A DNA stretch of 17,434 nucleotides, from the IMG/VR virus record IMGVR_UViG_2671180606_000003, positions 1 through 17,434 of that record. One strand, written 5' to 3'. The notes beneath the pieces are model-generated. The model saw only the letters and a list, made by a program, of their open reading frames with translations. It was not told the origin of the DNA and searched no databases. The DNA is from a virus (Duplodnaviria > Heunggongvirae > Uroviricota > Caudoviricetes). Positions 1 through 17,434 of this stretch are shown here, one piece after another. Both the position numbers and the translations under genes were made by a program. Position 1 is the stretch's first letter, and every line of letters begins with the position of its first letter.

Positions 1-483
1 ATGACGAAGAAAAAAGCACATAAACTTGGTTCAGCGACCATCGCGCTTAACAAGCGCGCCCGTCACGAATACTTTATCGAAGAAGAGTTCGAAGCGGGAC
101 TTGCCCTGCAAGGCTGGGAGGTTAAATCCCTGCGCGCAGGAAAAGCCAATATCAGCGACAGCTACGTCCTTCTGCGTGACGGAGAGGCATTTCTGTTTGG
201 CGCTAACATCACGCCAATGGCCGTGGCCTCCACGCATGTGGTGTGCGATCCTACCCGTACCCGCAAGTTACTTCTCAACCAGCGCGAACTGGACTCATTG
301 TACGGTCGCGTCAATCGAGAAGGCTATACCGTAGTGGCGCTCTCCCTATACTGGAAAAATGCCTGGTGCAAAGTGAAAATCGGCGTCGCCAAAGGTAAGA
401 AACAGCACGATAAACGTTCAGACATCAAAGAACGCGAATGGCAGGTGGATAAAGCGCGTATCATGAAAAACGCCCACCGTTAA
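1..483 (+). CDS. smpB: SsrA-binding protein SmpB
   Basis: Full-length 160-aa ORF; the translation (MTKKKAHK...[72 protein letters not shown]...) matches enterobacterial SmpB as I recall it, and it sits directly upstream of ssrA as in E. coli. Confidence 0.96.
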
Positions 484-645
484 ACCTGTAGTCCAATTAT
501 TGACCAGTTCCTCACCGCGCCTCCCTCTCCGGCGGCGCGAATGAACATCTTATTGGCTATCACATCCGACACAAATGTTGCCATCCCATTGCTTAATCGA
601 ATAAAAATCAGGCTACATGGGTGCTAAATCTTTAATGATAACGCC

Positions 646-690
646 ATTGAGGCTGGTCATGGCGCTCATAAATCTGGTATACTTACCGTT
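646..690 (+). promoter_or_regulatory. Candidate ssrA promoter region (-10-like 'TATACT' at 678-683)
   Basis: AT-rich stretch just upstream of the tmRNA 5' end with a -10-like hexamer; no convincing -35 found and the transcription start is not determinable from sequence alone. Confidence 0.3.
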
Positions 691-697
691 ACACATT

Positions 698-1060
698 GGG
701 GCTGATTCTGGATTCGACGGGATTTGCGAAACCCAAGGTGCATGCCGAGGGGCGGTTGGCCTCGTAAAAAGCCGCAAAAAATAGTCGCAAACGACGAAAA
801 CTACGCTTTAGCAGCTTAATAACCTGCTTAGAGCCCTCTCTCCCTAGCCTCCGCTCTTAGGACGGGGATCAAGAGAGGTCAAACCCAAAAGAGATCGCGT
901 GGAAGCCCTGCCTGGGGTTGAAGCGTTAAAACTTAATCAGGCTAGTTTGTTAGTGGCGTGTCCGTCCGCAGCTGGCAAGCGAATGTAAAGACTGACTAAG
1001 CATGTAGTACCGAGGATGTAGGAATTTCGGACGCGGGTTCAACTCCCGCCAGCTCCACCA
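698..1060 (+). ncRNA. ssrA: tmRNA (transfer-messenger RNA, SsrA)
   Basis: Starts 'GGGGCTGATTCTGGATTCGACGGG', contains the tag-peptide reading frame 'gcaaacgacgaaaactacgctttagcagcttaa' (ANDENYALAA-stop) and ends with the tRNA-like 3' end '...GGTTCAACTCCCGCCAGCTCCACCA'; 363 nt. Confidence 0.97.
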
Positions 1061-1070
1061 AATAAATCAA

Positions 1071-1103
1071 GGGGTTACGTGAAAGCGTAGCCCCTTTTTC
1101 TTT
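1071..1103 (+). terminator. Rho-independent terminator downstream of ssrA (probably prophage-supplied)
   Basis: 9-bp stem 'ggggttacg'/'cgtagcccc' (one G-U pair) with loop 'tgaaag', followed by 'tttttcttt'. Confidence 0.55.
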
Positions 1104-1118
1104 GGTAGTGGCGGCAAA

Positions 1119-1157
1119 ATGGCGACAGACTATTGCGTCCATCTTGCCTGTCGCCAT
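1119..1157. repeat. Perfect 10-bp inverted repeat ('atggcgacag' ... 'ctgtcgccat', 19-nt spacer) upstream of the 1184 ORF
   Basis: Read directly from the sequence at 1119-1128 and 1148-1157; about 30 nt upstream of the ORF start, so a candidate operator or recombinase/IHF-arm site. Confidence 0.6.
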
Positions 1158-1183
1158 CTTGAAATCATGCAAAGAGGTTTCAC

Positions 1184-1666
1184 ATGGAAGAACTTCACTT
1201 TGTTTACATCAATGCAAATGGTCGTATCGGTGTTCACTCAATACAGAGCATCAGTTATAGCGAAAATCATATACAGGGCATTTGTAAGAACACCGATCGA
1301 ATAAAAACCTTCCGAAAAGACCGCATTCTTAAACAGTACGATTCACCAGAACAAGCCATTCAGGAATGCGCGTCATTCCTCCCCGAAAACTACTCACATC
1401 TCACTAAGCAGTCTGGTCCGAAAAAAAATACATTCGATGTGTGTTTCACCGGATTTAAGAAAGCAGATAAAGAAAGATTGGTTGATAAGGCGAATGAACA
1501 AGGATTAACGGTAAGAGCCTCTGTAACCCAAAGCCTTCAGATGCTCTGTTGCGGTTACAATGCAGGCCCATCGAAAGTATCGGCAGCCAGGATGAAAGGC
1601 ACGATCATCATAGATGAGCCTGGCTTTATACATTTTCTTGAAACGGGTGAGATCCCAGATGAATAA
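1184..1666 (+). CDS. Cargo protein with a C-terminal BRCT-like domain (160 aa), function unknown
   Basis: ATG with upstream 'agagg' RBS. The C-terminal approx. 75 aa (FDVCFTGFKKADKERLVDKANEQGLTVRASVTQS...AARMKGTIIIDEPGFIHFLETG) follow the BRCT pattern seen at the C-terminus of NAD-dependent DNA ligases. The N-terminal approx. 75 aa carry a 'TFRKDRI' motif weakly reminiscent of WYL-type regulators. Lies between the att/ssrA junction and ogr. Confidence 0.7.
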   Translation: MEELHFVYINANGRIGVHSIQSISYSENHIQGICKNTDRIKTFRKDRILKQYDSPEQAIQECASFLPENYSHLTKQSGPKKNTFDVCFTGFKKADKERLVDKANEQGLTVRASVTQSLQMLCCGYNAGPSKVSAARMKGTIIIDEPGFIHFLETGEIPDE

Positions 1667-1694
1667 AAACCTGCCGTAGCAGGTTCTCTTTCTC
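1662..1694. terminator. Candidate bidirectional terminator between the convergent BRCT gene and ogr
   Basis: Hairpin 'aacctgc'-cgta-'gcaggtt' flanked by an A-run upstream and a T-rich run downstream. Confidence 0.45.
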
Positions 1695-1911
1695 AGAAAT
1701 TCATATGCCCCTGACCACCTGGCAATGGATGTGGAGGAGCAGTAGCAATCAGTGCGGGTGTCACAATAAACCGGACCACTGTTTCATGGGTAACAAAAGT
1801 GCTCCCGCAGTTAATATTTTGGCACTGGCAGTAACGCTCTTTGGTGCTTTCAGTTACTTGAAAACTGCTCCTTGTGTGTGCCGCATGACCACACTTTGGA
1901 CAATTCATCAT
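1693..1911 (-). CDS. ogr: Ogr/Delta-family zinc-finger late-gene transcription activator
   Basis: Translation contains 'MNCPKCGHAAHTRSS...TKERYCQCQNINCGSTF...HPLPGGQ', the C4 zinc-finger signature of P2 Ogr. Start placed at the internal Met pair giving approx. 72 aa; the six-frame ORF extends to 1956. Confidence 0.85.
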   Translation of the reverse strand: MMNCPKCGHAAHTRSSFQVTESTKERYCQCQNINCGSTFVTHETVVRFIVTPALIATAPPHPLPGGQGHMNF

Positions 1912-1979
1912 ATCCAGATCCCTACCTTTGCTATCAGAATCATTGCAATGATACACAAAATATCAATATTGAGAACACA

Positions 1980-3080
1980 TTATTCCATTTCAAGATCACT
2001 TATCCTCACTTCGAGTTCAATGCTGGTTGTAAAACCGTTATCCGGGCTGACGGTATGTGTCAGGGTGGTAATGGTCCATTCCGCATCATCTATCGGCTGT
2101 TTAAAGCCACTGACTTTCACTGGCATTTCCGTGTAGAGATCTGCCCGCCCTTCCGCCAGTTGTAGCAAGAATGCCGCAACACCGCGTTGCAGACGTTCCC
2201 ACTGCATTTTCGCCGCTCGTTCGGCGTTGCTCCGGTTGGCATAAGTGCGATTAAGTACCAGCACGTTTTCATCCGTACCCACCAGGTAATCGCCCTGCTT
2301 CGCTTCCGGCTCTTTCTTCTGCTTCTTAGTCCTGCGCTTACGCTTCACCGTGGTGCTTTCTTTCTTCGCGGGTTCGCGGGTATGCAACCAGCTGGCAATT
2401 ACGCCCGTATAGGCTCCGCGATCTGCCAGGGTAAAGCGGTGACTGTCGCCGTCCTTACGCGTGATAGTGATCACCGGCAGTGGTTTACCGCTGGCGCTTT
2501 TGCCCTGTCCCTGCCGGATGAATAACAGATTGCCATTTTTCACCGACGCAATAGCACCGTACTGGCGCGCCAGCCGCATCAGAAAACTGCCGTCACTCTC
2601 ATTAGTCTGGTCTATATGTTCCACGGGCTTATCCGACAGGTCATTACCCAGTGCCATCTTCAGCTTGTGACGCGCGGCTATTTCCTTGACCACTTCCCCG
2701 ACAGTGGTCTTGTGCCACGACTTTTCACGGCGGGTATTCAGCGTTTCACGAAAATCAGCACTTCGCGCCCGGATAGTCAGGCGGTCCGGTGCGCCAGTGT
2801 GTTCAATCTCGTCCACCGTGAATGCCCCTTTCGGGAAAAGCGGCTGCCCCTTCCAGCCCAGCGCCAGCGTAATGACCGCACCACGGCGCGGCAGCGCTAT
2901 TTTTCCATCGGCGTCGTCCAGCTCCAGATCAAGCTGGTCCGCTTCAAAGCCCCGGTTATCCGTCAGCGTCAGCCTCATCAGGCGGTTATCCAGCACAGTG
3001 GTGATATCCCTGCCCTCAATACTGATGCTGAATGCGGGAGTTTTGTTGCCTTTGTTAAGCAGTTCAGAGCTGAAATTCAC
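1980..3080 (-). CDS. D: P2-family tail protein D (gpD)
   Basis: 366-aa ORF immediately downstream of U with an ATGA start/stop overlap; size and position (last late gene before ogr) match P2/186 gpD. Confidence 0.88.
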   Translation of the reverse strand: MNFSSELLNKGNKTPAFSISIEGRDITTVLDNRLMRLTLTDNRGFEADQLDLELDDADGKIALPRRGAVITLALGWKGQPLFPKGAFTVDEIEHTGAPDRLTIRARSADFRETLNTRREKSWHKTTVGEVVKEIAARHKLKMALGNDLSDKPVEHIDQTNESDGSFLMRLARQYGAIASVKNGNLLFIRQGQGKSASGKPLPVITITRKDGDSHRFTLADRGAYTGVIASWLHTREPAKKESTTVKRKRRTKKQKKEPEAKQGDYLVGTDENVLVLNRTYANRSNAERAAKMQWERLQRGVAAFLLQLAEGRADLYTEMPVKVSGFKQPIDDAEWTITTLTHTVSPDNGFTTSIELEVRISDLEME

Positions 3081-3562
3081 GACAGCAGCCCTCCCACCGT
3101 TTTACTGATATCACTTAAGGCAGATGTTGCCGTGTCCTGCAGATTATTCAGTTGCGTACTGAGATCACCGAACATATCGGACAGGGATTCATCCACCCGT
3201 TTGAGCGACAGGGTGAACTCAATCCGCCGCGGCATACCGTCGCGGAAAAACTCCGTTTTAGTCAGATTCAGTCCCTCAATCACATACATGCCGTAAATCG
3301 TGCCGCTGCCTTCAATCAGGGGCCATGCTTTTCCCTGTTCTGCCATCTGCTCCAGAGCCAGCAACGACAGCCTGCCGCCCGTTATCTCCGGCATAAGAAC
3401 ACCAGAAAGCGTCAGCATGTCGTTGTCCGGTCCCAGAAACTGCGTGGACGGACGACGGTTTACCCGGCTGTTTGCCGCATGTCGCCAGCTGCGTTGATAC
3501 TGCAGTTCCTGATACGGAACGGTGCGCAGCATAAACACGTACAATCCCAGCACCATCATCAT
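3077..3562 (-). CDS. U: P2-family tail protein U (gpU)
   Basis: 161-aa ORF between the tape-measure remnant and D, the P2 order T-U-D-ogr; size matches gpU (approx. 159 aa). Confidence 0.85.
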   Translation of the reverse strand: MMMVLGLYVFMLRTVPYQELQYQRSWRHAANSRVNRRPSTQFLGPDNDMLTLSGVLMPEITGGRLSLLALEQMAEQGKAWPLIEGSGTIYGMYVIEGLNLTKTEFFRDGMPRRIEFTLSLKRVDESLSDMFGDLSTQLNNLQDTATSALSDISKTVGGLLS

Positions 3563-4479
3563 GCGTCGTATCCCCCCTGATCGCTGTAGTTACTCCTGGC
3601 TTTTGCCTTCAGCCTGCGTTCACGTTCATCAAGCTGGCGTGCCACCTCCCGCGCAATATCCTGCGCACTTTGTCCTGGCTGCATCTGAATGATGATCTGC
3701 GTCGGTGCCTCAATCCTGTAAACGGGCGGCACAGTGGCTGCACGACTCACCATCGCTTCGCCGCCTTTCGCGGGAAGTGCCAAAGGATGCAACGGTGGAA
3801 GCTCTGCAGGCGCGGCAGCAACGCCCATCATTCCGGCAACAACGGCAGCCAGTGCAGCTGTATTTCTCCGGCTGGTCACATTTGCCGGGCCGTTAACAAT
3901 TTCCGGCCCGTTTTCACCGACGATGCCAAACTGCCCGCGCGGGATATAGCCGCCGCTGTCATACATCCCCGCAAAGCCATATCCCCATGACGGAAAACCA
4001 CCCGATGGCATCATCACTTTACCGTTTGTATTCACCGTCGCAGGTTGCTGACGCGTCACACTTTCCGGTAGTTTCGCCTTTGCGGCCTCTTTACTGACAA
4101 CGCCGAGTTTCTCCAGCAACCAGGAAACGCCGGATTTCAGGGAGTCCAGCGGATGCATGACCATATTCAGCCCTTCCGCCAGTGCCTCCCCGAATCGCCG
4201 CCCCATTGCCGCTGCACTCTGCAGTTCGGCAGAGGTTGACTTAACGGGCGTCAGCAGATCAGTAAACCAGCCCCACAGCGCCTGTACTTTGTCGCCAATC
4301 CACTGGAACACGGGCTTAAGCGGTTCGAATGCTGCACTGACGGGACCTGCCGCCGCTTTGAATCCTTCCACCACGCCACCAAGAAATGCGGTGATGGGTT
4401 GCCAGTATTTCCAGACAACCAGCGCCACGCCCGCCAGTGCAGTAACCACAAGACCTATCGGACTGAGCAGAGCACCTAC
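3559..4479 (-). pseudogene. T: Tail tape-measure protein (gpT), C-terminal fragment only
   Basis: Open frame of approx. 300 codons directly upstream of U, Gly/Ala-rich tape-measure-like C-terminus. P2 gpT is approx. 815 aa, but here the frame is closed by an in-frame stop at 4480-4482 and abuts an opposite-strand gene, so the N-terminal two-thirds are deleted. Confidence 0.7.
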
Positions 4480-4501
4480 CTACTGGTTTGTGCAATACGG
4501 C

Positions 4502-5092
4502 ATGACTACACAGCCGTATCAGTTCACGAAAGGCAGCATTTTTCACCTGATGGAACCGGATATCAACCAGGAGATCTACGGCCTGCCCGGTTATCTTTCT
4601 GCCATTCCGTCAGCCCTGCTCAACGAGTCCGCCACGCTGTTCCGCCGCAAGTATTACATTAACGGCAGCCACGCAGGCTTCATCATGTACATGACCGACG
4701 CCGCGCAGAATCAGGAGGATGTGAACAACCTCCGCAACGCGATGAAAAGCGCCAAAGGTCCAGGCAACTTCCGCAACCTGTTTATGTACTCACCTAACGG
4801 CAAAAAAGACGGGCTTCAGATCATCCCATTGTCAGAAGTCGCGGCGAAGGATGAATTTCTTAACATCAAGAACGTGAGTCGGGATGACATGATGGCAGCG
4901 CACCGCGTGCCGCCGCAAATGATGGGGATTATGCCGAATAATGTTGGGGGGTTTGGGGATGTGGAAAAGGCAAGCCGTGTATTCGTCCGAAATGAGCTAA
5001 TGCCACTACAAAAGCGATTACAGGAGATGAATGATTGGCTTGGCAAGGAGGCGATACAGTTTAATACCTACTCACTAGATATAGTCCCATAA
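4502..5092 (+). pseudogene. Q: Probable portal protein (gpQ-like) C-terminal fragment
   Basis: First in-frame ATG after the deletion junction; the upstream part of the six-frame ORF (4157-4501) is antisense to the tape-measure remnant. Strand and position (C-terminus pointing toward the cos-side region) fit P2 gene Q; the translation has a phage-portal-like flavour, unverified. Confidence 0.45.
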
Positions 5093-5095
5093 TAA

Positions 5096-5125
5096 GAAAA
5101 GCCACCGTTTGGTGGCTTTTCTTCA
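5096..5125. terminator. Bidirectional rho-independent terminator
   Basis: 'aaaagccacc'-gttt-'ggtggctttt': perfect 10-bp stem with A-run and T-run flanks, between the stop at 5092 (+) and the stop at 5127 (-). Confidence 0.65.
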
Positions 5126-5126
5126 T

Positions 5127-5867
5127 TTACTCAATAGGTTCAAACTCATCCTGAGGAATCAGCGTCGATTGACAGGCTTGGCTTAGTACTCCTGATAATT
5201 TACATAATAACCGATAGTTATGAGGAGCATCATCGCTAATCTTTTCGACCGTTAAAGTGATTGATTTTGGATCATCCAATAACATCTTCTTGATATCATT
5301 ACTTAAATACCTAGGGCAGTAACCAACGATTTCAGCTGGTTTATCTGCACGAACGACAACAGCATCCCCATCGTATTCATTTTGAAGATCCAAGCAAAGA
5401 CGCAAAATTTGCCCCGGTTTCAATTCAGATACACGAGCATTAGCTAAGCTATTTAAGTAACCAAGTCCATGTAAGAAGAAAAAATGCTCAAAGTTACCAT
5501 CAGAATCAACATCAATTTTTTTGAAAATCTGCAGCTGATCAGTGCTTCGTAAGCCTCCCGAGCGAGCAAGAATATCGATAGGATTTACCTTATCTTCTTC
5601 AAATCCAAGCCATTTAATGAAACTCGGATACTCTGGACGTCTCGGTGATAAAAGGCGATTTTTAAAAAGAGGAAACAATTCTTCCGAAACATAAGTTTCA
5701 CGAACATCACTCATGCCGCTAAACTTTGTAAATTTAGTAGATTTAAGAGCACCTTTGGTATACCTGAAAACATACCCCGATTTGCGCTCTTGCAAGTTAC
5801 CAACAACATGCCAGTCTCTGGTATCTGGTGCCTGCCATGCGACGTAAACGGAGTTTGTATTAGTCAT
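5127..5867 (-). CDS. HipA-N-terminal-like (HipS-like) module fused to a C-terminal HIRAN domain (246 aa)
   Basis: Start overlaps the kinase stop in an ATGA. The N-terminal approx. 110 aa (VYVAWQ...VVGNL...YVFRY...LFPLFKNRLLSP...IDILARSGGLRS) resemble the HipA N-terminal subdomain / HipS. The C-terminal approx. 110 aa (HGLGYLNS...LKPGQILRLCLDLQNEYDGDAVVVRADKPAEIVGYCPRYLSNDIKKMLLDD...ITLTVEKI) match the HIRAN pattern as in the HLTF N-terminus. Confidence 0.8.
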   Translation of the reverse strand: MTNTNSVYVAWQAPDTRDWHVVGNLQERKSGYVFRYTKGALKSTKFTKFSGMSDVRETYVSEELFPLFKNRLLSPRRPEYPSFIKWLGFEEDKVNPIDILARSGGLRSTDQLQIFKKIDVDSDGNFEHFFFLHGLGYLNSLANARVSELKPGQILRLCLDLQNEYDGDAVVVRADKPAEIVGYCPRYLSNDIKKMLLDDPKSITLTVEKISDDAPHNYRLLCKLSGVLSQACQSTLIPQDEFEPIE

Positions 5868-6778
5868 TCTAGTAACCTTCTGCGATTTTCCATTACCATT
5901 AACGTTGCAAATCTACGTGCACTGTCGGATATACACGATGAAGGCACTTGGTTAAACACATCTGTAATGGAATCTTCTGTTAAAACGCTCAACTTACCTA
6001 ACCAATGGTCGCGAGCGGCAACTCTCCCTTCAACTGCATGTTGAAATGCTTCAACGGTCAGCAAGGGCTTTTTATCAGTTTTTGCTTTGAATAGCTCAGA
6101 GCGAGCTTTTCTTACAAAACATGGGATTTGTCGATTTTTATCTTTAGTATTAAGCCGTTCGTTACGCTCATCATCTAACATCTCCCTTCCTAAACTAGCG
6201 GCATGATCGTATGTTGGACACAAAAACTGCTCACCAGTTTCATTGTTAAGCATGATCGCCCAATTTTCATGATGGCGATCTTGATTACTCACAAGTGCAT
6301 CGAGCATCAAATATCCACAAAATACATCTGCTGCATTTAGCCCGGTTAGATCATATACACTCGGAGGAGGCTTGATAGATTCCCTATCCAAACAACCCAA
6401 TACCCTTGTGACAGTGTGTTCTCTGACCCTTACCGGCTTTTCCCCGGCTTGTAAAGGCCCAGGATAATCGAATGTCGAACTGTGAAGCACTTCATTTCCC
6501 ATTACCATCCGGAAACCAGATGGAATGATATTCTGAGTCACCACACCGAATCGACCATTGTATCGCGCCAAATCATAGCTAGCATGTGGAATGTTAAGCA
6601 AATGACATAACTCAGCAGCACACTTTTCAGACCAATGCTCGCCAGTACCTGGCCTAGAGTACTTAAACAACTGCAAATTTACAGTGTCATCGGAGAAATA
6701 GAACCAAAACTTCTCTTTGGTTCCTAACTGTTCAAGATCGTTAGCTACGGGGCTAAGCTCTACCAATTGGTATGGCAT
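5864..6778 (-). CDS. HipA-family (HipT/CtkA-like) Ser/Thr kinase core domain (304 aa)
   Basis: P-loop-like 'GTKEKFW' (compare HipA 'GAQEKTAL') and catalytic-loop 'LVSNQDRHHENWAIM' (compare HipA 'IGATDGHAKNFSV'); lacks the HipA N-terminal subdomain. RBS-like 'aggga' 7 nt upstream of the ATG. AT-rich relative to the phage backbone. Confidence 0.85.
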   Translation of the reverse strand: MPYQLVELSPVANDLEQLGTKEKFWFYFSDDTVNLQLFKYSRPGTGEHWSEKCAAELCHLLNIPHASYDLARYNGRFGVVTQNIIPSGFRMVMGNEVLHSSTFDYPGPLQAGEKPVRVREHTVTRVLGCLDRESIKPPPSVYDLTGLNAADVFCGYLMLDALVSNQDRHHENWAIMLNNETGEQFLCPTYDHAASLGREMLDDERNERLNTKDKNRQIPCFVRKARSELFKAKTDKKPLLTVEAFQHAVEGRVAARDHWLGKLSVLTEDSITDVFNQVPSSCISDSARRFATLMVMENRRRLLE

Positions 6779-6937
6779 CTGACATCCCTGTTTAGCGGAT
6801 TATGAATAAGTTAGGTTCCATTTTATCCAAACATTGTCAAATACTCTAAGATTTATTAGATGATAGAGCGATACTGTATGCATGTCCAGCAATCAAATCA
6901 ATATATAACTCTTATATGACTTAGCGCGCGCTCGTAT

Positions 6938-6956
6938 CCCCGCCACGCCTGCCCGC
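6938..6956 (-). other. Possible degenerate cos-site remnant
   Basis: The minus strand reads 'GGCGTGGCGGGGATACGAG'; the first 12 nt equal the start of the 19-nt 186 cohesive end as I recall it (GGCGTGGCGGGGAAAGCAT), about 15/19 overall. Relies on a remembered cos sequence. Confidence 0.3.
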
Positions 6957-7386
6957 TTTGTGTAGTGGTTTTCATGCAGTTGCATAACATAAGCAAAAGC
7001 CCGTCAGAACTGGCAGGCTTCGACATAAACGATCCACTAGCGATCATTCATTTTCATGCAGCATAGGTATGCACCAGAGTTACTTTGAGGTGCAATGGAT
7101 GATACCTACAGATTTGCTACCCAAGGTCATGCTGAAAATCTATCGCATCTGTATGATGCCGCGGACATAGCGAAATCTCCCCATGCAGTGACAAACTACT
7201 TGAGTAAATACTGTTGTGTTACCACAAGAAGAGATTTCAAAAGGAAAACAACGCTATGTTATCTAGTACATATAGCTATAAATGTCTTAATTTTAGCCAA
7301 TACATTGAATTAAATGAAAAAATACTTTAGTTTGTATACTATTTTTTAGCGTTCAAGATTATGCAATTTTTTGGAGAGAACTATAA

Positions 7387-8355
7387 GTGGGATCTTTCAG
7401 TTTACTTGCATCACGACCAATACCAACTGTGCTAGAAACAAGACAGTTTAACTCAGTTAACGGCAGTGACGCCGAATCTTATGCAATGAGTCAATTCATT
7501 CTTGCTTGTAGAGGAGAGGGGCACTGGGGTTCCAGGGAAGACGACAATTCAAAAATAGATTTAATATTATCCTTCGAACATCCATGGGCATCAAAAGAAA
7601 GAATGCTTATATTGTCGCAAGTTAAATCAGGGGCAACTTATGGTCATTTATTAGAGAAAGGTTTTGTATTAAATTCGGCCGCAAAAAAAGCAGCCAAAAG
7701 GACAACTCACCATATATGTGTCGTTTGGGTTGACAGAACTAATCGTAAAGCATTTTGGGCCTATATACATCCAAACACTACCCTTAAAAACCAAACTTAT
7801 GGAGAATATCACTTAATCACTCCGGCTACACGGTTTGACCTGGCTCGCTGTATGTCCATGGTACGTGCAGGTGAAACTGGAGCAAAAGGAATCCATGTAA
7901 GAAGAAGAAACTCACTACTTAATAATCGGCGAGCGTTTGTTAAAAAACGTTATTCTGAACAGAAAGAAATCACATCTCCGGTGCTTGGGAAAATCGAGCT
8001 TACACGGCTGGGTTGGAGACATATGTTCAGAAAGAGTCGCAGAGAAGAAAACAAAGCAACGAGTTTGGACATTATTCCCTACTTGAGAAATTTACTAGTT
8101 CGGTTTCCTTCAACTCATGCTATTACTTCTTCTGATGTCCGTGATTACGGCTGTTTTACTTACCAAAGAAGAGAGCACTTATTGAAATTTAATAATCTAG
8201 AGGTTACTTATGCCAAAGGAGAGGGAAAAAATAAAGTATGTGCTTATATTCGTGTTATAGAAGAAATAAGGTATCCAAAAGATTGGACTAACGCGGTAAT
8301 GCTATCACAGCAGGTTGAAAGACGAGTGGTTTTGAAGTCAGCATATTATAAATAA
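7387..8355 (+). CDS. Hypothetical cargo protein (322 aa), possibly a PD-(D/E)xK-like nuclease fold
   Basis: GTG start 9 nt downstream of 'GGAGAG'. AT-rich. The N-terminal region carries 'KIDLILSFEH...SQVKSG', compatible with a D...E...(Q/E)xK restriction-endonuclease-like motif; the C-terminus is basic. Domain assignment is weak. Confidence 0.65.
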   Translation: MGSFSLLASRPIPTVLETRQFNSVNGSDAESYAMSQFILACRGEGHWGSREDDNSKIDLILSFEHPWASKERMLILSQVKSGATYGHLLEKGFVLNSAAKKAAKRTTHHICVVWVDRTNRKAFWAYIHPNTTLKNQTYGEYHLITPATRFDLARCMSMVRAGETGAKGIHVRRRNSLLNNRRAFVKKRYSEQKEITSPVLGKIELTRLGWRHMFRKSRREENKATSLDIIPYLRNLLVRFPSTHAITSSDVRDYGCFTYQRREHLLKFNNLEVTYAKGEGKNKVCAYIRVIEEIRYPKDWTNAVMLSQQVERRVVLKSAYYK

Positions 8356-8940
8356 CGAGGCCGTTGGGAAGCCAGCACTTGCGCCCATGCTCTGCCAGAT
8401 TCCGGTTTCGAATCGGTTCTCTGGCAATAATGCGGATAGCGTACTGGGCATCAGCCTTAGCTTTTGCACTCAACCCAACGACCAAGTGGTGAAGCATACT
8501 AGTAAAGAAACTTTAATTCTAGATGTTTTGAAGCAATTCTCACATCAAGTATTAATTTTTCTAAAGCAATGACCTAATGGTATGTCAGGTTTCAACGAAA
8601 ATTGGCAACCAATCTAGATAACTGTACCTTTTCAAAAAACTGGTGCGTATCGTTAGTCTCCTTTCGCCGTTGTTCCAGTCTGGTCGCTTCAATAAAAAGC
8701 AAGGCCGCCGTACAGCGAAACTATATAATCATAGCTTAAGCCAAATCACTCATCTAAGGTGTGGCTCCATTAGTAGTTTGAGCGCTAACAGCCCCTCTGG
8801 CGATAAAACTACTCAATACCTGGCACGAAACAAAATCTGGAAGTTACTATTTTTTTGCCCATGACTAACGCCTCGCATGGCTCGTTGATCAACCTTGCTA
8901 GCGTCAGAATCAAGTCCTAACGCCAGCAACGTTCCTAAGC

Positions 8941-9129
8941 CTAACCGGGGAGATCCATTGAACGGTTGTACTCATGAGTACGGATTTTCGCCATTAACTC
9001 ATCGGTCAGCTCCGAAACCCACTGGATAGCAAGCCGCTTCTCTTCATCATCGCACTCACTAGCCGCTACAAGCTTAAGAAAAAAATCAATGCGCTGGAGC
9101 TTCAAAGACTCCAAAAAATAGTCCTGCAT
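8941..9129 (-). CDS. Small protein (62 aa) downstream of a LexA-box promoter; candidate SOS-inducible antirepressor-type gene
   Basis: Strong RBS (minus strand 'TAGGAGGAAAG' then ATG) and a LexA-box promoter about 50 nt upstream; lies between gene A and the cos-side region, where 186 carries its LexA-controlled tum operon. Confidence 0.6.
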   Translation of the reverse strand: MQDYFLESLKLQRIDFFLKLVAASECDDEEKRLAIQWVSELTDELMAKIRTHEYNRSMDLPG

Positions 9130-9171
9130 CTTTCCTCCTATGACACCACACGCAATACTGTATGTATAACC

Positions 9172-9214
9172 ACTGTTTATATTTACAGTATATAATAATC
9201 TTACTGATGTAAAA
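9172..9214 (-). promoter_or_regulatory. SOS (LexA) box overlapping a sigma70-like promoter
   Basis: 'aCTGTttatatttACAGta' (9172-9189) fits the CTGT-N8-ACAG LexA consensus. Minus-strand -35 'TTTTAC' (9214-9209) and -10 'TATACT' (9192-9187), spacer 16, with the box overlapping the -10. Confidence 0.6.
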
Positions 9215-9283
9215 CGTTTTTTTTACGCTTATCAGCCTGATATGCCTGGTATTATTAAGAGCACGAATTGTTAACCCGCGTAA

Positions 9284-11698
9284 TTAATACAGGTTCCGCC
9301 ACTTATCATCTTCCTGCAAACGCTGGTTCCGATAGAAGATACGCAGGCCTGCTCCTGACGGAATACTGCCGCCACGAAGGAGTAAATCGACCTCTTTCTC
9401 GCTGCCATCAAATCCTCTGGACTTCAGTTCATAGACGAGCTGCTGTCGCTGATGGTCTGTAATTCGCTGTTTGTAGTCTTTACGCCGTTTCGGTTTCACC
9501 AGGCGTAACCTTGCAGCCAGTTCCCGGCGCTCTTTTTTGCTCATACTGTGCAGGTATTCGTGCAACTCCTTGTCATCCATGCGGGTAATGTCCGTTCTGG
9601 TATCCCCATCAGCTGATTTGTCTTTCCCTTGTTGGTTCAAATTTTCAGCAAGGGGACAGTTATTGCCACGAGTCCAAGGGGCGCAAGCGCCCTGGTCGGC
9701 TGCCGCCTCCTGAACGTCAACGGCTTTACGAACCATTTTCCACTTCACTGCATGAGTGCAGATCTTGCCCTCTGCAATGGGTGACCAGATGCCATAAATA
9801 CGAATACCGTGATCGCCATAGGCGGTCGGCTCTTCGTTGATTTCATAAGCGGTTCTGATGAGGTGATATTTACGGGGAACCAGTACGCCGCCCTGCTTCA
9901 TGATGTAGGTGGCAAAGCAACCAGCATCAGCTGCAGCCAGAATGGCATCAAGGCGCGGGTTATCCAGTACCGGCGCACCTGCTTTTTTGTCACCCTGTTG
10001 CCTTGCCGCCTGACCAGCCAGCAATCGCAGTTCACGGTAAGCCTGACGCCCCGGAATGCCAAAGAAGCGGAATTGCTGAACACGATGCAGAGACGCCCAG
10101 GCATTAACGTATTCAGCGTTATCACGCAGAGATTTACCCGTTTCCTTGCTGATCTCGCCAGCCAGACCACGCCCGTCAATGTTCTTACTGATATATTTCG
10201 CGATGTAGCTTGTCGGCGTTCCTTTACGCGGGTTAATCAACTCAGACTTAAAGCGCGGCCCAGTGTTATTGCCCAGCTCCTCGCGGTCTTCACGGATGGC
10301 AAACTTACGCAGTAATGCAGTGATGGCGCGGCGGTCTTTTTTGCGCATAAAACACAACAGGTGCCAGTGAACTGTACCGTCATGATGCGGCTCAGCCACC
10401 CGCACGCCATACCAGCGCAATCCGGCTTTGTGCATCGCCTTACGAAATGCAGCAAACATGCCGACCAGATAGTCGCTGCTTTGTCTTACCGTCGAGTTTG
10501 TCCAGGTCGGGTTGGGTCTGCCGTTATTGAGCGTGGAATGGAAACGCGACGGACAGGTGATAGTGTAGAAAACGGCGCAGTCACTGCGCATTTCCGCGAT
10601 AAGCTCCAGACCTTTAACACAGGCCATCATCTCATTGCGGCGATGCGCCGGGTTGCTGCTGCTGGCGTTTACCACATCTTCCATATCCAGCGTGTCGCCG
10701 TCTTCGTTCACCAGTTCATGAGAACGGAAAAACTCCAGCGACTTACGGCGCTGCTCACGTTTATGCATCACGGCTTCATAGCTGACATAGGGGGATGCTT
10801 TTTTGCTGACCAGGCAGACAGCACGCAACTGCTCTTCCCGCCATTCGCAACGCATCTTCCATAATTTCCGATACCACCAGTCGGCACACAACATACGCGC
10901 CAGCGAACCCGGAATGAGTTCATAGGGCACGGGTTTACGGCGGTTTCTTTTCCGACGGAGTTGCTCAAACGCAGGCGGAATAACATCCAGACGCAGGGTT
11001 TCCGCTGCCACCTTTTCCCATGTTTTGCGGATTTCTTCTGGCTTAACGTCATCGGTGGCATACAAATCACCACAAGCGGCATCAAGGCACATACTCATAT
11101 GCGCAGCGACAAGGGTAGACAGGCGCTTCACCTGATCCTGACTCATTTCAGGCAGGATAAGCAGGCCATCCAGCCCTTCATGGCTTGCCATAAAGCGAAA
11201 AGAAGTGGATAGCTGACAGTCGCGGACATGCTCCAGTCGTTCCAGACATGGCTTAATCGTCTCACGCAAATAGCGGGAATAAGCCTTTGGCCTGCCCAGG
11301 CTGCTGAAATATTCAATACGTTGCATCAGCGGCTTGCTGATATGGGAAGGCTGGGCGTTGACGTCAGCCAGAATGACCATGTCTGGATTAAAACGCTGCT
11401 GCTCATGCGCCAGCTTTGCCCGGCTAATGAGCTTATCCTGCTCCATTTCGCGCTGGACAGGATCACGGGATTCATTAAAGAAATAACGCTCCCAGACCTG
11501 ATCACTCAGTGCCTCGCGGCGCAGTTGTTCCTGCTCGTTATCGGCAGCGTACAGAGTGATCAGGTTTGAAAGTGCAGAAACCGGCGCAACTTCCGCCGGG
11601 TCCAGATAAGGGTTAATGGCCTTTTTTGGGCTGTTCCATGAGAATGCTGCGGCGACCTCGTTAAAGCCGCTGCAGTTGTTCATATCAGCATGGCTCAT
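9284..11698 (-). CDS. A: P2/186-family replication initiation protein A (rolling-circle nickase)
   Basis: Approx. 804-aa ORF; start placed at the Met whose ATG overlaps the dam stop (ATGA), while the six-frame ORF starts at 11725. Contains the active-site tyrosine motif 'YIAKYISK'; follows dam as in 186-like phages. Confidence 0.88.
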
Positions 11699-12552
11699 GC
11701 ACGCACTCCGTACACGGCGGAACAATCCACGCCACGCGAAGGATCAAATCCTACCCAGCAGCGCGGCCCGGAAACAGCAATGATTTCTGTTGCAGATTTA
11801 CTCTCACCAGCTGCCACGCCGATGCTGCGTTTTGCCTTGATGTAGTGGTGAGTAAAATTGCGATACAGCGAACGGATCAGGGATGTGTCACTGTTAGAAA
11901 TAATGACCGGATATCCTTCTGATGACCGATGTTCAAGAACAGATGCCAGGTGATACTGGTCATCTTCAGTGAAACCATCAGTGTGATAGCCTGAAAACGT
12001 ACCGTCATAAGGCGGATCGCAATACACCACATCCCCCGCGTGCAACATCGCCAGCGTTTCATCGAAGCTGGCGCAGATAAACGTTGCCCGCTGAGCTTTT
12101 ACTGCAAATGCACGAATTTCTTTTTCAGGAAAATACGGATTTTTATAATTACCGTAGGGAATGTTGAAATGCCCGCTCTTGTTATAGCGACATAAACCAC
12201 GGTAACCGTGACGATTGAGATACAGGAAATATATCGCTTTCATGAAATCAGTAATTTCAGTTGAGTAATTAAACTCCTGCCTTATGTTGTAATAATCCAT
12301 CTCCCTGTTTGCGTTCTCAAATAAAACTCTGGCGCGAGATATAAACGATTCACAATCAGCGGCAACCTTTTTATAGAGGTTGATTAAATCAGGATTAATA
12401 TCCGCAACCAGATAGCTGGGATAATCCGTCTCCATCATCACAGCACAGGAACCCGCGAAAGGTTCAACCAGTCGCGGGCCAGCAGGAAGATGTTTTTTCA
12501 GTTCGGACATTATGGCAGTTTTATTTCCCGCCCATTTCAGGATGGTGCTCAT
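11695..12552 (-). CDS. dam: DNA adenine methyltransferase (Dam family)
   Basis: 'ILKWAGNK', 'VEPFAGS' and 'VVYCDPPY' motifs and close overall resemblance to E. coli Dam; start placed at '[11 protein letters not shown]', whose ATG overlaps the upstream TraR stop (the six-frame ORF extends to 12612). Confidence 0.92.
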
Positions 12553-12776
12553 ACAGCACCTCCGTTGTAATGTTTGCCTTTCAGCTCTGCGATTTCCTGA
12601 CAGGTAATGCAAAGCTGCACACCCGGAATGGCACGGCGGCGTGCTGGCGGAATTGGCGCTTCACACTCAATGCAAAGCATGCGGGACACGCCCGGCGTTT
12701 TGGCACGGGCAGCACGGATATGGCGTTGGCGTTCTTCTTCAACGCGCTGCTGTACGAGATCCATTGCATCAGCCAT
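12549..12776 (-). CDS. TraR/DksA-family C4 zinc-finger protein (phage type)
   Basis: 75 aa with 'CIECEAPIPPARRRAIPGVQLCITCQ' (CxxC-N17-CxxC), typical of P2/186 early-operon TraR-like proteins. Confidence 0.85.
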   Translation of the reverse strand: MADAMDLVQQRVEEERQRHIRAARAKTPGVSRMLCIECEAPIPPARRRAIPGVQLCITCQEIAELKGKHYNGGAV

Positions 12777-13015
12777 TAGTGGATCTCCTGCGCTTCGTTC
12801 TGGATTGCTTCAGCAGTCACACGAAGCAGTTCTGCCGCTTCGACGTGGGTTAGCTGGCGGGATGTGATATGACACGCCAGGCTATCAAGGCGAGCTGCCA
12901 TTGCTTCAGCCCTTGCCCGGCGTTCTTCCAGACGAGCCTCTGTCAGTAAAATATTAAGCCCTGCGTCATCCGGTCCGGTTTTGGTCGAGAGGGTTTCAAT
13001 ATTACGCATAATCAA
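12776..13015 (-). CDS. Hypothetical phage early protein (79 aa)
   Basis: ORF whose stop overlaps the TraR start by 1 nt (TAATG); position in the early operon between cII and A. Confidence 0.6.
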   Translation of the reverse strand: MIMRNIETLSTKTGPDDAGLNILLTEARLEERRARAEAMAARLDSLACHITSRQLTHVEAAELLRVTAEAIQNEAQEIH

Positions 13016-13076
13016 TTCTCCTGAATTTAGATAAAGGGATGCCCGGCGGGTTTACGCCATTAATTTCATTAGTTGG

Positions 13077-13418
13077 TTAATTCGGCATGGTTAGCCGTCT
13101 GGGAAATAAGCTCACCACTGCACGAAAATGATTCATTGCTTTAATCAACTCCCGCTTTTCGTCAGTGGTCAGCTCATTAATGCTGATGCTATGACGTTCA
13201 GCTGGAATTTTTGCCATAAAGAATATGGCAGCCAGTGCCCGTTTATTTTGTTCGCTATTAATATCGCGTGGATCACGCATATCTTTAATAAACCGCTCAA
13301 GCTCTGACTCAATATTCAGACCAAAAACTTTCGCCCTTAACTCCGCAATGTGATTAAGTCCATTCAGGCGTTCACCGGGGCCTAATGGAACAGTCGCCGC
13401 AGCGCCATTAATTGCCAT
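13077..13418 (-). CDS. Hypothetical phage early protein (113 aa)
   Basis: ORF in the early-operon orientation with phage-like codon usage; no recognisable motif. Confidence 0.55.
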   Translation of the reverse strand: MAINGAAATVPLGPGERLNGLNHIAELRAKVFGLNIESELERFIKDMRDPRDINSEQNKRALAAIFFMAKIPAERHSISINELTTDEKRELIKAMNHFRAVVSLFPRRLTMPN

Positions 13419-13440
13419 AATTCATATTCCCAAAACGCAA

Positions 13441-13665
13441 CTATCGCTCTTTGTTCTTACGGTAACGCTCAAGAGGAGATATATTTTTTCGTATCATCTC
13501 TTTAACCTGCTCTCCCCGTAAAAACGTCCCATCCTTTAGCGTGAAAAAGTAACTGCCATCGCCCGACAACGACGGATAACAACAGAGCAAATCATCTTCA
13601 GATACTGAATAACTCTCCCCTCTGTAACGAAACTGATAAACCACTTCACTTTCCGCTGCATACAT
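13441..13665 (-). CDS. Hypothetical phage early protein (74 aa)
   Basis: ATG preceded by 'GGAGAAAG' with 8-nt spacing on the minus strand; plausible small protein (MYAAESEVVYQFRYRGESYSV...). Confidence 0.5.
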   Translation of the reverse strand: MYAAESEVVYQFRYRGESYSVSEDDLLCCYPSLSGDGSYFFTLKDGTFLRGEQVKEMIRKNISPLERYRKNKER

Positions 13666-13832
13666 TTTGACTTTCTCCGTTTCCCCGTGGTCAATTCAGA
13701 CAGCAATTCATCTTGTGAACGGCACGGATGCCAGCGTTTACCATCCTCACCCATGATCCAGCCGTGACCGTAGTGCATTGCCGGACTTTGTTTTACCAGC
13801 AGCGATGCAAATGATGGTTCTTTCGTCAGCAT
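13536..13832 (-). CDS. Hypothetical phage early protein (98 aa) immediately downstream of cII; 3' extent doubtful
   Basis: ATG 7 nt after the cII stop with a 'GAGGTG' RBS; its last 130 nt overlap the 13441-13665 ORF in another frame, so the real C-terminus may be shorter or the gene frameshifted. Confidence 0.4.
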   Translation of the reverse strand: MLTKEPSFASLLVKQSPAMHYGHGWIMGEDGKRWHPCRSQDELLSELTTGKRRKSKCMQRKVKWFISFVTEGRVIQYLKMICSVVIRRCRAMAVTFSR

Positions 13833-13839
13833 AAGCACC

Positions 13840-14349
13840 TCACAGCAATCCGAATGAAGCACCGAGGCCAGTTACGGTATCAACTGCACTTGCCATCGCA
13901 GGATTAGCCTGTAAACGGGCCTGCAATGAAACAGCAGCCAGCGCCATCAGTCGTGTAACAGAGTTAATGCTGCTGATCGCATCACGACGGCCTGCACTGG
14001 TTTTTACATCGCCAGAAACCGCACCAGCCGCGACACGCCCTATCTCTGCAGTTGCACTCATGACGTAATGCGGCAGTTTCTCTTTTGCCACCTCATTAAG
14101 CGGAACACATGGCAGACAATGAATCTGTGCCAGAAAACCATCTACCAGCGTTGAATCTTCAGTCAGATCGGTAAGTAGCCAGATATCTCGTGCAGTGAGC
14201 TGATGCGGTTGTTCCGGGTTCAGCTTGTTACGCAGCGTCTGGACGTTCATTCCCGCGAGTTCTGCTAGCTTCGCCATATTGTGACGTAGTGCAAAAGCTC
14301 TACAGGCTTCATCAAAATGCGGATGTTTGGAAATCTTGTAATCAAACAT
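13840..14349 (-). CDS. cII: CII-like lysogeny-establishment transcriptional activator (186 CII family)
   Basis: 169 aa, the same length as 186 CII; HTH 'NMAKLAELAGMNVQTLRNKLNPEQ'; position after apl and divergent from cI. Confidence 0.78.
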   Translation of the reverse strand: MFDYKISKHPHFDEACRAFALRHNMAKLAELAGMNVQTLRNKLNPEQPHQLTARDIWLLTDLTEDSTLVDGFLAQIHCLPCVPLNEVAKEKLPHYVMSATAEIGRVAAGAVSGDVKTSAGRRDAISSINSVTRLMALAAVSLQARLQANPAMASAVDTVTGLGASFGLL

Positions 14350-14381
14350 GGTGCTCCCTTAGAAAGTTCCCATAATTGAAA

Positions 14382-14624
14382 TTACTTACCAACAATGACG
14401 CGGAAGTTGGAATGACCGAGGGATTCACGGACCTGATCAGTTTTGTACATTAGATAACGCAGGCTTACGCGGCCTTTGTTTTTTTCTTTCTTGACCATGT
14501 ACTTAGCGAGTTGACCATGGTGAATTTTTTGGTAAACAGACCCGCGGGAAATCCCTTCCCATTCAGCGAATTCAGCAGGCGTAGCCATCTCTTTTGGTAC
14601 ACGAATTGAAATATCTGTGCTCAT
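14382..14624 (-). CDS. apl: Apl/Cox-like excisionase and transcriptional regulator
   Basis: 80-aa HTH protein (ATPAEFAEWEGISRGSVYQKIHHGQL), first gene of the leftward operon divergent from cI, as for 186 Apl. Confidence 0.7.
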   Translation of the reverse strand: MSTDISIRVPKEMATPAEFAEWEGISRGSVYQKIHHGQLAKYMVKKEKNKGRVSLRYLMYKTDQVRESLGHSNFRVIVGK

Positions 14625-14726
14625 AGTGCAGTATCTCTTGGTTTAAGCTCGTTTTATGATGTTTAACCCCAACTTCTAAACTCTCATATTAGAAGTTAAA
14701 TACAAAAATACGATCTCGTTATTGGA
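14625..14726. promoter_or_regulatory. Lysis/lysogeny switch region (pR/pL equivalents) with candidate operators
   Basis: 102-bp AT-rich spacer between divergent apl and cI. Contains a perfect 9-bp inverted repeat 'AACTTCTAA'-N9-'TTAGAAGTT' (14671-14697) and direct 'GTTTAA' repeats at 14641 and 14661; promoter hexamers not confidently assigned. Confidence 0.5.
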
Positions 14727-15377
14727 TTGTCAAATGGAGAGTTCATCTTGAAGATTAATACAGGTGCAAATACGGGAGGGAGAGAGACCATCAAAAGGCT
14801 GATGACAGCCTATGGTTTCAACACTCAGATAGCGTTGGTTGAACACCTCGAAGCATCAAAAAGCACCATGGCAAACAGGATGTTACGTGATAGCTTCCCT
14901 GCTGACTGGGTTATTCAATGTGCCCTTGAAACAGGTATTTCTCTTCTTTGGCTGACAACGGGCCAAGGGGAAATGTATCCTCAAACAGAAGAAAAAAATA
15001 AGTTCAAAAACGAGAGTTCACCTACAGTTCGCCCCCTTTCAAAGATAGTTATCCCATCAGTAAGGCAGGCAACCATTGAGAACGGAACTCTCGAAGAGAT
15101 GGGGGATGTTTTCCTTGATCAGACTTTGATACCCGGAAAAGCCGAATATTGTTTGTACGTCAAAGCTAACGACGGCAATTACATTGTTGATACATCAACA
15201 AAACAGCTTAGTAACGGAATTTGGCTCATAGACATCGACGGTATGAAAAACATCGTCAAAATTGCGCGCATACCTGGAAACAAAATAGTAGTTAACCAAG
15301 ATGACACGTCATTTGAATGTTCTGTAGATGATGTGGAAGTCGTAGGACGTGCAGTCAAAGTAATCAAGAACCTCTAA
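14727..15377 (+). CDS. cI: CI-like immunity repressor (HTH and C-terminal domain)
   Basis: HTH segment 'NTQIALVEHLEASKSTMANRMLRDSFPADWVIQCALETGISLLWL'; directly upstream of int in the same direction as in 186. The six-frame ORF starts at a TTG; the true start may be internal. Confidence 0.8.
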   Translation: MSNGEFILKINTGANTGGRETIKRLMTAYGFNTQIALVEHLEASKSTMANRMLRDSFPADWVIQCALETGISLLWLTTGQGEMYPQTEEKNKFKNESSPTVRPLSKIVIPSVRQATIENGTLEEMGDVFLDQTLIPGKAEYCLYVKANDGNYIVDTSTKQLSNGIWLIDIDGMKNIVKIARIPGNKIVVNQDDTSFECSVDDVEVVGRAVKVIKNL

Positions 15378-15380
15378 CTT

Positions 15381-16400
15381 ATGACCATAAGAAAACAGCC
15401 GAACGGAAAATGGTTGTGTGAGTGCTATCCCAATGGACGCAATGGTAAGCGCGTGCGTAAGCAATTTGCTACCAAAGGCGAAGCTATTGCATTTGAAAGC
15501 TTCACAATGGAAGAAGTGAACAAAAAACCATGGCTGGGGGAAAAGGAAGATCGGCGACATTTATCAGAATTAATTGAGCTGTGGTATTCCCTGTATGGTC
15601 AAACACTCACAGACCCCAAGCGCCTCATGGCGAAACTTAGTATTATCTGTAATGGTCTAGGCGATCCCATCGCTTCAGAACTGACAGCCGGTGACTTTAC
15701 GAAATACCGCGAAGCACGGTTAAAAGGTGAAGTACGAAATGAAGATGGCACGCTTATGTCGCCCGTTAAGCCCCGCACGGTAAACCTTGAACAGCGCAAT
15801 CTATCATCTGTTTTTGGTACACTGAAAAAGCTGGGCCACTGGTCAGCCCCCAACCCGCTTGCCGGGCTGCCAACATTTAAAATTGCTGAGAGTGAATTGG
15901 CGTTCCTGACCCCGGAAGAAATTAAACGTCTGCTGGATGCCTGTGCTGATTCTCAAAGCTCTAGTCTGCTGACGGTTGCAAAAATATGTCTGGCCACCGG
16001 CGCGAGATGGAGTGAAGCCGAAAACCTGCAGGGCCATCAATTATCAAAATACCGGATCACTTACACCAAAACTAAAGGCAAGAAAAACCGAACCGTACCG
16101 ATATCTCAGGAGCTATATGAAGAACTCCCCAAAAACAGAGGGAAACTATTCACGCCCTGCAGAAAAGCTTTTGAGCGCGCAGTAAAACGAGCCGGTATAG
16201 ACCTGCCTGAAGGCCAGTGCACACACGTGTTGCGCCATACATTCGCCAGTCACTTCATGATGAATGGCGGAAACATATTGGTACTACGCGATATTCTTGG
16301 TCACTCTGATATAAAAATGACGATGGTTTATGCTCATTTTTCGCCAGATCATTTAGAAGATGCTGTAACAAAAAATCCACTGGCTATGTTGGGATACTGA
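15381..16400 (+). CDS. int: Tyrosine integrase, P2/186 Int family
   Basis: 339 aa; 'RNGKRVRKQF', 'LATGARWSEAENL', 'RTVPIS', 'HVLRHTFASHF' and 'MVYAHFSPDHL' align with P2 Int signatures (R, H-x-x-R, Y catalytic residues). Confidence 0.93.
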   Translation: MTIRKQPNGKWLCECYPNGRNGKRVRKQFATKGEAIAFESFTMEEVNKKPWLGEKEDRRHLSELIELWYSLYGQTLTDPKRLMAKLSIICNGLGDPIASELTAGDFTKYREARLKGEVRNEDGTLMSPVKPRTVNLEQRNLSSVFGTLKKLGHWSAPNPLAGLPTFKIAESELAFLTPEEIKRLLDACADSQSSSLLTVAKICLATGARWSEAENLQGHQLSKYRITYTKTKGKKNRTVPISQELYEELPKNRGKLFTPCRKAFERAVKRAGIDLPEGQCTHVLRHTFASHFMMNGGNILVLRDILGHSDIKMTMVYAHFSPDHLEDAVTKNPLAMLGY

Positions 16401-16402
16401 TA

Positions 16403-17434
16403 ATGGAAAAAAGCATTAGCACATTTATGTACCTATCCGTTTTATTAGGTTGTATATTCTTATTTATAAAATATCGACTTTATGTTCTCGATCATAGAAG
16501 CTTGTTCCAACAACCCTTGTTCTGGGCTGCAATAGGCCTACCTTTATTCACCAGCCTTTACTTTGGTTCTTTTGTCTGGATAGATAAAATACACTCTTTT
16601 AGTCTTACAAGTCACGGTTATGAGAGATTTTTAGATATCTCGAAATTACCATTACTCATCCTTGCATCTGCAGTACCTTTAGTTTCAATAGTAAACAACC
16701 TACACAGAACCAAACAAACAGAAAAACAGATCTCAGAGGCAGAAAGGAAAAACAGGGTAGATTTATATTACAACCACATGAAATTTCATCTTGATTTATA
16801 TAAAAAAATCGAAGGAAAAAGAATAGGCAGCTACTACCCGGTTCAGGAAGCTCAAGCTGAAGCAATCTACCAACATTTTATAAAACATCCACAAGAACTA
16901 TATAGAAAAGCATACCCACAATCTACGCCTGATGATTCTCAACAATTAGATATTAATGAGCAATTTGTTATTGATTTACACAAATGTTGGGTAGAAATCA
17001 ACGCAAGACTCAAGCAATTATCCGAGAGTGAAAATCAAATACATCCTACAGAGGAACTTTGCACAACAAAGATGAGAATATTTGTAGGAGTTATGATTAT
17101 TTATGAAAAAACTTGTAAACTGTTGTGTTTAGGTGGATTTCATTATAAAAAGTCATTTGTAATAAATGATAGTTATAATAAATACCAAGTTTATTCACCA
17201 TTTTATGATTTTGGCACTCTGTACGAATCACTGCAATCCTTAGAAGAGATAACCTACGCCTTCTTGGATACTTGCAGAAATGAAGTGGTAAACTTGTACT
17301 TCCCTATAGAAGATAAAATTTTGATATATGGTGAAGGGATTCTAGAGAATTGGTTCAAGTATTCTCAGTTCTTGATCACTATAGCTTATCAACCCGCCAA
17401 GATGTCTCGCTTACCCCAGCTGAGACGCGATTGA
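16403..17434 (+). CDS. Membrane-anchored cargo protein (343 aa) coupled to the 3' end of int
   Basis: ATG 2 nt after the int stop; two or three N-terminal hydrophobic helices (FMYLSVLLGCIFLFI, LFWAAIGLPLFTSLYFGSFVWI, LPLLILASAVPLVSIV) followed by an approx. 230-aa soluble domain; strongly AT-rich; ends exactly at the window edge. Confidence 0.75.
   Translation: MEKSISTFMYLSVLLGCIFLFIKYRLYVLDHRSLFQQPLFWAAIGLPLFTSLYFGSFVWIDKIHSFSLTSHGYERFLDISKLPLLILASAVPLVSIVNNLHRTKQTEKQISEAERKNRVDLYYNHMKFHLDLYKKIEGKRIGSYYPVQEAQAEAIYQHFIKHPQELYRKAYPQSTPDDSQQLDINEQFVIDLHKCWVEINARLKQLSESENQIHPTEELCTTKMRIFVGVMIIYEKTCKLLCLGGFHYKKSFVINDSYNKYQVYSPFYDFGTLYESLQSLEEITYAFLDTCRNEVVNLYFPIEDKILIYGEGILENWFKYSQFLITIAYQPAKMSRLPQLRRD

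Follow-up and report, generated by a model that had tools for sequence, protein, structure and literature searches.

A small WYL-BRCT protein of the lysogeny module of P2/186-like phages, tentatively a binder of single-stranded and 5′-phosphorylated DNA

In many P2/186-like prophages, a WYL sensor is joined to a BRCT domain of the ligase/RFC1 type in one small protein, whose gene lies beside those of the repressor and the integrase. The window analyzed here (the whole stretch of DNA under study, 17,434 nucleotides) holds such a gene. It is a real gene, its product is a small, enzyme-less protein of two domains, a WYL domain and a ligase-type BRCT, and it belongs to the lysogeny (repressor/integrase) module of these phages. 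To our knowledge, WYL sensors of ssDNA switch on bacterial DNA-damage and anti-phage programs always through an attached HTH. We tentatively propose that the present protein, expressed in the lysogen, binds or senses ssDNA and 5′-phosphate structures, most likely for superinfection exclusion or defense. If it does read DNA lesions or invading DNA, it would be a module of a new kind, very small, serving lysogen decision-making or exclusion, as well as a simple reagent for recognizing gaps or ends. The analysis also sets right the labels "DNA ligase" and "exonuclease" under which databases misleadingly list this family, and identifies the neighboring HipA-like kinase as a defense candidate unrelated to the gene.

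The open reading frame occupies the interval between the ssrA junction and the convergent ogr gene (Table 1), exactly where an earlier sequence-only reading of this DNA had placed it. That reading had further taken it for an accessory prophage gene, and it is indeed far from universal, as 176 of the 5426 complete genomes of E. coli carry it. An identical protein, WP_021534458.1, carries the name "BRCT domain-containing protein" from the NCBI annotation pipeline. Alignment of upstream regions shows that an AAAGGTG/AGAGG block and the start context CACATGGAAGAA are kept across homologues. Purifying selection acts on the gene: dN/dS is 0.15–0.35 against close alleles, and dN is 0.2–0.33, with dS saturated, against homologues at 60–74% identity. 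The complete 160-aa protein is modeled by AF2 at pLDDT 91, and scans against Pfam, NCBIfam, PHROG and PADLOC reveal no third domain. Its computed pI is 6.95 (5.3 for the BRCT part); the protein is thus not basic, which argues against strong non-specific DNA binding.

Table 1. Features of the window that bear on the WYL-BRCT gene
Feature	Position	Strand	Basis or remark
ssrA (tmRNA)	698..1060	+	ARAGORN
ssrA intrinsic terminator	1069..1096	+	terminator scan
TGGCGRCA direct pair, 11 bp spacing	1109..1127	+	copies at 1109-1116 and 1120-1127
Third, inverted copy TGGCGACA	1149..1156	-	right arm of 10-bp inverted repeat
Shine-Dalgarno AGAGG	1173..1177	+	6 nt 5′ of ATG; read from sequence
WYL-BRCT protein gene	1184..1666	+	ATG start, 160 aa plus stop
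N-terminal WYL-type Sm-like β-barrel plus two helices	1184..1402	+	aa 1-73
Single BRCT domain, RFC1/NAD-ligase type	1436..1645	+	aa 85-154
Hairpin between convergent WYL-BRCT and ogr genes	1668..1685		terminator scan, with T-run
ogr/Delta-like zinc-finger late activator	1693..1911	-	prophage's first late-region gene
HIRAN/HipA-like pair, PDC-M03	A 5864-6778, B 5127-5867		PADLOC matches
cI repressor	14727..15377	+	Pfam Phage_CI_repr/Phage_CI_C
Integrase	15381..16400	+	Pfam Int_N/Phage_integrase

One BRCT of the RFC1/NAD-ligase class forms the C-terminal domain, with pocket residues conserved family-wide. In the AF2 model, residues 85–154 adopt a β-α-β-β-α-β-α fold around a four-stranded parallel sheet, and the profile of the WYL-BRCT family matches the BRCT chains of RFC1 and LigA in the PDB at E about 5e-5. 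Pfam BRCT (PF00533) scores residues 84–145 at 18.7 bits, slightly below its 21.3-bit cut-off; because the 160-aa protein is sub-threshold, its membership rests on fold and on transitive homology. Homologues above the cut-off include P0243 (31.6 bits) and P0118 (23.4 bits), and for several a PF00533 flag was already precomputed. The BRCT-like character that had been assigned to the C-terminal half from the letters therefore holds. T89, G90, and K131 are invariant among 40 homologues and K96 is conserved in at least 90% of them; in the BRCTs of RFC1 and LigA, T89-G90, K96, and K131 have TG, R, and K as their aligned counterparts, in human RFC1 presumably T415, R423, and K458. Phosphopeptide reading normally requires tandem BRCTs, of the type found in BRCA1 and MDC1. 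The 160 aa hold one repeat only and thus lack the tandem pocket for pSer plus the +3 residue, so that the phosphopeptide binding once suggested for this protein loses ground to the DNA-binding behavior of the RFC1/LigA class. The phosphate pocket of BRCT domains is composed of an S/T-G in the β1-α1 loop and a Lys starting α2 (PMC10386641), residues with apparent counterparts here by alignment. For the isolated RFC1 BRCT, a Kd of about 10 nM for recessed 5′-phosphate DNA is cited in PMC9293004, and further BRCT ligands are NAD+ (DNA ligase IV) and poly(ADP-ribose) (XRCC1; PMC10386641).

At the N-terminus stands an Sm-like barrel of the WYL type. The AF2 model renders the N-terminal half as a separate small domain of five β strands plus helices, and this predicted five-stranded Sm/SH3-like barrel resembles solved WYL domains most closely. 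Pfam returns no WYL (PF13280) match to the 160-aa protein itself even at E up to 10, and four homologues exceed the 21.8-bit cut-off (P0137 28.5, P0243 27.8, P0200 27.6, and P0152 25.1 bits); the earlier suggestion to look for a WYL-type domain was apt. Conserved positions are Y8, T42, F43, R44, D46, and R47, the last five within a KTFRKDRI motif, and the WYL-motif strand, assigned by sequence pattern, reads H29-I30-Q31 and has N28 and G32, not arginines, on its flanks. The WYL domains of CapW (PMC11662680) and PafBC (PMC11804915) bind ssDNA, that of CapW with only micromolar affinity and through S144, R164, R168, and R184 (PMC11662680), and other WYL domains have RNA and c-di-GMP among their ligands (PMC11880434). 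The conserved R44 and R47 of TFRKDRI may correspond to CapW R184. Where CapW has its flanking arginines (RWHVR), the present protein has N28 and G32, and something other than ssDNA could accordingly be the ligand. Pfam and NCBIfam searches find no HTH in the protein, and the WYL domain, which begins at residue 3, is succeeded by a linker and then the BRCT.

Clustered at 50% identity, the wider family comprises about 200 clusters with a ceiling of E 1e-30 and about 2,600 with one of 1e-3. The phage records SSP002 and JS26 also contain small standalone proteins of a similar kind. Long relatives bear membrane anchors (N-terminal in P0119, P0133, P0137, P0169, and P0243), a second module, or a "WTQG" domain (phrog_36782/31886), and P0243 appears by eye to contain a TerB-like segment as well. 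The "WTQG" domain matches PHROG families of unknown function only, with no hit in Pfam or among PDB sequences, and the sole member scanned against PADLOC matched through its BRCT alone. No effector was identified among the fusion partners in the long relatives examined. The genomic company is partly of the defense type: among the downstream neighbors are a TIR-like effector and PDC-S20, a KAP-NTPase candidate, and one relative sits inside an Mrr/methylase/integrase island. The BRCT region matches the C-terminus of the PADLOC candidate PDC-S48 (E 2e-7, profile positions 335–406 of 411); this match is partial, and no defense model in PADLOC-DB matches the protein over its full length. Such association with defense genes is weak evidence for a defense role.

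Database labels for this family derive from the BRCT. The "DNA ligase" label of PHROG 2561, repeated in RefSeq phage records, reflects a partial match only, and identity as an NAD-dependent DNA ligase is rejected, LigA models being matched over their last 70–100 residues, the BRCT, at 11–19 bits against cut-offs above 369; the adenylation, OB, Zn, and HhH domains of such an enzyme are absent from the 160 aa. The phage Cartapus homologue is labeled "putative exonuclease"; the match to NF004719 covers profile positions 229–307 of 331, its C-terminal BRCT, at 25 bits where 389 are required, and a DEDDh exonuclease is likewise rejected. Literature on WYL plus BRCT, on BRCT proteins of P2-like prophages, and on the Mannheimia P2-like "DNA ligase" yielded no study of the WYL-BRCT protein, and an apparent "BRCT" word-start match in an integron defense preprint proved to be the unrelated "BRiCs." The minimal 160-aa phage form, its cI/attP position, and its BRCT subclass are undescribed in the literature searched.

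The immediate upstream sequence belongs to the attachment site. From about position 1016, the 3′ end of ssrA and the attP core of related phages have the same sequence (alignment of Cartapus, MLG42, and 500465-1), which identifies an attL junction here. The terminator that follows ssrA is conserved within the attP of free phage genomes; it is a phage-supplied copy of the ssrA terminator and is not owned by the WYL-BRCT gene. Beyond it lies an inverted repeat with 14-nt arms (1115-1128 and 1148-1161) of 93% complementarity, containing the perfect 10-mer ATGGCGACAG/CTGTCGCCAT that the sequence-only reading had noticed. This repeat is made up of three copies of TGGCGRCA, which matches the window six times against 1.3 expected, three of the six upstream of the gene. 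Cartapus and MLG42 have the 11-bp-spaced direct pair to either side of their attP core, and the pair still adjoins the WYL-BRCT gene at loci with a different att core; the third copy, in inverted orientation, is restricted to the E. coli lineage and missing in MLG42 and in Citrobacter/Klebsiella-type loci. Given the copies that flank the attP core bilaterally in relatives, the inverted repeat is read as integrase arm sites, the pair at 1109-1127 probably being arm-type sites of the P′ arm as judged from sequence, and its interpretation as an operator is rejected.

With the repeat so explained, the idea of an autonomous, regulated cassette flanked by hairpin terminators finds no support. Hairpins with T-runs do stand on both sides; the upstream one is the ssrA terminator, and the downstream one is probably a bidirectional terminator of WYL-BRCT and ogr. 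A promoter scan finds no σ70-like promoter on the + strand 5′ of the gene, and 18 aligned regions upstream of homologues contain no convincing conserved −35/−10. In the E. coli arrangement, the lack of a convincing promoter together with the ssrA terminator upstream makes expression in this lysogen less certain.

On the circular phage map, the gene joins the lysogeny operon. The cI-int operon (14727..16400, +) points toward attP and then the WYL-BRCT gene, and the order in Cartapus and MLG42 is cI-int-(cargo)-attP-WYL-BRCT. In the E. coli lineage the gene thus lies just across attP from cI-int, and integration puts it at the ssrA junction. Elsewhere the proximity is direct: in PHL101 the gene follows cI after a 3-bp gap, in PV94 the repressor is followed by the gene with int further downstream, and in Xenorhabdus and a metagenome contig (L156) the order is cI, WYL-BRCT, int, with gaps of 2–35 bp. 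Serratia shows HTH, Flk_N, WYL-BRCT, int. Genomes were scanned for relatives with search patterns from a 19-sequence alignment; on manual reading, HTH repressors make up about 22 of the 32 same-strand upstream neighbors in species-representative genomes (Pfam counts: HTH_3 14, Phage_CI_repr 12, Peptidase_S24 6). In most relatives, then, the immunity repressor precedes the gene by a few bp on the same strand, and int often comes next. Its place beside cI/int or at attP is constant over Gamma- and Betaproteobacterial P2-like phages with three repressor types, across which the E. coli protein and its Burkholderia or Mannheimia phage homologues share 30–35% identity. The gene is found in 28 of 50,697 phage records; P2 and 186 are not among the matches listed.

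The same distribution bears on the speculation that the protein is an adaptor reading phosphorylation by the HipA-like Ser/Thr kinase of the window, encoded in an autonomous cassette under palindrome control. Both genes do lie within one prophage remnant, and the phosphate-pocket residues of the BRCT are intact. However, the kinase and its HIRAN partner match both components (A and B) of the PADLOC candidate PDC-M03, neither of which is matched by the WYL-BRCT protein, and the pair adjoins the portal gene in the Q/A (portal/gpA) hotspot, unlike the WYL-BRCT gene, whose synteny family-wide is with cI and int. The pair is present in 21 of the 5426 E. coli genomes as against 176 for the WYL-BRCT gene, and none of the 28 phage records that carry the latter contains the kinase. 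The spacing of 3.5 kb is itself an artifact of a deletion of roughly 20 kb. With a single rather than tandem BRCT and a palindrome composed of attP arm-type repeats, the adaptor reading is very improbable, and distribution has already largely refuted it.

We favor, as a possibility held tentatively, a protein made alongside the repressor, at lysogeny establishment and in lysogens, that would bind ssDNA together with 5′-phosphate structures such as gaps, nicks, and cohesive or resected ends, the single strand being held by the WYL domain and the phosphate by the BRCT pocket. Lacking a catalytic domain, it would act by occupancy or recruitment, and its likeliest role would be to sequester such structures when foreign phage DNA enters or replicates, with superinfection exclusion or defense of the lysogen as the outcome. 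The fold and domains, the cI/int synteny, the defense-type neighbors, and the purifying selection speak for this proposal. The fixed place beside cI/int across very different repressors fits a lysogeny role equally well. Possible too, if somewhat doubtful, is a factor that detects ssDNA or DNA lesions and passes the signal to the switch or the integration of its own phage. It would either tune the activity of the repressor or induction, whether apart from RecA/LexA or together with them, or work during establishment on phage DNA that is replicating or nicked, letting the genome be closed, supercoiled, and integrated. In favor of such a factor, 186-like phages establish and maintain lysogeny from the cI-int transcript, and the depth of conservation is unusual for swappable defense cargo. 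The WYL regulators PafBC, DriD, and CapW are, moreover, DNA-damage sensors (PMC11804915, PMC11662680). Yet most P2-like phages do without the gene, so the switch does not need it; the protein has neither an HTH nor a known repressor-binding domain, and tyrosine-recombinase integration does not leave 5′-phosphate ends. A class-wide generalization, in which widespread, effector-less WYL-BRCT nucleic-acid sensors of the repressor-integrase operon couple a DNA or nucleotide signal to lysogen fate, seems doubtful. The signal would be single-stranded or 5′-phosphorylated DNA, or a nucleotide; the fate would be set by RecA-independent control of induction or establishment, or by occupying the DNA ends of competing phages, with BRCT in place of HTH as the output of the WYL sensor.

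Two further readings lean on the domains individually. The ligase-like BRCT might bind nicks or gaps and recruit or compete with LigA, the β clamp, or RecFOR, as a detached, non-catalytic ligase subunit in host or phage repair. This is unlikely: LigA and RFC1 are the nearest sequence relatives of the BRCT and PHROG 2561 is named for ligase, but that name stems from a partial match, the OB and HhH domains of LigA are absent, the N-terminal domain is WYL, and in the regions inspected the gene has no annotated neighbor coding for a ligase subunit A or an adenylation domain. Quite unlikely is a counter-defense decoy, in which two ligand-binding domains without an effector would soak up a signal and blunt host immunity, be it ssDNA fragments that de-repress WYL-controlled CBASS or BREX or a NAD-derived or nucleotide immune messenger. 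The architecture without an output domain would suit a sponge, as would the small standalone proteins of SSP002 and JS26, the WYL sensors of the defense regulators CapW and BrxR (PMC11662680, PMC9122601), and the NAD+ and poly(ADP-ribose) that BRCTs can bind (PMC10386641). At the micromolar ssDNA affinity of CapW (PMC11662680) a sponge would need high copy number. A position behind the repressor suits a role in the lysogen over an early lytic one, and membrane-anchored relatives fit a sponge poorly.

Among known systems, the WYL-BRCT and TerB-WYL-BRCT architectures were listed in computational surveys (Makarova et al., 2014, PMC4012209, which cites Anantharaman et al., 2012); the domain combination is the same, and the surveys list the fusion only. 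The architecture has thus been noted before, and a characterization was not found in the literature searched. The single DNA-binding BRCTs of LigA and RFC1 are of the same class, whereas the present BRCT is unattached to any enzyme or ATPase, is acidic, and carries a C-terminal motif, LETGEIP, that is peculiar to the family. In T5-like phages, subunit B of the split NAD-ligase (PDB 9hu3_B) also bears a BRCT, alongside other ligase domains and with a catalytic subunit A as partner; no such partner is annotated beside the WYL-BRCT gene in the regions inspected, and the split ligase has no WYL. With CapW, BrxR, PafBC, and DriD (wHTH-WYL-WCX), the WYL-BRCT protein shares the ligand-sensor fold, for which ssDNA is the ligand in CapW, PafBC, and DriD, but the arginines that flank the WYL motif of CapW are not conserved and the output domain is a BRCT. 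The lack of both wHTH and WCX excludes a transcription factor of their kind. The closest analogy of position is lambda rexAB, genes expressed in the lysogen and co-transcribed with the repressor: the WYL-BRCT gene is likewise accessory, on the same strand, and directly 3′ of the immunity repressor, a likeness of position alone, with no relation in sequence or fold.

The gene under study belongs to the lysogeny module and encodes a minimal WYL-BRCT protein; it is real, constrained and under purifying selection. Its ORF has 160 codons and a good Shine-Dalgarno sequence, and a homologue search with the product returned 114 proteins from the Enterobacterales and beyond. Y8, T42, T89, G90, F91, K93, L99, L121, G124 and K131 are invariant in 40 aligned homologues; dN/dS is 0.15-0.35 against close alleles, and against homologues of 60-74% identity dS is saturated and dN is 0.2-0.33. 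One IMG/VR allele, 97% identical (L057, 6001-6480), has an internal stop codon, and thus the gene is occasionally inactivated.

The C-terminal domain is a BRCT domain of the RFC1/LigA type with intact phosphate-pocket residues. Pfam BRCT matches residues 84-145 at 18.7 bits, just below the 21.3-bit threshold. Searched against the PDB, a family profile finds RFC1 (yeast and human) and Thermus NAD-ligases through their BRCT domains (E ~5e-5). An AlphaFold2 model built from the 40-sequence alignment is confident (pLDDT 91.1) and separates two domains by a linker, at about residues 71-84, that is modelled less confidently. The profile matches and the model bear out the BRCT domain proposed by the sequence-only reading. 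T89-G90, K96 and K131 fall, in the alignments, where RFC1 and LigA have TG, Arg and Lys; in BRCT domains an S/T-G and a Lys that opens helix 2 make up the phosphate pocket (PMC10386641). DNA with a recessed 5′-phosphate is bound tightly by the isolated RFC1 BRCT region (as cited in PMC9293004), and in LigA, too, the BRCT takes part in DNA binding (PMC10386641, PMC10504179). The N-terminal half, formerly an "unassigned small domain," is a WYL domain. The HMM search suggested for it is positive through homologues and not through the 160-aa protein itself, which gives no Pfam WYL match in sequence searches: in four longer members of the family the corresponding domain scores above the Pfam cut-off, and the conserved strands Y-x-Q-G-x-C and K-T-F-R-K-D-R-I occupy the W-Y-L and R-x-F-x-x-R-I positions of WYL domains. 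WYL domains are ligand sensors that bind single-stranded DNA in CapW and PafBC (PMC11662680, PMC11804915). Existing labels are partly misleading. "DNA ligase" (PHROG 2561, full-length, E 5e-77; RefSeq for phages 500465-1 and PHL101, with the NC_049342 record as one source) is a misnomer arising from a partial match to the ligase BRCT tail, as is "putative exonuclease" in phage Cartapus from a partial match to the BRCT tail of an exonuclease; the NCBI pipeline names the intact-prophage product, WP_021534458.1, "BRCT domain-containing protein."

An exhaustive profile search yields 2,577, 878 and 203 clusters at 50% identity for E ≤1e-3, 1e-10 and 1e-30, respectively. The majority are standalone proteins of 155-180 aa. 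Longer members are extended by a membrane anchor at the N terminus, another WYL-BRCT module or an additional BRCT; in others a ~200-aa domain (phrog_36782/31886) marked by W-T-Q-G is attached on either side. This domain (conserved motif W-T-Q-G...F..G in proteins P0150, P0167, P0175, P0178, P0180, P0115 and P0118), which in one locus is a separate gene 12 bp downstream (L099, 5508-6104), matches nothing in Pfam or among PDB sequences and, in PHROG, only families of unknown function. It thus offers no hint of a function; the missing partner or effector may be this domain. Makarova et al. 2014 (PMC4012209) list the WYL+BRCT combination, and no experimental work on it was found in the literature; surveys have picked up the architecture, which is annotated generically and so far uncharacterised.

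Synteny with repressor, int and attP across relatives identifies the gene as an accessory member of the lysogeny module, not a free-standing cassette. In Mannheimia phage PHL101 it lies 3 bp past a cI-like repressor, with its annotated ribosome-binding site within cI. The order is repressor, WYL-BRCT gene, one ORF, int in Vibrio phage PV94; XRE repressor, one ORF, WYL-BRCT gene in Burkholderia phages; cI, WYL-BRCT gene, int, with gaps of 2-35 bp, in Xenorhabdus and a metagenome contig (L156); and HTH, Flk_N-like, WYL-BRCT gene, int in Serratia. Scanning one genome per species gave 59 loci, at which simple ORF calling yielded 32 immediately upstream, same-strand ORFs; Pfam finds HTH_3 in 14 of these, Phage_CI_repr in 12 and Peptidase_S24 in 6, and manual reading of the sequences counts about 22 of the 32 as repressor-type, at distances of typically 1-40 bp. 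Integrases are frequent among the downstream neighbours; the others are variable genes, including a TIR-like effector, the KAP-NTPase defence candidate PDC-S20 and a second BRCT protein followed by int. Cargo varies among other species in the interval from the WYL-BRCT gene to int, which suggests a hotspot for it inside the lysogeny operon. For E. coli, Citrobacter and Klebsiella, the circular map of the lineage reads cI, int, variable ORF, attP, WYL-BRCT gene. In the phage, the gene is therefore still adjacent to the lysogeny operon and runs in the same direction; integration separates the two and leaves the gene directly after ssrA.

The ORF, upstream inverted repeat and flanking hairpins that had been interpreted as an autonomous, regulated cassette are all physically present. 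Alignment with free-phage genomes assigns the ssrA 3′ end, the terminator hairpin and the stretch up to the ORF to phage attP; the upstream hairpin is the ssrA terminator, and the downstream one sits between the convergent WYL-BRCT gene and ogr. The inverted repeat is composed of the octamer TGGCGRCA, present 6 times in the window versus 1.3 expected. Direct pairs spaced by 11 bp, like the one in the window, flank the attP core on either side in Cartapus (4720/4731 and 4926/4937) and Yersinia phage MLG42 (4718/4729 and 4924/4935). The gene-adjoining pair is kept, with co-varying sequence, in relatives integrated at other tRNA-type sites, and the inverted copy is found in the E. coli lineage only. 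The attP of the P2 family has arm-type integrase sites on its P and P′ arms. Since the direct pairs flank the core and match this anatomy, we read the palindrome as putative Int binding sites and not as an operator. A promoter scan found no sigma-70-like promoter on the + strand, and no clearly conserved promoter lies upstream of the gene among relatives. With these elements reassigned and the gene placed in the lysogeny module, the accessory prophage gene of the earlier proposal stands and its autonomy falls.

Past ssrA, the window is Escherichia coli P2/186-like prophage throughout, ordered WYL-BRCT gene, convergent ogr, gpD, gpU, truncated tape-measure gene, portal fragment, HIRAN/HipA-like pair, replication gene A, dam, cII, cI, int and a final ORF. 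The truncated tape-measure gene abuts the portal fragment (junction near 4450-4490), and the annotated head, lysis and tail genes, which in intact relatives separate T from the portal gene, are missing; the abutment is a deletion scar and the prophage a deletion remnant. Its cargo and lysogeny genes are intact despite the deletion. Other E. coli strains carry intact prophages at ssrA with identical copies of the ORF and its flanks, and near-identical ones are present in the Peduoviridae phages Cartapus and 500465-1. Two intact relatives, in E. coli strains 4012 (L004, 31149-32433) and D3 (L005, 29361-30161), have a TIR-domain gene between baseplate gene V and the virion-morphogenesis genes, shortened in strain 4012 with an IS1 element adjoining. 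The slot 3′ of int holds a different gene in Cartapus, annotated as a RES-like protein. Host nadK, recN, bamE, ratA and smpB lie inside the RefSeq "phage genome" of "Escherichia phage 500465-1" (NC_049342, L001, 1-4300), which therefore looks like a prophage prediction including chromosomal flank.

Features of the window and cargo genes of comparison loci
Feature	Sequence	Coordinates	Strand	Remarks
smpB	window	1-483		start of window
ssrA	window	698-1060		directly precedes prophage
Upstream hairpin with T-run	window	1069-1096
TGGCGRCA direct copies	window	1109-1116, 1120-1127		11 bp apart
Inverted-repeat arms	window	1115-1128, 1148-1161		include perfect 10-mer
TGGCGRCA inverted copy	window	1149-1156
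WYL-BRCT ORF	window	1184-1666	+	first prophage gene after ssrA
Downstream hairpin with T-run	window	1668-1685
Tape-measure gene	window	3559-4449	-	truncated to 296 codons
Portal fragment	window	4157-5092	+	Pfam portal match begins at residue 113
HIRAN-domain protein	window	5127-5867	-	PDC-M03 component, E 3e-93, full length
HipA-like kinase	window	5864-6778	-	PDC-M03 component, E 2e-122, full length
ORF	window	7387-8355	+	no Pfam or PADLOC match; Q/A hotspot, adjoins kinase pair
cI	window	14727-15377
int	window	15381-16400
ORF	window	16403-17434	+	no Pfam or PADLOC match; directly 3′ of int, runs off window end
Second BRCT protein	L127	5547-6443		phrog_3989, TerB-like by eye; slot between WYL-BRCT gene and int
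TIR-like protein	L116	5567-6484		PADLOC TIR effector, E 1e-12; slot between WYL-BRCT gene and int
KAP-NTPase	L136	5468-6922		PDC-S20, E 3e-82; slot between WYL-BRCT gene and int

The HIRAN and HipA-like genes overlap by 4 bp and match both components of PDC-M03, an uncharacterised PADLOC defence candidate. In intact prophages the pair directly adjoins the portal gene and lies between Q and replication gene A, the tin/old cargo position of P2; the 3.5-kb gap to the WYL-BRCT gene in this window is due only to the deletion. Of 5426 complete E. coli genomes, only 21 have the pair and 176 the WYL-BRCT gene, and none of the 28 phage records encoding the WYL-BRCT protein encodes the kinase. With these counts and the PDC-M03 match, the functional link to a Ser/Thr kinase that had been speculated upon is not supported, and a role as kinase adaptor is very unlikely.

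The WYL-BRCT protein would be made together with the repressor, would recognise DNA offering both a single strand and a 5′-phosphate, such as gaps, nicks and resected or cohesive ends, and would act through occupancy or recruitment. Genes on repressor transcripts are classically exclusion genes; for this reason, and because the interval gathers defence-type cargo and membrane-tethered variants exist, we tentatively favour action on the lysogen's behalf against phage DNA, incoming or competing. Almost as likely is that it helps its own phage decide on or establish lysogeny, a reading which draws on the fixed position across unrelated repressor types. No catalytic or HTH domain was traced in the 160-aa protein, nor is there room for one. 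A detached ligase or repair accessory seems improbable; a counter-defence decoy or sponge is a similarly weak, slightly less probable, candidate. Confidence in DNA binding is weakened by the neutral pI of the protein (6.95) and acidic pI of its BRCT part (5.3), by nucleotides as possible ligands of both WYL and BRCT domains (PMC11880434, PMC10386641), and by the comparison with CapW, whose WYL motif, unlike that of the WYL-BRCT protein, where neither residue is conserved, is flanked by two arginines.

Follow-up and report, generated by a model that had tools for sequence, protein, structure and literature searches.

[quoted passage not shown] These authors hypothesized that DNA ends activate the hipIN kinase, leading to abortive infection. 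In the HipBST systems described in the literature, HipS neutralizes the kinase HipT at its Gly-rich loop, with Glu63 of HipS reaching into the active site and Trp65 serving as a wedge.

PADLOC includes system PDC-M03, described in the literature as a HipA protein with a HIRAN-domain protein. PDC systems are untested candidates, put forward on account of their embedding in defense systems already known (Payne et al.). A 'HIRAN-kinase' pair (HipA_C/LepB_N plus Couple_hipA/HIRAN) was reported from a Vibrio prophage hotspot, and the P2 hotspot table of the same study carries the very accessions found here, WP_001146828 and WP_000185757, a pair that was not among the systems cloned and tested (Rousset et al., 2022). 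When we searched the literature for experiments on hipIN, HipL, PDC-M03 or HIRAN-kinase, bioinformatic mentions were all that emerged. The initial annotation of this DNA stated that association of HIRAN with HipA homologues had been noted yet not characterized, and the literature open to searching agrees. The model proposed there, release of a kinase when a HIRAN domain senses free DNA ends, is essentially the hypothesis of Gerdes et al. (2021), and hence is not original. The family, its status as candidate defense system, the DNA-end-sensing model and this very allele are already published or in databases. We add the position of the operon between the portal stop codon and cos, the frequency of gene pairing across genomes, an invariant Glu in the kinase loop, and a universally conserved R...RPEY motif that appears to take the place of HipS Glu63/Trp65.

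Operon structure and prophage setting

The window (the whole stretch of 17,434 nucleotides analyzed) contains two overlapping genes on the minus strand, 6778..5864 for a kinase and 5867..5127 for a two-domain partner, here HipI and HipN (Table 1). The initial annotation had described a two-gene operon with an ATGA overlap and the kinase gene first; both ORFs are exactly as it described, and so is their order. At homologous loci, too, the two genes overlap or abut. PADLOC profile PDC-M03A matches the kinase over aa 2-304 (E 2.1e-122) and PDC-M03B the partner over aa 1-244 (E 3.4e-93). PHROG profiles match with E 2e-184 (kinase) and 2e-136 (partner), and homologue searches at E<=0.001 returned 955 and 535 proteins, respectively. 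The kinase is identical to RefSeq WP_001146828.1 and the partner to WP_000185757.1, and both recur without change elsewhere in E. coli, among other places in a P2-like prophage that is intact. Thus, these ORFs are real genes rather than chance reading frames. An NCBIfam search of the proteins gave nothing useful.

Table 1. Positions in the window of the hipIN-type operon, its motifs and its flanking elements.
Feature	Position	Strand	Basis or remark
G+C-rich hairpin, 13 bp	5094..5123	.	immediately after the stop codon of the partner gene
hipN-type gene	5127..5867	-	246-aa two-domain partner, HipS-like domain plus HIRAN domain
HIRAN domain, aa 127-228	5184..5489	-	
HipS-like / HipA N-subdomain-1-like domain, aa 1-118	5514..5867	-	
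SEELFPLFKNRLLSPRRPEY, aa 61-80	5628..5687	-	best-conserved stretch of the partner; matches the HipS segment bearing Glu63/Trp65
hipI-type gene	5864..6778	-	304-aa HipA/CtkA-superfamily Ser/Thr kinase core without HipA N-subdomain 1
ATGA stop/start overlap	5864..5867	-	kinase TGA plus partner ATG; indicates translational coupling
AGAAGG, Shine-Dalgarno-like element of the partner gene	5876..5881 (5881-5876)	-	sequence reading; putative function
Mg-binding motif PTYDHA, aa 188-193 (Asp191, equivalent of HipA Asp332)	6200..6217	-	hhalign; D191 in 49/49
Catalytic loop SNQDRHHENW, aa 164-173 (Asp167, His169, Asn172)	6260..6289 (6289-6260)	-	translation, hhalign
Lys39, predicted ATP-binding lysine	6662..6664	-	invariant (47/47); probable equivalent of HipA Lys181 by motif register
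Gly-rich (P-)loop EQLGTKEKFW, aa 16-25	6704..6733	-	translation plus homologue alignment
Sigma-70-like promoter candidate TGGACA-17-TATCAT	6860..6888	-	10/12 consensus matches, pattern match only
cos region	6923..6980	.	edge of the cargo slot, outside the system

The promoter candidate lies between cos and the kinase gene, about 80 nt ahead of the start of the latter. In a consensus scan, sigma-70-like sites were rarer in this region than in shuffled controls, and the assignment is a weak one. The hairpin that follows the partner gene escaped a consensus terminator scan and was confirmed by RNA folding (-21 kcal/mol, z -6.5, with 0/200 shuffles equally stable). It is likely a bidirectional terminator common to hipN and the convergent portal gene.

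The surroundings are those of a P2/186-like prophage and encode gpD, gpU, gpA, Dam, CI and an integrase, together with fragments of the tape-measure and portal proteins. Deletion of the block for head, tail and lysis makes the prophage defective. The operon has a G+C content of 41.3%, compared with 51-55% in the flanking phage genes, which bears out its earlier description as AT-rich prophage cargo. It is located between the portal-gene stop codon and cos, in a slot of about 1.8 kb as measured from the portal terminator. The cos sequence, GGCGTGGCGGGGA (6949-6937), lies in a region that scarcely differs from the 'putative cos site' annotated in phage Cartapus, and a cos block of about 150 bp is retained in 93 P2-like phage records. 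When the phage GenBank collection was searched at the DNA level, the flanking portal and cos segments were found, without a copy of the operon. The same slot in related phages holds TIR-domain, DUF4145 and Hypoth_Ymh genes. This slot belongs to the P2 hotspot between gpQ and gpA, near cos, which is rich in anti-phage systems (Rousset et al., 2022).

In 56 of 63 genome loci, the partner gene is immediately preceded by a kinase gene in the same orientation. The loci come from Gammaproteobacteria, Cyanobacteria, Planctomycetota, Acidobacteriota, Bacteroidota, Chloroflexota and Actinomycetota, and in V. cholerae the pair alone forms a two-gene insert. We looked for a third conserved gene and identified none common to the E. 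coli, Vibrio and Pseudomonas contexts. A neighboring 322-aa ORF was rejected as a member of the system, as other genes take its place in other prophages. No ORF with a helix-turn-helix (HTH) was found at the locus, where some 145 bp of non-coding DNA separate the kinase gene from cos upstream of it. Two upstream ORFs of 49 and 72 aa (6898-7047 and 7095-7313) were considered as a HipB-like or other small regulator and rejected; they overlap or flank the cos block and are partly outside the mobile unit, the homology of which ends near 7075.

At one locus (L055) a 314-aa ORF separates the kinase and HipN genes. It matches no family, does not resemble the PIN protein of locus L035, and is probably spurious. 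HipN homologues without an adjacent kinase have as neighbors a PIN-domain gene, genes for Schlafen-type (Schlafen/AlbA_2) ATPases or PLD-SNF2.

Motifs and predicted folds of the two proteins

The AF2 model of the kinase (pLDDT 84) has a bilobal HipA/CtkA/PI3K-like fold. Foldseek searches with this model returned CtkA (E 8e-10, TM 0.68), HipA (1e-6) and Legionella HipT (6e-5 to 2e-4), and the kinase is, in its predicted structure, closer to CtkA than to HipA. In sequence, HipA, HipT and HipS are matched only weakly. Sequence-only searches of PDB chains with both proteins and their profiles were almost empty (CtkA, E 2e-4; lp_0118, E 0.27), and predicted structures and hhalign were therefore used to establish that the proteins are homologous to HipA and HipS. 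Matches of gamma-crystallins to the RPEYPxFxxW stretch were rejected as chance.

Assignment of the first gene, in the initial annotation, to a HipA-superfamily kinase core lacking N-subdomain 1, and of the second to a HipS/HipA-N-terminal-like domain joined to a HIRAN domain, agrees with both profiles and structures. Among the family profiles, the PDC-M03A and PDC-M03B matches are strong and HIRAN exceeds its gathering score, but Pfam HipA_C (PF07804) scores 20.7 bits against the kinase (E 3.6e-4), under the gathering cut-off of 30.5. Because many close homologues of the kinase carry a precomputed PF07804 match, we attribute this low score to a limit of sensitivity rather than taking it as evidence against homology.

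All four core motifs of the kinase are present (G19-x-K-x-K23, K39, D167-R-H-H-E-N172 and D191). The catalytic loop highlighted by the initial annotation is encoded as it stated, and hhalign places D167, H169 and N172 opposite HipA D309, H311 and N314; the alignment with HipT covers its NNDMHLRN motif. Residues N165, D167, R168, H169, N172 and W173 are conserved in all 49 homologous kinases analyzed. The Gly-rich loop could be compared in the 47 of these, from many phyla, that align there: E16, G19 and W25 are found in 47/47, and K21, K23 and a T or S at position 20 in 46/47. The invariant Glu16 appears to occupy the place of HipA Ser150 and HipT Ser57, in a register set by eye against HipA SVAGAQEK and HipT SISGYQPK, as the automatic MAFFT alignment misplaced the N-lobe. 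HipA and HipT autophosphorylate at that Ser position.

The partner was modeled by AF2 with a pLDDT of 89 and a pTM of 0.84. Its N-terminal domain has the HipS fold and is homologous to HipA N-subdomain 1. Within SEELFPLFKNRLLSPRRPEY, residues S61, L64, F65, F68, R71 and R77 are found in 59/59 homologues and P78, E79 and Y80 in at least 52/59. This stretch, which aligns to the HipS segment 'SETLHPYFAS LAPEGW', may form the surface that contacts the kinase. In the sequence alignment (as distinct from a residue-level superposition), the HipS motif LAPEGWLR faces NRLLSPRRPEY in HipN, which lacks the Trp. HipS Glu63 and Trp65 have no clear equivalent in the partner, where a conserved R...RPEY motif is found instead. 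Inhibition in the manner of HipS should therefore not be taken for granted. Judging from this alignment, R77 and P78-E79-Y80 could be the functional equivalents of the inhibitory residues of HipS.

The C-terminal domain matches HIRAN (PF08797) and has the HIRAN beta-barrel fold. Partner residues Q162, N163, Y165, D166, Y183 and R186 align, by hhalign, with HLTF N90/N91, Y93, D94, H110 and K113; residue numbers in the HLTF sequence used match those in the literature. Of the pocket residues, N163 (58/59), D166 (54/59) and R186 (52/59) are well retained. The position equivalent to HLTF Tyr93 varies, with Y, F or H in only 35/59 homologues. Conservation of the pocket suggests that the HIRAN domain of HipN binds DNA 3' ends.

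Proposed function and alternatives

We favor, with a probability of roughly 0.55, the interpretation of this operon as a hipIN-type module in which a kinase effector and a DNA-end-binding partner together constitute, most likely, an abortive-infection-type anti-phage switch. HipI, a HipA/CtkA-superfamily Ser/Thr kinase co-translated with HipN, would be the growth-arresting effector. [quoted passage not shown] In an uninfected cell, HipN is expected to clamp the kinase near its Gly-rich loop. An infecting phage would then supply abundant 3' ends (injected ends, rolling-circle or recombination intermediates, products of nuclease damage), and engagement of the HIRAN domain by these ends may alter or remove the clamp. 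The freed kinase could phosphorylate an essential target, possibly an aminoacyl-tRNA synthetase or another translation factor, with the result that growth and phage production would stop. Given the proximity of the kinase to CtkA rather than to HipA, the synthetase target is only an analogy.

Control via direct interaction and allostery, rather than degradation of an antitoxin, is suggested by the existence of natural single-chain HipL fusions (Gerdes et al., 2021; PMC8262856). In a more specific and tentative form of the proposal, HipN would act as an allosteric switch under the control of DNA 3' ends, and Glu16 of HipI would replace the regulatory phosphoserine. Binding of a 3' end might be relayed through a rigid two-domain body to the R71/R77-P-E-Y loop, unlocking the Gly-rich loop of HipI. 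The HipS-like-plus-HIRAN unit may possibly be a portable sensor that also serves effectors other than kinases.

The kinase plus HipS-like architecture stems from bona fide toxin-antitoxin systems, and despite heavy deletion of the prophage the pair has stayed whole, a tendency of addictive modules. The pair could thus be an ordinary type II addiction or stress module without phage sensing, in which HipN neutralizes HipI stoichiometrically and the benefit is stabilization of the prophage or hotspot, or dormancy. As the locus has no HipB-like HTH gene, such a module would need another regulatory DNA-binding element, and the HIRAN domain might take this place, either for autoregulation or for coupling of kinase release to host DNA damage. 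However, known HIRAN domains recognize 3' ends rather than specific operators (Gerdes et al., 2021; PMC8262856), and single-chain HipL fusions cannot act via differential decay of an antitoxin. The presence of defense-type genes in the same slot and the nomination of the family by its embedding within defense systems point to immunity, and we consider a module without phage sensing unlikely.

[quoted passage not shown] If HipN were the missing N-subdomain and targeting subunit of a split HipA-like holoenzyme, its HIRAN domain would bring active HipI-HipN to 3' ends at replication forks, nicks or phage genome ends. Phosphorylation of DNA-associated phage or host proteins would then cause direct, non-abortive interference or a DNA-damage response. 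We regard this targeted-holoenzyme reading as unlikely: HipS is an antitoxin in both characterized split systems (E. coli and Legionella HipBST), and a DNA-bound substrate is purely hypothetical. Coupled, kinase-first gene order fits both production of a toxin followed by its neutralizer and co-assembly, and so does not discriminate between these readings. Loss of the entire structural gene block of the prophage would be compatible with a non-functional relic hitch-hiking in decaying DNA. Yet neither ORF is truncated, the same two sequences recur in an intact P2-like prophage and in further genomes, their catalytic and binding residues are invariant across phyla, and the operon comes with a promoter-like element, a Shine-Dalgarno-like element and a strong terminator hairpin. 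A relic is therefore highly improbable.

If the abortive-infection interpretation is right, hipIN would couple a persistence kinase of the HipA type to the direct detection of DNA ends, by a logic common to the eukaryotic fork-remodeling factors HLTF and Rad5, and abortive infection would have a trigger of a new kind. Should HipN prove to be the switch proposed, it would be the first toxin-antitoxin-type kinase regulator to sense nucleic-acid structure directly, in contrast to regulation by degradation of the regulator or by titration by a phage protein. The E. coli copy is a convenient test case, being compact, present in a tractable native host and identical in an intact P2-like prophage.

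Comparison with related systems

The window adds no new kind of system. Its architecture is that of hipIN: the 304-aa kinase lacks N-subdomain 1, falls within the 279-321 aa class and has its Gly-rich loop close to the N terminus, at aa 16-25 (Gerdes et al., 2021; PMC8262856). Only a Ser/Thr near the loop is noted in that paper, whereas we find an invariant Glu together with an in-loop Thr/Ser. There is no difference from PADLOC PDC-M03, given end-to-end matches and adjacent, overlapping genes. The accessions are those in the entries of Rousset et al. (2022), and the operon can be placed here specifically on the portal side of cos. HipL has the kinase, HipS-like and HIRAN domains in one polypeptide, arranged from N to C terminus as the two genes analyzed here encode them, but without the split at an ATGA overlap (Gerdes et al., 2021; PMC8262856).

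The locus differs from HipBST (E. coli O127:H6 and Legionella pneumophila) in several features. HipBST includes a HipB gene and has the order hipB-hipS-hipT, whereas the kinase gene comes first here and HipB is absent. The HipS-like domain is fused to HIRAN, and the PEGW motif of HipS (Glu63/Trp65) apparently gives way to NRLLSPRRPEY. The kinase is only distantly related in sequence to HipT and appears to have Glu at the place of HipT Ser57.

DS-6 (PDC-M66) also consists of two genes, for a HipA-family kinase and a partner other than HipB (a DUF3037/DUF1829 protein). It has been validated in E. coli, where phage defense needs the kinase catalytic residue. The DS-6 partner is unrelated to HipN and lacks HipS-like and HIRAN domains, so its sensing logic is presumably different. 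CtkA of H. pylori (JHP0940) is the best match in both structure and sequence among solved structures (hmmsearch E 2e-4), and has the DRHxxNW catalytic loop in common with HipI. It is a stand-alone, secreted proinflammatory kinase and is not known to have a HipS/HIRAN partner.

In HLTF and Rad5 the HIRAN domain is joined to an SNF2 ATPase and a RING domain, whereas in HipN it is joined to a putative kinase-binding module. The position of HLTF Phe142, the duplex wedge, is apparently taken by Pro215 in HipN, as aligned by eye. This agrees with the suggestion that HipN binds single-strand ends (Gerdes et al., 2021; PMC8262856).

Operon structure and prophage setting

The genes for the kinase (HipI) and its partner (HipN) lie where the initial annotation had placed them, with the ATGA overlap and the peptide SNQDRHHENW (encoded at 6289-6260) that it had read, and its observation is confirmed. 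The G+C content of the operon is 41%, versus 51-55% in the phage genes on both sides. None of 200 shuffled controls folded as stably as the hairpin that follows the partner gene (-21 kcal/mol, z = -6.5); the portal gene fragment, which is convergent, ends opposite it.

Features of the hipIN operon and its surroundings
Feature	Position	Strand	Basis or remark
Kinase ORF, 304 codons	6778..5864	-	ORF call
Partner ORF, 246 codons	5867..5127	-	ORF call; directly after kinase ORF
ATGA, shared by kinase TGA stop and partner ATG start	5864-5867	-	read from sequence
AGAAGG	8 nt upstream of partner ATG	-	read from sequence
Gly-rich loop, kinase aa 16-25	6704-6733		sequence and homologue alignment
HIRAN domain, C-terminal half of partner	partner aa 127-228		Pfam E 1.1e-13, above gathering score
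13-bp hairpin, 3' of partner stop codon	5123-5094		RNA folding
Putative sigma-70-like element TGGACA-17-TATCAT	6888-6860		pattern match only
C-terminal tape-measure-like fragment, downstream of gpU and gpD	3559-4449	-
C-terminal portal fragment, stop at 5092	about 4490-5092	+
cos site; core GGCGTGGCGGGGATACGAG at 6949-6931, within it GGCGTGGCGGGGA at 6949-6937	6923-6980	-	comparison with phage Cartapus
322-aa ORF beyond cos, same AT-rich island, divergent from operon	7387-8355	+
ORF	1184-1666	+	phrog_2561 'DNA ligase' match, E 5e-77; no Pfam match
ORF	1705-2136	+	no match at all

The window is a P2/186-like prophage, in which we identified gpD, gpU, gpA, Dam, CI and integrase genes as well as C-terminal fragments of the tape-measure and portal genes. 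These two fragments abut; thus, the entire head, tail (tail-fibre, baseplate) and lysis block has been lost, leaving a defective prophage. A similar deletion is annotated in E. coli SW071614 (gpD fragment joined to portal fragment), and the identical gene pair occurs in an intact P2-like prophage of strain MS1665.

The cos block is almost the same in sequence as the site annotated as cos in phage Cartapus, and a conserved stretch of about 150 bp containing it recurs in 93 P2-like phage records. Its identification places the operon between the portal-gene stop and cos. The cos site divides the gpQ-gpA hotspot, a known cos-proximal reservoir of anti-phage systems (Rousset et al., 2022), into two cargo slots, and the kinase operon occupies the portal-side one. 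Related phages have either nothing in this slot or other cargo, including TIR-domain, DUF4145, Hypoth_Ymh and SinR-like genes. The window proteins are identical to WP_001146828.1 (kinase) and WP_000185757.1 (partner) in RefSeq, and exactly this pair is listed among P2 hotspot loci in the supplementary tables of Rousset et al. (2022). The tables also give a 'HIRAN-kinase' pair for a hotspot in a Vibrio prophage, and the set of systems cloned by these authors did not include this one. At some E. coli P2 hotspot loci in their table, WP_000185757 is listed with DarT and Macro (DarG-like) genes, at others with DUF5051 and HipA_C. Thus, the kinase pair co-resides with other defence or toxin-antitoxin modules in the hotspot.

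Other possible cargo was also noted. The 322-aa ORF beyond cos is annotated as a 289-aa 'hypothetical' in a near-identical genome, and other prophages have different genes at its position. It had no match in Pfam (DUF4365 at E 0.12 and LPD3 at 0.04 only), PADLOC, NCBIfam, PHROGs or, by sequence, the PDB, and this uncharacterised hotspot gene could be a separate defence candidate. The two ORFs left of gpD, near the usual ogr and attachment site of P2-like prophages, may be more accessory cargo given their low G+C (43-44%).

Domains and conserved residues of HipI and HipN

Both proteins match PADLOC profiles end to end (PDC-M03A for the kinase, E 2e-122; PDC-M03B for the partner, E 3e-93) and PHROG families of unknown function (E 2e-184 and 2e-136). 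The locus is almost certainly hipIN, as defined by Gerdes, Baerentsen and Brodersen (mBio 2021) for the HipI kinase family and a downstream hipN gene encoding HipS-like and HIRAN domains. By Pfam profile, the HIRAN domain named in the initial annotation stood, whereas HipA_C in the kinase (E 3.6e-4, 20.7 bits vs 30.5) and Couple_hipA in partner residues 1-118 (E 0.018) were below threshold. An NCBIfam search of the kinase gave no match, nor did a sequence search of the PDB with the N-terminal half of the partner.

The domain-level interpretation is nevertheless supported by the kinase motifs and fold and by the partner model. The AlphaFold2 model of the kinase (pLDDT 84) best matches H. pylori CtkA in Foldseek (E 8e-10, TM 0.68), followed by HipA (1e-6), Legionella HipT (6e-5 to 2e-4) and then PI3K-type kinases; CtkA is also the sole significant PDB match of the sequence profile (E 2e-4). 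By hhalign, kinase QDRHHEN...YDH lies opposite HipA TDGHAKN...YDI, making D167, H169, N172 and D191 equivalent to HipA D309, H311, N314 and D332, and the corresponding HipT motifs align likewise. Among 49 homologous kinases, drawn from 63 genome loci in many phyla, N165, D167, R168, H169, N172, W173, D191, K39, E47 and E51 are invariant or nearly so, as is the loop E16-x-(L/M)-G19-(T/S)-K-x-K23-(F/Y)-W25. This Gly-rich loop starts at residue 16, versus 150 in HipA; thus, the HipA N-terminal subdomain is absent, as had been proposed.

Aligned by eye on G-x-x-x-K (HipA S150-V-A-G-A-Q-E-K, HipT S57-I-S59-G-Y-Q-P-K), kinase Glu16 appears to coincide with the regulatory serine that is autophosphorylated in HipA (Ser150) and HipT (Ser57). 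Glu is found there in all 47 kinases aligned at this position, across phyla, and Thr/Ser20 within the loop is conserved in 46 of the 47. Together these residues suggest a Gly-rich-loop regulation unlike that of characterised Hip kinases.

The HipS-like/HIRAN fusion is likewise supported, because the N-terminal half (residues 1-118) of the predicted partner structure (pLDDT 89, pTM 0.84 for the whole protein) superposes well on solved structures and a profile-to-sequence hhalign matches it to O127 HipS at E 1e-4, with the register as expected. In neutralising HipT, HipS inserts Glu63 into the HipT active site, and its Trp65 acts as a wedge beneath the outward Gly-rich loop. The HipS motif, FASLAPEGWLR, is matched in the partner by FKNRLLSPRRPEY, where conservation within the family is highest (R71 and R77 in 59/59; P78, E79 and Y80 in at least 52/59) and which contains no Trp. 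Thus HipN has R...RPEY where HipS carries Glu63 and Trp65 in PEGW; judged from sequence, a contact is probably made at the equivalent segment with different chemistry.

In the HIRAN half, hhalign to HLTF (numbered in agreement with the literature) pairs Q162, N163, Y165, D166, Y183 and R186 with N90, N91, Y93, D94, H110 and K113, which form the HLTF 3'-end pocket. Across 59 partner homologues N163 (58), D166 (54) and R186 (52) are conserved, and the position equivalent to Tyr93 is aromatic in 35 only. Bacterial HIRAN domains lack the Phe142 duplex wedge of HLTF (Gerdes et al., mBio 2021).

Distribution and gene pairing

Metagenome-scale searches (E<=0.001) returned 955 kinase and 535 partner homologues of very uniform length; many pairs are on contigs of equal length, as expected if they share a contig. 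The partner profile matched 1640 clusters (50% identity) among 1.84 billion representatives, and 317 clusters reached E<=1e-30. Nearly all matches are 240-265 aa long, and the two-domain architecture is therefore stable. A few representatives are longer: P0255 (408 aa; C-terminal extension with a weak pPIWI_RE_REase-like match, E 0.0017), P0263 (340 aa) and P0270 (419 aa; secretin plus HIRAN half), the last apparently a chimeric gene call or one arising from mis-assembly.

When one genome per species was scanned by pattern, 63 loci were recovered (Gammaproteobacteria, Cyanobacteria, Planctomycetota, Acidobacteriota, Bacteroidota, Chloroflexota, Actinomycetota and others). A kinase matching the HipI profile is encoded directly upstream on the same strand in 56, mostly abutting or overlapping the partner gene. 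In V. cholerae the two genes alone are inserted, cleanly, among housekeeping genes, and in an Ectopseudomonas genome the pair adjoins an integrase; no third gene is common to these contexts and that in E. coli. The hipIN module is a self-contained pair.

The remaining seven loci have no adjacent HipI-like kinase, although some contigs are short and some loci perhaps degraded. A PIN-domain protein gene overlaps the HipN homologue from upstream in one (L035:4016-4957), and a PLD-SNF2 helicase follows it in another (L046:1525-3546). Two Chamaesiphon loci have a 764-780-aa ORF immediately downstream, with Schlafen AlbA_2 and HATPase_c_4 domains in L045:1173-3464 and no Pfam match in L049:2368-4707. 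These neighbours hint at a possible reuse of the HipS-like-plus-HIRAN unit alongside other effectors.

Possible mode of action and known systems

The best explanation as a whole, with a probability of about 0.55, is a DNA-end-triggered anti-phage switch. HipI and HipN would be produced together from one coupled transcript; HIRAN would bind free 3' ends, abundant in phage infection, shifting the kinase/HipN state; and the active kinase would phosphorylate an essential factor, arresting the cell. A defence role of the module is fairly probable, and the specific DNA-end trigger is tentative. We infer HipI-HipN binding, the direction of regulation, DNA-end recognition, the target and the phage phenotype alike.

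Allosteric control is favoured over antitoxin proteolysis because single-chain HipL fusions exist, HipN is predicted to be one rigid two-domain body (pTM 0.84) and no separate regulator gene is present. That the operon is a plain addiction or stress toxin-antitoxin module seems rather unlikely. Instead of inhibiting the kinase, HipN might be an obligatory part of a split holoenzyme, targeting it to DNA ends, a doubtful reading to which the missing Trp65 wedge, the Glu16 substitution in HipI and the presence of the same subdomain in active HipA lend some weight. A dead relic is highly improbable.

The end-triggered switch, which the initial annotation had also modelled, is plausible and already in print: Gerdes et al. 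(mBio 2021), who also defined the fused HipL kinases, proposed that HIRAN recognises the DNA ends of invading phages or of replication intermediates, activating the kinase for abortive infection. Across 8 million full texts, queries by such family and domain names as exist uncovered no functional work on hipIN, HipL or PDC-M03. The locus is thus an already-known candidate defence module, described bioinformatically and experimentally uncharacterised; the operon is a good compact experimental target, not a discovery. Added here are its precise location, with the portal gene on one side and cos on the other, the frequency of the pairing in different phyla, an invariant Glu where the phosphoserine would be, the R...RPEY motif replacing HipS PEGW, and the minority of HipN homologues adjoining non-kinase genes.

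PDC-M03 is one of 145 untested PADLOC candidates nominated via 'guilt-by-embedding'. HipA/HIRAN pairs beside diDNase genes in Actinobacteria were described in a 2025 NAR paper, which called the link uninvestigated. Among relatives with experimental validation the closest is DS-6 (PDC-M66), in which a HipA-family kinase is paired with a DUF3037 protein and phage defence depends on the catalytic residue of the kinase.

Follow-up and report, generated by a model that had tools for sequence, protein, structure and literature searches.

What lies in the 585 bases that separate a 322-aa protein gene (7387–8355, plus strand) from a 62-aa gene (8941–9129, minus strand) in a prophage of Escherichia coli? 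Between the stops of the two genes, at 8355 and 8941, open reading frames of just 42–73 aa are found, and none of the three compared with Pfam (8288–8497, 8387–8572 and 8643–8864) reached a threshold; the stretch is as poor in ORFs as a sequence-only reading of it had stated. That reading had also remarked on a GC-rich piece, which is borne out: the GC content of the 200 nt at 8300–8499 is 0.495, against 0.35–0.42 around them. It explained the piece as the relic of a displaced protein gene and kept a small RNA as a fallback. The observation was real, but the less likely of the two options was chosen.

The DNA that was analysed, 17,434 nucleotides in all and called the window here, comes from a P2-like prophage of E. 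coli, which has an internal deletion and lies beside the tmRNA gene (ssrA, 698–1060, located by ARAGORN). From right to left its backbone runs through integrase, CI-type repressor and Dam methylase to replication gene A (gpA, 9284–11725, minus strand); a portal fragment (4157–5092), gpU and gpD stand to the left of the hotspot. The site has the layout of a P2-like hotspot, with variable genes between gene A and portal/cos, and it is here, between gpA and the portal gene, that the 322-aa gene and the GC-rich piece are found. The 322-aa gene adjoins another item of hotspot cargo, a HipA-like kinase and HIRAN protein (5127–6778) that corresponds to the PADLOC candidate system PDC-M03. Related prophages have different cargo at the equivalent place. 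Of 5426 complete E. coli genomes, no more than 4 have the DNA of 8300–8842, which includes the cargo stretch 8356–8817, each time with the 322-aa gene, whereas the backbone at 8843–9200 is matched in about 1100 of the same 5426 genomes at 87–92% identity. E. coli SCU-115, 442/2 and SW071614 are carriers. Given this disparity, and the other cargo in relatives, the turnover of cargo that had been proposed for the hotspot is consistent with the data.

The protein next to the GC-rich piece appears from its structure model to consist of two domains. An AlphaFold2 model of the 322-aa protein has a mean pLDDT of 90.3, and Foldseek searches of the PDB matched its N-terminal part to the DREN-APAZ chains of SPARDA (E 1e-7), and also to Hjc resolvase, and its C-terminal part to NTF2-like/ketosteroid-isomerase folds. 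The model thus indicates an N-terminal DUF4365/DREN-type PD-(D/E)XK nuclease domain followed by an NTF2-like domain; D58 and K80, candidate catalytic residues, are invariant in the protein alignment. The Pfam match to DUF4365 is weak in this protein (E 0.12) and is recorded for many of its homologues; PADLOC, NCBIfam and PHROG gave no match. DUF4365 has been described as a nuclease domain in short-Argonaute systems (PMC10810196, PMC12205087). A word-indexed search detected 179 relatives, and the family forms 128 clusters at 50% identity among 1.84 billion representatives; it is therefore rare. The neighbouring genes hold no reverse-transcriptase domain, so that the locus does not qualify as a retron. 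A role in defence is suggested by context, namely the P2-like hotspot, the DREN fold and the neighbouring defence genes: at other loci the family adjoins Gabija-like genes (L040), dnd-associated and HNH genes (L042), or a type I restriction system and a SIR2 protein (L046, a distant homologue that lacks a match to the RNA model described below).

DNA of relatives was fetched from metagenomes, genomes and plasmids, and it revealed a conserved element directly after the gene. In the window this element is 125 nt long and occupies 8359–8483 on the minus strand, where it is read from 8483 to 8359; its assignment rests on a covariance model, R1, and on covariation. Elements of this kind were found in 26 loci, as 26 distinct copies, one per locus and always antisense to the gene. 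Every homologue locus of 43–82% protein identity that retains its downstream DNA has one, and the hosts include Gamma-, Beta- and Alphaproteobacteria, AT-rich unknown lineages and one cyanobacterium. The element starts 0–15 nt beyond the stop codon; measured to the 3′ arm of its closing stem P1, the distance is −8 to +14 nt with a median of 0.5, and in about half of the loci the stop codon itself is inside P1. The GC content of the window element is 0.56, compared with 0.37 in the 300 nt on either side, and the homologous element is GC-richer than its own flanks in 26 of 26 loci; the GC excess is therefore not a matter of chance.

The model R1, built from a 15-sequence seed with a hand-defined structure, scores 94.1 bits in the window (E 1e-16). 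It has exactly one match in each of the 26 loci, 11 of which are outside the seed, and no further match in the 190 kb searched. At three distant homologues of 37–48% identity (L033, L034 and L046) it gave no significant match, with filters off as well. When 2.9 million viral contigs were scanned for an exact pattern, the element turned up in only four, all of which carry the gene. Comparison with L039, a relative with an 82%-identical protein, shows DNA homology from 7398 to 8480, that is, across gene and element, after which it ends; the neighbouring genes are different at every locus. From these limits of homology, the changing neighbours and the constant co-occurrence, we conclude that the gene and the RNA element are a two-part cassette that travels as a unit.

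Could the GC-rich piece nevertheless be what is left of a protein gene? The minus-strand frame pointed out earlier is indeed open, as a 69-aa ORF (8288–8497, minus strand; MLHHLVVGLSAKAKADAQYAIRIIAREPIRNRNLAEHG...), and cargo does turn over at this hotspot. The impression that the frame reads like a protein found no homologue to support it, since translated searches returned nothing but the frame itself: among 5.8 billion proteins its sole match is its own sequence, at 99% identity, in a 3-member cluster from the same DNA, and tblastn against phage and plasmid collections gave a best E of 3. The comparative evidence is equally adverse. The DNA is kept beside homologues that have just 43–64% protein identity, where a neutral relic would not survive; element lengths range over 91–153 nt and do not differ in steps of three; 16 of the 26 loci have the frame closed, and on either strand only 10–11 of the 26 elements have a stop-free frame. 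In the Alcanivorax hongdengensis homologue (64% identity) the DNA after the stop codon aligns with 8356–8495 of the window in blocks separated by indels of 1, 2 and 3 bases. Neutral DNA would not be alignable at 64% protein identity, and a coding frame would not tolerate such indels, which argues that the piece is not a protein relic. As what is conserved is base pairs and not codons, we consider the displaced-gene explanation of 8360–8500 very improbable, and it is the former fallback, a small RNA, that has become the best-supported reading.

The stretch does contain one gene relic, at another place and of another kind than had been supposed: it is neither displaced cargo nor within 8360–8500. 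To the right of the element, at 8544–8630, the cargo cassette is joined to the phage backbone by AT-rich DNA in which no feature was identified; it has no similarity beyond four E. coli genomes and four IMG/VR contigs that carry the identical cassette, and the homology with the L039 cassette ends at 8480, before it is reached. Next to it, on the minus strand at 8631–8863, is a probable decayed pseudogene of a P2-like backbone gene, similar to gp46 (86 aa) of phage Cartapus and disrupted by frameshifts and in-frame stops. Three colinear tblastn segments, in three different minus-strand frames, cover residues 2–24, 20–64 and 66–86, the middle one with four stops; statistically this is modest support (E 2e-4, with a very small search space), and on it 8631–8863 appears to be the only real gene relic in the stretch, of backbone and not of cargo. 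The remaining bases, 8864–8940, are a conserved phage backbone spacer that aligns with Cartapus and with phage 500465-1 and is matched by about 670–1100 E. coli genomes; identity to Cartapus DNA over 8818–8939 is 79.8%. Cartapus has, in this order, gpA, the 62-aa gene that is also present here, dinI, the spacer and the small gene gp46; in the window dinI is cleanly absent, so that the spacer directly follows the 62-aa gene. The latter is a backbone gene of unknown function downstream of gpA (phrog_698, PHROG E 1e-36), with a perfect LexA box upstream of it at 9173–9188; the pattern CTGT-N8-ACAG occurs once in the window.

The minus strand of every copy of the element folds into the same shape, a three-way junction made of a closing stem (P1), a side hairpin (P1a) and a long arm (P2-P3-P4-P5). 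In the window P1 pairs 8483–8471 with 8371–8359 and is followed by the junction AGU (8470–8468) and by P1a (8467–8448); along the arm, P2 pairs 8447–8439 with 8382–8372, P3 pairs 8433–8431 with 8391–8389 and P4 pairs 8426–8420 with 8399–8393, and the P5 hairpin (8416–8402) closes the end. Across the loci P1 has 6–14 pairs and no fixed sequence: it is GGUCGUUGGG/CCCAACGGCC in the window, and GAGAGCU/AGCUCUC or AAGACUU/AAGUCUU elsewhere. The junction after P1 is short, with the consensus UGUGUGC, and P1a is optional. In the long arm, P2 consists of CCAGUGC plus GC, P3 of 2–3 pairs with an inserted hairpin in some loci, and P4 of UGYCA paired with UGRCA, before the terminal hairpin P5. The internal loops have conserved sequences, with GCUAUC on one side and AGAGCAUUGAAGCAAG on the other in the family, and GCUAUC and AGAGCAUnGnnGCAAG in the window element.

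The pairing itself, more than the sequence, is what the copies have in common. Standard pairs are formed in 92.6% of 936 pair cells, against 75.1% with shuffled partners and 32–43% with partners slid by 1–3 columns; these figures come from an alignment fitted to the model, one that leans towards the structure, although a sequence-only MAFFT alignment agrees. Changes on both sides are seen at 30 of the 40 pairs (177 cells), and not one of the five measures was attained by any of 500 shuffles. Pairs are thus kept by compensatory change across diverged sequences, the general mark of a structured RNA, and these comparisons show a three-way-junction fold maintained in this way. RNAalifold, applied to the plain MAFFT alignment of all 17 early sequences, recovered 15 pairs only, because the variable hairpins were misaligned; this is why a hand-defined structure on the 15-sequence seed, followed by realignment to the model, was needed.

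Which strand is folded can be judged from the mismatches, since an A-C cell in the minus-strand reading would be a G-U cell were the plus strand the folded one. In the minus reading, G-U cells outnumber A-C cells by 96 to 14 in the model-fitted alignment and by 54 to 7 in the sequence-only MAFFT alignment. Compared with random assignment of partners within a column pair, G-U is kept at 0.66 of expectation and A-C at 0.20, as low as the other mismatches. The folding energy is lower on the minus strand in 17 of 17 loci; in the window the minimum free energy is −52.3 kcal/mol (z −3.5) on the minus strand and −46.1 kcal/mol (z −2.8) on the plus strand. The excess of G-U over A-C argues that the fold has been selected on the minus strand, antisense to the gene, and on this comparative evidence we take the minus strand, convergent with the 322-aa gene, to be the selected one.

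This bears directly on the alternative that the element acts on the plus strand, as a 3′ UTR of the nuclease mRNA that serves as terminator, stabiliser or regulatory structure. Such a role would explain the tight coupling without a second promoter, through structure at the mRNA 3′ end; the element begins at the stop codon in every locus, and the plus strand, with the energy just given, also beats its shuffles. The depletion of A-C cells and the greater stability of the minus strand in all 17 loci speak against it, as do the lack of a T-run after the element on the window plus strand and the clustering of promoter-like sites at the minus-strand 5′ end. We therefore consider a 3′ UTR distinctly unlikely.

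The best promoter-like site of the window for this RNA is at 8516–8543 on the minus strand, with a −35 GTGAGA (8543–8538), a 16-nt spacer and a −10 TAGAAT (8521–8516), and scores 9/12 in a consensus scan; its −10 ends 32 nt before P1, and taken alone it is weak. Across the family, sigma-70-like sites of at least 8/12, with the −10 ending 1–20 nt upstream of P1, are present in 10 of 26 loci, against a background of 7% (binomial P 6e-6); L039 has TTAAAA-16-TATAAT at the equivalent place. In L040, L041 and L045 the gene that follows runs in the direction of the nuclease gene, and hence no convergent gene could supply a transcript of the RNA there. These observations suggest that the minus-strand RNA has a promoter of its own, a short way upstream of P1. 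Beyond P1 no clear intrinsic terminator was recognized; U-richness there is moderate and is partly forced by the conserved C-terminal codons.

Searches of Rfam 15 gave no match overlapping 8356–8500 at E up to 10, and none to the elements of six further loci at E up to 1. A candidate tRNA or tmRNA fragment, suggested by the T-loop-like GGTTTCGAATC, was rejected: ARAGORN reports only ssrA at 698–1060, and GGTTTCGAATC is not conserved in the other loci. The literature that we searched holds no description of a DREN-NTF2 protein paired with an RNA; its coverage was incomplete, and an earlier description may exist. We regard the GC-rich piece as a strong candidate for a novel family of structured RNAs, partners of the DREN-NTF2 nuclease.

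How might the two parts of the cassette work together? The reading that we prefer, with a probability of about 0.6, is that 8359–8483 is the gene for a structured non-coding RNA of ~125 nt which is the convergent partner of the 322-aa nuclease and most likely restrains it. The RNA would be transcribed on the minus strand from its own promoter upstream of P1 and would end at the stop codon of the nuclease gene. There is no room for a terminator between that stop codon and the element, so the nuclease mRNA is expected to run into the element and the two transcripts to overlap at their 3′ ends. The RNA would then act on the nuclease as an RNA antitoxin or regulator, either through protein bound at its conserved loops or through the 3′ antisense overlap with the mRNA, and the nuclease would be released during phage infection. 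Conservation of the loop sequences across phyla suggests binding to an equally conserved protein; the tail-to-tail overlap would also allow antisense control of the mRNA. As to the manner of partnership, we favour a restraining, antitoxin-like role in a module of abortive-infection type, tentatively and at odds clearly below even.

Control at the start of the mRNA was also considered. No conserved pairing of the RNA with the mRNA start region was found. Predicted duplexes of the RNA with the translation start of its cognate mRNA are 2.8 kcal/mol better than non-cognate ones (p 0.002), and one of four control segments from the coding region behaves alike (p 0.01). ACTTGC, at codons 5–8, was examined as a complement of the conserved GCAAGU of the RNA and discarded, as it is found in a few loci only and synonymous positions vary freely.

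One locus offers a natural disruption. In L043 an IS21-family element interrupts the RNA gene in the P5 loop and the far half is gone, whereas the nuclease ORF has stayed whole. That the nuclease gene is undamaged next to a broken RNA gene argues against an essential antitoxin, although this is a single case, and it fits better with an RNA that is a positive cofactor, one by which the DREN-type nuclease would be activated or directed, as by a scaffold, sensor or guide. This alternative draws on the same structural and co-occurrence evidence as the preferred reading, and DREN nucleases are the effectors of RNA-guided SPARDA (PMC12205087). We nevertheless regard it as possible but unlikely: we see no variable segment that resembles a guide, the RNA is antisense to its own gene on its 3′ side and has no repeat or spacer pattern on its 5′ side, and neither an Argonaute nor an APAZ domain is present. 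A bolder version, to which we would likewise give only an outside chance, is an Argonaute-independent, RNA-dependent immune nuclease, in which the DREN-type PD-(D/E)XK protein and the tail-to-tail three-way-junction RNA would form an RNP and the RNA would be a sensor or switch that licenses cleavage of DNA or RNA during phage infection, being neither an antisense regulator nor a simple antitoxin.

The element might also function as DNA. Like an integron attC site, it is a folded element of the 60–140 nt class placed directly after a cassette ORF, with the functional strand non-coding, and a site folded as single-stranded DNA, attC-like or recognized by some other recombinase or nuclease, could mobilize a one-gene cassette. 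The layout fits, an ORF and then a 90–150 nt imperfect palindrome with its functional strand non-coding; the unit recurs, sharply bounded, in many contexts; and the P1 arms are GTTGGG...CCCAAC in the window and in L004, which resembles attC core sequences. An attC site has RYYYAAC at its 5′ end (R″) and GTTRRRY at its 3′ end (R′), so that the polarity here is reversed, and the GTT/AAC motif is missing in most loci, which have P1 arms such as GAGAGCU/AGCUCUC or GGGUG/CACCC, so that the core sites are not conserved. Moreover, there is a single element per locus and never an array, no integron integrase is nearby, the branched three-way junction is unlike the attC hairpin, and the internal loops have kept their sequence across phyla alongside a single protein family, which attC sites do not. 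We rejected an attC site because the polarity is reversed, the core motifs are not conserved, each locus has one copy and the fold is branched, and we think a DNA-level site of any sort improbable.

With the RNA-partner reading preferred, the systems closest in working would, by analogy, be toxin-antitoxin loci with a dedicated RNA. Among type I loci, convergent, 3′-overlapping antisense RNAs are found at txpA/RatA and bsrG/SR4 of Bacillus subtilis and at fst/RNAII of plasmid pAD1. The likeness lies in a cis-encoded RNA convergent to a harmful gene, the overlap of 3′ ends and carriage by prophages and mobile elements; here the overlap is predicted from geometry, as a gap of −8 to +14 nt would force it if both strands are transcribed. 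The protein, however, is a soluble 322-aa one with a two-domain nuclease fold, and not a small, usually hydrophobic, membrane peptide, and the RNA has a covarying three-way junction and conserved loops beyond the needs of antisense pairing; toxicity and its neutralization are putative here. Type III systems (ToxIN, CptIN, TenpIN) also combine a protein effector with a dedicated structured RNA, the binding of which is putative in our case, on mobile DNA, and they act as abortive-infection defence, the role proposed for this cassette. Their RNA, in contrast, consists of tandem repeats upstream on the same strand, whereas ours is single-copy, downstream and on the opposite strand, and their toxin is an endoribonuclease that processes the RNA, whereas a PD-(D/E)XK fold is predicted here.

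SPARDA shares with the 322-aa protein the DUF4365/DREN nuclease fold of the N-terminal domain, as the Foldseek match (E 1e-7) indicates. SPARDA couples RNA to nuclease activity in defence, with DREN as the effector nuclease (PMC10810196, PMC12205087). It differs in that APAZ is absent here, the C-terminal half being NTF2-like, in that no Argonaute gene adjoins any locus seen, and in that the RNA here is fixed, structured and encoded beside the gene, whereas SPARDA guides are small and invader-derived. Divona, a DUF4365-containing single-gene anti-phage system of Vibrio chromosomal integrons, is reported (bioRxiv 10.1101/2024.07.02.601686) to be likewise a single protein in which an N-terminal DUF4365 nuclease domain is fused to another domain. 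That second domain is given there as crr6 (PF08847), which Pfam does not find in the 322-aa protein, and the domain description makes no mention of an RNA partner.

Single-gene nuclease cargo in phage hotspots is mostly labelled 'hypothetical protein', and the DNA alongside is ignored. The element described here is among the better-supported unannotated RNA folds obtainable from sequence alone, with 26 diverged copies, compensated changes at 30 of 40 pairs and a clear strand signal, and the covariance model for this RNA family, which is absent from Rfam, can now be used by genome annotators. It also carries a caution, that GC-rich 'gene-like fragments' beside cargo genes can be RNA genes. The nuclease family to which the RNA is linked is rare, and its catalytic fold is the one that does the killing in short-Argonaute immunity; together the findings speak for a module of protein and RNA, so far undescribed, in a hotspot of phage defence. 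Should the RNA restrain the nuclease or license it, the cassette would be an immune or toxin module of two parts, compact and novel in design, in which a large nuclease is combined with a tail-to-tail structured RNA.

The annotated start of the nuclease gene in RefSeq is at 7486, which gives a product of 289 aa, as against 322 aa when translation begins at 7387. Because conservation among the homologues begins at residue 5 of the 322-aa form, and includes the invariant residues N22, N25, G26, D28 and E30, the RefSeq start is probably placed too far downstream.

Among the loci that carry nuclease homologues, one (L043) has an IS21-family insertion in the P5 loop, the terminal hairpin, of the RNA element (4964-5026). 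The other half of the element was not found past the insertion sequence in this locus; nevertheless, its nuclease ORF is intact. The RNA model gave no significant match in L033, L034 and L046, which carry more distant nuclease homologues (37-48% identity). Scattered resemblances to the element are present in L046, namely CCAGCG...CGCUGG and GUGUGCG, and these might represent a diverged form of it. On the 5' side of the RNA element, the short motif CTATTGGCA is common to L011, L026 and L040, and the version in L004 is TTTGCCAAAC. In all four loci the motif lies 14-35 nt upstream of the closing stem, P1, and may serve either as a −35 region or as a binding site.

On either side of the cassette formed by the nuclease gene and the RNA element lies one arm of an imperfect inverted repeat of 25 nt (7303-7327 and 8547-8571, 72% complementary). 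The repeat could mark the ends of the cassette, or could have arisen by chance in AT-rich DNA; the related cassette in L039, whose nuclease is 82% identical, lacks it.

To the right of the RNA element, dinI, which in the P2-like phage Cartapus and in many E. coli prophages separates the 62-aa gene from the spacer, is cleanly missing from the window (compared at 8941 with L002 1123-1356). The 62-aa gene also ends differently from its counterpart in Cartapus and many E. coli prophages, its last five codons reading MDLPG* rather than MDVIS*. Within the decayed gp46-like gene, a terminator-like hairpin is followed by CTTGCTTTTT (8704-8718, minus strand). SOS-driven transcripts that come from the 62-aa gene could end at this putative terminator, short of the RNA element.

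To the left, the prophage is bordered by the tmRNA gene (698-1060, tag peptide ANDENYALAA), which places the P2-like element at ssrA. In strains with the same cargo, such as SW071614, a related prophage is found between ybjL and rcdA, not at ssrA. The prophage in the window has lost internal DNA: within 1980-5092, gpD (1980-3080), gpU (3077-3562) and an ORF of 296 aa with no Pfam match (3559-4449), all on the minus strand, run directly into a portal fragment on the plus strand (4157-5092). Most structural genes are absent, and the hotspot cargo is intact.

The hotspot that holds the nuclease gene contains a second cargo system, a HipA-like kinase (5864-6778) and a HIRAN-domain protein (5127-5867), both on the minus strand. 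The pair matches PDC-M03, a PADLOC candidate system, in both of its components (E-values of 1e-122 and 3e-93). Approximately 100 nt upstream of this operon is a near-LexA box, CTGTATGCATGTCCAG (6874-6889), with one mismatch to CTGT-N8-ACAG. The region around it and that around the perfect box (9173-9188) form a 21-nt direct repeat, 81% identical. The HipA-like kinase and the HIRAN-domain protein may be under SOS control.

Follow-up and report, generated by a model that had tools for sequence, protein, structure and literature searches.

We consider it very probable that the region around a 62-aa open reading frame (ORF), encoded on the minus strand of a 17.4-kb stretch of prophage DNA (17,434 nt, referred to throughout as the window), is the SOS-induction module, running from LexA through TumA to CI, of a Fels-2/186-like P2-family prophage at ssrA. 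The function that the original prediction for this ORF had hoped for is already established for a near-identical allele in the prophage DuoHS, and the arrangement without dinI that is seen here is a minor architecture of a known antirepressor module. The finding therefore leaves the picture of 186-type induction unchanged. The features on which the argument draws are, in window coordinates:

1-483, start of the window: smpB
698-1060: tmRNA gene ssrA
8809-8862, minus strand: frameshifted 5' stub, MGKKIVTSRFCFVPGIE and then a stop (17 codons), of the gene that follows dinI in relatives
8891-8933, minus strand: conserved stem-loop directly after the stop codon of the 62-aa ORF, with a 15-bp core at 8895-8929
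8941-9129, minus strand: predicted tumA-type antirepressor gene of 62 aa, ATG at 9129 and TAG at 8943-8941
9134-9139, minus strand: Shine-Dalgarno sequence AGGAGG, 4 nt before the ATG
9156-9175, minus strand: putative LexA box 2, CAGTGGTTATACATACAGTA, overlapping box 1 by 5 nt
9171-9190, minus strand: putative LexA box 1, TACTGTAAATATAAACAGTG, overlapping the -10
9185-9192, minus strand: -10 region TATACTGT, read from the sequence and nearly invariant in an alignment of related loci
9208-9213, minus strand: -35 hexamer TTTACA, read from the sequence, of the predicted tum promoter, the equivalent of 186 p95
9284-11725, minus strand: replication gene A
14727-15377, plus strand: 186-type CI immunity repressor, identified by homology, the presumed target of the 62-aa protein
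15381-16400, plus strand: int

The window starts with smpB and ssrA, and these are followed by a P2-family prophage of the Fels-2/186 type, whose left attachment-site sequence matches the first 89 nt of the Fels-2 record. In a search of the whole window against Rfam at the gathering threshold the tmRNA was the sole match, and a search of positions 8300-9300 at E <= 1 gave no match. The minus strand carries, in this order, cII, fil, a DNA methylase gene and replication gene A, and the 62-aa ORF, which has the same orientation as gene A, comes next downstream after a gap of 154 nt, at the start of the right-end accessory region; the 186-type CI gene and int lie upstream of it. An order in which gene A is followed by an ORF in the tum position is common to 186, PSP3, Fels-2, SopEPhi, RE2010, Cartapus and DuoHS, and in 186 the equivalent place after gene A is occupied by the SOS operon p95-tum-orf97. 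The original prediction had placed the ORF at the site of the 186 antirepressor operon, and this is borne out by its position next to gene A on the same strand and by a promoter layout like that of p95. The prophage in the window has suffered an internal deletion, by which approximately 19 kb of morphogenesis and lysis genes are gone: at the junction, 4476/4477, the tape-measure gene is fused to the portal gene, and the equivalent of Fels-2 2910-21942 is missing. As a result of this loss the switch cannot yield phage here; it could derepress early genes, replication and excision, with phage production impossible.

The predicted ribosome-binding site and ORF were found as originally described, with AGGAGG at 9139-9134, an ATG at 9129 and the stop codon at 8941-8943; AGGAGG or GGAGG is kept in nearly all related loci, in which the ATG is conserved too. 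The protein belongs to phrog_698, a family of unknown function that comprises about 485 clusters at 90% identity across the Enterobacterales, almost all of them annotated 'hypothetical', and carriers make up about 20% of complete E. coli genomes. An exhaustive profile search of 1.84 billion proteins gave 85 representatives at 50% identity, nearly all of which are 50-100 aa long. The AlphaFold2 model (pLDDT 90) is a hairpin of two helices, 2-23 and 28-58, in the turn of which the invariant Cys26 is located. A Foldseek comparison of this model with the PDB returned no match at E <= 0.001 and generic helical hairpins only, a Pfam search gave a noise hit only and no match to the DinI domain (PF06183), and neither PADLOC nor a sequence search of the PDB gave a match for the protein. 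Over 596 pairs, in which synonymous sites are close to saturated, the median dN/dS of the ORF is 0.075, and in one example pair a synonymous divergence of 0.54 stands against a non-synonymous divergence of 0.013; these substitution patterns show strong purifying selection on the ORF. Gene calls that extend to 87-101 aa, under the name 'levan regulatory domain protein', were rejected as artefacts, because their start codons lie ahead of the promoter, so that the LexA boxes would be translated, and because the upstream region contains non-triplet indels. The names 'levan regulatory' and 'DinI' on some homologues stem from over-extended or neighbouring gene calls, and where databases carry the label 'hypothetical' or 'levan regulatory protein', the family can confidently be re-annotated as Tum/TumA antirepressor.

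A pairwise BLASTP comparison of the 62-aa protein with 186 Tum gave no alignment, and the protein is no more than 18-19% identical to either 186 Tum or PSP3 TumA. At the level of families, the ORF matches phrog_698 (1e-36), phrog_8554 (8e-8) and phrog_1993 (5e-3), and residues 1-69 of 186 Tum match the same three (6e-6, 3e-12 and 2e-23, respectively). As long as the alignments were shallow (Neff 1.5), hhalign gave a weak match (18.5%, P = 0.0013); once the family had been broadened with distant representatives from the search of 1.84 billion proteins, hhalign aligned it with the 186 Tum N-terminal family, columns 3-44 on 3-44, at 96.6% and E 5e-10. In addition, the family HMM matches residues 6-43 of 186 Tum with 30.8 bits, and the family profile matches PSP3 TumA weakly. 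By these profile matches the 62-aa protein is homologous to the N-terminal, non-DinI half of 186 Tum. The ORF had originally been noted as much shorter than Tum; 62 aa is the normal size of the antirepressor half where tum is split. The idea of a compact novel antirepressor was essentially right as far as a compact antirepressor is concerned, but not as to novelty, as those of Fels-2, PSP3 and DuoHS were already known.

Downstream of the ORF the window departs from most of its relatives. Likeness to dinI-containing phages ends within the final codons of the ORF (about 8950), and from 8939 to about 8818 the DNA matches at about 80% the post-dinI sequence of Cartapus and other phages; a tblastn search with two DinI-type queries found no match or remnant anywhere in the window at E <= 0.01. 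The stem-loop that follows the stop codon has a folding energy of -36.3 kcal/mol (z = -4.1) and is kept in seven dinI-less loci, with compensatory changes in four pairs, and a homologous hairpin follows dinI in the dinI-containing relatives, for example in Cartapus. As there is no U-tract, this hairpin is probably a partial terminator or a stabiliser of the mRNA 3' end. The stretch from 8939 to about 8818 also holds a conserved GAACAACGAG…GAGGCGTTAG motif. The stub at 8809-8862 has its full-length relative in Cartapus gp46 (phrog_2100, 86 aa), and a nucleotide alignment with the gp46 gene contains two 1-nt indels. Near 8818 the homology to phage relatives comes to an end. In 8356-8808 there was no ORF matching a family, no Rfam hit and no phage homologue, and small ORFs of 73, 61 and 45 aa in 8356-8940 had no PHROG match; positions 8356-8808 are the tail of a rare cargo block, which comes with an opposite-strand 322-aa gene of unknown function (7387-8355). 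The approximately 580 bp downstream of the ORF had been described as lacking intact ORFs, and while there are indeed no intact genes in it, the conserved hairpin and the frameshifted stub mean that it is not featureless. The architecture thus reads as a clean deletion of dinI, with the next gene truncated by different cargo.

Among the carriers in complete E. coli genomes, dinI follows the 62-aa gene in 1083 of 1125 (96%) and about 4% are without dinI; an earlier guess from two loci, that a stand-alone tumA is the E. coli norm, was given up because of this count. At the species level, 15 of 35 loci have no DinI within 3 kb. The same 'DLPG-stop-hairpin' junction as in the window is present in an intact, full-length and near-identical prophage of strain 442/2 (NZ_CP076282, 2.903-2.923 Mb), in other E. 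coli, in Lelliottia, in a Klebsiella sp. and in another enterobacterial genome, and in a Citrobacter sp., Pantoea and Erwinia dinI is absent with different junctions. Carriers of the shared junction have diverged by up to 0.54 at synonymous sites and by 1-4% in amino acid sequence. The heavy synonymous divergence indicates that the dinI-less junction is old and has been maintained, and the low amino acid divergence beside it that the gene has been kept by selection long after dinI was lost.

These observations bear on the suggestion, also made in the original prediction, that the tum operon has decayed and that the 62-aa ORF is the functionless leftover first gene of a dying prophage, which we regard as very improbable. 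It is true that dinI is missing although the great majority of E. coli carriers have it, that the next gene is a frameshifted stub, and that the 19-kb deletion joining the tape-measure and portal genes has a junction with no occurrence in 5,426 complete E. coli genomes. However, the ORF, its ribosome-binding site and both LexA boxes are intact, the promoter region differs at 2 nt from the functional one of DuoHS and the protein is 92% identical to the functional DuoHS Tum. Furthermore, the same dinI-less junction is found with its hairpin in an intact prophage and in other genera. As the loss of dinI is clean, shared and old, it represents a viable variant rather than random decay of the copy in the window, and the recurrence of dinI-less versions argues that the 62-aa gene is a working stand-alone module and not debris. 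The existence of natural dinI-less lineages also suggests that the switch can do without the DinI half of Tum.

If the 62-aa protein is an antirepressor, its presumed partner is the cognate 186-type CI that is encoded in the same element; repressors of the 186 type are non-cleavable and have an HTH N-domain and an oligomerising C-domain. This CI is 62% identical to that of Fels-2 and 32% identical to that of 186 over 89% of its length, and its homologue in the near-identical prophage of strain 442/2 is annotated 'phage repressor protein CI'. Phages whose TumA is about 93% identical to that of the window carry CI proteins that are 33%, 41%, 51% and 57% identical to the CI of the window. A near-invariant TumA together with such diverse CI proteins is unexpected for a specific pair, and implies either that TumA recognises a conserved surface on CI or that it has a different or additional target. 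Motifs in both the HTH and the C-terminal domains of CI are conserved across the set, and a conserved docking surface on CI is plausible.

The same pattern, in which a TumA of about 93% identity stands beside CI proteins of 33-57% identity with no co-variation, would also be expected of a small SOS-induced protein with a role other than on CI, be it as a modulator of SOS or RecA, as a toxin or as a regulator of the neighbouring defence cargo. The protein has no Pfam, PADLOC or PDB annotation, its generic helical-hairpin fold has no significant structural neighbour, and a second LexA-like box precedes the nearby PDC-M03 defence candidate. Nevertheless, such a role is very improbable, given the homology to the N-terminal half of Tum, which in 186 is joined to DinI to give an antirepressor. 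Moreover, deletion of the 92% identical gene in DuoHS blocks induction of the prophage but not a host SOS reporter (PMC12055606), and according to its annotation PSP3 tumA is required for UV induction. We therefore retain the reading in which TumA acts on CI: by homology to 186 Tum, for which CI binding has been demonstrated, it would inactivate the repressor, and the same homology suggests that the 62-aa protein would be sufficient for this without DinI.

Expression of the gene would be governed by a promoter whose -10 can be read as TACTGT (9190-9185), 17 nt from the -35 and in agreement with the annotation of 186 p95, or alternatively as TATACT (9192-9187) with a 15-nt spacer. A generic sigma-70 promoter scanner did not call this promoter, since its -10 is weak; the one call that the scanner made, at 8543-8516 on the minus strand, lies ahead of a 69-aa ORF without a family match. 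In an alignment of 43 distinct upstream regions, which represent many genera of Enterobacterales and for which 35 loci from species-representative genomes were collected together with phage and E. coli loci, a common footprint is seen that consists of an A-tract, TTTAC(A), a free 17-nt spacer, TATACTGT-N8-ACAGTG, box 2 and AGGAGG-ATG. The TTTAC(A) of the -35 is kept in nearly all of the 43 regions, and the 17-nt spacer varies.

The near-consensus SOS box that had been noticed over the -10 is indeed present, at 9171-9190. TACTGTAAATATAAACAGTG agrees with the LexA consensus TACTGTATATATATACAGTA at 17/20 positions, it is the sole site in the window with three or fewer mismatches to this consensus, and its core, CTGT-N8-ACAG (9173-9188), occurs once in the 17.4 kb. 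Scoring with a LexA-site matrix had been proposed as a check on this box. With an approximate heterology-index (HI) matrix, for which 23 E. coli operators were used, its HI is about 4.2 (4.1-4.3), the best value in the window, which falls between those of sulA and recA in the same approximate matrix. The original prediction did not include the second, overlapping box at 9156-9175, for which the same matrix gives an approximate HI of 7.3-7.6. A LexA box is present at the equivalent place in 42 of the 43 related upstream regions, and a second box, at a fixed offset of +15 and with an HI below 10, in 30 of them, the loci that lack it being mainly those of Pantoea, Erwinia and Tatumella. The 35-nt double operator is identical at 30/35 positions to the operator of a cloacin-like bacteriocin gene on the ColRNAI plasmid NZ_CP024884 (TACTGTATATAAAACCAGTGGTTATATGTACAGTA), with which the Fels-2 operator shares 32/35 positions. 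It has been shown that double operators of the colicin type bind two LexA dimers, which results in tight repression (PMC2994835). Going by their sequence and spacing, boxes 1 and 2 form such a colicin-type double SOS operator covering the promoter. Loss of LexA is reportedly lethal in Fels-2 lysogens, and a colicin-like double operator suggests a reason both for this lethality of lexA-null mutations and for the tight silence of these prophages. Another LexA-like box was observed ahead of the nearby PDC-M03 defence candidate (kinase/HIRAN, across cos).

That the LexA-box resemblance is a fortuitous product of an AT-rich promoter, with the gene constitutive or controlled by CI, is barely credible: the region is AT-rich and the short CTGT-N8-ACAG pattern turns up in 46 of 200 shuffles of the window, but a full 20-mer match with no more than three mismatches was obtained in 0/200, the box keeps its position in 42/43 divergent loci next to a spacer that is variable, induction of DuoHS, whose operator is identical, is prevented by lexA(Ind-), and the Fels-2 operon is induced by DNA damage. 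LexA control of the tum promoter in the window is predicted from its sequence and from the conservation of these features, and dependence on LexA has been measured for DuoHS and 186.

Taken as an SOS-induction module, the region would work as follows. In the undamaged cell, LexA bound to the double operator over the -10 and the transcription start would silence the 62-aa gene. Upon DNA damage, RecA-stimulated self-cleavage of LexA would free the sigma-70 promoter, and the two-helix protein, a stand-alone TumA form of 186 Tum, would then be made. For these steps, LexA occupancy and cleavage and the production of TumA, the basis is the sequence, its conservation and the experiments with DuoHS and Fels-2. 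TumA would subsequently bind the prophage CI and stop it from binding its operators, and as a consequence the early lytic promoter pR would be derepressed. In the lineage of the window, the transcription unit would consist of the promoter, tumA and the hairpin, the DinI-like half having been cleanly lost.

We also offer, as a tentative extension that we think rather unlikely, the idea that the dinI-less tumA cassette, in which a colicin-type double LexA operator is combined with a 62-aa helical hairpin and with a conserved stem-loop, is a self-sufficient SOS switch of broad specificity, which may cross-induce P2-family prophages and may serve the host. The basis for this is that TumA is about 93% identical while its partner CI proteins diverge to 33-57%, so that a conserved surface of CI may be recognised; a near-invariant TumA with varied CI leaves room for cross-induction between prophages of different immunity. 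If true, co-resident P2-family prophages that differ in immunity would be induced by one another, and the defective prophage of the window may keep the cassette, together with the PDC-M03 unit, as a damage-triggered switch of benefit to the host and not for the sake of making phage.

The closest known counterpart of the predicted module is found in DuoHS, a P2-like prophage of E. coli HS, whose Tum (ECHS_RS04495, WP_001154431.1) is likewise 62 aa long and identical to the protein of the window at 55/60 residues (92%). The two differ at the C-terminal residues, MDV.. in DuoHS and MDLPG in the window. As with the ORF after gene A in the window, DuoHS tum comes immediately after the gene for the replication endonuclease, and there is no difference in the -35, the two LexA boxes, the ribosome-binding site or the ATG, the 2 nt that differ being located between box 2 and the ribosome-binding site. 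However, DuoHS has a DinI-like gene 10 nt downstream of tum, which the window lacks. In DuoHS, an in-frame deletion of tum, the gene deleted being ECHS_RS04495 according to the supplement, or the lexA(Ind-) allele abolishes induction and lysis by mitomycin C (PMC12055606). As dinI was kept in the tum deletion, the case for an antirepressor that suffices without DinI is based on a personal communication on PSP3.

In Fels-2 of Salmonella Typhimurium LT2, which is located at ssrA like the prophage in the window, the corresponding protein STM2728 is also 62 aa long and is 90% identical to that of the window; box 1 is the same and box 2 differs at 2 nt. Fels-2 retains a DinI-family gene, STM2727, that starts 10 nt after STM2728, as well as STM2726, whereas the window has no dinI. 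Exposure to the mutagen MX induces the operon STM2726-2728, and the increase for STM2727 is 5.5- to 14.8-fold (PMC2225428). A pair made up of a gene of the 62-aa type and a DinI gene, as in Fels-2, is present in SopEPhi, RE2010, many Klebsiella phages and Cartapus. It has been reported that tum is split in both Fels-2 and PSP3 and that in PSP3 the antirepressor activity resides in the upstream gene (PMC3121763). The split pair of PSP3, like that of Fels-2, consists of a small upstream gene, tumA (60 aa), and a downstream DinI homologue, tumB, and the PSP3 record describes tumA as 'similar to 5' end 186 tum; UV induction of prophage'. However, PSP3 TumA is only about 19% identical to the protein of the window and belongs to the 186-like branch of sequences.

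With 186 itself, the likeness lies in the promoter and in the N terminus of the protein. The -35 of p95 is TTCACA, and its -10, TACTGT, forms the first six bases of the LexA site, as in the window; the N-terminal 44 residues of 186 Tum are homologous to the 62-aa protein. In contrast, the Tum of 186 carries a fused DinI-like C-terminal domain and is 146 aa long, its promoter p95 contains one LexA box where the window has two, and orf97 is located downstream of tum. According to the annotation of the 186 record, Tum inhibits DNA binding by CI, and the same is stated by a later paper that cites the original work for it (Shearwin et al. 1998, as cited in PMC3121763).

The antirepressors GfoA, GftA and FsoA of the Gifsy and Fels-1 prophages are small and LexA-controlled as well and are encoded in an operon with a dinI homologue, but these are lambdoid phages and the gene order is reversed, with dinI first. 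No sequence kinship is expected between these proteins and that of the window. They act on non-cleavable repressors, also in trans (PMC3121763). Finally, the operators of colicin and cloacin genes likewise contain two LexA boxes that overlap by 5 nt (…ACAGTGG…). Both these and the operator in the window govern a product that is lethal if made by mistake, which in the case of the colicins and cloacins is a bacteriocin and, for the predicted operator described here, a phage antirepressor.

The candidate defence system PDC-M03 looks SOS-regulated, judging from its upstream sequences, because a LexA-like box is conserved in front of PDC-M03A homologues. Besides the two boxes upstream of tumA, the gene for the 62-aa Tum-type antirepressor, the window contains a third LexA-like box, and a gene pair is located approximately 95 nt downstream of it:

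6872-6891: third LexA-like box, TGCTGGACATGCATACAGTA, approximate heterology index 6.9
5127-6778, minus strand: HipA-like kinase and HIRAN gene pair

In PADLOC this pair matched PDC-M03A/B (E-values of 2e-122 and 3e-93). Of 43 distinct regions upstream of PDC-M03A homologues from viral contigs (loci L055-L103), 38 contain a LexA-like box at -110 to -133; it is kept down to 67% protein identity, is missing among these 43 regions only in the group with 56-58% identity and is near-consensus before some homologues, for example TGCTGTATATAAAAACAGTA.

TumA (8941-9129, minus strand) does not co-vary with CI, the 186-type immunity repressor (14727-15377, plus strand) and its inferred target, across the phage records compared. 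In phages in which TumA is approximately 93% identical to that of the window, the identity of their CI to the CI of the window is only 33% in Kp4871-2, 41% in ST437-OXA245phi4.2, 51% in Kp4857-1 and 57% in RE2010. A tandem duplicated HTH segment is also present in Kp4871-2, within the longest ORF that spans the CI match.

The tumA/dinI module has decayed in other species, with tumA damaged in three loci and dinI in four, and therefore both halves of the module are lost repeatedly:

L042 (Siccibacter turicensis): tumA pseudogene, with the LexA box lost too
L035 (Dryocola sp.): tumA with ATA replacing ATG and a frameshift
L039 (Candidatus Pantoea rara): premature stop in tumA
L020, L028 and L043: dinI truncated or frameshifted
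L031: degenerate dinI remnant

In related E. coli prophages, the variable accessory region that comes after gene A and tumA holds a TIR-domain or a GTPase-domain gene; in the window, its place is taken by the following gene:

7387-8355, plus strand: 322-aa ORF, convergent with tumA

This ORF had no match in Pfam, PHROG or PADLOC, and its PGAP version in strain 442/2, the carrier of a near-identical intact dinI-less prophage, is 290 aa long. Together with 8356-8808 it lies in a block with a GC content of 32-45%; among 5,426 complete E. coli genomes, just 4 carry this block.

A clean deletion inside the prophage, at 4476/4477, has fused the tape-measure and portal genes, each broken in its middle:

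3559-4449, minus strand: ORF of the tape-measure C-terminal fragment
4157-5092, plus strand: portal gene fragment

Compared with Fels-2 (its coordinates 2910 to 21942), approximately 19 kb comprising tail, baseplate, lysis, capsid and terminase genes is gone. None of the 5,426 complete E. coli genomes contains the junction, so it stems either from decay specific to this strain or possibly from an error in the assembly.

Between the gene pair and the 322-aa ORF lies a conserved patch that is closed by a hairpin:

about 6995-7085, minus strand: conserved patch, …TATGCTGCATGAAA…GATC…
about 6931-6949, minus strand: intrinsic-terminator-like hairpin, AGCCTGCCAGTTCTGACGGGCTTTT

Just past the hairpin, GGCGTGGCGGGGATACGAG resembles the P2 cos sequence. 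The patch with its hairpin is matched by 24399-24547 of Fels-2, and in Pantoea and Erwinia loci the patch is located directly 3' of tumA. The patch and hairpin (about 6931-7085) are probably the counterpart of t95b, the end-of-operon terminator of 186.

Follow-up and report, generated by a model that had tools for sequence, protein, structure and literature searches.

ORF X, which occupies positions 16403-17434 (+ strand) of the 17434-nt stretch of DNA analysed here (the window), encodes a 343-aa membrane protein of the PHROG 17460 family and is carried as cargo between the integrase gene int and the P arm of attP in a Fels-2-like prophage. It is one allele of this large family and a swappable occupant of the interval between int and the attachment site. 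X is a good candidate for a prophage-encoded anti-phage protein. The reading favoured here, to which we give roughly even chances, is that X is an inner-membrane anti-phage moron made in the lysogen, with abortive infection as the preferred mode of action and the blocking of entry as the second. Lysogen-expressed membrane cargo genes in prophage hotspots are known as a kind of thing; what has not been characterised is the PHROG 17460 family itself, with its C-terminal fold and the invariant segment next to the membrane.

The window opens with host DNA, which contains smpB (1-483) and the complete ssrA gene (698-1060; tag ANDENYALAA). Everything after that belongs to a Fels-2-like prophage that has integrated in ssrA, a site of integration already described for Fels-2 and SopEPhi (PMC3448106). 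In blastn comparison the window is collinear with Fels-2 save for one large exception: approximately 19 kb is missing, and a gpT fragment is joined to a portal fragment near 4477 (window 3559-5092). The deletion has removed most of the tail, lysis, capsid and terminase genes present in Fels-2, and the prophage is therefore defective; for this window, 'lysogen' means a cell with a grounded remnant prophage. The window ends with a same-strand array whose first gene encodes a 186-type cI repressor (14727-15377, +), followed by int (15381-16400, +), a tyrosine integrase gene with Pfam Int_N and Phage_integrase matches whose product is 92% identical to Fels-2 Int, and by X. Other cargo is present elsewhere in the prophage. 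Two overlapping AT-rich genes at 5127-6778 (- strand) correspond to a PADLOC candidate pair, one to PDC-M03B (HIRAN domain, E 2e-92) and the other to PDC-M03A (weak HipA_C, E 4e-122). They belong to the gpA-gpQ hotspot, where defence cargo is known to occur, and so does an AT-rich 322-aa ORF (7387-8355, +) with no Pfam or PADLOC match. Between attL and ogr, a 160-aa ORF (1129-1666) is 98% identical to Cartapus gp32 ('putative exonuclease') and shows a weak PDC-S48 match; it has no Fels-2 counterpart, so that cargo is found at the other prophage end too.

X comprises 343 codons and a TGA stop. The preliminary description had placed its start 2 nt beyond the int stop and had considered it far more AT-rich than the phage backbone, and both statements are correct: the junction reads TGA-TA-ATG (16398-16405, +) with GGGA 8 nt upstream of the ATG, and X has a GC content of 34.1% (GC3 31%), whereas int has 46.7%, cI 42.2% and the window overall 46.8%. 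The three genes lie on one strand with tight junctions, and a search of the int-X junction found no promoter-like or terminator-like sequence; within the repressor-integrase array there is neither space nor a signal from which X could be expressed on its own. The same geometry recurs in relatives. At every locus drawn from the protein index (186-type int, several integration sites) the int-X junction is 0-2 nt or an overlap. A census of 80 IMG/VR loci, in which Fels-2/186-type elements are over-represented because the search pattern was made from the conserved motif and the collections were of viral contigs, gave 59 loci with a Fels-2/186-type int ending beside the X start by a strict first-ATG test; about nine further loci show 131-136 nt between int and X, perhaps because the start was called wrongly, and three (L106, L107 and L109) have the order cI-X-int. 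A 309-aa ORF unrelated to X is found between cI and int at L007 (4070-4999), where X follows int. Both this ORF and the three contigs with X between cI and int indicate that the whole cI-int operon accepts cargo.

The comparison strongly supports, at the level of gene arrangement, the co-transcription of X with cI and int, and X would probably be coupled to them translationally as well. In the paradigm of phage 186, cI and int are expressed from the lysogenic promoter. The promoter layout of 186 has been described (PMC7498355). By analogy, X would be transcribed with cI and int from the lysogenic promoter, and its product would therefore be made in prophage-carrying cells. As H-NS often silences AT-rich genes in E. 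coli, expression of X is not guaranteed.

The attachment sites place X within the element. The att core is present once in the window, as the last 45 nt of the intact ssrA (attL core, 1016-1060, +); a copy between int and X was looked for, and since the ssrA copy is the only one, none lies there. Because the window ends exactly at the X stop, the distal site was read from near-identical genomes, namely 20 complete E. coli genomes with 99.3-99.8% DNA identity over 14700-17434. In strain 1409 (L001) the X stop is followed by 4 nt and then by TGGCGACA-TTT-TGGCGGCA, a tandem array of TGGCGRCA repeats; a 47-bp copy of the ssrA 3' end, the attR core matching that of the window, occurs 115 nt past the X stop and is followed by the host gene ypjA, and the intact ssrA lies at the opposite prophage end. 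Arm repeats and then the 47-bp core follow the X stop in the 20 near-identical genomes. X had been proposed to precede any att site, with the distal copy of the ssrA 3' end to be sought beyond the window, and the copy was found there. Further copies of the repeat, on the P' arm, are present just inside attL at 1109 and 1120 and, inverted, at 1149-1156, and in Fels-2 the repeats begin 4 nt past the int stop. The attP of 186 contains Int arm sites, IHF sites and Apl operators (PMC7498355), and by analogy with it the TGGCGRCA repeats are probably Int arm-type sites. Because both the repeats and the ssrA core lie 3' of the X stop, X is inside the element, between int and the att core, as expected of cargo in an int-att hotspot.

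Several features around attR deserve separate mention. The att copies of strain 1409 align over the core with one mismatch. In the attR core (L001 8850-8896; window 1016-1060) C replaces the U of the ssrA G3:U70 pair (CAGCCCCACCA versus CAGCTCCACCA). The attR copies of L012 and L014 retain T at this position. RefSeq annotates a 177-nt 'ssrA' in strain 1409 (L001 8720-8896, equivalent to window position 17419 to ~160 nt past its end) that overlaps the last 16 nt of X. We reject this as a tmRNA-like gene because the Rfam alignment is marginal (50.6 bits against a cut-off of 47), skips 267 model positions and is not reproduced at the attR of other alleles, none of which reaches the Rfam cut-off; the last bases of X, GCTGAGACGCGATT, resemble the ssrA 5' end by chance. 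A type II restriction-modification pair at L012 (18305-20981) was also considered as slot cargo and rejected. It lies just beyond the attR core of a related prophage and hence outside the int-att slot; this pair does not belong to the phage but forms an island of its own, stacked next to the prophage at ssrA.

The interval from the int stop to the arm repeats varies in occupancy beside near-identical flanks. It is empty in Fels-2, where int is followed by 4 nt and the arm repeats; in Salmonella phage RE-2010 and Escherichia phage Cartapus it holds a 401-aa protein unrelated to X; in many prophages it holds X-family genes; and in L003/L004 and L013 it holds X followed by a relative of the 401-aa RES-like protein. 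X had been called an extra gene, which is right with respect to Fels-2 but not in the sense of a one-off acquisition, X being one allele of PHROG 17460, a regular occupant of the slot. In most IMG/VR loci Int is 91-95% identical to that of the window, whereas the X product is only 24-46% identical to the window protein; the E. coli allele at L012 is 31% identical to it. In a 2026 survey of P2-like prophages the int-att interval is a minor defence hotspot that accounts for 3% of systems (PMC13586616). DNA similarity between the window and Fels-2 stops at 16381, 19 nt before the int stop (blastn), and the cassette extends from ~20 nt upstream of the int stop codon to the arm repeats. Boundaries of this kind explain how alleles can pass from phage to phage with integration undisturbed. 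At L013 (5030-5130) the X-family ORF continues across the remnants of an arm repeat and, next, of an int 3' end before the RES-like gene is reached, giving a protein that ends in ...GDTLAAEHLEDVVTKNPLFNL; here an int-X phage and an int-RES-like phage were joined by recombination. The C-terminal 'GDTLAAE' of many relatives was considered as a protein motif and rejected, as it arises from the ORF reading into the TGGCGRCA arm repeats.

Over its full length X matches PHROG 17460, a family of unknown function (E 5.1e-203, residues 1-343 on profile positions 1-343), and the same profile is matched by all 50 of 50 diverse relatives. A word-indexed search yielded 48 relatives, and an exhaustive profile search yielded 923 representative clusters at 50% identity (E<=0.001). 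The exact X sequence is present on at least 1000 contigs of E. coli, Salmonella, Cronobacter and Enterobacter, and every name attached to it and to its cluster is 'hypothetical protein'. The ORF is intact in defective prophages. Relatives also occur in other settings: one lies directly behind a LexA-like repressor in a Vibrio Vinavirales element unrelated to the prophage of the window, another is in a Vibrio inovirus, and a few are found after umuDC (Pseudomonas), beside the far end of a P2-like prophage (Budvicia) or alone in the chromosome (Siccibacter). The relatives at L018 and L022 have no recognisable prophage operon around them. A literature search with the RefSeq accession of X, the PHROG identifier and exclusion genes beside P2-like integrases returned no paper on the family, and the DefensePredictor supplements do not contain the X accessions.

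Hydropathy and an AlphaFold model (pLDDT 88.7) predict three membrane helices, at residues ~8-23 (TM1), 38-60 (TM2) and 82-98 (TM3). The membrane region (residues ~8-98; 16424-16696, +), with a short periplasmic loop at 61-81, is followed by a juxtamembrane cytoplasmic helix (residues 99-135; 16697-16807, +) and by a variable domain of helices and beta-hairpins (residues 136-343; 16808-17431, +; pLDDT 92.8). The ~245-aa C-terminal part is predicted to be cytoplasmic by the positive-inside rule, because the loop at 23-38 and the segment after TM3 are positively charged. X would thus be an inner-membrane protein with its N-terminus out and its C-terminus in. The N-terminal transmembrane helices and large soluble domain of the preliminary description are borne out by this prediction, as is its failure to recognise a motif: the remote-homology and structure searches that it suggested leave the domain unrecognised. 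Neither Pfam, NCBIfam nor PADLOC gave a match for X, or a consistent family for X with its 34 and 50 relatives; PDB sequence searches with X and the family profile gave no match; Foldseek against BFVD gave none at E<=0.001; and the C-terminal domain has no significant fold match in PDB or BFVD. Searching with the C-terminal domain alone for other architectures returned relatives of the same architecture only. PADLOC-DB 2.0 component models gave 0 matches to X at E<=10, and among the 50 relatives PADLOC 2.0 gave scattered single-member matches only (E>=4e-5). No homology or fold match links PHROG 17460 to defence.

Conservation is distributed very unevenly along the protein. Among 50 diverse members mean pairwise identity is 19% for the TM1 region (1-33), 44% for TM2-TM3 (34-98), 49% for the juxtamembrane helix (99-135) and 16% for the C-terminal domain (136-343). 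In 34 closer relatives L34, Q37, F40, P47, G55, W59, G72, F76, P83, L87, A88, N99, H101, R102, T103, Q105, T106, E107, K108, Q109, I110, K116, N117 and D120 are invariant and H125 and K127 nearly so; the residues from N99 to K127 form the signature of the juxtamembrane helix, in which the invariant HRTxQTEKQ stretch directly follows TM3. L34, Q37, F40, F76, P83, H101, Q105, Q109 and D120 are still invariant in the 50 most diverse members, where most of the remaining conserved positions are at least 90% conserved. Residues 34-135 have a median dN/dS (Nei-Gojobori, 51 pairs) of 0.04, and the C-terminal domain has one of 0.16. Both halves of X are under purifying selection, the C-terminal half being approximately four times more relaxed, and the value of 0.16 led us to reject domain-wide positive selection in this half. 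Because of these ratios, the 48 word-indexed homologues and the 923 clusters, X is regarded as a real, constrained gene and no chance ORF.

From these properties we infer a defence role for X and a division of labour between its two halves. X would be an accessory (moron) gene in the int-attP arm slot of a Fels-2/186-type temperate phage, and its most likely role would be to shield the lysogen from attack by other phages. The constant working part may consist of the conserved TM2-TM3 hairpin together with the invariant polar residues that follow TM3 (HRTxQTEKQ...KN..D), and the fast-diverging cytoplasmic domain may be the specificity part. As for functional class, exclusion, abortive infection and conversion are each conceivable. 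In the favoured mechanism, of abortive-infection type, the cytoplasmic domain would sense a phage product and the membrane module would then compromise the membrane; the second choice is that DNA entry would be blocked at the inner membrane. Abortive infection is ranked above entry exclusion because proteins in which a cytoplasmic domain is fused to a membrane module are found more typically among abortive-infection effectors than among entry blockers.

The closest functional analogue is RexB of phage lambda, a membrane protein encoded in the immunity operon behind the repressor, made in lysogens and involved in abortive, membrane-level exclusion of other phages. X resembles RexB (with RexA) as a membrane protein from a repressor operon. 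However, no similarity between the two was found by Pfam or PADLOC, X has three helices and its own large cytoplasmic domain in place of a separate sensor gene, and its operon is the cI-int-X array of a P2/186-type phage. Kiwa KwaA and the CBASS-type 2TM effectors are likewise small multi-pass membrane proteins that serve as defence effectors, and single relatives of X show weak PADLOC matches to them (E 4e-5 to 9e-3, one member each), but these matches are not family-wide and are absent for X, which also lacks a partner gene (KwaB or a cyclase, for example). The P2 genes old, tin and fun(Z) and the gpA-gpQ hotspot provide accessory, compositionally atypical and lysogen-expressed excluders in the same phage group (Rousset 2022, PMC9122126; PMC13586616). 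old, tin and fun(Z) differ from X in that they occupy other genome slots, belong to other protein families and have no detectable similarity to it; unlike the gpA-gpQ cargo, X is a member of the repressor operon and occupies the minor int-att hotspot, where 3% of P2 systems are found. The 401-aa RES-like protein of RE-2010 and Cartapus shares the exact slot of X, from the int stop to the TGGCGRCA repeats, and a relative of it lies downstream of X in L003 and L013, but it is unrelated to X in sequence, is soluble and has no Pfam or PADLOC match.

Four other readings were weighed against this anti-phage role with abortive infection in first place. Strict superinfection exclusion, in which X in the inner membrane would stop an incoming genome from entering without killing the cell, is unlikely but survives best. 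X would act through the TM2-TM3 hairpin and the periplasmic loop or by binding a host membrane component used for injection, and the membrane location, the presumed expression with the immunity operon and the conserved membrane module all fit. P22 SieA, T4 Imm and HK97 gp15, entry blockers that are prophage or phage inner-membrane proteins, serve as precedents. Such proteins are, however, mostly small, only ~20 residues of X are exposed to the periplasm, and a large variable part predicted to be cytoplasmic is unusual among them. Less likely still is lysogenic conversion unrelated to phages, by which X would benefit the host through altered envelope physiology, stress tolerance or virulence. 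The retention of a moron-like, AT-rich gene intact in defective prophages, and its spread over four genera, would suit such a role; X has, however, no enzymatic, transport or signalling domain, and such extreme diversity of alleles next to an int that hardly varies is seen more typically in conflict genes.

It is quite improbable that X serves the phage's own cycle, either as a membrane-bound regulator of induction, Int availability or lysis timing or as a stabilizing addiction-like toxin. The tight linkage to int and cI points in this direction, as does the 3' end of X, which lies directly against the probable Int arm sites and in relatives runs into them; against it, Fels-2 and other functional relatives have no X and RE-2010 and Cartapus carry an unrelated gene instead, from which it follows that X is dispensable for lysogeny, integration and growth, and no antitoxin-like partner is present. 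Least probable is a membrane-anchored HEPN ribonuclease, an abortive-infection toxin similar to AbiV or RiboL-PSP, since the likeness amounts to a helical-bundle C-terminal domain, one relative with a precomputed HEPN_RiboL-PSP match and sub-threshold Pfam matches in three of 34 relatives (best 25.1 bits against a cut-off of 28.4), which belong to a minority subclade with an RNxxxH-like motif in the loop before helix 217-240, whereas X has SENQIH at the aligned Rx4-6H site (the start of the last core helix), R.{4,6}H occurs there in only 12 of 167 relatives, so that motif counting rejects X as a member, no profile or fold match exceeds threshold and the fold similarity is at noise level.

If X, in the favoured reading, protects lysogens against other phages, a large unannotated family (923 clusters at 50% identity) would join the prophage-borne defences, and the P2/186-type repressor-integrase operon would be a regular carrier of defence genes with default expression in every lysogen. 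More tentatively, and at somewhat less than even probability, PHROG 17460 as a whole may be a new, widespread single-gene anti-phage system, with the hairpin and HRTxQTEKQ as an effector of a kind not described before and the cytoplasmic domain as a swappable sensor, carried as a cassette in the Fels-2/186-type repressor-integrase operon, with other versions of it in tectivirus-like (Vinavirales) and filamentous phages of Vibrio. With its constant membrane module and its variable cytoplasmic domain so clearly set apart, X offers direct handles for experiments.
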